In this document: piece after piece, positions 1 to 63,738 of the stretch
How positions within the stretch are numbered: position 1 is the first letter of the stretch
Layout: every line of letters starts with the position of its first letter
Assembly: GCF_001194135.2 (NCBI RefSeq)
Contig: NC_068984.1
Span: forward strand, 81,203,177-81,266,914
Source: Octopus bimaculoides
Taxonomy: Eukaryota
Direction: 5' to 3'
Length of the DNA stretch: 63,738 nt
Position numbers and translations under genes: made by a program
Notes under the pieces: model-generated
What the model was told of the DNA's origin: nothing
The model's input: the letters and a program-made list of their open reading frames with translations, nothing else
The model's database searches: none

Positions 1-298
1 ATATATATATATACACACACATATACATCTGTATGTATATATATACACGCACACACACACATATATCAAATGTTCATTCATACATTCAACATACCACATA
101 TGCAGCTAACTGTTTTTTTTATTATTCATTTTTTTTTTCAAAGGCACATTATTATCATCATCATCATCATCATTATTATTATTAATATTATTATTATTAC
201 TGTTATTCCAAAAGACCTGAGAGGTGAATGAGATAGATATAAAACAGAAAAACACTCAAAGTAGCTTGGCTTTTAGTTTTATAGCTTTGGAAAGTTGT

Positions 299-1114
299 TT
301 AGTGTTTCAGAGTCAAGCCAGAACTCACTGACGATGAAGACGGAGATTCATTTGCTTCGGTCAAATGTTCAGATAATCTAGAAACGGGGCTCTGTCTGGC
401 TGAAGAAGTGGGAGGTGGTGTGTTAGTGTGGGCGCTGATTACATTTGAGGAGGAACTCTGTGAAGGAAGCTGATGTGATTGCTGTGACGAAGATGATGAT
501 GATGATGGCGAGAGATGAGGGCTTGGATTGTCATTGTTGCAGTTGCTACTATTATTATTACTACCTCCACTATTACTGCTGCTACTACTACTACTACTAC
601 TACTACTAATAGTACAACTGCCACTACTACTTGTGTTATTGTTGGTGTTATTATTATTATTGTTATTACTACTATTGTTATTATTATTATTTGAACAACT
701 GGTAAAGTTTGAACCAGCTCCACTAATGGAAGAAGCACCGATAAATGTGCTTGATGTAATGATTGGAGAATTCGGTGAGTGCTGAGCAGTTGTTGACATT
801 AATTCAGTTTGTTGCTGGTGTTGTTGTTGTTGCTGCTGCTGCTGTTGTTGTTGTTGTTGTTGTTGCTGCTGCTGCTGCTGTCCTGTCTGAACAGAAAGCT
901 GGTTATTGGTGGGTGTGGTAGACCGAACCTGTGCTTGCGCCTGAGCCTGTGCTTGAGCCCACTTTGGTAAAATCCTTCGTCGTGCATTGGTGAACCAGTA
1001 GTTGATCTGATTGATGGTCAGACCGGTTTGCTTTATAAGCATGGCCTTCTCGTCATCATTGGGATAAGGGTTATCTTTATGATTTCGTAGCCATTCTAGC
1101 ATTATTGCCACAGC
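299..1114 (-). CDS. Terminal coding exon E: TALE homeodomain (helices 1-3) plus Q/N/S low-complexity tail
   Basis: Acceptor ttctcctttattgtAG|GCT GTG. It encodes [52 protein letters not shown], with the TALE three-residue loop before PYP and the WFxNxRRR helix 3. Stop TAA at 301-299. Confidence 0.95.
809..880 (-). repeat. Coding CAG/CAA repeat encoding Q20-H-Q3
   Basis: Read directly: 60 nt of mixed CAG/CAA, then CAC, then CAG CAA CAA. It is followed by AAT/AAC and AGT/AGC runs (poly-N, poly-S) at ~540-690. Confidence 0.95.
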
Positions 1115-1346
1115 CTACAATAAAGGAGAATAGCAATAAAGTCAGTTATCAATCATGGAAAATATCAAGAAAATGAAATAATTATACAAAAAAATAAACC
1201 CTAGAATTTACACATACAGAAAACTGCATTACAAGGTACTAACAGTGCACATATCAAAGATACACAATACTGCATTACACTCAGTTCTTTTGTGAATGCA
1301 TGCAATAAACATAACTGAAATAAATATTTCTAACATAGGAACAAGG

Positions 1347-1590
1347 GGAGGCGCAATGGCCCAGTGGTTAGGGCAGCAGACTCGCTTTCCAGACTGGGCG
1401 TTGTGAGTGTTTATTGAGCGAAACACCTAAGCTCCTGTTGTACTCTTTCGCCCCAACTTTCTCTCACTCTTTCTTCCTGTTTCTTGAGTAACGCTGCGAT
1501 GGACTGGCGTCCTGTCCAGCTGGTGGGAGCACATACGCTATAGAAACCGGGCCCATAAGCCTGGCTAGGTTTTGAAAGGGCGACGTTTAT
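1347..1590 (+). mobile_element. tRNA-derived SINE, internally deleted
   Basis: tRNA-like head GGAGGCGCAATGGCCCAGTGGTTAGGGCAGCAGACTC with an A-box; the B-box region is lost. The body is related to the copies at 11895 and 20495. Confidence 0.65.
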
Positions 1591-3824
1591 AGGAACAAGG
1601 ACAGAAATCTGGGGACAGCGGTTCAACTCCAGTACTTCATGGTACTTTATCTTAAAAGCTGTGGAAGGATGAAAGACACAGTTGACTTTATAGGGATTTG
1701 AACTCAGAATGTAAAAAAAATCAGAACAAATTCCACAAGGTATTTATTTATAGGTGCTTTAACAATTCTGTCAATCATCCCTCATTAAGATAACTAAAAA
1801 CTGTTGGTGGCACAAAAAAAGGTACCAAGTCCATGCTTTGAAATGGCTGGCATTAAGAAGGGCATTCAACTATAGAAACCATGCCATAGCAGACACTGGA
1901 GCATTATTCAGTTCTTGAATCCATCAGATCCTTGTCATACCAGCCAACTCATACCACCATGGAACATGGACACTAAATGATGATGAAAAATGATATGTAA
2001 CCTAGGCACAAGGCCAGAAATTTAGAAGAGAACACATTTGATCACTGCATTTAACCAGTAGTTATGTTATTTATCAACATTGGAAGGATGAAAGGAAAAG
2101 ATGATATCAGAAAGAAATGAACCCAGAATGTAAAGTAATGTAATGAGAACCACAAGGGAAATAGGTGGTGATAGGATTGACCATCAAGTTGTAGGAATCA
2201 TGTCTAAAAAAAACCCAAATAACGGAGAAGTGAACTCCATAAGCCACATTGTAATAGATAACAAAAAAGGCCAGCATATCCAAATAAAATCTTATACAAG
2301 GTAGTGAGGAGTGATTCAGTTTTTCCACAGAGAAATCTTCTTATCCTTGTGAAGTGGAAGAGACTTTTTGAAACTCATCCAACCAAAGCAAGCTTAGGAA
2401 AAAAGAATGTGAAAATGATAGCAATCGTTGTGATATTTTCTTCACCATAATTCCAATTTAGCTAATCTACCATCCTTTATGCCAGAGATACAGTATTTTT
2501 CTGTATTGTAAAAAAATCTTTAGTAATAATTTAGGCACAAGGGACCAGAATTTTGGTGGGGAGGAGAACTTTAATTTTATTGACCCTTGGAAGGATAAAG
2601 GTAAATCCTGATCTGGATTTGAACTAAAATGGAACAAATATTGTAAGGTGTTTTGTCCAATATTCTAACACTTCTTCCAATCCACAGCACTAATAATAAT
2701 AACAACAGCAGCAACAACAACAACAACAAGCTCATTTGATGTCTGTTCTTTCATGCTAGCTTCCGTTGGTTGAAGACTTATTACTGAGCCATTATTTTGC
2801 AGTTGGATTTTTACTTGTCACTAAAGCTTTCTTTTTATTTTTAAAGGATTTTTATTCTGCTTGTCTTTGAATAAGCAGAATTTTGGGGCATTATGTTGAC
2901 AGGGTGATTTCCACACACACACACACATGCGAGGACAAGTGGCTTCTATACCGGGACTGAACCTGGAACCATGTGGTTGTGAAACAAACTTCTTAACTGT
3001 ACAGCCATGCATAATGATGATTATTATTTCTAACATAAATAGAAGGCCAGAAATTTGAGGTATCTGTGACAGTCGATTATACTGAGTACAGTACTTGACA
3101 GGTACTTTATTTTATTGACACCTGGTGGGATTTGTGCAATAAGAACTGGAACAAATACTGCAAAGTATCCAATCCAATGCCATTACTACATATTTTCAAA
3201 GAAAAAATTGTCAATCTCACAAGTAGGCGAAAGTCTGTTTTAAAATAATTTTACATGCATGTAAAATTATTTTAATTTTGGTAATTTGTACAAATTTTCA
3301 TTTCTTCTTTACCCTTTGCTAACACTTCACATGAAATTTTTCTGTAACAAGGTCTAAAAAAAATTTGGATGCTTTCTCATGAATGTGAAGACGATGTATC
3401 AGTGTTTAACATCATCCAACTCTACCACACAAAAGATATATTGCTATTTATTCAGCTACATACACACATACAGATATATATATTTATACACACAAATAGC
3501 ATTCCAAGACTACCAAATTTCTTTGATTGAGTTATCATTATTCCCATTAGCTGTTAAATAAACAGGTGTATACCTCAATTACACTAGGTATTCATGAGAG
3601 ATGGCATGAGCTCAACAGGTGCAGTTTCCACTTAGCATTGGCAACTGATGGATGTAGATGATGGAGATATTTACACACACACACATACACACAACAATAT
3701 TAGATTCACAAATGAGTCAACTGCTAGTTGTTTATATAACACTTCTCTGTCCTTTATCTAAGATATTTATTTCTGTATGTTCCATATTGATGAAGAATCC
3801 AATAGAACTATTTATGTGACATAC

Positions 3825-3935
3825 CTCTTTAGGCAAACTAGGATGTTTCTTTGATTCTGATTTGGCACTATGGTTACTGCTACTGCTCACAACACTACCA
3901 GTGTCACTCATGCTGTCTGGTTGCTCTTTTAAAAC
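3825..3935 (-). CDS. Coding exon D (111 nt, phase 0/0): VLKEQPDSMSDTGSVVSSSSNHSAKSESKKHPSLPKE, including the homeodomain N-terminal arm
   Basis: Acceptor ttttttctctcttttgtAG, donor GAG|GTATGT. The end KKHPSLPKE aligns with the TALE arm (Meis KKRGIFPKV) and joins in frame to AVAIMLEWL. Confidence 0.9.
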
Positions 3936-5405
3936 CTACAAAAGAGAGAAAAAAACAAACAAAACATTTATATGAAAACAAACGGCCTGATAGCATGCTT
4001 TAGGTGAACTCTTTTTTTAGTCAGAGTTAAATTCAAATCAAAAAAAAGAAGTAAAATATTAATTACTAATTAAAGTTTACCATTGATTCGTGGCCAAGGC
4101 AACTTAAGAATAAACAACTCCAGCCATGGCAAGTCTTGAGAACACTTAAGTTTCAGAGAAGGAGGTGCAGACATACAAAATTTGTTTTCCTTGGAATCAC
4201 TCACTGCTTAAGGTCTGATTAGAATATTAATCATGAACAAACTAACCCAACCCATAATAGATAAAAAAAAAAAAAATTGTTTGTACTGCAAAAACTCTTG
4301 TACAAAGTGAGTGAATGGCCAAATTAAGAAATGAAAAATTCACTACACTGACCCAGTAATTATAACAACAGACAATTCTTCTTGCCTATGCTATCATTCA
4401 ACCAAACAATATTGTTGTAGATAGATAGATAGAAGCTAACTTTTGCAAAACTAAAAATAGTAAATGACAGACAAGTAAGATATGAAGCCAAATTGTGTAG
4501 AAATAAAATAAAATTAAAAAAAGCCAATTTTTTTTTCTCAAAATCAAAGAAACTGAACAGAAGTACAAAACCCCAAAGTCCAGTACCATGAATCCGTAAT
4601 TAACAAAATAACGAACTTAAACTTAAAACATGTTTTTCCAGATGTAAAACATCCATTAATGGTTTTTATTTAATAACTAAGACTGGGAACGGCCATTACC
4701 ATTTTTAGTGCCACTGAGACTGGTCATAAGAAGTTCAACCCAAAACATGAACACTTGCAACAAACAGGACTCTGTTTGAGGCATCTGTAAGCCAGTAGAT
4801 TTAGCAAAACAGAAATGGTTCTTTTGAAGAGTTTCCATAAAGTTCCTAGTTACCAAATTTTAACTATAAAAGTCAACCTGAAGAAGACACTTGTCTAAAA
4901 TGTTAAGTGGTGGGATTGAACCTGAAATCATGTGGTTACAAAGTGAACTTTAACCATAAAACTTTGCCTGCACCATAACAATAATTAATTGTAGTAACTC
5001 CCTCACTTTTGTTTTACTGTAAAATTTACCCGAAGTATTTTAAGCTACTCAATGGTGGTGCTCCAGCATGACCACGGTCACATGGCTGAAATGAGTAAAA
5101 GAGTATAAAATAGTAGGTTCTTTAGAGTTTAAATTAATGTTTATTCCCCACACACACACACACACACCCATAATTACCAGCTACAGAATAATCTTTTACT
5201 TAGTTAATAAAAAAAACATTATTGTCTTTACATTCTGAGTTCACATTCTGCCAAGGTCAACTTTGACTTTCATCCTTTCAAGTGAACACTGGGGTCAATG
5301 TAATTGATTTACTTCCCTTCCCTGAAATTGCTGGCCTTGTGCCAAAATTTGAAACTATGATTATCATTATTATAATGATTATTATTACTATTATTATTAT
5401 TATTT

Positions 5406-5608
5406 TAAGGTGGCAAGCTGGGAGAATCATTAGCACACTGGACAAAGTGATTAGCAATGTTTCATTCTGAGTTCAAATTCTGCAAAGGTTGGCTCTGCCT
5501 TTCATCCTTTCGGGGTTAATAAAGATAAGTACCAGTCAAACACTGGGGTCGATGCAATCAACTAGTCCCCTCCCCACAAATTTCAGGCCTTGTGCCTATA
5601 GTAGAAAG
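5406..5608 (+). mobile_element. tRNA-derived SINE (family with TTTCATCCTTTCGGGGT core, Nin/Deu-domain-like)
   Basis: TAAGGTGGCAAGCTGG...GAGTTCAAATTC...CCTTTCATCCTTTCGGGG...AAGTACCAG, followed by (ATT)n. Other copies or fragments lie at ~1590-1790, 2540-2690, 3030-3190, 5220-5360, 6810-6940, 40300-40460 and 48470-48620. Confidence 0.7.
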
Positions 5609-5609
5609 G

Positions 5610-5641
<32 letters not shown>

Positions 5642-5645
5642 ATAC

Positions 5646-5771
5646 CTCTAAAGGTAAACGAGGGCCTTTTGTTGGATCTGTCAAGAAAGCATTTCTGCAG
5701 AAAACCTGGTTACCACATGGTTGACCACTACTAGCTGAATTACCATGGATACAAGCTCCAGGATCCATTGA
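5646..5771 (-). CDS. Coding exon C (126 nt, phase 0/0): SMDPGACIHGNSASSGQPCGNQVFCRNAFLTDPTKGPRLPLE
   Basis: Strong acceptor ctctcattacttcctttctAG and donor GAG|GTATGT. It is an open 42-codon symmetric exon inside ORF 5583..5768, with higher GC than its flanks. There is no domain similarity, so support comes from splice signals and phase. Confidence 0.75.
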
Positions 5772-5872
5772 CTAGAAAGGAAGTAATGAGAGAATATTTA
5801 AAACCAAAATCTAAGTAACCAATTTCCAATAGCTCCCATGTTTCCTTGCTATCTTTGTGGAATACATATACA

Positions 5873-5915
<43 letters not shown>

Positions 5916-6168
5916 CCTCAAATATTCACAACGATTCACTGGATAACAAGCAACGTTTCAATTTTAGTCCTAAAAGCAAATGAATTATTTTCAAACTTTA
6001 AAATTGCTCTTTTCATTAATGCATATATGCTAAAAGAATGGAGCTAAATATATAATAAAATATTTTACTGGAAAACATATATATTCAGAAGTAATTAGAT
6101 TTACAATGCACAAAATTATTATTTTTAAATCAAACATTTCGGACACCATTAATTATATTTGTAATAAT

Positions 6169-6388
6169 ATTGGTTTCAAATTTTGGCACAGGGCCTGCAA
6201 TTTCTGAGAAGGGTGTAAGGTGATTGCATCTGCCACAGTACTCAAAAGGTACTTATTCTTTTGACCCTCAAAGGATGAAAGGCAAACTTCGACCTTGGCA
6301 GAATTTGAACTCAGAATGTAAAGACAGATGAAATGCCACTAAACATTTTACCTGGCATGCTAATGATTCTACCAACTCACCACCTTAA
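6169..6388 (-). mobile_element. Same SINE family, inverted relative to 5406-5608
   Basis: The reverse complement reads taaggtggtgagttggtagaatcattagc...ctgagttcaaattctgccaaggtc...tttcatcctttgagggtc. Confidence 0.7.
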
Positions 6389-6420
6389 TCATATTCATAG
6401 CATTAAATAGCATTCTTTTT

Positions 6421-6797
6421 TTTTATTCTTTTATTCTTTAACTTGTTTCAGTCATTTGGCTGCAGCCATGCTGGAGCACCACCTTTAGAACAAATCGCCC
6501 CCCGGACTTATTCTTTGTAAGGCTAGTACTTATTCTATCGGTCTCATTTGCTGGACCGCTAAGTAATGGGACGTAAACACACCAACATCAGTTGTTATGC
6601 GATGGTGGTGGTGGTGGTGGGGACAAACAGATACACACACACACATATATATATATATATATCAAATCCACTCCTAGTCTTTGGTCGGCCTGAGGCTATA
6701 GTAGAAGACATTTGCCCAAGGTGTCATGCAGTGGGGTTGAACCTGGGACCATGTGGTTGGGAAGCAAGCTTCTTACCACACAGCCACTCCTGCATGG
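6421..6797 (-). mobile_element. Abundant tRNA/CORE-like SINE (head GCAGGAGTGGCTGTGTGGTAAGAAGCTTGCTTCCCAACCACATGG), near full length
   Basis: Reverse complement of the family seen more than 15 times in the window. It has a CCTTGGGCAAxTGTCTT core, an internal (CA)/(TA) microsatellite and the 3' end ...GACTGAAACAAGTxAAAGAATAAAAG. Confidence 0.8.
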
Positions 6798-7429
6798 CTA
6801 AAATACATTTAGGAGAGGGTACAATCAATTTTGTCAACCTTGGAAGAATGAAAGCTAAATTCGACTCCAGTGAGATTTGAACTTAAACTATTAACGGATG
6901 TAACTAAATATTACATGTCTACTGCTCTACTAATTCTGCGTTTTACCACTTTTGTGTTAGATATAATATTAACCCTTTTGATACGAACCCCCTGAGACTG
7001 CCCCAGTATGTAGAGACCCCTTCCTTGACTTGTCAGTTATTCGATATAATACATATGCAAATACAGACACATATATCTGTCATAAGGTATGTTTCTCTAG
7101 TGCAAGCAGCTACCTTTAGAAGACTGTACCCCAGGTTGGCAGTTTTCAGAATTGAAGAGAGGCTTTCAAATGAAAACACCTTAAGATAAATACAGAAAGC
7201 AAGATAGAAATAAAGACAGAGAGGTAAGGAAGAGAGTGTAAAATATTAAGTTGCCAAATATTAATTATATCCAGATATAAGTTTCAGTAATTTTATCTTT
7301 CAAGTCTATTTAGGTATCTTACTGGTACTGAGAGCTGTTGCTAAAACAATTTCAACAGTAGCCTCAGGATATTTCCTGGGGCAATGAGAGAGGGGAGGAA
7401 AGGATAGATAGAGGAGAGAGAAGGAAAGG

Positions 7430-7468
<39 letters not shown>
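7430..7468. repeat. (GT)n microsatellite, representative of dozens of (CA)n/(TA)n/(GA)n/(CAT)n/(TAA)n tracts
   Basis: Read directly. Other examples are (TA)n at 5878-5911, 14487-14518, 26909-26943 and 36835-36882, and (CT)n(TA)n at 21700-21758 and 47367-47440. Confidence 0.95.
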
Positions 7469-7471
<3 letters not shown>

Positions 7472-9757
7472 TTTAAGCAGTTTGAATTTGTAAGGCCAGT
7501 TTGATTCTTGATTTCTCTTTACATACTCTCTCCTACTTCATAGTTGCCTGCAATCTTTTCTGATGGCAGACAATAGGTAATGAAGCCTACCAGGATGACT
7601 TCCTTTGGCACACTCAACTACATAAAGACAAAAGCCTTCAGTAATTAGCCACCCAGTGGCCCATTAAAGATGATTGCCAGATGTTTTCTATATCACACAC
7701 ACACACAAATAACAACTATTGTACATCCTTTCCCAATGATTGTATGGGTGAAATAAGTTTACTGGTTTGAACATTTGTGTTTCTTTTCCCCTCTACAGCT
7801 GAATGCTGTTCTTCCTACTGCTAGCCACTGAACTGTGAAGTAGGTTGTTTTCATTTATTTATTTATTTATCATCATCATCGGCAGCAGCAGCAGCAGCCA
7901 AGCAAACTACATTAAGCAGTAAACAGCTATTAGGTATCTGGTTTAGGTGTACAAAACAAGACAAATGCAATATCTGAACTGCTGGCTATGTGGTTTAGTG
8001 GGCTAACACTTTTAACCTCCATAGTCAAATATAAATGTTCTTACATTAATTACCATTTCAAGTCATTTTTCACAAAGCTCTTTAGTTTTAATTATGCAAA
8101 TTTCCCCTGGACAGAAATGTACTAAATAATTTTTTAACACATAAAAGTTTAAAAATTGATCTGGAGGCAACTTACAACTAAACTAATATGATGAGGTCAA
8201 ATTCATACTGAAACATAGTGTCCCTAGTCTCTAAACAAAGAACAGACTGCTCTTTTGTCCCCCAAATATGCTCATCCAATTAAGAATATATTTTTGATAT
8301 CTTCAAATTACCTCCCTTGCTAGTGGTTACTGTTGGAGGCCGTAGGCCGAATCTGGACCTGCAAACCTGAAATTTTGGATTCCCAAGTTTCCATAACTTG
8401 GAAATAAATTTTGGGAATAATTGAAATTAATTGCAAAATCCAGCGATTATTTTCAGCAATTTTTTTACTTGATTCTTTTTTTTTTGCGACGAATATGATC
8501 ATCATTGAGATTATATGTCTCTGGAGGAAACAATTGCAACAAATTCTCCAAAACAAATCAGAGATCTGTTTGCAGGTCTTCCCATTCAGGGCCAGTTACT
8601 TAAAAGCTATATACTAGCTTAAGAGTTACCCCATCGGGTGGCTTGTAAGCTAGAGAAAGTATATTAAGCACAAGTTTGTGTCATTTGGTCCCTATGCATG
8701 TTTCACTATTGTGGTTATTGTAACCTCTGAATTGCAATTGCATGCAAAATGACAACAGATCATCAGGGGAACACTTTGTTGCATTATGTTACGCAAGTCC
8801 AAAGCTTATATGTGTGTGTGCAAATGTATATGTCTTTGTCTGTAATTTCTCTCAGCTTGATAACCAGTATCTTAGTAAAAAGGAGCTAAGTCAATAAGCA
8901 CTAAACTTAAAAATTGGGGTTCAATTTGATTGAGTAAAACCTTCAAAGCAGTGCACCAGCATGGACACAGTCCAATGAATGAAAGATGTAAATGAGTATT
9001 AACACACACACACACACACACATTTATATATAGCTTCTATTTCTCTGTTAAAAAACAAAAAAGTAACTAAGAAAAATCTGCCAATCTCTGTCAATAAATA
9101 GTTACTTAGACTGACTTGGGCCATAAAATACCTTAATATAGATAATAAAAAAAATCCTTATGTGGGGGAGAATGGTAGCGGGGTAGTCTTCATTACACAA
9201 AACTAAAATCCATTAATTTATGTACAATGATAAGGAAAACAGCAGAACCATGCTGATAAAGTTACAAGGACTGTATATATATACACACACACTAGAACTT
9301 ATGCTTGTACCAAAATTACTCCCATAGGTCTTTAACAAAAAAGAAGAAAAAATGAAGAGGGAGGAGGAGGAACCAATAAGGGTTAGCAAAAGAATTCAGC
9401 TAGCAGAGTAAGGAAAATGTAGTTTATTCCTTTTCCTGATTATACAATTCTAGCCATAGTCATGTTGGCTTTGCCATGCAGCTAAGTTTTGTGTATTAAA
9501 TTTCAAGAACTCCTGTTCAGTATATTGCCTTGTTAACTAGTTGGCAGCAGTATCGGACCCTCTCTCTGTTACATGAGTTGCCAGAGATAAAACATGAACA
9601 ACAAAAGCCAGAATCAACATTTAAACACACAAATACATACATATACACACAAAGCAAAGCATAAAATAATGAGCCGATGAAGAAAGTTCTACATGTTCTC
9701 AGAGCCAGCTAGAAATACCAGCCAAATCACATCAAAATCACACTCAAGTGTCTTTAA

Positions 9758-9978
9758 CACTTTAGCATTCAAACTGGCCATATCTGGTCTAAATATTTTA
9801 TCTGTTTTACGTTCAAACCAACCGAATGCAACCTCTCACACTTATCCTACAATGTCCTTCTAAAAATAAGCCATCACATCATGAAAATCTCAAAGCTACC
9901 AGATGATGCATGATTAATTTAAAACAATGTGAATAAATAAGCATTAACACTTAACAGAATGATCTGAATGCTAAAGGG
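9758..9978. mobile_element. piggyBac-type MITE family 1 (~220 bp)
   Basis: TTAA|CACTTTAGCATT ... AATGCTAAAGGG|TTTA termini. The internal sequence is shared with 14765-14987, 24883-25103 and partial copies at 21043, 35642, ~37620-37730 and 43916. Confidence 0.75.
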
Positions 9979-10299
9979 TTTAAAAAGGGAGGAATACAGT
10001 AGATTATGCATTCTTAGATAAACTATACCCGAGAAAAAAAAAAGATTTTGTGATATTCATGTCTGTTGGAAGGGCATTAAAGATATGGTAATATCAGGGA
10101 ATTGAGTTAAGAATGTACCACTGCACCATAGCAGTAGCAGCATGAACTCTATGCAGTCACTTGATCTGCTAAAAACAGTAGCTAAATCTCCCTCAAATAA
10201 CACCCTCCTGTCTTAAGAGAAAATCAAAGATGTATTAGATAATATGATCTAGTAGAAGACACTTGCACAAAGTGCCACACAGTGGAACTGAACCTGGAA

Positions 10300-10458
10300 T
10301 ATTGACAACTTGATTATAGACACTGGCCTGGAATGTATCTAGGACCTTGAGGCAGTTATGATGGATCAAGAAGTGTGGCAGGCAGACTGTTACTGTGGCC
10401 CGGGTTGAAAACCGGCCATAATAATAATAATAATAATAATAATAATAGTAATAATAAT
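10300..10458 (+). mobile_element. 5'-truncated RTE-clade LINE 3' end with (TAA)n tail
   Basis: Translates DTGLECI*DLEAVMMDQEVWQ, resembling the RTE/RTEX C-terminal D.G....DL..AM.DR..WR motif, and ends in a (TAA)n run. Confidence 0.5.
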
Positions 10459-11894
10459 GCAGTGAAGAACAGAGACTTACAAGCCTTTGGCCATTGTGTA
10501 ACCTTACATTAAAATGCTTTTTATTTTATTTTATTTTTTAGCCATTAAAAAATGTGTTCTAACAAAGGTACAAAGTTACAAATGTTGGAAGGAGGAGGTA
10601 TAGGAATTTAATCAACCCTAGCACTGGATATGATAAAAGCAAACTCAAACCCAAATAGGATTTGACTCACAGCATCTTATCTGATGTCCAAATGATTTTA
10701 CATGTACTGTACAATGTTACACACACACACATAAACATAACATTATAGAGTGAAGAACTACCTTTGTATCTCTAATTATAATAAAGGCAAACAAGACATA
10801 GAGATTACCATCTCTATGTCTTTGACAATCAACTCAAAGATAAAGAGATGAAATTCCCAACAGGTATTTTGTTATGTCTACAGCAGGGAACTTCATTCTA
10901 CATGCCTTGATTCCCAGTTGTATAGAATTGGTAAAAATCATCAGGGAATACTACCGAGGTTGGAATGCAAAGAAAGTAGAGTAAAGACCAAACTTTTGAT
11001 GAACACTTTGGGACGTGCAAAAACGAATGCAATTTTACATTTATTAATTGGCTTCAAAGAGAGAGAACTGAAACAAAGTATCACAATTCTACATGTTGAA
11101 CCTTTCCAAAGGAAAAGCAACTCTAGTTGATAGTTTAAATCATGTTGAGTGTGAGAGAGAAAAATATGTTTAAGCAGAAACACACACAAACGCACGCAAG
11201 CAAGCACAGACACACACACGCACACAAATGCACATATTTACCAGTGTTTTAGATTAGATGAAAACCTTAAAATACTCATATCTGCTTCACTATCTTAATT
11301 CAATTCTACAATTTAAAAAAATAACTAAATAAAAAGTAAAATGAACAAACAAATGGTGACTGCTGTTGAAGATTATTCATAAGAATCAGAAAGATACAAG
11401 TTTAATACAACCTAATCACAGTTTCTGGTTCCTATTGTAAGAACTTGAGAAATGTAGAAAAAAAACCCAAAAAAATCTAGTGCTAAACTTCATAGCTATT
11501 CTTCAACAAATCTTTTCTCCCCCCCCCCCCTCAGTATTTCCCTCCTTGTTCACTTTTAAGGTTTGAAGAAAAAATATTTTGTCTTGTAATTTTGCAAATA
11601 CATTTTTTTTACTATATTTGAATTAATGAAGCGTATCAGAGATACTGTATCAGTTGACATATTCTGACAAATTCGAAATATGCCATTGTTAAATTACTTA
11701 TAATCAAATTACCAGTACAGATTGCTAACTTTTTGGAAATATTTTTGGCACTGGTAGTGTTTATAGTAATTTTTCTATTCTTCTTCAAAATATTTTCAGA
11801 GTAATACTTCATAATCATTTACAATCCAATATCTCCGATCAGTTTAGGTTAAAGATCATGATATTGAAGTAATCAAATATACCCTCTCAAATGT

Positions 11895-12150
11895 GGAGGT
11901 GCGTGGCTCAGTGGTTTGGGTGTTAGACTCCTGATTGTAAGATTGTGGTTTCGATTCCTTGACCGGGCGACACATTGTGTTCTTGAACTACACACTTCCT
12001 TTCTTATTGCTCCAGTCCACTCAGCTGGCAAAAATTAATTATCATGCAATGGACTGGCATCCCATCCAGGTGGGGAATATGTGTGTGCCATGAAACTAGG
12101 AAACCAGCCCTTATGAGTCAGTATGACTCGAGAAGGTAACTTTATCTTTT
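11895..12150 (+). mobile_element. tRNA-derived SINE
   Basis: GGAGGTGCGTGGCTCAGTGG (A-box) ... GGTTTCGATTCC (B-box), followed by a TGTGTTCTTGA core and a CTCCAGTCCACTCAGCTGGC body. Confidence 0.7.
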
Positions 12151-13467
12151 TACCTTACCCTCTCAAATGAAAGTCACAAGATTAGTATATCAGTTATAAT
12201 TTACTTGTAGAATATTCATTTAGCATATTCCAAATATCTTATTCTATTAGCTGAGAAGGAAAATCAAATATCAACAAAGGAAGTAGTTCAGCAGTAGTTC
12301 ACAATTAAGCTACTGATGATGATGATGTAGTTGGATAGATCCATTCAACTATAAATGGACAAGATATTTTCTATTTATATCCCTAGTAAAGGAGACTAGG
12401 TCTGGATGTGGCCTGAAAAAAAAATGAGATGCAAGGTAGGGTGTGGGTTTAAACCATTTACTACATTAAGTATTAAGTGGTAAAGATATACAGCTGTGGT
12501 AAACCATTCAGAAACTCCCTGGTCTCAGCATTTTTAGCCAATCCTTATCATCATCAATTTCATCTTATGTCTGCTATTCCAAGCTGGTTTGGGTTGATAT
12601 AGTAGTACCAGTAAGGCAGCATAGTGATTTTCATCAGCTATACCTGTTTCTTTCACAAAGAAAACACTTTTGGTTAGTTTAGTAAAAAAAAAAATATATA
12701 TATCATTTATTGTTTTAATTAATAATTCCTGTATTTCTTATGGTATTTACTCTTTTTGTTTGTTTTCTGTTTTGTTTCATACCATGAACCCTTTTTGTGA
12801 CTGCTGAAAGCTGGAGAGCTCTTATCAAGAAATACGTGTTTGAAAAGTTCAGAGTTTTTGTACTTGTTCTAACAAGTGATTTGATTTGAGACCATGTGGT
12901 GAAATTAAAGCTATTACAGCATGGAAGACACATATTAACCATTCAAAAACACAGAAACTGTTAACTTCACTTCATCGTTTATTATTTGGTGTCAAAATTT
13001 TCGTTGCACAGTCTGCAACCCAGTCACTGATACAGTTTTACTACACATTTAAAAATAGTCAATTTAATAAGTCTTTTTACCTTTGTTTGTGTAGGTAGAC
13101 TAGAGGCCATAAAATAGTTTGTGACCTACATCAAAATACTGAATAAAATAATTTTAGTTACATAGTAGTGAAAATAATGTAGTTTTCTCTATCCAAAGTT
13201 CACGCACCTCTGTAAATGAGCTTGCTCTAAAGGTTCCATTCATTAAAGGAAATAAATATCTGAATAGATTCTTAAAGATTTTCAGCTGGATTATTTTACA
13301 AAGCTTTTAGTCTAATACTACATTAAATAACAAATGAAACTGATATTAATTCTTCTCACCATAGCAGGCTGATTAATTATTATTGATGCCCACTCTTGTT
13401 AGATTAACTTTTAAGGAAATATATATAAAAGCAGGGATGACATATAGTAAAAGCATATCTATCTATA

Positions 13468-13830
13468 GGGGTAGGCTTGGCAATGCAATTAAAAAGTTTG
13501 CTTCCCAACTATGTGGTGTTGGGTTCAGTTTCACTGCAGGACACATTGGGCAAGTGTCTTCTAATATAGCCAAGTGCAAACCAAAGCCTTGGGAGGATCT
13601 GGTAGATGGAAACTGAAATAAGCCCATTGTGTATGCATGTGTGTGAATGTTGTTTGTCCCCTACCACTGCTTGACAACTGGTGTGTTGGTCTGTTTAAGC
13701 CCTTGCAGCTTACTGATTCAGCAAAAGAGACCAACAGAACAAGAACTGGGCTTAAAAAATAAGTACTGGGGTCAATTTGTTTGACCAAATCCTTAAAGGC
13801 AAAGTCTAATGACTGAAACAAGTAAAAGAT
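13468..13830 (+). mobile_element. Abundant tRNA/CORE-like SINE copy
   Basis: Collinear with 43494-43850 and 54580-54957. Confidence 0.75.
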
Positions 13831-13990
13831 ATATATATAGACATATAAGTAGGTTTTTTTTTTCTCTTTTTGGCATAACCGTATGTGTGTGTGTGTGTAT
13901 TCTTCTGCAATGCTGGATTGACAAAAAATCAAAAACACAGGTGTGAGAATCAAAGAGTAATAGAAAACTTTTTCTTTTTGCTATACTTAC

Positions 13991-14100
13991 AGCATTATGT
14001 TTTGATCGGTCAAATTTTTCACAGAATTCTTCTATAGCAGTTATAGACTGTGATGCTCCTTTGATACGTTTATCCTGCTCCTGCTTGCTTCGAATTTTTT
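13991..14100 (-). CDS. Coding exon B (110 nt, phase 1 to 0): (E)[36 protein letters not shown]
   Basis: Acceptor tcttctttttatccaactAG, donor GCT|GTAAGT. It completes the split codon G+AA (Glu). IEEFCEKF resembles the Meis HM2 end (CDNFCHRY). Too short for the ORF track. Confidence 0.88.
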
Positions 14101-14482
14101 CTAGTTGGATAAAAAGAAGATAAAAAGGAAATTAGAACCATAAAAAACAATTATAATAATCACTCACACACACAAAGAATTATATATATATAATAATAAT
14201 AATATTAGGGATAAAATCCAAAATTACAGGTAAAAACTCAATTAAAATCAATTTATTAAAAATTAAAATCAAATTAAGCTTCACAGTATAAAATATAAAT
14301 ATATAGTATTAGGGAAAAGAACCAAGGTTCATGAACTCATCGATGAAAATCCACTGTCATATATAGAAAAAATTTATAATTAAAAGTCCAATAAATAAGT
14401 ATAATATAATACAAAGTAAATATCATAAGATCAAGATAATACTTTTCCCTAATACTATATATTTATATATACTTTTCCCTAA

Positions 14483-14520
<38 letters not shown>

Positions 14521-14764
14521 CATCATCATCGTCGTTTAACGTCCACTTTCCATGCTGGTGGCAAACCAGAAGGCTGCACTACGCTCCAATCTGATCTGGC
14601 AAAGTTTCTACATATATATAGATAAATACAGTAACACAGATTGTTGTTAGTACAGCATAGATGTAAAAGGTAATGGATAGAAACTTGGTCTACAGATAAT
14701 CAAGTGATTAATGTTTGCTGTCGTTCAACCACAGGTCAGCCTTGATAAGGCAACCTATGATCAA

Positions 14765-14987
14765 CTCTTTAGCATCCCGATTACCCTGTCAAATGTAATG
14801 CTTATTTATTCAAATTGCTTTGAATTAATCATGCATTATCATACATTATCCCACAGCTTTTGATGATGCGATTGTTTATATTTAGAATGACATTGTAGGA
14901 TAGGTGTGAGAGACTGGATCTGTCCAGTTTTAACATAAAACAGGTAGAACATTTAAGTCACATATAGCCAGTTTAAATGCCAAAGGA
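14765..14987. mobile_element. piggyBac-type MITE family 1
   Basis: CTCTTTAGCAT ... ATGCCAAAGGA|TTAA; opposite orientation to the 9758 copy. Confidence 0.7.
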
Positions 14988-17900
14988 TTAAAAGACACTC
15001 AAACTATGACAACTCCCCAATTTCTCTTTCAAATACAATATTTTTAAAATCACATGAGCTAGTCTTCTCTTTTTTAAAACAGCAAGTTGTGGTTTGAAAG
15101 AAATTTGGTTGGTATTTCTAGCAAGCTGATTGACCATGTAAGTGTTTCCTTGTTAGTTATTGGTACATTACTATTACAGTCATGGAAAAACAACAAAACG
15201 CACACAAAAAACTATTACATAGCAGACATCATCATCATCATCATTTAACATAAATCTTCTATGCTGGTATTTGTTGAATGTTTTAATGGGAGCTAGCAAG
15301 CAAGAGGACTGCACCAAGATCCACTTGTCTGTTTGGCCTGATTTTTATAGCTGAATGCCCTTCCTAACACCAACCACTTAACTGACGCAGCACAAAATTC
15401 TTATTTATATTTAAATACAACCTTGCACTCGAAAATAATAAAACAATCTGTTCTAACAAAACACTGCACTTCTCTAAGTAGTTGTTGAGTAGTCTCATTA
15501 ATTACTTCACATTATGATTCCTCCTGCTAACCATTATTTAGAATCATTATTCTCCAATCAGGCTTTCTGCTTCTGATATTATCCAACCTTTCTGCAAGCT
15601 AAACAAAACCACAAAACCTACTCGTAATTATTTAAGACAGTCTGTGTTTCACTTCGCACTTATACTTGCAATCACCATATTAAACATATGACTCATAGAA
15701 GGACTAAACAATTCTATTAAATACGCACACAAACACTTGTGTGTGTGTGTGTACATTATATACACAATACATACGCACACACACACACACACACGTGAAT
15801 TTGTATATATGTATGTACATGTGTGTGTGTAAACATATATACACAATTCGCACACACACATACATAAATAAATGTGAATCTCTATATTTGTATACGTGTG
15901 TGTGTGTATTTATGCATGGTGAATTTATTTATCTATCTTACATACACACACACACACCAACACAGAAGACTGAAGATGGCAACACATTACACTGAGAGCT
16001 CATGAAGTTCTCATAATATCCATAAGGCATTAAAAAGAAAAAGCTTGTTCATATTTATTTTTCCAATGGGCAGTTCCACAAGCGTAGCAGTATACAAAGC
16101 CATGTCTGTGTGAGTGCAAGCAAGCATGTATGTATGTGTGTGTCTGAGGGCAGGGCACTACTCTGGTTTAGGTCAGCGTTGATCCAGCAGTCAAACCAAG
16201 GGTCAAAACATTTCCTTGATGATTATATTTATTTTTAAAAGCATAATGTAGCCATGGCATTTAAAAAAAATTTTTATGAAGGCAAAATATGATTACAGGG
16301 GGATTTGGCTACTATTTCTAGCAATTTGAAAGAATGTGTCAGGAATTCCTCACTGCCTTTTCCTCTCTATTTATACATGGGTGTGGTATATCAAGTTAAA
16401 GTTGGTGGCAGCAATGTCATCCCATCCACTGAGGATTTTCATGTGATGCACCATATCACATATACAGAAAACCTGCAGCTTTTCTTCTCTTCATAGTCTT
16501 AACCCTATTTTAATTAATTCTGTAAACAATGCTTTAGTCATTCGTATATTAAAAAAAAAAAAAAAAAAAAGGCTATCCCAAAGGTGATATGTGATTTCAT
16601 GAAAGAAAAAAAATCTCTTAATGTATTTATATTTTAATGTGTGTTCAGAGAGATTCTATTAAAATAAATAATTTGCCCATATCACTGTTGGTACATGTAC
16701 TAACTATTAGCATGTTATGTTGATGGGAAACATTGTAATACAAAGCATTAATTTACAAAAAACTCCAAATGTAAAAACATATGGAAATAAATTTTATAAA
16801 CAAGAATAAAAAAAAATGTTTTAGTTTTTGTTTTTGTTTCTAAAGTAGAGTGGTGTGTCTGTATCCTGTTAATAGTAAATACAATCAGCTGGGAGTTTTT
16901 AACCTTTTACACTGTTATAAAATTCTAACATACTAAAAGATGCTGTTCGCAAATCTAATTAAGTGTACTACGGATGATGTTCAAGGGTCTGTCTTCTCTA
17001 TTCTGGCAGCTTGATGTGTAAAAATAAAAAAATTTTAAGATTAAAAAAAAATACCTGGTTGTTTAGAAGGATGCTGAGTGGTGGAATAACTGAAGGGAAG
17101 TCTTTTGTGAATGGTAGTTGTTTGATTTAATTGTGCAGATTTTTGGCATATTGTTGCCTGAAGCAAATGACTTGGTGTGATTTGCATATCTTTTGTTTCA
17201 GATATACTATTCCCTTGTTAAACATAAGGACCATACAACACTCTGGGACAAGCAGAGCTTAATCATTTAGAGTGCTGTGTTGCAATCGAGACATTTATGT
17301 AACTCTGATAATACAATATAGAGTGCAGCACTACAGTCTGAGCAGAGCACTGTGTTGGAATCTGGACATATACATAACTATTTTTTCAGATATACTAGGT
17401 TGTTGCTGAACTTCAGACCTTACTGCAATCTCTGACATGAAGTAGTTCATTGTGGCATTGTATAAATGTTGTACTCTAACAAGTATTAGCTGTTATGCCA
17501 TCACACAACCTGCTAGAAATACCAGTCAATTACTCATCTATTTTGGTGCTTTGCATCAAAAGGGTGGATTACAGTATTTCATGCTGTCCTTCAAAATTTT
17601 AATTTCAAATCTGCTAGTCTAGTGCTGTTGTGACTTTTTACATCTATAGGAGTCTATACAATAAACTTGTGTCATCAAATTAATTGACTTAGCACCCGCT
17701 TCAGTTTTGTGCCATTACTCTTAAGGAATATTGTGTTGCTGAAGACTGATTCTCTGGATTCACTTGTTTCAATCCTCTTGGAAGATAATGTCACAATTAG
17801 GCCTTGTGTAATAAGGAAGGCTGATGTTTGCTTGACAGGAGGTGACATGAATATTTGCAGCTGATGAAGCCAAAACTCAGAAGTCTAGATCCAGCAACTC

Positions 17901-20494
17901 CATCATCAATGCTGGCCAAGCTTGCTGCTGATATTCTTCAGTTTTCTTTTTTTTTTTAATACTATACAAGATACTTTCTCAAGATGAATACTGCAGTTTA
18001 GAAGGCTTTCAACAGATGCATACTTAAAGAATGTACACAGATCACTAATTCTGAACTAATATTGCTTCTGTCGCTAACAACGAATTTCTGTTCAGGTGCC
18101 AGTTAAATGCGACATCACTGAATTTTAAATCATTGTTTAATCAAATCAGCCAGCAGCTGATGTTCATTTAACACGAGGTGATGTGGATATTTGTTGGTGA
18201 TGAAGCTAACAAGCAGAAATCTAGATCTAGCAATTTCAACCCCAATGTTAGCCAACCTTTGCTTGGTGCCGCTATTATTTTTCTGTGTTTTTTTAACACT
18301 CCACTTCTATAAGAGACACTTTCTCAAGACAAATACCGCACTTTAGAAGACTTTCAACACACACACACACACACACACGTTAAATACATATACAGATTGT
18401 TAATTTTTAATATAATTCTTGTTGAAACATCCAAGAAAATATTGCAAGTGAGAGATGTAAATTACAGAAGAAAGCAGTATATTTTTTAATTATACATTTT
18501 AAACATTACTATTTTTACTATTTTACATGAATATTTCAGTTTGTAGACAACATTAAAAAATATCAATATGAATTAAGTATCGGATGAAGAGTTGATTCAA
18601 TTTAATTTCGGAATTTTTTTTTTTTTAAACAAAAGCAATTATTTACTACTTGATCAATATAGATTATGAATAAATTGGAATCTTGCCTCCCAAACAAACC
18701 ACGCATGAAGTTAAGCTGAAACATAAAACCAATGATTATTGTTAAGCACAACATTAAATTAAAAATACAAAAAAAAAAAAAAAATGGATAACACTATAAA
18801 AATTAATCTCAAAATCAGTTTTCTAAAAAAAAAAAAAAAGCTTCGTTCAATTCAAACCTATTCAAACTGATACAAAAACATTTTGAGAGAGAGAGAGAAA
18901 GAAAGAGGGTTCCCCTATCATCACACATTTCACTGCACCAAGGTTAGAGGTAAACTCCTAATTAACGATAACAATAATAATAATAATAATAATAACAACA
19001 ACACTCCACCACCATCACCACCACACTCCATGTAATCTTATAACTTAACATAGACATCCAGTAAAATTTCAATTGAAAACTCTATAATTTTACAAGCTGC
19101 CAAACTGAAGCAAAAAGCTAGTCAGGCAAGACCAAACCAGCTAGGAAAACCAATAAAGAACAAAAAGTACAAACAAATAAATAAACAAAAAAAATAAACA
19201 ATCACCCATGTTACTGCCATAAATGCATACATACATAAAATAAAAATAAAAACAACGCTCTGCTTTCTATTCGCTTCTGACTCCCTAAACCAACTTTAAA
19301 TTTATCTGAGATGTTAAAAGGTTAAGCTTATGTGTTATACCATCTATCATAACAAATACAAGAATGACAGCCAGGAAGTCCAACCTTTAATATTTACAAT
19401 TCTGAAAACTGAAAAAACAACAAGTATTATAATAGGTTACAAAAAGAAAAAAAAAAAAAAAGAAAAGAAAAGAAAAACAACAAAAAATGTGAGGGTGGAG
19501 GGGGACTAAAGGGCAACAGCATGGATGGATGGTATTGTTAGGGTATTGGTTTCTAGTAACACCTCTTATCCCAAGCACAACCTACATCCCACATGCATAT
19601 AAAAGAAACATTACTTGGCTGACAGCTAACACCAGGAGAGAGAGAGAGAGAGAGAGAGAGAGTAAAGAAACAAGAGGATAACCAATGACCCTCACTATGT
19701 ACATCTTTAGTGATTTAGTGATAGGTTCATCATCCCAGGTTAGAAAAAAAAAAGAGCTAGAACTAAAATTAGTTAAAAAAAAAAAGTTGGCCCAAGAAAG
19801 ATTTGAACTTGCAATATAGAGATAAGTAAATGGTTAGTCTGTATCACTCCATAAGGAGCATAGGGCTAGTTTCTTGGTTTCTCTGCTGTATATATTCCTC
19901 CCTGGATGGGACACGGGTCTGTCACAGGATTACTCATTTTTGCCAGCTGGGTGGATTGGAGCAACATAAAATGAAATCTTTGCTCAAGAATACAACACAC
20001 TGTCCAATCCAGGAATCGAAACCAAAATCTTATGGTAATCAGTCCAACATCCTAACAACTAAGCCATGAATTTAGTTTAGTGCTTGCTCTACTAGACTTA
20101 AATACTTCATTCAAGAACAGTTTCTAATACAGAAACCAGATCACTCACTAGCCAGCCAGTGTGAAAGAAACTTGCAAGAAATGAGAAAAGCATGACTGTA
20201 ATATAAATCTCATTTCCTCTCCCTTATAAATCTTGAGGTCTTGTGCTGCTGAGGCAGCTATCATTTAAAGGAATACTAGCCAAAATTTAGAATTTGAGAC
20301 ATAAATTAGATATGTAAATTACTTATAATCCCCAAAATACTGAATGCGCTTTCAAAACTTATAGGAAACCTGTCAACTTCAGACATGGAAACACATATTC
20401 AAAATGTTATTCTTACCAGTCTCAGAATGCTATTTTCTCAACGATTTCAGAAATTATATAACACACACACACACGCACACACACACAAATGTGA

Positions 20495-20818
20495 AGGTGC
20501 ATAGCTTAGTGTTTAGGGTATTCAGCCTACAATTGTAAGGTTGTGAGTTCAATTCCTGGCGATTCTTTGTGTCCTTGAGCAAGACACTTTATTTCCTGTT
20601 GCTCTAGTCCACTCAGCTAACAAAAATTAATAGTACCTGTATTTCAAAGGGCCAGCCTTGTCACACTCTGTATCACACTGAGTCTCCCTGAGAATTATGT
20701 TAAGGGTACATGTGTCTGTGGAGTGCTCAACCATTTGCATGTTAATTTCATGAGCAGACTGTTCCATTGATTGAATCAACAGGAACTCTTGTCGTCGAAA
20801 CCGACTGAGTACCCAGTA
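20495..20818 (+). mobile_element. tRNA-derived SINE, near full length
   Basis: A/B-box-like head (GCATAGCTTAGTG...GAGTTCAATTCC) and a GTGTCCTTGAGCAAGACACTT core. Confidence 0.7.
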
Positions 20819-21695
20819 CCTATATAAATACTTATATAAAATGAAAATGATCTTTTATTTCTATCCCTAAACTATCCAAACAACAGCAATTTAAGCAGGA
20901 ATGACAATCCTCTATCCCAAAATGTATTTATCTAAATCATACATTCAATTTATCAATGACAACTTGAACCCAAGACAGCATGGTTGGGAAGCAAGCTTCT
21001 TAGTCACATAGCTACAGCACATCTTTTAACAATGAATATTAACCCTTTTGCATTCAGATTATTTTGTCAAATGTAGTGTTTATTTATTTGCATTGCTCTG
21101 AATGAATCATACATGATCTTATAGCTTTGAGATTTCAACGACGTGATTGTTTATTTCACAACCATCGGAGCATGAAGCACTCTTCATGACCACAAGTTCA
21201 TAAGATGGTTCTGGAAAGAGAAGTATGAACACACAATGTGCATGTGCACACTGCATTAAAAAAATGGAAGAGGAGAATAAAAAACATAATGCGCCTATCA
21301 AAATAAAATGTAACGTCAAACAAATTGGTCTGCATGCCACGTGTGACACCATTATCATGCAGCTTTGCTACAATTTTCTTGTTCTTAGAATGACATTGTA
21401 TGATCTGTGTAAGAGGCCACATCTGGCTGGCAGTTTAAAGGCTAAATTGTACAACAGTTATACAGTTGCCATTAATATAGATAATAATAGTAAAGTAGCA
21501 TGAGAGAAATGCAAGATTCCATACAATGCTTAGTCATACCCCTTCATTTTCTGAATTCAAATGCTGCTGAGTAAATTACACTTTTGCCTTCTCTCCTTCT
21601 AGGGCTGACAAAATACCAACCAGTCAATTATTTGCAATGCTTTAATCAACAAAATTTTCCTTTCTTACAAAGTTATCTCCTTATCCCAAAGTTAG

Positions 21696-21759
<64 letters not shown>

Positions 21760-22084
21760 CACCAACAGCATTATATAATTATTTAGAACCAACAGATCAA
21801 CATAACTATACATTTACTGTTAGGGTGCATAACATTTGTGAAAATTATAAGAAATTGAATATGCTGTAATGGTTTTTCTTTCTATAATTTTTTCCTTAAA
21901 ACATATCCATTTCCGGATATGACTTGCTGTGTCTGCAACAAGGCCTTGAGTAGTTTCTTAAATAACATCTAAGATTTCTAAAGGAAAGGGAAATGAGAGT
22001 TTATGACATTCATGCCTTTTCCAGTAATTATTGGAAAACTTAACCTACAGTTCATCTCTTACCAAATGGCATCCAGTGCCAACA

Positions 22085-22307
22085 TTAAACATTTTGATAC
22101 CAGTCTGCCTGAATCTGAGCTTGGTTCTATGATAAAACTTTCTGTTTTAAATTGATTTAAATTAAAACCTATCATCATGTTAATTTGTATTCCAAATATC
22201 AGCTTAATAACGACAAAGTGATTCTAATAATTTCTTCATTATTCTAAGAATTAATTGAAAGAAAGGTAGTAATATTTCAATGTAAATATGGTAACAAAAG
22301 GGTTCAA
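22085..22307. mobile_element. piggyBac-type MITE family 2
   Basis: TTAAACATTTTGATAC ... GTAACAAAAGGGTTCAA termini. Related copies lie at 6969-7004 (fragment) and 24043-24270. Confidence 0.6.
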
Positions 22308-23534
22308 TACTAAGAGCCAAAAGAGAGTCTCAATGACCTGCTAGCAATAGCAGCCACACCTCCTTCAAATCACACACCCTGGCATCTTAAAAAAAAGGGA
22401 AGTACATATTGGAAAATATGGTTCTGTATATACTATGTGTGAGGGAAGAGCATCATTAATGTTCCAGGTTTGCAAGACTAAGAGTGAACTGGAAGTAAAT
22501 AGCTAAAACAATAAAGATTAAAAACAAAAATAAAAAATAACAACAGCAATAACAAAGAATTCAGTGGTTAACACTGATGGATAAGAGATTAGACTTGTGC
22601 CTAAGTAAGAAGCTATTACCAGTACTAATTGCAGAACAAATTCTCTTTGACCTTTTCTAATTAGACTCATTTTCCCAGATCCCTTTTAGTAAATTCACTT
22701 GATCTCAAACAACACTCTGCAGACAATATTTTTCTATTTAACAGTTAGCAATTATACTAAGTGAAATTAAATACACATACACGCACACAAATATACACAT
22801 ACACTTATATACACATATTCATACATACACACACACACATGCTCGCATGCATACACACACACAAACAATATAAAGTGGTATGTAAAGATTCAATTAGTTC
22901 AGGGGTTATTTGATCATAAATGAAAATGAGATTCCTAATTATACACACACAATGTAATTAGTATTAAGATACATGGACCATTAAATTTACAATTAAAGAA
23001 CCATTTCATTTATTGCATACACACACACACACAAACATATACATTTACAAAATGTCACACAGACACACACACACAGCCAACATTCATTATTGCTATTCTA
23101 ACCTTGCGAATAATACCACAATAACAAAGCGAAAAATAAACAGAACTACAGTGTACAGTAAAGCTTGCTAGTAAAGTTAAAACAAAATCCACTTTTTTCT
23201 CAGCTGTCAAAGAAAATTGTGAAAAGATATTTCCATAGATGTCATCTGGGAAACAATTTTCTAGAGAACCATTGAAAAGGGGAGAAACCTAGAACATTTA
23301 AAATTTGCAATGTTGTAGACTGAAGCACCTCTCAAAATGGCTATTTTTTTTTCACCTGTCACAGGTGTCAATGAAGCTCTAAGCTAGGTATAATTGACAC
23401 TGATGGTAAATAGGATGTTGGCCAACAAGAGTGTCGTCCCATCTTGCATGTGTGTGTGTGTGGTGTTTAGAAAAATAGTGACCAGAAAAGAGGAATGCCT
23501 AAGTTAAAATATTGTCTGTTTATCCACCCATTTA

Positions 23535-23586
<52 letters not shown>

Positions 23587-23734
23587 GGGGGCTGTTTAGG
23601 CCAATGGTAAGAAATCAGGAAAGGAAATAATTAAATGTAAATGAGAACACACACACACACACACACACAGAAAGGTAACTAAAACCAAAAAAAGTGGTGA
23701 ATGCAAGAGAAAGATGGTCATAGATAGACACACT

Positions 23735-23767
<33 letters not shown>

Positions 23768-24882
23768 GGGAGGAATATATTAATATTGATTCTCCCCACT
23801 TGCTGGTGAAAGAATGAGTTATTAGTGTGGTAGAAGGACCAAGTTTTAAAAATCATCAGTTAAGTTAGTGTTCAACATATGCAGAGAGAACACCTAAAAG
23901 GCTACCTTCACAAAATAATGCAGTGAGGTAAGGGGGAAAAAAAAAAACATTGTTAATAAGTAATGTTATTTTTATGATTTTAGATATTGCAGAAAATAAT
24001 TCAGGATATATCTATGTCATTCTGACCTCATTTTCCAGACTATTGAACTCTTTCGATACTAAACCTGCCTGAGACTGTCTCTTGTTCTATGACAGAAACT
24101 TCTTATTTTAGAGCTCAAAACTAAACCTTCCATCAATAATATTCCATGTTTATATATGTTCCACGCACCAGTTTAATAATAACAGAGTTATTGAACTAAA
24201 TTTGTCTTTATTTTTAAAATTAATCAAAACAGGGGCTGTGTGTTTCAACTGAAATATAGCAACAAAAGCATGGCCTTGATTGTACTTGCTGAAAGTGTGC
24301 AGGAAATATCACCAAATAAATATGCAGGATTAAGACTGTACACTGAATTTTGTGACTTAAATAGAAAATAGCTTTGAGACACCATCTGCACAAAAAAGCA
24401 ATAGTTAAGTTAGCATCTTGTTTTGATAGTTAACATCACGTTTCACATCTTGGCTTTGTAAACAACTACATCAGATGCAGGCTTCCTTCTCAACCATGTG
24501 GCCTTAGGTTCAATCCCACTAGATGGCACTTTGTGCAAGTGACTAATACTATATAGCCCAGGGTTGAGCAAAGCCATGAGTGTAAACTGAAAGAAGCTGA
24601 TTGAGTGTGTGTGTGTTTGTAGTACCCTTGTCTAGACATCACGTGCTGGTTGCAAGTGAGCATAATTGCCATACAAGCAAAGTTGTTTCTTCAGTGGAAA
24701 TCGTCTAGCTATGGGGAAAAAAATTACCATACTTGTAAACAGGTGAGAGTTGGTGACAGGAAGAGCATCCAGGCATAGAAAAATCTGTCTCGACAAAATC
24801 CATCTAACTCATGCAAGCAAGAAAAAATGGACATTAAATTAAATAATAATGATGATGATGATGATGATGGCTTTAGTTTTAA

Positions 24883-25103
24883 CCCTTTACCATTTAAACC
24901 GGCCGCATCAGGCCCAAATGTTCTACCTGTTTTATATTCAAACTGGTGAGATCCAGACTCTCACACCTACCCTGCAATGTCATTCTAAACAATAAACAGT
25001 CATACCATTGAAATCTCAAAGCTACAAGATAATGCATAATTAATTCAAAATAATGTGAATAAATAAGCATTGCATTCGACAGAGTAATCTGAATGCTAAT
25101 GGG
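24883..25103. mobile_element. piggyBac-type MITE family 1, intact with TTAA on both sides
   Basis: TTAA(24879-82)|CCCTTTACCATT ... AATGCTAATGGG|TTAA(25104-07). Confidence 0.8.
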
Positions 25104-26905
25104 TTAAAGAGAAATACTGACTCTCTACCAAAGTACTAATGGGCAATTCAGAGTAGAATTGCAAAAAGACAAGAAAGGTCACTAAACTGCAAAATCACCA
25201 AGAAATCCTTGTTTCATCATCTAATTATTCTCTTGTTTTGTTTTTAACGATGTCATTTATGAATAAAAGCTGCTGATTCACTTTGCTCTATTTTGTTCAT
25301 TGATAGTCTCAGTTAGGATTAGCTAATTAGTAATTTAGTACAGAATTAACTAACTATACAGTTGATAATTGACTGAAACTAATTTAATTTGTTGTGTTAA
25401 TGATACATCACACATACTGTTAATGATATATCATATATCATATATTCAATTACAAGTAGTTAAATAAACACATTGTAGTTTTACCATGTTTTTCATGAAA
25501 TGGTTGACATGCTAACACACACACACACACACACACACTCATCCACCCTATTTTCTGACATATAAGGCACAAAAAGGAAGGTGATTGCAACCCTGCAATA
25601 AGGGTCAAAAGTGTGGTTTGGTTGTATGAAGAAAATAATGATTGAAAAAAATTAAATTTGAAAGTGTTAGGATTGGAAAAAACTAACACAGGGAATTAAA
25701 AAAGAAAGTTTGTGGCAGTATGGTAAAAAAGTTTGTTTCCTAACCACATGATTCTGGGTTCAGTTTCCGTCTACCAAATCCACTCACAAGGCTTTGGTCG
25801 GCCCGAGGCTATAGTAGAAGACACTTGCTCAAGGTACACACACACACACACACAAAAATCCTCAATTACAGGTGTACAACCAGTTGAATCTCCTAATAAC
25901 TTTTTATCAAGTTTTGGGAAAACAAGGCACATGAATTCCTATTTGTGCATGAAAATGAAAGTCTGAATAGAAAATAATTTGCATATACACAGAACCAGAC
26001 TATTTGACTTAGAAGCTTATATATATATATATCATCATCATCACCATTTAAATTCTGATTTCCATGCTGGCATGGGTTGGACAGTTTGACATGGAGCTGG
26101 CTAGCAGGGAGCTGTCCAGACTCCAACTGTCTAGTGTGGCATGGTTTCTATAGCTGGATGCCCTTCCTAAAGCCAATCACATAGCAGAGTGTGTTGGGTG
26201 CTTTTTATGTGCTACTGGCATGGGTGCATTTACGCAGCACTTGCACAAGTGCGTTAACACAGCACAAGCACAGGTGCTTTTTAAGTGGCACTGGCACCTG
26301 AAAGGACAAACCTGTAAGTGTGGGAAACAACGATTTTACTTAGCTTGATGTGTGAAAGTGTAAGATGCTTACAACACTTAGGCTTCCCAAGTGGTCACCC
26401 ATCTAGGTACTAGGCTCAACACCGCTTAACTTTGGAGATTGGACAAGAACCAGTGTATTCAATGTGATATGGCTGCAAGCCATACACACACGTCATCATT
26501 TTAATGGCCATTTGTCTATGCTTGCTCTTCCTGTTGCCAATCTACACCAGTTCCCAAGTAAGGTAATATTTTCCCATTGCTTGTTTTTTGGAAAGGACAC
26601 TGCTGGCATGACAATGACACCCGTTTACAACTATCACATGATGTTGAGACAAAGAGACTATAACACACCTTCACACAAACAAGTGCACACACTCACATGT
26701 TTAGCTTTTTTCTCTTCATTTACCTTGTACAAGTGTCCTGCTTTGCAAACTGAATAGACCATGTGCTCAGTGCCTGCAGATTATTTGGTGACACAAAGCA
26801 AGAAACTATTAGTAGCTCATATCTTCATACTATGCACATTAAATGATATTTGTCTCTCACTGAATGGAGTACTTTTTTTGTTGATCTTACCTTAATGAAA
26901 CAGTA

Positions 26906-26954
<49 letters not shown>

Positions 26955-28679
26955 AACACACAAACATATTCACACAAAAATGCATTAGAAGTATGCAAAA
27001 GAAACAGAATGCAGATAATATTTTGATGTTACTCTGAGATTTCTATGTGGCTTGAAGGTGATAAGAACTAAAAAGCATATACATCCTTTCAAAAGTGTAT
27101 ATATAATGTAAACAGCTACATAAATAATATAACTGCTATCTATCTACCCATCTATTTAGCTATCTATCAGTCTATCTCTCTAACTATCTATAAGTACAGG
27201 CACACCATGAAGAACACAAACAATAGAGAGCTCAATGACAATGTCAACAAATACACTCCAAAATTAAGAATTATTATAAACAAAATAGCCAAATAGATAA
27301 GCACACTGCCGCCACCATCAACACCACCACAAACAACAATCCTTATTTTTGTAAATAACAGGAAAAGTTTCAGCAAGTTTGTTCTGATATGAGCATGGCT
27401 GTGTGGTTAAGAAGTAAATTTCACAACCTGCAACACCTGAGGAAGTGTTTCCTATCACAGCTCCAGGCTGCCCAATACACAGAGAGTGAAATTTAGTTGA
27501 TGGCAACTTCATTGAAGCCCACCATGCATATCATCATCATCATCATTTAATATCCATTTCCTAAACTGGCATGGGTTGGATATATATATTTCATATATAT
27601 ATTATTTTATGTGTGTATGTGTGTGTGTTTATGTCCACCTTTCCATGGTGGCTTGCTTTGATGAAGACTTATTTAAGGCAATATTTGACAGCTGGATAAT
27701 CTTCCTGTCACCAATCTTCCCTTTACCTGGTTTTCCAGTAAGAGATTTTCATTCTTTCTATTCCACTTGTCCTTGCAAGGTGCAATGCTACAAGACATAT
27801 TGTTATTTGGGAGAAATAAACACAAAATCACCATTTTTTTTTTTACATACACTACATCATGCAAAGATGGCTAGCTTGTAAACACAGCAGAAGACACTTG
27901 GCTTGCCCAGGGTGCCACACAGCAGGAGAGAACCTGAAAATTCAGCCATGCCTGTGACATCCAGTCCATACTGGAAAGTGGTTGGCACTTGGAAAGGCAT
28001 CCAGCTGTAAAAACCATGCAAAAGTAGACCTTGCCATTGCTGGTGCCACACAAGAAGCACTCAGTCCACTCTGTAAGATGGCTAGCATTAAGATGGACAT
28101 TCAGCTGTAAAAATCATACCAAAATAGACAGTGAAGTCTGATGCAGTCTTCCGGCTTGTCAGTTCCTGTCAAATTGTCCAACCCATGACAGCAGGGGAAA
28201 TGGATGTTAAATGATGATAATGATAACAAAACTGGTTTGATTGTGTGGTCATGAAGGTTACTTCATAACCACATGGTTTCATGTTTAGTCTTACAGCATG
28301 CCACCTTGAGCAAGTGTCTTCTACTTATAGGTGCAGGCATGGCTGTGTGGTAGATGTGGGTCGGTGACATAAAAACATGTGTATTATTCACCAATGTAAA
28401 CTGGCAAAAGATGTAAACACTAATGAGAAAAGAGAAATTGTGCTTGTCAAGCAAAGTGCCTTGTGATATTTATTTCCCCCCAAGTAACAAGACACTCTTT
28501 TGTCACTGCCTACAGTCAGAAATAAAGAGAAACAGTGATGGGCCCAATGGAAACTTGTAAACAATAACACTATTGTGCACAAAGATAAGTTGGAAGGAAT
28601 AGAATAGAAAATGAATAATTTCCTCAGTAAGGATATCACTCATAAAGTCCAAATATAATATCAAAATCTGAGAACTTAC

Positions 28680-31600
28680 CAATGAGAGAACTGTGTGCAT
28701 ATCGAAGTGCATCCATGATAACACTCTCAACAGCGTAGTTGCTTTGGTAATCTCCCCGAGGTGGGTTTCGGTTTAAGAAGTTTTGAAGTAAGCGTTCAAA
28801 CTGACTTGGTAAATGCTGGATTAGTTGGTAATGGATGGATTGGGAGTTGAAGTTCATGTAAGTAATCATCAAATCCCGGAGTAGTGGGAAGAGGGGATGA
28901 GAGCGGTAAGCACTAGATTTGTCCATGATGAGATGTTCAATAAATGCTTCTTGCGAAGACAGCATTGGTGGACGGTGAGAAAACTTACAGTTTGTAGAAA
29001 CCCCCATTGGACAGTTTGGATCTCCAGAATGTGGAGGAAACTGCATATGTTGAAGTCCAGCATTAGGAATTTTGGCCTGGGGCACCATTTGTACAGGTTG
29101 CATTGAATTTACAGGCTGCGGAACTTGATGATTAACATTTGCCCCTCTCCCCATATCTACTGGCCAATTACCCTGGGGACATGCCTGTGGTGGCATATTG
29201 CCATTCAGCATGTTTGGATGATGGTGAGGACCTAAATGGTTAGATGGAAGATCCATCCCTACTCTGTTTCTAATTTCCATGTGTGACATGTTGGGGTTTG
29301 AAATGGAATGAGGTGGTACAGATGATTGGACACACTGTGACGGCGGCCGGACTGCACTCCGGGGGCACATGTAGCGTGAATTTGAATGATGCATTTGTAA
29401 AGAATTGTTCATATTCATAGGAAGGTATCCTTGTTGCTGATGTAACTGTTGCTGCTGCTGCTGTTGTTGCTGTTGCTGATGATGTTGTTGCTGTGACCAC
29501 GATTGTGCTGGCAGTTGATTCTGTGATGTCATGTGAGCATCATGCATGTAGGGTTGTTTTTGAGCACTGTACCCTTGACTATCAGGGTCTTGTTTAAATG
29601 GTTTCATAACTGGTGCTAACTGGTTAGGCATTCCAGGGTAACCCCCAACATGCTCCGCGTTATGTTGCAAATGCTGATTAGCTTCCAACCCTTTTGGTAA
29701 ACAGGCACTCTGATAAGCCGGTCCTGAATGGGCCATTGTTTGTTGCATTGCCTGACCCATTTCACTACCTTGCGATCTGTAATTAGTGAAAGAAGTATTA
29801 GGGGAGGGCTGAGGTGGGATGTTAGAGGAGTGAGAATTAGATGGAGGAAAGTCAGAGTTTGTCATGATACAACTTCCATTGGGTTGACCAGTATAATCTG
29901 AGCTGCCATAGTTACCAACTCTTTGGCAAGGGTTCTGATTATGTTCAGAATTCAGAGATTCTTTTCCAAAGTTGGTGGGAAAGTCTACAACTGCATTATT
30001 ATTGTCCAAACCAGTTTGATCAGAAGTGGGCACACCTTGAGAAAATTCATGATAAGGATTAATTGTGGCCTGCCCATTGTTACTAGGCACTGTGTAGGGA
30101 GCCACATCTTTGCTATGATTGAGTCGTGGAAGTATTTTAGATTGAACTGATTTCTGTGATGGATCTGATGAACATGTTGACATATTTGTAGACATATTAA
30201 ACCCATATTGCTGGATACAACCTTGATGAGATGATTGTTTGTTGCAGGAAGCATATGCATTAGCTTGTTGCTGGGAAGAATATTGCTTCATGTTAGAAAT
30301 ATGTTCTCTTTGATTTTGGTTCATTGCAGCACCAGACAACATCATGTTTTCAGTCTTCACAACTGATTGTCCGGCCATGTCCGACCTGTTATACATCATT
30401 TGCTGTGGGTGGTGATGCTGCTGGGAAGGCTCTGTTTTGATGGTCAAGCTATCTTGTGATGACAACATGTCGTTACTTTGGCATACCGAAGACTGTGAAC
30501 TGTAACTTTTCACACTTGCTGCATCTCCAGAGAAGTAGCCCTGATCAAGGGGTGACTCTAAAGTTCTACCATTGTTACCCTTTTGTAAAGCAGCCAACTG
30601 CTGATCATCATACTTAAAGCTGCAATTCGACATAGGACGCATTGGCTGGTGCAAACAATCCGCATGTGATAGTTTTGCAGTGTTATTGAAGTTGTGATGA
30701 TTGTTCGACATTTTCATGTGGTGTTGCATATTTTGGACATTGACCACAGGGGGTGAGGGACGGCCATATTTGTTCTGAGGCTGTAAAGCGTAGGCTGAGT
30801 TATGTTGACGATACATTTCAGGTTTCCCAGGAGGAGCATGTCCGTGATTCTGAGACTGAGGACAGTTATTGTTGTTGTTATTACTGTTATGGTGGTGTAC
30901 ATCATTACTGCTGCCAATACCCACCATATTGTATTTTGAAGACGTGGGGTTATGGTTCATAATTTTGGGTGGGCCTTCAGCAAAGGTTACTGTTCGAGTA
31001 TGAAAGTTAGAATTTTCTCCCGATGAAGGTGTAGAGCAATGTGGATGATGTTGATGAGAGCCACCACAACAGCTATGAGTCATAGATGATGACATGTAGG
31101 AGGAATGCATGCAGTTGGTGGGAGTGGTTTGTTGTTGACTTTGAGGCATTGGGTGATAGTTACTGTGTTTATTGGTGGAATTTGATGGAACTGATGAGGT
31201 TAGTTGTGTTGGAGCGCAAGGAGCCTTGAACCCTTGCTCTGACTGCATGTGAAGAGGTGTACTGATTGCTTTACCAACGTAAGACTGGGAAGATTTACCA
31301 TGATGCATTGGTTTCCCAGACATATGACGGGGCAGTGAAGAAGACACGTTGTTCATGAGCGGATAATGAGGGCTACTCATATGTTGAATGTTCTCTTTAC
31401 CCATTGGCATTGATAAGTTTGGCATCATTGGACCTTTCATCCCCATTCCCATATCTGGTGTTCTATGCATTTGATGAGTAATATCTACAGAGTTGCAGTA
31501 GTTTTCATTTGTTTGTGTGTTGTTCATCTGTGATGTCTGGTCCATCATATAGTCAATTAAATCAATATCCATACTGTCCTTTATGCCCATATCCTCGCAT

Positions 31601-31758
31601 ATCTCCTCCAGCAGTTCATTTGGAAGACGTTCATCATCCATTTCTTCAGGTACAGGAGAAGCTGGGGTAGTAGGAGAACTGAGAGCATCCAAACCAGACG
31701 CTGATACTGAAGTGACACTTGATGTTGAAGGGCTGGGAGGTGCATCACGGTACTCCAT
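28680..31758 (-). CDS. Coding exon A (giant exon 31761-28680): ~950-aa low-complexity region plus first part of the MEINOX/HM-like domain
   Basis: Core of the 1052-aa ORF 28636..31794. The acceptor tttttctatttcAG|TTG ATG is at 31762/31761, so the ORF's first 11 residues (MIFIYLFFLFQ) are intronic polypyrimidine tract. The donor ATT G|GTAAGT is at 28680/28679 (phase 1). It contains DKSSAYRSHPLFPLLRDL, similar to Meis/Pknox HM1 (DKxAIYxHPLFPLLAL). Confidence 0.92.
29431..29492 (-). repeat. Coding polyQ/H tract in exon A
   Basis: [23 protein letters not shown] in the 1052-aa ORF. Confidence 0.9.
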
Positions 31759-34308
31759 CAACTGAAATAGAAAAAATAAATATATGAAAATCATATCAAT
31801 ATTTAGAATTGGAAATTTTGAGGGAAAGGTCTCCCCCTACCAAATATATATGTACACACATGAATACATAAGTCAACAAAGGAACATCTTCATGAACATT
31901 CAACCTGCTCCAAATGGCTGCCAAATTTCAACAAACCATGCTCTACTGTCTTAAAAGGAAGAACACAGTGCATATATTGTAGTCCCACTGCGGTGTAACT
32001 GAATAAAACAAGACTGTCATGACTGGACTGCCTTGGAAGGCTGAACTGCTTTTATTTCAATAGTTGTTTCTAACATGTTAAGCTATGAAAACGGCCTCTC
32101 TATGGTTATACAGCATGCCAAAAATAGCTGCTAAATTTCCCTCAAACATCTTTAAATCAGACAGGATGAGCATAACCAGAATGATTTTTGTCATAAGTTT
32201 GATCAGTCGCAACAAACCAGGAGCTAAACATCAACAACAAATAAAAAATAAAGCCCCTCGGGGATAAGATGCTAGTCTCTTTGATGATGATGATCACATA
32301 CCTATTTCAGATATCAGGTGAACTGAAGCAATGAAGAATAAACTGCTTAAACCCAAGAACATGATGAATGAAATTGCTCGCAACAGAAATGGATCTATGA
32401 CTATTTCATCTCTACACCTCCAACATCATCATCATTTTTTTTAATGTCCACTTTTCCATGCTTGCCTGGATCAGATAGAATTCATTGATGCAGATATTTT
32501 CTGTAGCTGGATGCCTTTTCTGTCACCAACCCTCACCTGTTCCCAAGTAAGGTAACATTCCCCCATAATCAGACATGTTTTGACCAAATATTGGAAATGA
32601 AGGACCACTTGCTTGATGGTGACACTAGTTTACAACCATCACATGATGTCAGGGCAAGGAGACAGTGACATATGCACACATATATATACATATGTGCCAC
32701 ACAGTGGAATTGAATCCAAAACCATGTGGTTGGGAAGCAAGCTTCTTACCACACAACAATGTCTGTGCTTTGCCATACCTACAATAATTATTCCCCATTG
32801 CCTTTCAGTTTAAGCATTTTCAGTTTTATGTATATCTCTTTCTGAAGCAAGGCACTAGTTAATATTTCCATTCAGCGAACTATTAGTTTTGAGCTTGCAA
32901 TTCAGTAACTCTTAAGGAAATCACGAGAGTGTCAACATTTTGAAATGTGATATTTTTGTTGTGACAACAGTTTATGAAACACCATTAAAACATCAACTTT
33001 TGATACAGTTATTTGTTACAGGAATATGCTTTGAAGTCAACATAGTCATTACGCTCAGTGTAAACAAACAAGTTAAGGTTTAAAAGTATATTATAAAAAT
33101 GCTACACAGAATTAAAATAAGATGCATGGCTTCAAGGCATGGGCATGGTTATTGGGGCAGGTGTGACTAGAGATACAGGTATGATTGTCTAGTAAGAAGT
33201 TTGCTTCCCAAATAAATGGTTTTATCCCACTGAGTGGCACCACAAGCAAGTATTTTTTTACAGGTTTACCAAAGCTATATGAGTGGATTTGATAGATGGA
33301 AACTGAAAGAAATCTGTTGTGTGTGTGTGCATGCATGTGTGTGTTTGTGCATGCATGTGTGTGTTTGTGCATATGTTTCTGTCTACTTGCTTTGTCTTTG
33401 CATGATAGTTGTAAACGAGTGTCACTCTCATGAGAGTGGTCCCCTTCATTTCCAATCTTCTAACAAACAGGTATGGTCGTTGGAAAATACTACCTTATTT
33501 GACAACTTATAAAGCATGCTATAAGAGAAAGGGCCTAGGAAAATTACCTTGTATTTTGTAATATACACAAGGTCAAAGTTTAGATAGACAAGTGTTGTGG
33601 CTTAAAATTGCTGTGTGCTTTATAAGCTCATGCACCTTATATGTTGACAGTTAGCAAGAAAGAGTGGGGTGTGTGAAATAGCGAGACACATAGATAGAAC
33701 AAGAAGGGCTGCTTCTGGAACAAATTTGACAGCTGAAAATTTAGAGAAATTCAGATATTGTAATGTAGGGCCCAGATAAAGATCAAAATATTGACCATAG
33801 ATCTTGGTATCTACCCAACTCTAAACCTTAATTTCATGCTACGATCAAGATATTAGCTTGATTGGGACTAGTAACTGAGAACAAACTGTAACTTTATTTC
33901 CTCAGGTTAGCTAGTTAACCATTTCTAGACTACAATGATCTATAGAACTGAGCTAGGCAACCAAAGATACATAGAACTAAGCTATGCAACAATTTCTGTA
34001 GATAACCACAGAACTGAATAATTAACCAATGCTTGACACTTCTTACCACACAGCTATGCCATTCATTATTAACCTTTTTTTTCCTTCTGGTTACTAGTAC
34101 TTAGGCAACACTACATAACAGTGAGGTCAGCACTGCTTTTTTTCCAACTATTTTTCTTTGTTTCTCCTTGTTTTAGTTTTAAAAAGAAAAAAAAAAAAGG
34201 CAAATTTTTAAAACACATTTTTTCATAGGTTGTCCCTGTCAGAAAGGTAGACAACAAGACTGAAATATTCTACAAAATGAAGTGAAATTATTGATTGAAG
34301 AGCTTTTT

Positions 34309-34941
34309 NNNNNNNNNNNNNNNNNNNNNNNNNNNNNNNNNNNNNNNNNNNNNNNNNNNNNNNNNNNNNNNNNNNNNNNNNNNNNNNNNNNNNNNNNNNN
34401 NNNNNNNNNNNNNNNNNNNNNNNNNNNNNNNNNNNNNNNNNNNNNNNNNNNNNNNNNNNNNNNNNNNNNNNNNNNNNNNNNNNNNNNNNNNNNNNNNNNN
34501 NNNNNNNNNNNNNNNNNNNNNNNNNNNNNNNNNNNNNNNNNNNNNNNNNNNNNNNNNNNNNNNNNNNNNNNNNNNNNNNNNNNNNNNNNNNNNNNNNNNN
34601 NNNNNNNNNNNNNNNNNNNNNNNNNNNNNNNNNNNNNNNNNNNNNNNNNNNNNNNNNNNNNNNNNNNNNNNNNNNNNNNNNNNNNNNNNNNNNNNNNNNN
34701 NNNNNNNNNNNNNNNNNNNNNNNNNNNNNNNNNNNNNNNNNNNNNNNNNNNNNNNNNNNNNNNNNNNNNNNNNNNNNNNNNNNNNNNNNNNNNNNNNNNN
34801 NNNNNNNNNNNNNNNNNNNNNNNNNNNNNNNNNNNNNNNNNNNNNNNNNNNNNNNNNNNNNNNNNNNNNNNNNNNNNNNNNNNNNNNNNNNNNNNNNNNN
34901 NNNNNNNNNNNNNNNNNNNNNNNNNNNNNNNNNNNNNNNNN
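34309..34941. other. Assembly gap (633 N)
   Basis: Run of N. There are also 10-N gaps at 51908-17, 55960-69, 56701-10 and 57682-91. Confidence 0.99.
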
Positions 34942-35043
34942 AAACAGAAAAAAATTTTTCTTCATGTTGTAAAGAAGTAGAACAAGGAGTTGAGCAAAGT
35001 TGTTCTTCAGAAAGTGAGGGCTACATACAAGTAATGAAAATAT

Positions 35044-35374
35044 AACTAGAAAAGCACTCGGAGAGCGCAGACCTCTGCCAAAACGGAAATAAACTTTGGA
35101 AACAGCAATGCCACCATAGGTTATGTGGAAACGATGAACGTGTTTTCAAGGGAGATAATCAAAGAACGTAACCTTATAATACTTCATATCCTTCAAGAAT
35201 CCATACAAATTCGCGGATCACTACCAAAATTTCATCATCTGTTCCTTGTGTCATTACCAACTTTTCCTGCAAGTTTCATCAAATACCGTTCACAACTTTT
35301 TCAGTTATTTTACACACAGACGGACAGACCAACGCCGATGAAAACATAACCTCCTTCCTTGGCGGAGGTAATAA
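35044..35374 (-). mobile_element. Helentron-associated non-autonomous element (HINE/DINE-1-like), complete
   Basis: Subterminal inverted repeats ACCTCTGCC (35071-79) / GGCGGAGGT (35361-69). It has a short stem ACCTCC/GGAGGT at one end, a GCACTC-GGA-GAGCGC hairpin plus CTAG at the other, and T-rich insertion sites. Confidence 0.75.
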
Positions 35375-35938
35375 CGATTTCTGGTTTAGGCATAAGGCCA
35401 GTAATTTTGAGGGGAGGGAGATAGTCAGTGTCACTGACCCCAGTACTTATTTTTAAGTCTGATACTTATTCTATTGGCTTTCTTCACTGAACCACCAAAT
35501 TATAGGGATGTAAACAAACCAGCATTGAAGTGGAGAGTGGGTGGAGATAAACACAAAGGCACACACAAGTGGGCCCTATATTCCAATTCCAGGATTTCTC
35601 AAAATTTTCAACTGCCAGGTTTGTCACTGAAACAACATTAACCCTTTAGTATTCAGATTACTTTATCAAATGTAATTCTTATTTATTCACATTCCTATTA
35701 GGATGAAACTGTGCAGTCCAATGTTCTAGCTTTGCTTCACTCAAGGAGCAGTTATCTACCCTGTCGCTGTATATAAATGTGCTTTTTCACAACTATAAGT
35801 GGCTTAACTGTTATTTCTAGCAATATATGTGCTTGTAGCCACATACAATCACAATTAGTGATGACTTAATTTTGCCGATACAATATTATATATATATATA
35901 TTATATATTATATATATATATATTATATATCATATATA

Positions 35939-36830
35939 GAGAGGATGTGGTGAATAAACTGTCATCTAAATTACGCAAAAATTAAAATAACACTAACATC
36001 TCATTTTAACAGATATATTTACCAAAATTAACATAAAAATATCTTGAAATACTAAAGTGTAAATTTATTCAATAAAATCACCATTGGCTTCAACCACAGC
36101 CTCCAGTTGACTTCAGAATCTCCTGCAACTCTTCTGGATAGTCTCCTTGTTTAAGTTGGTGAATGCTGCCATAATCCTTGCCTTCAGTTCATCTTTGGTG
36201 TGTTGCAAGGAGTTTTGTTGATATCTCACTCAACTGCACCCCACAAATAATAATCAAGGGGGTTGCAGTCTGGGGAGTAAGGTGGGCAGATGTTAGGGGT
36301 GGTGTAGTTGCAGAAATGGTCTGACAGTCAGGACTGGCTTCCCCTGCTTGTGTGGCATGTAGAATCCTGTTGCCAGACACAGGGTCTTCCAGCAACCACC
36401 TTCTTGACCCAGAGTAGCACTACCTCCTCCAGGCATTTGATGTAGGCCTCCATGTTGAGTCTGAGGTCACGTGGGAAGATGAATGGAGGCATAATATCAC
36501 CATCACTAGTGATCACTCCCCAAACACCATGGTGTTGACTGGATGTTTGATTTTTATCACTCTCAGAATATGTTTTGAGGACATGACAAACACTCAGAGT
36601 GACACCCAAACACTCTGAAACGTTTGTATCGGCTCTTCCGGCACGAATGCCAAGCAGTACAGCATGTTGTTTCCAAATTTCTAGCAGAGGGAATTGCATC
36701 ATGGTGCTGTTTTTCTCACAGATGATGCCCAAACTTACCCTATTATACAGCGTAGTCAACAAAATCAAAAACAATGTGCATGCGCGAAATTAAAAACATA
36801 AAATGGCAACAATTTACCCTTCACACCCTT
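35939..36830 (-). mobile_element. Decayed, internally deleted Tc1/mariner (DD37D, maT-like) element
   Basis: Fragments VWQQDS..CHTS and PPYSPDCNPLDYYLWGAVE...GDFIE*. Imperfect TIRs (GAGGATGTGGTGAATAAACTGT versus AAGGGTGTGAAGGGTAAATTGT), flanked by (TA)n. About 400 bp is missing relative to the 51.6-52.9 kb copy, near 36590. Confidence 0.85.
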
Positions 36831-36885
<55 letters not shown>

Positions 36886-36918
36886 GAATAATAAAAAAAG
36901 TTCTGGGTACAGTATAAT

Positions 36919-37270
36919 ATATTTGAAAAAATGAGTAGAGGGGATAATATTTATTTTAATGATAATGTTTACAGTTACTCTAATGAGTTTCGATAGCTGT
37001 TTTCAAATTGAAATTCTGTGGTTTAGAAGGGTGTTTACATAGCAAAAGATTTTTTCTTACAAGTATACAAATAAAAAAAATTATTTATTTTTATTTGTAT
37101 ACTTGTAAGAAAAAAATCTTTTGCTATATAAACAATCTTCTAAACCACAGAATTTCAGTTTGAAAATGGCTATTGATAAGCTTGAAACTCATTTAAGTAA
37201 CTGTTAACATTATCATTAAAACAAAAATTATCCCAGCAAAAGCCACCTCTACTCATTTTTTTTTAAATAT
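36919..37270. repeat. Foldback palindrome / MITE-like element, ~170-bp arms
   Basis: The left arm ATATTTGAAAAAATGAGTAGAGG...AGCAAAAGATTTTTTCTTACAAGTATACAAATAAAAA is matched in reverse by the right arm ending CCTCTACTCATTTTTTTTTAAATAT. The loop is at ~37079-37087. Confidence 0.9.
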
Positions 37271-38107
37271 ATAAAATTTAAATCCAAGCCTAAGATATTA
37301 GATCTTTGTAACATAATGTAATAAAGTGTTACTCTGATGATGATCACTTGTGGTTAAGCAATCCCATTGCATTTAGAACATCCAGTGCAGAGTTCCAAAT
37401 CAACACAATGGTGAAATGTATGTAGGAACAAATGATATAAATTTGTGTTTATCATAATTTCTTTGTATATCATAACCAGTAATACTACAAAGTACAGTAG
37501 TAATGCAACTAAATTTCTTCAAGGTAATGCCCCAGAATGGCCACAGTCTAAAGGCTGAAACAAGTAAAAGAAAATAAAAGAAATTCATCTGAATTAGTCA
37601 TGAATTTTCTTGAACATTTCCAAATTCAGTGGCATGATCGTTTATTTTTAAGGCCAGATCCAGCCAGTTTAAACATAAATCCAGTAGAATATTTTGGCTG
37701 GATATGACCGGTTCAACTGCTAAAAGGTTAAAGAGTTATGGTCTGCTCTTTTCTCTTTCAGTTTATCTATCTACCTATTTCTCAAACACCACTCCTTTCT
37801 CTTAATTGTTTGTCACTTATTTTCTTGCTCACTGCCAGCTTATAAAGTGCATGAGCTTATAAAGCAGACAGCAGTTTTAAACCACAACACTGACTTTGTG
37901 TATATTATAAAATAGTGGGTGATTTTCCAAGGCCTTTTCTTTTTTAAGTATGCTACATAAGTTATCAAATAAGGTAATATTTTCCCATGGCCAGACCTGT
38001 TTGCACGGAAGGTTGGAAATGAATGGCACCACTCTCATAACAGTGACACTTGTTAACAACTATTATGCAAACACAAGACAAGGAGACAGTAACACATGCA
38101 CATACAC

Positions 38108-38154
<47 letters not shown>

Positions 38155-38224
38155 ATGGATTCTACATAATTCCAGCCTGCCAAATCCACTCATAAGATAT
38201 TAGGAATCCTGTGGCTATAGTTGG

Positions 38225-38550
38225 GGAGCATCATAGCCATGTGTTAAGTAGAATTCTTTGGAGTTTGAATAATTCCCTCTGGAAACATGGGAGTTTTATT
38301 CATCATCCTTAAACAATCCTTATTCTCGAGCAGGATGAGCTACTTGACCCGAGGAAAATTCTAACTGGGCCCCACTGCAAGGTCATGCCCTATCTATCTA
38401 GATATGAGTCCACTATGTCACCCTCATGTGGTTGTGACTGCATGTGTCTGGTGTACTTTTATCAGATGGGTATATATTGGGCTTCGTATATTTGTGCCCC
38501 AGCTTCATGTTGATGGTGTGTGCAGCTCTCTCAATGATTATAATAACAAT
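38225..38550 (+). repeat. Interspersed SINE-like repeat with (TAA)-type tail
   Basis: GC-richer block (GAAAATTCTAACTGGGCCC...GCAAGGTCATG...) ending in ataataacaataa. It looks like a repeat, but there is only one copy in this window. Confidence 0.4.
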
Positions 38551-39621
38551 AAACATTTAAATATGTTGGATTCTTAATAATAATAAAATAACCACTTGTT
38601 TAATCTCAAGGGTATTACTTTAACTGGGTCATATAGTATATATGTACACATATCGGAGAGAGTTGAGAGTAACATTTAAGACTCTGCATCATTGATTTAA
38701 TTACAGTTTTCCCATGATGACAGTGCTGTCATCGCTTGCAGTGATCCTTTGTCATCTCATTTGTTGAGACTCAGCAATTTCAGTTTCAAAACTGACATCA
38801 CCAACTCTTGCCACCTATTTCCCAATCTCCTTTCTCCTGTGGATACCTACCAACCTACTAACCTACCTAGCCTCGACAAACAGCACATGGCACCGCACTG
38901 TTTCATCTGGTATCCATTATCCATTTGCATCACATGTTCATACCAGCAAAGTCCTCACTCTTGCCTTGCTTTTGCACAGAAAGAAAAAAAAAATGTGTTG
39001 CCAAGTAAGAGAGAGAAAAAAAAAAGAAAAAGAAAAAAACTCCCTGCACTTCTTCCACTCATTTCTTACTCTCTAACAGCAGTTCTTAAACTTCTTTAAC
39101 TTGTAGTGCACTCTAGAGGAAATAAATACTTTGGCACACTTTGTGCATAAAGGTATTTATATATTTTAGCCTATAAATAGTTTAATCTGGAGAAAGTTAC
39201 TAAATACCATTTTTTTTTATCCAATACATGAAATAGAGAATTTCACTTGTACATTTCCCATTTTTTTAAGACATAATTTTTGTTATTTTCACAGCATACC
39301 ACTGTACAATAATGCAACATTTGGCAGCCACTATTTTATAGTGCAGGTGTGGTGGCATGGTTGAGAAGTTTATTTTCAGATCATATTGCTTCAGGTTCAG
39401 TCCCACTATGCAGACCCTTGGGCAAGTGTCTTTTACTAGAGTTCTGGGCTGATCAAAGCCCTGCGAGTGGATTTGGTAGATGGAAACTGAAAGAAACCTG
39501 ATATTGTGTAGCAGTTGTATAAATGAATGTTGCTGTTCTATCTTTTATGTGTTTTAGACTGCAGCCATGCTGGGGCACCACCCTGAATAATATTCTTAGT
39601 CTAATGTATCAACCCCAGCAA

Positions 39622-39940
39622 TTATTACCTCCACCAAGGAAGGAGGTTATGTTTTCACTGGCGTTGGTTTGTCTGTCTGTGTGCAAAATAACTCAAAAAG
39701 TTGCGAACAGTATTTGATGAAACTTGCAGGAAAAGCTGGTAATGACACAAGGAACAGATGATGAAATTTTGGTAGTGATCTAGGAATTTTTATGGATTCT
39801 TGAAGTATTTTTCATTTGTTATATTTACTTTACATGAAGTATTACAATGTTACGTTCTTTGATTATCTCTTTTGAAAATACGTTCATCATTTCCACTTAA
39901 CCTATGGTGGTGTTGCTGTTTCCAAAGTTTATTTTCGTTT
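39622..39940 (+). mobile_element. Second HINE copy, inverted relative to 35044-35374 and lacking the terminal hairpin
   Basis: TTATTACCTCCACCAAGGAAGGAGGTTATGTTTTC...TCCAAAGTTTATTTTCGTTT matches the reverse complement of copy 1. Confidence 0.75.
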
Positions 39941-41857
39941 CTCTCTTAGGAAAAACAGATTATACATCTATCCACTCAATCAAAGCAATTTTAAGCTTAA
40001 ACAACAATCATAATACTTTCAAGCCAAGGGAGACTCTGCATCAGGCACAGGCAACCTTTTCTGAGAAGCGAGCCACATAACACATGACTTAGCATCAGGT
40101 GGGCTTTGCACTACTAAAATATCAAGAAAATTCTCCTGTTAGGTGTGCAATTCAGAAAAAGTCCCATGAGCTTCAAGTTGGTCATGACTGCTCTACATGG
40201 TCACTCAGCCAGCAAGATATAGCAGCCAAATTTCCCTCAATTCACACACTCTGGTATCTTTAAAAATGGAAGGGCAAGCTGGATAATCCTTCCAACTCAC
40301 GGTACAAGGCCTGAGATTTTTGGGGAAGGGGACATCGAGCCCCGAGTGGATGAAAGGTAAAGTCGACCTTGGCAGAATTTGAACTCAGAAAGTAACGCTG
40401 GGCAAAATACTGGCAAGCATTTTGCCCAGCATGCTAATGATTCTGCCAGCTCGCTGCCTTTGGAGGGACAAGCTGGATAATGTCAATTTAGAATGCTTTT
40501 GATTATAGGTTTATATATTCAGGTTGACCTCGAGCTAATTAGCAGCAAGAAACAAGAAATACTATACTACCACTGCCACCACCACTACCACTGCTTACTC
40601 CTCCAGGGCAACAGAATTCAGTTTTGTTTCTGCTGATTTTCTGAAAAATTTACTCTTTACAATCCTATTTCTATCTCCATTTTGTTTCTCAAATAGTAAA
40701 TGGTAAATTTAAACATATATTCCATTTTGTGGATTTAGTCAGCAGTTAAATCAACAAGCTTTTTATACTCTATTTACATTACTGTCTCTTAATAACTTTA
40801 TTATTATTAGACAAACACAAACATGCACACATACATACATAGACATATTTGCATCCGTATTACAATACACACATATACACAAATGTGTGTGTATATATAT
40901 ATATATAAACATACATACATACATACAAATATTCACACACACACATACATACACACAAACACACGCTTGATTTTCAGTTTCTGGTTACTAATCCGCTCAC
41001 AAGGTTTTGGTAGGCCCAGGACTATAGTCAAAGACATTTGCCTGGGATGTTATATTGTAGGATTGAACTCAAAAGCATTCAGGAAGCACTTCTCTTAAAA
41101 CAGCTATGCCTGACCTATAAATACATATCCTTTGTTTCAGTCATTTCTCATGGCAGCCATGCTGGGGCACCACCTTGAAGGGTTTTAGTCAAACAAATCA
41201 ACCCCAGGACTTTTTAAACCAGTGGACTGAACCCGGAATCATATGGTTTTGGGAAACCAGCTTCTTACCACACATACACATACACAGATACAGACACATA
41301 CATACACGTCTACAAAGATTATATGCACATAAATATATATCATATGCATACACTTAATATGAATATAAAGCACCAATATAAAATATATTTGAGAGTTCAG
41401 AAGAAACCAAATGTGCACCTATTGCCTAGTAATAAAAACAAGTTCTGATCACATATAGAAAATGCTTTAACCGCAAACAAATGTTCTGTTACAATTATTT
41501 CAAAGCACACAACAGAAAGGACAATACCCTGTTAAGATGCCAAAGAAATCTCTCAATAGGTGCAGGCATTACTGTGTGGCAAGGAACTTGCTTCCCAACC
41601 ACATGGTTCTGTGTTCAATCCACTGTGTGGACTGTGGGAAGGACTGGGGTTTAAGTTTGACTAAAACCCTTCAAGGTGGTGCCTTAGCACGGCTGCAGTC
41701 CAATGAGTGAAAACAGGTGAAAGAAAAATAAAAGGTAAGATAGTATGATCCCATCTAAGAACAACTTTGATCGTAAATCAGTTTGATCAGTGTCTAAACA
41801 ACAAGAACAATAACTATAACCACTGTTACATATGTTCCCAAGTAGAATGAAACTGAC

Positions 41858-41893
<36 letters not shown>

Positions 41894-43164
41894 GGGGGAG
41901 TAGTGCATAAGAGCAAGTTTCTGTTGGTAAATCTTGCAATGCAAATGAAATGAACTGCTTTGTGAGTTTTGAGACATTTGTGGATATGGTGTGTGTGATT
42001 GTGAGTAAGACAATTTGATTAGCTAGCAAAACAATTTACTGACATTCAATCTCCTATGGTAGTATAACCATTGGAGAAATGATGTGAGTGAATTTTATAA
42101 GAATCCAAATCTGAATAAATAAAAAAGCAAATCTCCTGCAATCCTAACAAGTCAATTAAATTAACCAGCATTCATAAATGATGACACAGCAAAATTGCAA
42201 AATGTGCATAAGAGAAGTTGTTTTTTTCTTATCACAGCTGTCGCACTCATATTATATAAGGAGGAAGTGCAGGAGGCAGAGGAAGGGAAAAGGAGGAGAA
42301 GCCAAAGCTATTTGATATCAGAATTTCAAATGGGAAGGAAAAATAAGATTTTCTTTATAATAAAGTGAGATGAATAATTTTCCAAAAACTTATCCTCTTG
42401 GAAGTATCTGTTTCATGGAAAGAGTTTTCCAAATACCTAAACTACTCAGCTTGGAATAAGGGGATAGTTGTGTTCCATCAGATTGATCTCACAGTGTGGC
42501 ACTGAATACAAGTCTTTCTTTTACCATCAATAACTCTAGGTTGACCAATTGTATGAACCTGAAATATGGCAGCCAGAAACTGTGCCAAAAGCTGTCATGT
42601 GTACATGCATGAGTGTGTGAATGTGGGTCTGTCTATCTGTCTGTCTGTCTATCTAGCTATTCTAACAAATATAATATATAATCAATACAACCATATACAA
42701 TCAATATATCGATAGATAATCAATACAGCTATATATTTATTACTGAAGCATTGTTTTACAGCTGAATGCCTTTCTTGTCACAATCCTTAATCAGTTTTTT
42801 TTCCAGCTGGGAATTCTCAGTCTACATACTGTCAAAGAAGAGGCCAACTGATAATTTGTTGGCAGGGAAATGATAAAGCCACAACCTGTACTTCTATGGC
42901 TTTCAGAGAAGTACAAATATAAACTAAGTTGTGCAATGCATACACACACACATAAAATATATATATACATATATAATCATCATCATCGTGTATACACACA
43001 CACACAAGCTTCTTTCAGTTCATCAAATTTACTCAAAAGGCTTTGGTTGGCACAGGACTCTTGTAAAAGACACATGCCCAAGGTGCCATACAGTAGAACT
43101 GAAACGCACGTGCTTGGAAAATGAACTTCTTAACAATACAGCCATGTCTGTTTGTGCAAGCTTA

Positions 43165-43197
<33 letters not shown>

Positions 43198-43493
43198 TTC
43201 ATTGGTATATATTGGTAAGAAAACAGATATACCAATATGTTTAACCACCCTTCAAGTCTCAGTGAGCCTATGATTGGCTAGGTAACTTACCGATGTTATT
43301 AATTTTCACAAAATACATGATATAAAATAAATACAGTGATAACAACAAAGAATACTATCTATTATCAAGCTGGCTTTAACTTTTGATAATAAGTGTAGCA
43401 GTAAACCCTTTGTGTCTAAGTGTTGTTATCAGATGTAGGATATTCTTCAGAGGAGCTTGAAACAGATTTGAGCATCTAATCCCTCTTGGTACA

Positions 43494-43850
43494 AGGTGTG
43501 GCTGTGTGGTAAGAACTTAGCTTCCCAACTACATGGTTCCAGGTTCAATCCCACTGTAAGACATCTTGGGCAAAGCCTTGAGTGGATTTGGAAGACGGAA
43601 ACTGAAAGAAGCTTGTCGTATATGTGTGTGCATGTATGTCTCTGTGTCTGTGTTTGTTATCCCATCACTGCTTGACAACTGGTGTTGGTGTGTTTACATC
43701 CCCGTAACTTAGCAGTTCAGCAAAAAAATCAATAGAATAAGTATTAGGCTTAAAAAATAAGTACTGAGATTGAGTCATTTAACTAAAGATTCAAGGCAGT
43801 GCTCCAGCATGGCTACAGTCAAATGACTGAAACAAGTAAAAGAATAAAAG
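43494..43850 (+). mobile_element. Abundant tRNA/CORE-like SINE copy
   Basis: GGTGTGGCTGTGTGGTAAGAA...CCCAACTACATGGTTCCAGGTTCAATCCC...GACTGAAACAAGTAAAAGAATAAAAG. Confidence 0.8.
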
Positions 43851-44249
43851 CCTGAGGAGGAGAGAGGTATGAGAAGAAGAGAAAGGACCCAATGTATATA
43901 GCCTGAAAGATTTTACCCTTCACTCTTCAGATTACTCTCTTAAATGTAATCCTTATTTATTCACATTGCTTAGAATTAATCCTGCATTATCTTGTAGTTT
44001 TGAGATTTGAATGATGCAATTGTTTATTTTCAGTACGACATTGTAGGGTAGGTGTGAGAGGCCAGATGAGGCCTGTTTGAGCATAAAATAAGTAGAAAAG
44101 CTTGGCCAGATATGGCCAGTTTACATACGATAGGATTTAAATATTCCTTATATTGAGAAGCGGTAGGGAAAGGGTCAGCTATGTATCCCCACTTCCTATG
44201 AACTACTTCTAACTTCTTTATCACCATTTCCATCAATCTCTCTTGAAGT

Positions 44250-44812
44250 GGATCTTTTTTAAAACGGGGGCCACATTTTTCATTAACAAAACACTTTGAA
44301 ACTTGGAACACTGATAGAATGTGTCATATAAAACATCTTTTTCTCTTAGTCTTCTTAAAAAAAAAAAGAAATCCATAAATTATTCCATGTTAAAGTTGTC
44401 GTATTTCTGTAATTTCAACCAATCACTGACGTCCATTCAGCCGATATACATTAAGTGCCAACTACATAAACAAACGATTCTGAAACAATTAACCCTAACC
44501 CTAACCCTACGGTTAGGGTTAAAGCAAATTTAAAATGAAAAAAACAAATAAAACGAAGGTATGGAGATTAAATACGCTTTACATCGCTTAATCAGCCAAA
44601 GGAGTAAATATAAACAACTGAATACTTGTCAGTGATTGGTTGAAATTATCGAAATAAGACAATTTTTTACATGAAATAAATTCGAATACAAAAATATTTT
44701 TCTGTTCTATAACACAAAATAGATAAGTATACGAAGTTTGAAAGTCTTTCGGTACCAAAAACACTACGTAAAACATTAATGAAAAATGTGGCCCCCGTTT
44801 TAAAAAAGATCC
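44250..44812. mobile_element. 563-bp MITE with perfect 37-bp TIRs and 8-bp TSD (Merlin/IS1016-like by GG...CC ends)
   Basis: [40 protein letters not shown] at 44250-44286, and its reverse complement at 44776-44812. TSD CTTGAAGT at 44242-49 and 44813-20. Confidence 0.85.
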
Positions 44813-45746
44813 CTTGAAGTTATACGAACTCAGCATGGTTGATGAAGGACAAGAAGGATAAATACTATGGGTTATTCAAACACAAAGTTATTTTGACCTT
44901 GTTTGAAATTATATATATAAATTCTATATGTATTATATATGTGAGATTATGAATCATCTCCTGTGCACCTTAGTTAATGTCTGACGTTAGTACCCTCAAT
45001 ATACGTCATTCTGAATGGCAACCACACCGGTTAAGACTGATTTTGAGGGAGGGAAATAAAATTTCCCACAGTACAGTTGACCTCTATTTCGTTTGTTACT
45101 GTTGTAACACCTCCACTTTTCTGCGTAAGATTATTCTGGTTGTTTTGACGTTAGTCAACTCTGATGAAGTTCATACACCTATGATCAAAAGGTATTGTTG
45201 CTCTGACCACTATGTTTTATCTATTTCAACCACAATGTGCTTAGGATTGCTTTATCCAATGTATTCGTCCCTTTGTATCTTCTAAGAAAGTAGACTGTCA
45301 TTTATGGGCGATTCGGCTGCTATTTCTAGTATGTTGAGAGACCATATAGTGAAGCCATTGCAGACACAAAAAAGCTTAGTAGTGCATCAAAGAAATACTT
45401 CTTTCTGCTTCTTACAGAGAAATAAACCACAACTCCCTCAATAATACACATTTTAGCTCCAAGGAAGGGCATTCCATTTCAAAGTCACTTGCCTGAACAT
45501 GGGTGAGGTATGGACAGAGCTCTCTGCAAGTGTGTCACAAAGCACTTTAGTACTTCTACAAATAAAATGTTTAAAACACAAGCATATAGGACATTTTGAT
45601 AAGTAGATTATCTCCCTTGGCTAGATGGCTCTCCATGCAGACAATTCTATTTCCATGGACTACCCACGCCATTGTTGTGTGTCATGTCATATCATGAATA
45701 TTAAGCGACTCGAGTTAAAGAATAATTTGTGATTACATGATGATGA

Positions 45747-45784
<38 letters not shown>

Positions 45785-46050
45785 TCTCTGAGTGGTTGGC
45801 GTTAGGAAGGGCATCCAGCTGTAGAAACTCTGCCAAATCAGACTGGAGCCTGGTGTTGCCATAAATCGTCCAACCCATGCTAGCATGGAAAGCGGACGTT
45901 AAACGATGATGATGATGATGATGATGGACAGTATGTTACTGGAAAAAAGGCAGATTTGGTTAAAAGGTATTAAAATTCCTTTCATAATGAACTAAATGAA
46001 TGTCAATGAATTAGAAATCAACAGATGAGAAGTGTACTTCAGACTGGAAT

Positions 46051-46401
46051 AAGCAGAAACTTGTATGTCCTCTCAGTGAAGTTTTACTTGATCCTAATGT
46101 GCTGGAATCAGATTGGACTAAAGATCTTCATAAGTTGCCGAATTTTACAGATAATGACGTTTACAACTGCCTCATGCTACTGATGAAGGCAAAGCAACAG
46201 TTAAGGAGTAGCATATATTACCATGACAGACACGTCCACAACATTGAATATTACGATGTTACCAAAAACTACTCTCACTCCATTGTCCATTGCCTGGTAA
46301 TCCCGTCAATACCAACATCTAACAAAAAGAACAATCCTGATCACAGAGTGTGAAAGGTCACTGGCAATGTGCATTCAGCTGATTGCAACTGCACTGCAGG
46401 G
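46051..46401 (+). pseudogene. SWIM zinc-finger (YqaJ-associated) transposon protein fragment
   Basis: LLDPNVLESDWTKDLHKLPNFTDNDVYNCL...HDRHVHNIEY...CLVIPS...RV*KVTGNVHSADCNCTAG. The end matches the SWIM entry motif G.V.SA.CxCxAG, and there is an in-frame stop at 46351-53. Confidence 0.6.
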
Positions 46402-46598
46402 AAAGAGCCCGTTTAATTACTTTAACAGTTTTCCCTTGTATAATAAATTGTATTTTTTATGGATGTAAGTAAACAAATGTATAATTAAAACAATAAATAA
46501 TAAATAAATGAAACTTAATTTTGAATATTTTTTTTTTATCCCTATCATATTTATCAAATACAAATGCACAGTCGCATAAACATATCTCTGAAGTTTAT

Positions 46599-46848
46599 CT
46601 AATAAACCGATGGCAGGGGATGATCTGTCGATGGTCCATTAGAATTGACAAAATGCTGGAAGCAAATCTGGCTATTTGCAGTGTAAACGAAGTCTTTCCT
46701 CCCAAGTTTCAATCTCTGAAGCCAAATACAACGAATATTGATGTTTGCAGGGTATCTATGAAGTGAAATAACTTTGCTGTCTACATTCTTCCCTCTATAA
46801 TTGCTGCATATACAACAGTATTTGCGCGATTTTCTTTGGAGACATCAT
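46599..46848 (-). pseudogene. THAP-domain (C2CH) relic, frameshifted near the start
   Basis: YCCICSNYRGKNVDSKVISLHRYPANINIRCIWLQRLKLGRKDFVYTANSQICFQHFVNSNGPSTDHPLPSVY*. This has C-x2-C-x47-C-x2-H with the conserved P, W, F and an AVPTIF-like PLPSVY. The ATG at 46848 is one base out of frame (A-run). It is absent from the ORF track. Confidence 0.8.
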
Positions 46849-47364
46849 ATTAACCGGTCATACAGCCTGAGTCGGTAGTCCGCGGAAGTAGAAGCAAGTC
46901 TCATATGGGAGAGTTCCAATCAGGGGCGGATAACTACCTTATCAGAATGACCTATACACACATATCTACACAGTTGCTCAAGCAGAAAGAAAATTATTAA
47001 AATACAACACAAAGTAAATATAGGGAACAAAAATGGCAAGAGTAAATTAGTGGAAAAATACTTTTGGCTTTACAAAAGCTCCTAAGACTTTGTATTTTAT
47101 TTTATATATTTTCACTTTAATGAATAGCTTCTTTTAATATTAGATAAAGTTTAGAAAACACAAAGGTCTCAAGATATCTTTTGAGACCTCCCATGAAGTT
47201 TATAACCTTATCTTTTAAGCATGAAGTATAAAATAAATAAAAGCTATCATTATATCAGTAGAAAGACTTAAGAGAGTTGGCTACTTTTCTGTTTTTGTTT
47301 TTTTACCCAGAGCAATGTATCTACAAAGAGTTCAAATTAAAGTCAACCTTTTTTAAGCAGGATT

Positions 47365-47451
<87 letters not shown>

Positions 47452-48059
47452 AATACATATATATATATTTTTAAGGACCAAATCACTCAATGCTTCCAGC
47501 GAAATTTCAACAAAGAAATTATTTTCTTATTCATTTCCTACTGAGATATTGTCATTATTTTTTTATACCAAAGAAATGATGCAGTTTTAATTCTCAGTTT
47601 AGGCAATTTACTTCATTTACTTGCTTGCCATAGTTGTAATTTTTGGCTGCAGTCAATAGCCTGAAAAGGCATGGATGAGAGAGACTGTGCTAGGTTGACT
47701 TGACACTGACACACCGCAGGAAACCTTTGATAACAATCTAAGAAATGAGGTGAGCATTATTATGTAGATGTATTTCTTTTACATTCTCCCTTTTAAATGG
47801 GGTCTGTTTTGAGGAGAGAGAGAGAGGGAATATGTGCGTATGTATGTTGTAGTGGCAGTAATATAGAATAGTACTACAGATAGATATTATTGTGAAGGCA
47901 GTGTATGCCAAACACTGTGACACCTTACCATGGTTCATTTCATGGATTCTAACTCCCTTGCACACTCGCACAAGCACAGATCAGGAGTTGGATTAAATTG
48001 AACCCAGCACTTGAGCAATGGTTTTTATCACCCTTGGTCAATGAGTATTGGTATTGTTA

Positions 48060-48215
48060 ACCAGCTTGGAAGAGTAGTGCGGGCATCAACAAATATATGC
48101 AGGGATGATGTTTGCACTGATATGGACTCAAGATGCAAATGGCTACTAGATGAAAACACAGCATATGCTTTAAGGTTAAGGGTACCAATGAAATAGGAAG
48201 ATTAAGAAAAGAACA
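48060..48215 (+). mobile_element. Degenerate RTE-like LINE fragment
   Basis: *YGLKMQM...KVKGTNEIGRLRK resembles the RTE motif WYGHVxRM...V.G...GRPRK. Confidence 0.3.
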
Positions 48216-51200
48216 GGAAGAAGTAGTAAGGCGAATTCAATTTCAATGGGAGCTGTTGACAACTGAGATACACTAAGGAGGGATTAGTGGAATAAATTAA
48301 TAATAGGATTACTTAATCAACTTCAAAAGGAAGAAAGGCAAAAACTGACTTTGGTGAGATTACAGCTCAAAATATAAGAATTGATAGAAATACTGCAAGG
48401 CATACACTTCTAAGGGTTTTGACAATCCACTACCTCGATGATGATGACAACATCAGTAACAACTGTTTTTATGTAAGCACAAGGCCTTGAGAATGGAAGA
48501 GCAAATTATAAGGACTCATTTATCTGTCTGGTGCTTACTTCATTAATCTCAGAAAATGAAAGGTAAAGTCCACTGAAGCATGACACTTTCGCAGGATATA
48601 ATTATGGCAAAAAAAATTTTGCTGGTCATCATAACAACAACAACAATAAATGGATAGATAAATACACATGCACACATGTAGGAGAAAGCCTCTAGGAAGT
48701 CACTCAATTATTACCTGGTAGAAATACCAGTTAAATCACCTATGTTGTAAAAAATAAATGGAAGAAAACTCTCCTATGTCTTATTCATCCTGCCTTGGTT
48801 TTGCAGTCCTTTTCCTCAATATATACCTGCTAATTTGGAAGCCTACTATGGATCCCTAGCTCCAGCCTCAGCTGCAAACTAGGAACCTAAAAAACCCTCA
48901 TATTCTATATGTATATGTACACACAAACACACGCAGAAAAATGAGGTGAAACATTTCCTTGACTTTGTGGTGGGAGTCTCTTGTAGGCAAGGGAAGATTC
49001 AACTAATGGAAGACTTATGTCGTACATATTTAAACAAACTATTCTGAAAATCAGGCAATACCCATAGCCTGTAATAAGAATCAAGGCCTGAGCTGAATGA
49101 CACAGTAGATCAAAAGAGTTGGTGAACTGAGGTAACAATATAAAATGTTGGACTTCAAGACAAAGAAATGCAACCAGCTGGTCTGGACTCATGGACCTAT
49201 GTCTTAACTATCCAGTGTCTTATTCATTTGACTACATTGCTTTTATCCACACACAAGGATGGATAAAATAGCACCAATACAGAGCAACAAGGTAGCTTCT
49301 ATGTTATCACTCAACTCAGTAAAGATTGCAACTAAATTTCCTTTAAATTATATCCTGCCATCTTAAAAAAAAAGAAAAAAGAAAAGAGCACATTGGATAA
49401 TGTAGTCATAAAATATAAACAGCTTGAAAAAAGATGGGATGGTCATAGCTATAGCTAGAATGCATATGATCATAGATCTGCTCAATTAAATTTCTGCCTT
49501 GATCATTGGCTAATATATACGGGTGTAAATAAATGTCTCAAGGTAGTTTGTCAATTCATCTGAGGATCCTCTCCTTAAGATTCATATATACATACAAATG
49601 TATGCATGATCATCACCATCATCATCATCATACAATTTACTGTATATATATGTATATGTGTGCATATACCCACCCACACACATTAATTTGTATTAGTTTC
49701 TACCTACTATAAGTGGAATTCTTTTGCATTTTTTTTTTTTACACCAGCATGACATTCCTATTGCTGAAAGATAAAGCAATCATGTGAGAGTCAACAGTTT
49801 GGAACACTCTGGAGCACTTTGGGGGCCATATCATGCTTATCATTATGTGCCCTTAGTATTTATTCGAGTACTCACGTTTGCTCGTTTCCTGGCTTGCCTT
49901 ATCTAAACTTAAGCCAGAGAACAACTGATTAGAAGAGCAATAGCTAATTGTTTAATGGCTAAAACATATTTCATTATTCCCTGATATATGTGTTTGCTAC
50001 AATATATTTAAGAGATATCAAGCTTACTCAGAGAGTCAATGTTGATGATGTTTATTAAAGAATGTAGTTAAAAAGAGAAAATAACTTCTTTATATCTTAA
50101 ATCAACAATTAGAATGCTAATTCTGCAGGATGCATGCTTGATTGTAGTGAACCTTTTACCAATTCTCTACTAGATTAGCCACTCTCTCCAAAATTACTGT
50201 GCAAATAAATATATATATTTATATATTATATATAATAGGTGCAGGTGTGGTTAAGTGGTTCAGAAGCTTGCTTCTCAACTATGTGGTCTTGAGCTCAATC
50301 CCAGTGCACACCTTGGGCAACTGTTTTCAACCATAGCCCTGGGCTAGCCAAAGCCTTGTGAATGGAATAAGTATACAAAAACTAAAAGAAGCCTGTCAAT
50401 ACACACACACACACATTTATATAAAATGTGCATGTGTGTGTGTATATCCTTGTCTTGATATCATGTTGTAAACAACCATCACTACTGCTGTACAAACGAT
50501 GTTGTTCTTTTCCAGTCTTCTGTGAAAGATATGTCTGGCCATGAGAAATATTACCTTGCTTAGAAATAGTGAAGGTTGGCGTCATGAAAGACCCCAAGCT
50601 GAAGAAAATCTGACTTAACAAATTCCATCTGACTCATATAAGCATGGAAAATTGGATGTTAAATGATGATGATATACAGATATGCGTATGTGTGCTCATA
50701 TAGTGTATGTATGTACATTTTATAGAATTACATAATTCTTTAGTTGCATGCATCGTTTGCTGTAAACACATTTAATATTGATATTTAGGAAGAGTGTGTG
50801 CGTGTGTGTGTATTTTTGTTTGTGGATTGTTGATTTAGAGCAGTTTTTCTCATTCATTCTTGTCCCATGTCATGCTAAAAAAAAAATAAAGTAGCCTTAA
50901 ACACACAGTTAGCACACACACACACACACACAAAAACGAAGTCTTAAAACTTCATTAAACCATAATATCAAAAGGCACTGCAGGACCACTCTCAGTTTCT
51001 TTCTCATTTTTTGCACATCACATAGTCACAAGACAACACAGGATCTTAAAACAATATATATGTCTTTAAAGGTCTGTAAAAGAAAGTTTTAATTTTAAAA
51101 ACTTTATAAAAATGTAACAAAATTAATTTGAGAAAAAAGATAATATAACTGAAGTGAGTTGCAATTTTATGATTCTAAGAGATGCTCTTTACATGTATAT

Positions 51201-51562
51201 AGTATATTTGTGCATGAACACACATGCACGTATGCATATACAAATATATACACATGCACACACAAATAAATATACATAAAAAAATACTTGTAATATTTAT
51301 GTAAATATTGTTTGTGTGCATGCATGCCTGTGAGTCAGGGTCTGTACACACTCACACACATATATTACATACTTGCAATATTTTTTATTTACTCTTTTAC
51401 ATCGTTTTCCTTGTGTTTTTGGCAAAACAAAATGCTTTCTTTGTTGATGCAATAGCTTTTACAGCTGGATGCCTCTCCTTCAGCTAACCACTGAATTGGA
51501 ACTAATGGAGAGAGCACCCCACACATAATACACACACATACATGTATACACATACACACATA

Positions 51563-52875
51563 TATGGGGTGCAGTGAACAAATTGGTGTCTAAATTACAC
51601 AAAAATGAAAATGACACTCACATCACATTTTAGCAGATATATTTACCGAAATTACATAAAAACATCTTGAAATACTAAAGAGTAAATTTATTCAATAAAA
51701 TTGCCATTGGCTTCAACATCAGTCTCCAGACGACTTCAGAATCACCTGCAGCTCTTCTGGATGGTCCCTTTGTTTAAGTTAGTGAATGCTGCTATAATCC
51801 TTGCTTTCAGCTCATCTTTGGTGTTACAAGGAGTTTTGTTGGTCTCTCGCTCAACTGCACCTCACATACAATAATCAAAGGGGTTGCAGTCTGGGGAGTT
51901 AGGTGGCNNNNNNNNNNGGAGTTTTGTTGGTCTCTCGCTCAACTGCACCTCACATACAATAATCAAAGGGGTTGCAGTCTGGGGAGTTAGGTGGCCAGAT
52001 GTTAGGGGTATTGTGATTGCAGAAATTGTGAGTCACAACTGGGCTTTCCTGCTTGTGTGGCATGGTGCAAAGTCCTGTTGCCAGACATAAGGTCTTCCAG
52101 CAGCTACCCTCTTGACCCAGGTCAGCACTACCTCCTGCAGGCACTTGATATAGGCCTCCATGTTGAGTCTGAGGCTGTATGGGAAGATGGCGATGACTCC
52201 AAGCATCATGATATTGACTGAATGTTTGATTTTTATCACTCGGTACATATTTTGGGGACATGGCAAGCCAACAGTTGTTCTGTGTGTTCACCATCTGGCC
52301 CTGGCAGAAATTATTCTTGTCTGAGAAAAGCCAAAGCATGTTTGGTTGGAGAGGATGCTTGAGTTTGTTCAAAAGCTTTGTAATGCAGTGTTTCTTCTTG
52401 TCCTTGAAGGTTTGGGATAGAAATTACCCTTTTCTCAGAGGAATACAGAATGTCTTCATGCACTACCTGCTTGATAAGAAACTCAGACACTCCCATGTCC
52501 TTCGTGATGGACCTGATCGACTTGGGGGGATCATTGGCAATCATCACCTGGATCTCACCAACAAGTTCTTTTCTTATTAGAATGATCAGAGTGAGTTTTC
52601 TGAGCTGCCATACCTTTGTAATCAGCATTGGACTCATCCAGCTCTTTGCGAATCCTCTGCGCTGTCCTCAGATTTACACCCAAACAATCTGAAATGTTTG
52701 TATTGGAGCTTCCGGCGCAAATGCCAAGCAGTGCAGTATGTTGTTTCCAAATTTCTGGCAAAGTGAATTGCACCATGGTGCTATTTTTCTCACAAATGAT
52801 GTCCAACTATACCATGCAGTCAGTAAAATCAAAAATGAACAATATGCATGCATGAAATTAAAAACATAAACTACT
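51563..52875 (-). mobile_element. Decayed Tc1/mariner DD37D (maT-like) element, near full length
   Basis: Frameshifted ORF pieces: N-terminal HTH (LGVNLRTAQRIRKEL), SIRSITKDMGVSE, LWLFSDKNNF, VWQQDFAPCHTS and WPPNSPDCNPFDY. Reconstructed spacing between the 2nd and 3rd catalytic D is about 37 aa. TA at the left end. Confidence 0.88.
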
Positions 52876-53779
52876 ATCCTTTCTTGCATTGAAACACTAA
52901 GGTGTTTAAGATTAGGAAGCTGTTTTCAACAAGAAAACCATATTAACTTGGAAGACTAATTAGTTAAAATATTATACCAATACCCCGCTTAATAAGCCCA
53001 ATTGAAATTTGCTGTATCTTCCAATTATATTCATAGTTTTAAAGTATATCTGTATTATATATGATACATATGTTTGTGTTTATATTAAGCCCATGTAGAA
53101 CATACATATTAAGAAAAAGGAAAGATTAAGATATGATGAAGAGCAAAAGAGGGTTAAAGTTGCCTCTGTCCATGATAAGAAGTATAAGAATTGATATCTT
53201 CAAGATAATAAAAGGTCTGTCTTGAAAGAAAAGGGCTCTTCAGCATTCCCTTCCCCACCACTAATGTGCGCACGCGTGCGTGTGCACACACACACACACA
53301 CAATAGAAACAAAATAAATTAAAAGCAGAGAAAAAAAAAAACCATCCCAGAAGGAACATGATGGGGAGGAGAAAAGCATGTGGTTCCTATCATGCTGAGT
53401 TTAAGGGCAGATGGTTTAGGTAATAAGCTAAAGGATTCCTTAAGCTAGAGGAGGAGGGTGTCAAGTCCTGTGGAACTCAAAGACAAAGGAGATGGGAAGA
53501 TGCCATAGTTGTAGTAAAACACTGCCAACATTACCACCCACACCTGGAATGAATAGCTATGAGCGAATGGGGCAGAAAAGGGGATAAGATTGCAAAAGGA
53601 GAGATGATTTACTTAACAGAGGGGAAAGAAAAAAAAATTGGAGGGTGAGAACATGTTTTTTTTTTTACTAGATAACACACACACACACACACACTAACAT
53701 GCCCCCACCACCAATATGCCTAGATCAGAAATGATTATGTGGTAGTTTAGTATGATTAATTTATCAAAAGTATACTTTG

Positions 53780-53813
<34 letters not shown>

Positions 53814-54124
53814 TTACATATGTACGCATGTATGTATGTATATGTATTGTAGGTAAGTTTAGAAAAATTATTGCAATCAGAAAGCTGGGACAAGTGGTGG
53901 TGATGGTAGTGGTAGGTAGGTAGCATTGGTAGTTGGTTAGTGAGATGGTAGTAGGATATGTATACAGGACTATGAGATAGGAAGTAGGTCAACAGAGGCA
54001 CTGACAGTTCATTTATTCCAGACTAGAGGCAGCAGACATATATATACATATATACATACATACATATATATACTGTATATACATATATACACACACACAT
54101 TATATATATACATATAAATACACA

Positions 54125-54193
<69 letters not shown>

Positions 54194-54579
54194 TTATAAA
54201 TGTACATCCAAACTAAAGACAACAAAAAAGAAAACTATCCCCCTACCTGACACACACACAAACCACAGTTATGGGTCTTTTGTAACCTATTCATACCAGA
54301 AGAGAAACAACAAGTTTAGCCAGAAAATTAACTGTCACACATAATGTAGACTAAAACCCCACCTTACCTTCAACTCCCAACAACAACAACAACATCAATA
54401 ACAGCAGCAGCGTGACTGCATTGAAACAAACTTTGGCATTTAAGTTTCCAATAACTTGGAATTTCTGAAAGAATGAAGTTAGAAGTAGTACTAGGATAAA
54501 TAATTTGAGGACAATCTCACTGTCTGTCTTTCTTTCTCTATTTGGATACATTGGGCAAAAACACACACAACATACACAT

Positions 54580-54957
54580 AGGTGCAGGCATGATGGCTGT
54601 GTGGCAAGAAGCTTGCTTCGCAGCCACCTGATTCTGTGTTGAGACCCATTGTGTGGCACCTTGGGCAAGTGTCTTTTTCTATAGCCTTGGCCAACCAAAG
54701 GCTTGTGAGTGGATTTGGTAGACTGTGTGTGTGTCTTTCAGTCTGTTTTTGTCTCCCAGCACTGCTTGACAACCAGTGTTGGTGTGTTTACGTCTCCGTA
54801 ACTTAGCGGTTCAACAAAAGAGACATATAGAATAAGTACCAGGCTTAACAGGGAAATAAGTACTGGGGTCGATTCATTCAACTAAAAATAAATTGTTCAA
54901 GGTGGTGCCCCAGCATAGCCACAGTTTAATGACTGACACAAGTAAAAAGCAAAAGAT
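54580..54957 (+). mobile_element. Abundant tRNA/CORE-like SINE copy
   Basis: Full head-to-tail match to the family. An inverted copy follows at ~55035-55420. Confidence 0.8.
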
Positions 54958-57785
54958 AGGCATGTTCATTTTACTGGTTATTATTCATTAGACTATGGTC
55001 AGGCTGGGGATCCACCTTCAAGAGTTTAATCAGTCAAACCAACTACCTCCAGCCCTTATCTTTTACTTGTTTCAATCATTGAATGGCAGCCATGCTGGGG
55101 CACTGCCTTGAAAGGTTTAGTCAAACAAATCTATTCAATTTTTAACATTTCTTTAAAGGCTGGTGTTTATTCTATTGATCTCCTATGCTGAACTGCTAAG
55201 TTACAGGGATGTAAACAAACCAACACCAGTTATCAAATGGTCGTAGGGGACAAACATAGATACACACAACACATGTACATATATATGACGGGATTCTTTC
55301 AGTTTCTGTCTACCATATCCATTCAAAAAGCTTCGGTCGGCTTGGAGATATGGTAGGGGATACTTGCTCAAGGTGCCATGCAGTAGGGATGAACTCAGAG
55401 CCATATGGTTGTGAAGCAAACTTGATGTATTTTATTTGTTGAATCACTAGGCTACAGGACATCAACACACACACACACACATGACAAGCTTCTGTATAGA
55501 TTCCCTTGTATTACAAGGCACTGGTTGAACCAAGGCTAAAGTAGAAAATACTTGCTGAAAGTGACACACAATGGAACTGAACTGGAAACCACATGGTCGC
55601 AAAGTGAAATTCCTAACCATGCAACCATGATTGTGCACATATTTTATGTACATGTATACAATGAGTTTCCGCAGAATTTCTGTCAACCAAGGTCAATTTA
55701 AAGCTACTCTAAAAGAAAATTCCTCAAATGTATGTATATTGGTGTGCATATATTCCAGCTTCAATTTTTGGGCAACTATCTGTATTCATATATACACACA
55801 CACACACATGCACACAATGGGCTCCCTTCAGATCCTATCTATCAAATCTTCTCTCAAGGCTTTGCTTGCCCCTGGGCTAAAGAAGATACTCTGGTCAAAG
55901 GATTGAACCTTAAACCACTTTGCAGCACTTCAGGCATGTCTTTTACTATATGTTTTTTTNNNNNNNNNNTGGTCAAAGGATTGAACCTTAAACCACTTTG
56001 CAGCACTTCAGGCATGTCTTTTACTATATGTTTTTTTTTTTAAACTTCAGTCAATGGACTGTAGTCGTTCTGAGGTACCACCTCGAAGGATTTTAGTAAA
56101 ACAAATCAACCCCAGTACTCATTATTTTAAAACCTGGTGCTTATTTTATTAGTCTCTTTTCCCGAAGTGCTAACTTATGAGTTCAGGGGGACAAACACAA
56201 GGACACACACTCTTGATGGGTTTCTTTCAGTTTCCACCTATCAAATTCACTCACAAAGGCTTTGGTGGGCTATATAGTAGCAGACACTTGCTCAAGGTCC
56301 CACACAATGGGACTGAACCTGGAACCATGTGGTTGAGAAGTACACACTCACACAGGCATACATGTGTGTGTGTGTGTGTGTGTAACTGATGTAGAGAGAA
56401 GAGACCTAACTGAAATTATATACAACCCCCTTTTCCATTTAGGTATCATCATGAGAACAAGGGCTTCACCATCACATGATTAAACTATCAACTACTACTA
56501 GCTCAGGTGGATAGGAGAATGCATTATTTTTTATGTTTCTCTTTTTGTCTGTCAAATCAGAAGCAGACTAGAAGAGTGGCTATTAGCCCTTCCCTCTTTA
56601 ATACTACATTTTTGTTTACACAAGGAAAGGATCTGAGTTAAAGGGCCAAAGTTGACAGAAAGCAGAGGGTGGGGCTTAGAGAGTTAGAGAGAGAGGGGAG
56701 NNNNNNNNNNAAAAAAAAAAAAAAAAAAGTAAAAAGAAAAATCTCTCTCTTTCTCTCTCACTACACATCTTTGAATGACCACAGGTGTTCTGGATAAAAT
56801 GTCCAGTATCAAGTGGTTTATCAAACATGCCTTGTCCAAACAGACTCATGAAGGAGTTAATATCCTAGAGCAGCTAATTAAATAAGGATAGACTCCAATA
56901 CTCAACCATACTAGTAGTAGTAGTAGTAGTAGTACTGGTGGTGGCAGTAGTTTTGGTAGTGTCTAATTTAAAATGAAGAGACTAGTTTTAATTTTAGTTG
57001 GTTTTAGAAAAACATTAACCTGCAAAATGTATGCCTATTTGTAAGTGTGTGTGTATGTGTGTGTATGCTTGTTAGATTAAGTTCCATATGAGATATTGCA
57101 TGCACCATGTAGAATATATATTTTCATTTCCATAAATTACATTACAATATGATATATATAGCACACACACACACACAACAGTATTATCCATGTAATAACA
57201 ATGTATGTGTGTGTGTGTGCGCATGCAAATTTCAACCCTCTGTTAATTAGTGACCATCTAGACAAGAATTTTTACTTCTCATGGTGTGAGTATGTGCACA
57301 CGTGTGCACTCACAAATGCACCCTCGTTGCTTTTGCTGTGTCTTACTAGACCAAATTTAACATACATTCTAGGTTTTTCTGTTTACTACACAGCAGACCA
57401 TTCCATACCTTTAACATGTTTATTATTTTTTTTTTATTTCATTTGTTATTTCATTTATTTAGGTGCAGGCATGGCTATGTGGATGTACCAAAGCCTTGTG
57501 AGTAGATTTAGAAGATGGAAACTGAAAGAATTAAAGAATTGCATTGTGTATGTGTGCATGTCTTTGCGTATGTGTTTGTTCTCTACCATCGCGTGACAAC
57601 TGGTGTTGGTGTATTTACATCCCTGTAACTTTAAAAAAAAAAAAAAAAAGGAACCCCCCCCCAAAAAAAAGAATAAGTACTNNNNNNNNNNCATTCAGCT
57701 AAAAATTCTTCAAGACAGTGCTATAGCATGGCCGCAGTTCAATGACCAGAACAAGGGAAAGGTAAAAGATAAAAGAAAGTATCAC

Positions 57786-57830
<45 letters not shown>

Positions 57831-60313
57831 TCATTTAACATCCGCTTTCCATGCTAGCATGGGTTGGATGATTTGACGAGGACTGGCGAACCAGATGGCT
57901 GCAGCAGGCTCCAATCTGATATATATATAAAGCAATAAATACAAATGAATATTCATGAATTGAATAGTTTCTGAATTCATAGATATAAAAATTCATGGTG
58001 TGTGGTAAAAAAGCTTGCTTCCCGACCTTATGGTTCCTGGTTCAATCTCACTGCATGGCATCTTGAGCATGTTTCTTCTGACATAGGTCTGAATCAAACC
58101 AAAGCCTTATGAATGGAATTAGTAGATGGAAACTGAAAGAAGCCTACCACCTTGTCTTGACATCGCATGATAGTTGTAAAATGTTTGTTACAGTCATTCA
58201 TTTCCTATTCTGTGAGAGCATGTGTAGCTGTAAGGAAATACTTTTTGCAGTAAAGGAAGCAAGTTGACACATGAGTTTACACATGGGATATAGATTATAC
58301 ACATACAGTTTATCAATATATTTAAATATCACTAATTCAATTAATAATGTTGAGCTGGCTTACAAGGAAAGGCATAACAGCCCTGACTATCCCATTACCT
58401 TTTCATATAGTGTATTTGGACTACACTGTTGAATGTGAATGGGTCTTTTTTCAAAGACTATATATGATATGGTTTGAGGGAGATTTAACTGTTACTCCTA
58501 GCTGGTTGAAAAACCACACAGAGGGTCTTTCATTGGCTCAAACACAATTAGTGTTTACTGGAAAGGCAATAATGACATAAATTACAATAGAAGAAATGTT
58601 AGCATGTTGAAGATATTTTGGAGGGCTACAGCCATGCAATATTGAAGAAAATGTCAAGGGATGAACCCATGTGAGAGCCTGTATGCAGTTGCTGGACTTA
58701 TAAGTTTGTTCCATCAGAGCTGACAATAACAAAAACAAATGCTAACTGAAAACATATGTACTAAGTATTGATTTCTCCATTCTAGTTCATCAGTCTCTTT
58801 ATCAATTGATAAATATATCATTTTTATATCCAAATTTCAAGATGAAATTTACAGCATCTCCCAAATTGTCCTGGTCTTAAAAATCTGGTTGGCACTAGAG
58901 AAAACCTACCATCTTTGAGGTACAAGAGAGGTTATCTCTGATAAGACTAAAGAGTTCCCTTTACTTCATATATTCTCTGGATGTTCCTCTCTATATTTTG
59001 GCATGTTTTTTTTTCTTTTTTTTTAAAGCTGGATGCCTTTCCGATGACAAGTTACAGTTTAGATTAGATTTTGTTGCTATTGCTGCTGAGATATTGGATA
59101 ATGTAGACTGAAACAAACTGCCAAACATTGGGAAGGAATCTTTCCCCATAGGCCAGCTAAATCAAACTTGACATGGAGCTAACAGACATCAATAATATCT
59201 TATGAAAGGCTACCTACCAGCAGAGAATGTTTTGTTGTATCTATAATTTGAAAGTTATTTATACTTTGTTTTGGATCAAGAAACTAGCTAACTTCACAGT
59301 AAAATCAAAGTTAATTCCAGCATCAAGTATATTATGAAGATAAGCCATAGCTACTCCACTGTGTTAGGAATGAACTGTTCTATCTAAATATGTTGCCTTC
59401 AATAAGACCTTACATGTATTAACTTGTGTTGATCCAAACCTCAAGATTATAGATAATGCAAAGAAAATGTTTCAGTTATTCATTCTAGAAAGGCTGAAAA
59501 TCTAAACGAGCCATTGTTAGTGACTACTCTACACACAGATTTCTATACCCAGGCTTTAAAAAATATATAAAATTAAAGGAAATAGAAATAAATAAAAACA
59601 AACAACTAAAAGTGAAAGCTTAAAAATAAATGTACCACATTTAAACAAGAACATAAAAATTCCTGTCATAGTTAAGGAGCCTGCAGCTACTAAATTCTGT
59701 TAAAATTGCTGAATGTGGTGTTAAAAACTCAACCACAAAGAAAAAAAAAGCAACAAGTGTATTATAGTAGGCTATAGCTACCCCTTCTTGTTTTCTTTAT
59801 CTCAATGATGAGTTGCTAAGGTCAACTACATAGGAGGTCTCTTTTAGCTGGTCAGCCTAGCCTTCTGGATAATAAGCTTTCTATATAAGATGTCTTTTGT
59901 CTAGTGAAGTGGTCCTGACACTCACCCAATACAGGTCATCTACTTACGTTTTTTTTTTACTCAATTGTTTACACCATTTCTCTAATTATTTCACAGTTTT
60001 TATTTGATTAATATTTGAATTTCTATGTTATTTTTTATATTTGATTTTTCAAGGTGGGTGGTGGTGAAATTGACTAGAATCTAGTTAGGAAAACAATTGT
60101 ATTTGGTTCAATAGAGACATTTAGGAAGCTAAATAGCACTACTACTACTACTCCTAGTAGTAGTAGTAGTAGTAGGAGGAGGAGTAGAATTTCATATGTA
60201 TCCAACTCTCTAAAAACCAAATTCATAAATAAATAAATATTTTTTAGTATTTAAATTACAATTAGTACCCTTCCCAAAATCTTTCGGTTTCTTGCTATTG
60301 AATTATTCAAGCA

Positions 60314-60482
60314 TTTATACCTTTTGAGGCACAGGGTGTTTTGGTATGTGTAACCAAAAGAACCTTTTTATCTGTTGGGATACATCTACTGAAAGATGAT
60401 CTCTGATTAGCTCTTACACTTCAAAACCAATCATTTGTTCCATCTGGCTGATGGATCGGCCTGGGTGTCCCAAGAGGGTTAA
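60314..60482. mobile_element. piggyBac-type MITE family 3; inverted partial copy at ~61570-61665
   Basis: CCTTTTGAGGCACAGGGTGTTTTGGTATGTG ... CCCAAGAGGG|TTAA. The copy at 61617-61665 is the reverse complement of its left end and ends AAAAGGG|TTAA. Confidence 0.55.
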
Positions 60483-62564
60483 TACTACAAAACATGAAAA
60501 AGATACATATCTTAATCTTTGAGAGACAAATCCTACTTATATGATGGTATCATTATTAAAAACATATCTGATCCATGTAAAGGATCTTTTTTCTAGCAAA
60601 GAAATGGCAAACTCACACCTCAGTTCTGCTTTTTTCTGTAAAAGTTGAACTCCAGACTGTTTTTTTTTTCTCCCTTAACTGCTTGTCAATTTTGGAATAT
60701 TCTCAATTCAGAAGATTATCTCCTCCTCTTATTGAAAATTAGTTGCAACTACCACAAGGCATTCTCAATTATCTCCCTCAAAGGGGAGATAATTTGGAGT
60801 CCCACCTGCAGTGAGATCAAACCTGGAACTACATTTTTGCAATCTGATATTTTAACTGCATAACCATGCTTGCATGTCTTCATAAATTTAGAATTATAGA
60901 AAGGAATAAAAAGAATTTCTTGTTTTTATTATAGCAGTCAGCTTTACTCTAGCATATATTACAAATATCCTTCCTATTTATTCTCCAGTGCCTAATGATA
61001 TATAGATTAGAAGTAAATCAATACAATCATTAAAAATATTTTCAGCAATATTTATTTTAAGTAACTCCACCTATAATTACTACATATACTGAGATCCTGT
61101 TTGCTTCACCTACTAGAAATGGCAATCAAATTGCCCTTAAATCACACCATCTGTCTTAAATAAAAGATATGCTAGATAAAATAGTTCTTGATGCACTGTG
61201 TCTTGAAAAGACTGAATGGTTAAACTGGAATTCATTTTGCAGTAGGTTCACTCAATCAGAGCTAAATTGGAGTTAACTCTCTTGAGACACTGGACCATTT
61301 GATGGAAGGACTTTGAGGCCAATCTATCAGCCCAATGAAACAAACATTGCGAATGATTGGTTTTGAAGTGTAATAGTCAATTACAGATTGCCTTTCAGTA
61401 CATATTTTTTTCCACAGAAACATTTATGCTTATTATTTTATTTATTTACATGTATTGTGTTATTTTTGGTTTTCATATTGTGACAGATGTATTGTACAGT
61501 TTACAAGCTTTCATAATATATATAGTTTTACATAATAATAAAGTAGTTTTAGGAACTTTATCCCTTGTTTTCTAGTTGCACCCATCAATTTCAACCACAA
61601 CAGAAAAAAAATTGGGGTCTTTTTGGCTACACATACCAAAACACTGTGTGTCTCAAAAGGGTTAAACAGTAGTAAGAAATGTATTTTACAAAAGCTTTCA
61701 CCTACAGGATGTTAGCTGGCACATATACACTTTTCTTATTTCCCATTTTTGCTCAACTCAGGTCCAATCCCTTAGGCAAACAGTGAGTGATATCCTTTCT
61801 AAACAGACTACAGTACACTTGCACTTCAGAACTGATTCTAATTTTACCAATTCCAGAGTAATTTCAAGTAATGAGTTAGATAACATAAAGCAAGTTTTAG
61901 TTCCATGTACTGATTCCACACTTCATAATGACTAAATAATTTCCTAAAATGTTTCTTTAACAACCAAATAATATTCATGTTTTGCAATATTGATAATAAG
62001 AAGAATTCTTTATGAAACGTTTTAGCTATGTTTTTACTTACATATCCAATTACTAAATAATATGTACTTGGTCTGGCTTGTTTTCATTAAGTTGTAGTCA
62101 TGCAAAAACTTCTGGAAATTGAAAATCCTACAGTCTTTGGTTTTAAAGAGTTTCTAATGCAAAATTTAAATTAGCATAAAAAAAAAAGCATGATATTTTC
62201 ACATTTGCCACATTCCTAGATGGCTCCCAAATGTGCACTTTATTTATTCCTGCATGTGTCATAAACCCAACCTAAAGTGATATGACATCTGCTCTTCAAC
62301 AAGTTCTTTGTTCAACCAAGTTAAAATGTTTACAGAGCTAACATCATACTATTTTCTAAGATTTCTTTGTCAAAACTATTTACCAAAGTGACAATTCAGT
62401 TTTCAAACCACCTTTGTACATTATGCATTTCATGATCTTCATCACTATTTTTCTCACTTACAAATTATACAGAAATAAGAGCTAATAGCATCAATGTCAT
62501 AACTAGAGGATATGGGTTCTATTTTTTACATGGGACTCGCTTTTTTTTCTTTTCCTGTTTCCAA

Positions 62565-62634
<70 letters not shown>

Positions 62635-63359
62635 GATTCAGTCAAATAAGGTACTTAAGTTGATGCACCAAGCCAGCCCAGTATTATCTGCAAGGCTCAA
62701 AGTAAAGTGAATAAAAAGCATATAGTAGTACTTTACTTTATCTTAATATTTGTGACATCATATTTTGAAGAGCTTTTCCTCGCATTTCTGGAGGATATAA
62801 CATGAATGTTTTCTTTAAAATGTTAAAAAAAAACAAAAAAACTGTTCCATATAGATTTTAGTTTGGCTAAGCTTGCAAGAGAAAAAGACTACAACAAAAG
62901 TAAATAATAAACAAAGATGCTCACAGCTCTTCCTTTTCCTTGCCCAAACAGGGAAATGGGAGTCAGATGAAGGAAAGAAGAAAGAGAGTCAGTGAAGGAA
63001 AATATACTTCAGTATTTCAAAAACAAAAACTAGGATAAGGTGGATGAGTAGAGAACTCTAATGATTTATATCTAAAATATCTTGCGATTACTCCTTTTGA
63101 TTAATGGTTTACTTTACAAAGGCATGGAGCCTAAAATTCTTATAAGGGAGAAAGAATTGGGAAGATTTGAATAGAAGTGAAGCAGGTGCAAATGGAAGTG
63201 ATAGCAGGTCATGCAGTTCACTGAGAAGTTACAAGCACAGTTGCATTATGCAAGCATTTCTTCCTTTGCAACTCTTCCAGCGAGAACCCAAAACAAAGAA
63301 CATAATAATAAAAAACAAAAGAGAATATCCTCCTCCTTATTATCATCATCATCATTTAA

Positions 63360-63738
63360 CCCTTTCGTTACTAACCCGGCCATAGCTGGCCGAAAAATTT
63401 TTTGGTTCATAAGACTAACCCGGCCGTAGCCGGCCGGAACCCAAATCTTGTTAGTACATTCGTTAAAACACCTGATTTCACTTTGCAAACAGTTGAGTTA
63501 TTGTCTCCGACATTGTTTGGCGTGATATTTGAACTCAGTGAATTTTGGAAGATTTTTTTCCACATTTTTTGTGGCGTTGATTTTTTTCAACTTTGAAGAT
63601 GGAGAGGAGTTTCATGCTATCAAGCAGTGATTCCGAATTTGAAGGTTTTTCAACAGAAGATATGGAGATATCGAAGAAAAGAATGAATGAGCTACAAAAG
63701 CACGTGGTGAACGATAATAAATCGGATATTTCTGTATC
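63360..63738 (+). mobile_element. 5' end of a probable autonomous piggyBac element (runs off the window)
   Basis: TTAA(63356-59)|CCCTTTCGTTAC terminus. There are two 23-bp subterminal direct repeats, ACTAACCCGGCC(A/G)TAGC(T/C)GGCCG, at 63370 and 63414. The sequence is CpG-richer than its flanks. Confidence 0.7.
63599..63738 (+). CDS. Partial CDS: acidic N-terminus of a piggyBac (PGBD4-like) transposase
   Basis: MERSFMLSSSDSEFEGFSTEDMEISKKRMNELQKHVVNDNKSDISVS, open to the window end. SDSEFEGF...SDISV is typical of piggyBac transposase N-termini. The catalytic domain is not visible. Confidence 0.55.
   Translation, partial: MERSFMLSSSDSEFEGFSTEDMEISKKRMNELQKHVVNDNKSDISV

Follow-up and report, generated by a model that had tools for sequence, protein, structure and literature searches.

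The window, by which we mean the whole 63,738-nucleotide stretch of Octopus bimaculoides DNA that we analysed, carries on its minus strand a TALE homeobox gene that we assign below to the TALE-I family. The gene has at least five coding exons (A to E) spanning positions 31761 to 299. When joined, these exons form a single uninterrupted frame of 4,245 nt in which all splice sites are canonical, and the product predicted from the five exons has at least 1,414 residues. Exon A (28680..31761, minus strand, 3,082 nt) begins with LMEYRD, with an ATG at 31758, and lies within an ORF extending from 31836 to 28636. It is bounded by the acceptor ttctatttcag and by the donor GTAAGT, which it leaves in phase 1. 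Exon A encodes long low-complexity stretches punctuated by short conserved motifs, and with them the opening portion of a MEINOX-like domain. An acidic N-terminal motif, EEMDDERLPNELLEEICEDMGIKDSMDIDLIDYMM (31543..31647, minus strand), is conserved across relatives: it is kept in the window, in the cephalopod protein P0120, in Biomphalaria, Mizuhopecten, Patella, one bivalve, and Owenia, and also in L001 (L001 and L002 are sequences from ENA ERZ26052378). The exon A portion of the MEINOX-like domain (RPPMLSSQ...AHSSLI) occupies 28681..28974 on the minus strand, with its core HPLFPLLRDL at 28870..28899.

The remaining exons were placed by splice sites and by comparison with relatives. Exon B (13991..14100, minus strand) is the second part of the MEINOX-like domain. 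It is flanked by ccaactag and GTAAGT and restores the frame from phase 1; its translation matches Nucella P0003 and aligns with the Meis HM domain at ELCDNFCHRY. Exon C (5646..5771, minus strand) encodes a linker, SMDPGACIHGNSASSGQPCGNQVFCRNAFLTDPTKGPRLPLE, between canonical splice sites of phase 0/0, and was recovered by tblastn with residues 1036-1078 of P0120 (E = 2e-12). Exon D (3825..3935, minus strand) encodes a serine-rich linker and homeodomain positions 1-11; it ends in ESKKHPSLPKE (3857..3825), directly followed by the phase 0 donor GTATGT at 3825. Exon E opens at 1114 behind the acceptor TATTGTAG, also in phase 0 and with a canonical AG. The intron after LPKE lies at the same position in L001 and is implied by many genomic ORF fragments starting with ...QAVA. 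Exon E supplies homeodomain positions 12-63, which comprise helices 1-3 (959..1114, minus strand; Homeobox_KN match and identity to oyster), and a C-terminal extension (299..958, minus strand) containing (AQ)n, a stretch of polyQ, and low-complexity sequence rich in Ser/Asn. The frame is open to 299, and the stop codon is at 301..299. A comparable tail is present in the transcript-derived P0120. Among the sequences compared, such a tail was found in cephalopods only, whereas gastropod and bivalve proteins end in ...PKWAQ(Q)CK(T).

Transcripts of a related cephalopod agree with this model. P0120 is a 1,315-residue ORF of the same architecture and 63% identical to the window protein; it was found on transcript contigs of 5-6 kb for which the collection has 106 index blocks, and the contigs listed are Logan assemblies built from SRA runs. 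The related-cephalopod cDNA aligned over exon A (31762 to 28680), exon B (14101..13997), and exon C (5761..5667), and the alignment breaks coincide with the predicted exon junctions. No exact match to the window's large ORF is on record in the contig collection. In relatives the first coding exon reads MAV...NSFSM; sensitive tblastn, regex searches, and cDNA blastn found nothing convincing for it in the window upstream of 31761. This exon may fall into the N-gap of 34.3-34.96 kb, may be outside the window, or may be too diverged. Elsewhere in the window, the ORFs at 36328..36774 and 51950..52372 have the look of transposase remnants but gave no Pfam match. A tRNA-like stretch at ~1340-1400 received no ARAGORN or Rfam call, and the Rfam matches in 1..6000 fall far under gathering scores, on simple repeats.

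The homeodomain has 63 residues and is spliced from 3857..3825 and 1114..959. It shows the features of the TALE superclass, namely a three-residue insertion between helices 1 and 2 and the PYP motif (...HKDNPYPN...), and it matches Pfam Homeobox_KN (PF05920) with E = 3.6e-19. The closest solved structures are PKNOX1 (top), TGIF1, and MEIS1/2 (E = 1e-15 to 1e-14). AlphaFold models most of the domain with block-mean pLDDT of 89-96, falling to ~75 at the last residues. To check the residue numbering, we used the Antp and Meis rows of a published alignment with 63 columns. By this numbering, H5 is encoded at 3845..3843, Y47 at 1000..998 (TAC), and T50 at 991..989 (ACC), while W48, F49, N51, R53, R54, and R55 are retained, as is the PYP loop. 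Dozens of independent proteins in the databases share the recognition helix of the window; thus, the homeodomain is not a chance sequence. The preliminary description of this DNA had reported a TALE homeodomain assembled from two exons with H5, Y47, and T50 and with W48, F49, N51, R53, and the PYP loop retained. Splice sites, the Homeobox_KN match, and the numbering alignment confirm it on each of these points. The classes on which it relied also hold in the reference alignment: position 50 is I in Meis, Pknox, and Tgif, G in Pbx, and A in Irx and Mkx, and Meis carries R5 and N47.

We compared this homeodomain with named TALE families. It is identical at 62 of 63 positions to that of oyster Cgi_TALE2 (Cg_LTCI_TALE2, CGI_10008335), the founding member of a family named "TALE Clade I" (Paps 2015, PMC5322547) and later renamed "TALE-I" (Barton-Owen 2018, PMC6118893). 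Identity to published TALE-I domains is 72-98% (mean 83%, 8 members); identity to Tgif, Pknox, and Meis homeodomains is 46-54%. The recognition-helix signature of TALE-I (Y47, T50) is present in the window as an identical string, and the PYPNDDEK loop and the intron after LPKE are common to both as well. In neighbour-joining trees built from the homeodomain only, the TALE-I clade including the window had 81% bootstrap support. Groupings of TALE-I with Pknox (0%), with Meis (0.3%), with Meis and Pknox together (2.3%), or with Tgif (4%) were hardly ever recovered; the Meis clade (99-100%) and the Tgif clade (93-94%) formed with the window outside. These trees, which included SPILE sequences, did not nest the window in Meis, Pknox, or Tgif, in keeping with the earlier proposal of a separate TALE family. 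The published TALE-I surveys included no cephalopod, and the window gene is a new, cephalopod member of this known family.

The family is poorly characterised, as the preliminary description proposed, but it is not unrecognised, having been named in 2015 and again in 2018. Its orthologues do carry uninformative or wrong database names, as predicted: 'uncharacterized protein', 'Meis1-like', 'TGIF2LX', 'trithorax group protein osa', and 'protein split ends'. The idea that H5, Y47, and T50 together mark the family stood in part. Y47 and T50 are present in 111 of the 127 family homeodomains that we retrieved, but H5 is limited to molluscs, the window included, and one brachiopod (Lingula). At this position annelids carry N or K, Priapulus carries N, and other residues occur in decapods; R5 is absent from all TALE-I members compared. 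Some decapod members have regained I50, with Q47 or H47.

The homeodomain alone is a routine annotation, its family having been described in print in 2015 and 2018; the interest lies in the surrounding gene. Upstream of the homeodomain, and split over exons A and B, is a conserved helical domain with the core HPLFPLLRDL (AYRSHPLFPLLRDL), hereafter the N-domain. A profile search with this domain retrieved 111 representative proteins at E <= 1e-3, 43 of them at E <= 1e-30. Named full-length matches came from Biomphalaria, Mizuhopecten, Patella, Owenia, Priapulus, Penaeus, Panulirus, Cherax, Procambarus, and Homarus; none of the matches inspected was a bona fide Meis or Pknox. AlphaFold predicts an all-helical fold, with block-mean pLDDT mostly 62-84 and one 10-residue block at 54. 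Aligned with hhalign, the N-domain matched the Meis/Pknox HM domain with a probability of 90.2% (E = 1.5e-6, 102 collinear columns, score 41.0), a single profile-profile comparison in which the short HPLFPLL motif accounts for part of the score. The 30 column-shuffled and 2 reversed controls scored at most 15.5, with probabilities of at most 0.7%. Pfam PF16493 (Meis_PKNOX_N) gave no match at E <= 10 in the window, P0091, P0092, or P0095, whereas control HM domains matched it with E = 1e-49 to 1e-62. In PREP1, L63, L66, L67, and L70 are needed for PBX1 binding (PMC7545097). Their counterparts are the four leucines of HPLFPLLRDL, all of which are kept; the PREP1 HR2 contact residues align ambiguously to the N-domain. 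Judged by these alignments, the N-domain is distantly related to the PBX-binding (HM) domain of Meis and Pknox, which denotes relatedness and not class membership. The preliminary description was based on the two homeodomain exons alone and overlooked this upstream domain.

We then considered how far the combination of N-domain and homeodomain extends. Conserved in molluscs and annelids, it is also found in Priapulus caudatus and in decapod crustaceans. Between the window and Priapulus, the N-domain is 34% identical over 136 residues (E = 8e-24) and the homeodomain 61% (E = 3e-22), in the same order. In homeodomain-only neighbour-joining trees, Priapulus joined TALE-I in about one third of replicates and the decapods were unresolved with TALE-I; we include both because of the N-domain and the common architecture, not the homeodomain tree. 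The spread over taxa is read from ~15 named matches, most relatives coming from ENA, JGI, or Logan assemblies. A word-indexed protein search with a 30-sequence N-domain alignment returned 25 short fragments and no further taxa. Since the same architecture recurs in Priapulus and decapods, TALE-I is, on this comparison, not lophotrochozoan-specific. Published work on the family covers the homeodomain alone, in an alignment without cephalopods (PMC5322547, PMC6118893). It catalogued TALE-I as a lophotrochozoan novelty, 'Trochozoa' in distribution, and denied it a large companion domain (the PADRE domain of other clades excepted), whereas the full gene has a MEINOX-like domain. This domain and the occurrence of the family outside molluscs and annelids are new relative to those accounts. 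The long Q/S/N-rich tail further sets the cephalopod protein apart from other molluscan members, which end at ...CK(T).

Could the locus be something other than a TALE-I gene? The missing first coding exon and the N-gap at ~34.3-34.96 kb would suit a pseudogene, or a homeodomain formed by a chance pair of ORFs. We consider this possibility negligible, given a frame open for 4,245 nt over five exons with canonical splice sites, a homeodomain nearly identical to the oyster's, and an orthologue transcribed in a related cephalopod. A divergent cephalopod Pknox/Prep or Meis orthologue, with residues 5, 47, and 50 altered by lineage-specific drift, would explain why PKNOX1 (PDB 1x2n) is the top structural match and why decapod members are called 'Meis1-like' at NCBI. 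Like PKNOX/PREP, the window protein has an N-domain followed by a TALE homeodomain with NARRRIL; its N-terminal helical domain also starts (Y)RxHPLFPLL and keeps the four HR1 leucines of PREP1 that contact PBX. It shares the two-domain logic of MEIS/Homothorax too, and EEFCEKFDR in the window mirrors ELCDNFCHRY in Meis (the ...EFC.KF... element). However, PKNOX has I50, N47, and R5 where the window has T50, Y47, and H5; I50, the MEIS class mark, occurs in all Meis and Pknox of the reference alignment, and identity to the Meis homeodomain is 48%, with positions 50, 47, and 5 all differing. The window protein is about three times longer than PKNOX, lacks a Meis_PKNOX_N match, and is only loosely alignable in HR2. 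Moreover, in oyster, limpet, Lingula, and annelids the TALE-I gene stands beside canonical genes for Pknox, Meis, and Tgif, each with I50 and R5; Y47/T50 is kept from molluscs to Priapulus, and TALE-I joined Meis or Pknox in 0-2% of bootstrap replicates. A Meis or Pknox origin by drift is thus highly improbable.

Membership in the spiralian TALE expansion (SPILE and related genes), as a young, fast-evolving lophotrochozoan novelty, would fit the placement of TALE Clade I among the lophotrochozoan-specific clades of Paps 2015 (PMC5322547), and SPILE and clades II-XIX are likewise TALE-class genes first described from spiralians. The preliminary description had left this relation open, which the comparisons here hardly do. 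Identity to SPILE-type domains is 24-38%, and SPILE recognition helices are of the W(F/L/M)(A/S/G)NKRNR type, whereas the window has the NARRR type, as do Meis, Pknox, Tgif, Irx, and Mkx. SPILE (Nf/Sk) sequences sit with clades II-VIII in the trees, away from TALE-I. Many SPILE and clade II-XIX genes evolve fast, contain a second homeodomain, or carry a PADRE domain; the window homeodomain is extremely conserved, and its two-domain architecture extends to Priapulus caudatus and decapods. We regard a SPILE origin as very unlikely. Taken together, these results favour the reading of the window as most of the cephalopod TALE-I orthologue, an intact spliced gene for a nuclear transcription factor with a MEINOX-like domain and a Y47/T50 homeodomain, to which we assign a probability of roughly 85%.

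From N to C terminus, the protein encoded in the window consists of a conserved acidic motif, ~900 low-complexity residues with short conserved islands, the MEINOX-like domain, a disordered linker, the Y47/T50 TALE homeodomain, and a cephalopod-specific Q/S/N-rich tail. Because of the distant HM homology and the four retained HR1 leucines, the MEINOX-like domain is predicted to heterodimerise, most plausibly with Pbx. What the homeodomain reads is a separate question. In homeodomains, the residues at 47 and 50 point into the major groove, and with Y47, T50, and R5 lost, the domain might have a new specificity, with a core other than TGAC(A). The residues at position 50 taken as diagnostic of TALE genes are I, A, and G (PMC5322547), a set that does not include T; R5 is found in no member, and Y47/T50 in 111 of 127 members points to selection. 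Against a new core, N51, R53, R54, and R55 are invariant and some decapods are back to I50, with Q47 or H47. In the TGIF1-DNA structure, R54 and R55 are the residues that contact the TGACA bases, I50 makes only a water-mediated backbone contact, and the TGIF1 R167A/R168A substitution changed the Kd only about twofold (PMC6158717). A new core is therefore possible but somewhat doubtful. It is at least as likely that a TGAC-type core is retained, since TALE-I keeps N51, R53, R54, and R55, and that the flank preference is altered.

TGIF (TGIF1, PDB 6fqp) offers a further comparison. Its homeodomain is 46-49% identical to that of the window, with LPKEAV at the start of helix 1 and RRRILP at the end common to both, and the R53/R54/R55 triplet with which TGIF reads TGACA is kept. 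TGIF differs in having I50, N47, and an RRRR arm (RRRGNLPK), as opposed to T50 and the arm KKHPSLPK in the window, and in having no MEINOX-like domain. With N51, R53, R54, and R55 kept, the TALE-I homeodomain is predicted to bind a TGAC-type core, and positions 47 and 50 together with an arm lacking R5 would shift flanking-base preference or affinity. We tentatively propose that TALE-I ranks beside its paralogues Meis and Pknox as a third MEINOX-bearing TALE family of animals, ancient and at least protostome-wide, and that in model ecdysozoans and vertebrates it was either lost or overlooked. It would partner Pbx through its HR1-like helix and, with Y47/T50 and without R5, give Pbx complexes a preference that neither Meis nor Pknox provides. 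If this is upheld, the "novel lophotrochozoan gene" label is wrong for the TALE-I clade, and the Meis/Pknox-Pbx cofactor system of protostomes gains a third, unstudied member.

We read the homeodomain from two minus-strand exons. Exon D (3935..3825) translates as VLKEQPDSMSDTGSVVSSSSNHSAKSESKKHPSLPKE and ends at a GTATGT donor; exon E (1114..299) follows the acceptor ...tattgtag and supplies 52 homeodomain residues. Both junctions flanking the homeodomain intron are phase 0. The spliced peptide matched Pfam Homeobox_KN (E = 3.6e-19), and its closest solved structures are PKNOX1, TGIF1 and MEIS1/2. Numbering, for which Antp and Meis in a 63-column alignment from the literature served as reference, placed H5 at codon 3845..3843, Y47 at 1000..998 and T50 at 991..989 (all minus strand). 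W48, F49, N51, R53-R55 and the PYP loop are all present. Translation and numbering thus bore out the preliminary description of a homeodomain with H5, Y47 and T50 that keeps W48, F49, N51, R53 and PYP. Inside the intron, a stretch at 1340-1600 (GGGGAGGCGCAATGGCCCAGTGGTTAGGGCAGC...) looks tRNA/SINE-like by eye and occurs once in the window; ARAGORN and Rfam made no call on it.

In a protein search, Elysia, Dreissena, Nucella and dozens of ORF fragments proved to share the recognition helix unchanged. We traced the family by seeking the string YWFTNARRR in supplementary alignments of published papers. Paps et al. 2015 had described it as "TALE Clade I", with oyster member Cgi_TALE2 (CGI_10008335), distribution "Trochozoa" and 99% support (PMC5322547); Barton-Owen et al. 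2018 renamed it "TALE-I" (PMC6118893). The 63-residue oyster homeodomain differs from that of the window at a single residue. The published TALE-I alignment covers bivalves, limpets, Lingula and four annelids, and contains no cephalopod. Identity of the window homeodomain was 72–98% to published TALE-I, 46–54% to Tgif, Pknox and Meis, 35–38% to Irx, 29–32% to Mkx and Pbx, and 24–38% to SPILE-type spiralian clades. In a neighbour-joining (NJ) tree with 300 bootstraps, the window sequence fell inside TALE-I at 81%; grouping of the window and TALE-I with Tgif, Meis or Pknox occurred in 0–4% of replicates, so that the homeodomain does not nest in any of the three. The proposal of a separate, poorly characterised TALE family holds for the most part, although the family had already been named. 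Orthology of TALE-I to Pknox, Meis or Tgif is ruled out because the species with TALE-I in the published alignment also have canonical copies of all three, all I50. Judged by its sequence, the locus is a cephalopod addition to TALE-I. Y47 and T50 occur together in 111 of the 127 family homeodomains retrieved here. H5 is common to molluscs, Lingula and one further animal (contigs L001/L002); at this position annelids carry N or K and Priapulus N, and no family member examined has R5.

Further coding sequence turned up upstream, on the same strand, when Meis, Pknox and the mollusc fragments served as tblastn queries. Exons A (31761..28680), B (14100..13991) and C (5771..5646), all minus strand, join D and E in a single frame (4,245 nt, 1,414 codons), all five with AG/GT sites. 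A profile search matched P0120, a database protein of 1,315 residues that is 63% identical to the gene model. P0120 is a complete ORF on transcript contigs of 5–6 kb, for which the collection has index entries in 106 blocks; the contigs displayed are Logan assemblies made from SRA runs. The orthologue is thus transcribed in a related cephalopod. One P0120-type cDNA aligned to the window piecewise, and the piece ends coincided exactly with the predicted exon boundaries. The first 48 codons of this transcript type found no counterpart within the window. An assembly gap (N run) at 34290-34965 precedes exon A by ∼2.5 kb in the direction of transcription, and the missing first coding exon could be hidden there or located beyond the window. 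The long N-terminal part holds the conserved islands MEYRD, DDERLPNELLEEICEDMGIKDSM and ESPLDQGYF. Gastropod and bivalve proteins stop at ...PKWAQ(Q)CK(T), 4–6 residues after PKW, whereas in cephalopods the homeodomain is followed by a tail of (AQ)n, polyQ and Ser/Asn-rich sequence. In the window this extension (299-958, minus strand) combines (AQ)n with ∼24 consecutive Q and with poly-N/poly-S tracts; CAG/CAA and AAC/AGC repeats encode them. Together with the profile comparison below, the gene model shows an intact and conserved protein in which a helical domain related to HM (the PBX-binding MEINOX domain of Meis/Pknox) lies upstream of the TALE homeodomain.

In this upstream N-domain, the sequence ∼70 residues ahead of the exon A end is DKSSAYRSHPLFPLLRDLMITYMNF...AVESVIMDALRYAHSSLI, and exon B carries on with EKIR... 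plus 11 further residues. Searched against 1.84 billion representative proteins, its profile, A1, matched 111 at E <= 1e-3, of which 43 reached E <= 1e-30; a AFRSHPLFPLLRDLIIAD-type core is present in nearly all. Pfam Meis_PKNOX_N gave no match to the window N-domain and was absent from all weak A1 matches checked. We then compared two profiles: A2, from 30 diverse N-domains, and A3, a small Meis/Pknox HM alignment of five members plus P0101. Against PF16493, four of the five (MEIS2 left out) scored E = 1e-49 to 1e-62, and P0101 scored 6.8e-10. A2 and A3 aligned over 102 collinear columns with 90.2% probability (E = 1.5e-6), pairing HPLFPLL with HPLFPLL, VIMDAL..AH with LMIQAIQVLRFH, and EEFC.KF with ELCDNFCHRY. 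Two reversed and 30 column-shuffled controls scored at most 15.5 (probability <= 0.7%) versus 41.0 for the real comparison. AlphaFold2 predicted a helical N-domain (block-mean pLDDT mostly 62–84, one 10-residue block at 54), a disordered linker, and a homeodomain mostly at 89–96. We conclude that the N-domain is a divergent MEINOX/HM domain. In PREP1, L63, L66, L67 and L70 of the helical region HR1, and likewise I122, L125, L129 and L132 of HR2, are required for PBX1 binding and nuclear import (Bruckmann et al., PMC7545097). The four HR1 leucines correspond directly to HP-L-FP-L-L-RD-L of the N-domain; the HR2 residues align ambiguously. We infer from sequence that the N-domain may bind Pbx, and partnering through its HR1-like helix is plausible.

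To judge by the names on full-length matches, this two-domain architecture recurs in proteins of Biomphalaria (under the label "trithorax group protein osa"), Mizuhopecten (UniRef label "TGIF2LX"), Patella ("protein split ends"), Owenia, Priapulus caudatus (XP_014666189.1) and the decapods Penaeus, Panulirus, Cherax, Procambarus and Homarus ("Meis1-like"); the Petrolisthes match has the N-domain only. Under these names (in one case "Homeobox protein TGIF2LX"), orthologues P0119, P0121, P0122/P0237, P0181 and P0222 are publicly mis-named, and low-complexity regions may drive the wrong names. The Priapulus protein retains a 14-residue stretch and aligned to the window in both domains: identity is 34% across 136 residues of the N-domain (E = 8e-24) and reaches 61% across 59 residues of the homeodomain (E = 3e-22). 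Decapod members keep the N-domain, with Q47 or H47 and T50 or I50. Homeodomain-only NJ put Priapulus within TALE-I in about one-third of replicates and did not resolve the decapods; both are included because of the N-domain and shared architecture. The L001/L002 gene has the same exon breaks as the window gene, after ...LI (before G) and after LPKE. Paps et al. sampled a single ecdysozoan genome, and reported novel clades without a large companion domain except PADRE in TALE Clades VI-VII (PMC5322547); a decapod TALE survey recognised six classical subclasses only (PMC5968366). The literature searched, itself incomplete, yielded no published description of the MEINOX-like domain or of ecdysozoan TALE-I members, and we regard the architecture and the distribution as modestly novel leads.

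A further conserved motif, PKWRLQRILEEQA...(E/Q)DP(N/T/S)KV(K/R)VTGSAQEIRAIT.ELLQGRTV, follows the TALE-I homeodomain in one animal lineage, represented by L001 (10001-10642), L002 (ENA ERZ26052378), P0098 and P0100, and is not in molluscs or Owenia. An (E/H)(Y/H)P(L/Y)F.LL motif together with a T50 TALE homeodomain (NWFTNARSR or a 10-residue variant) is also seen in short AT-rich proteins of eukaryotes: P0103/P0105/P0106 (WGS JFJP01) and P0210/P0249 ("MAG: Paramarteilia canceri"). Because one comes from a MAG assigned to a rhizarian that parasitises crabs, either contamination or a wider distribution is possible.

The window protein would act as a transcription factor that binds specific DNA sequences. 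In the TGIF1-DNA structure, R220 and R221 (positions 54 and 55) make TGACA base contacts, R219 (position 53) touches phosphate, and I216 (position 50) makes a water-mediated backbone contact only; mutating the minor-groove arm arginines altered Kd ∼twofold (PMC6158717). Because TALE-I keeps N51, R53, R54 and R55, we slightly favour a retained TGAC-type core with a changed flanking preference over an entirely different motif. Y47 and T50 probably matter, since they are strictly conserved in TALE-I.

Elsewhere in the window, two minus-strand ORF remnants (36152-36774 and 51769-52372) had no Pfam match. They encode similar peptides, KDELKARI(M/I)AAFTNLNK and ...SDKNQT(S/F)SQ(H/Y)H..., and so are probably two copies of one interspersed repeat.
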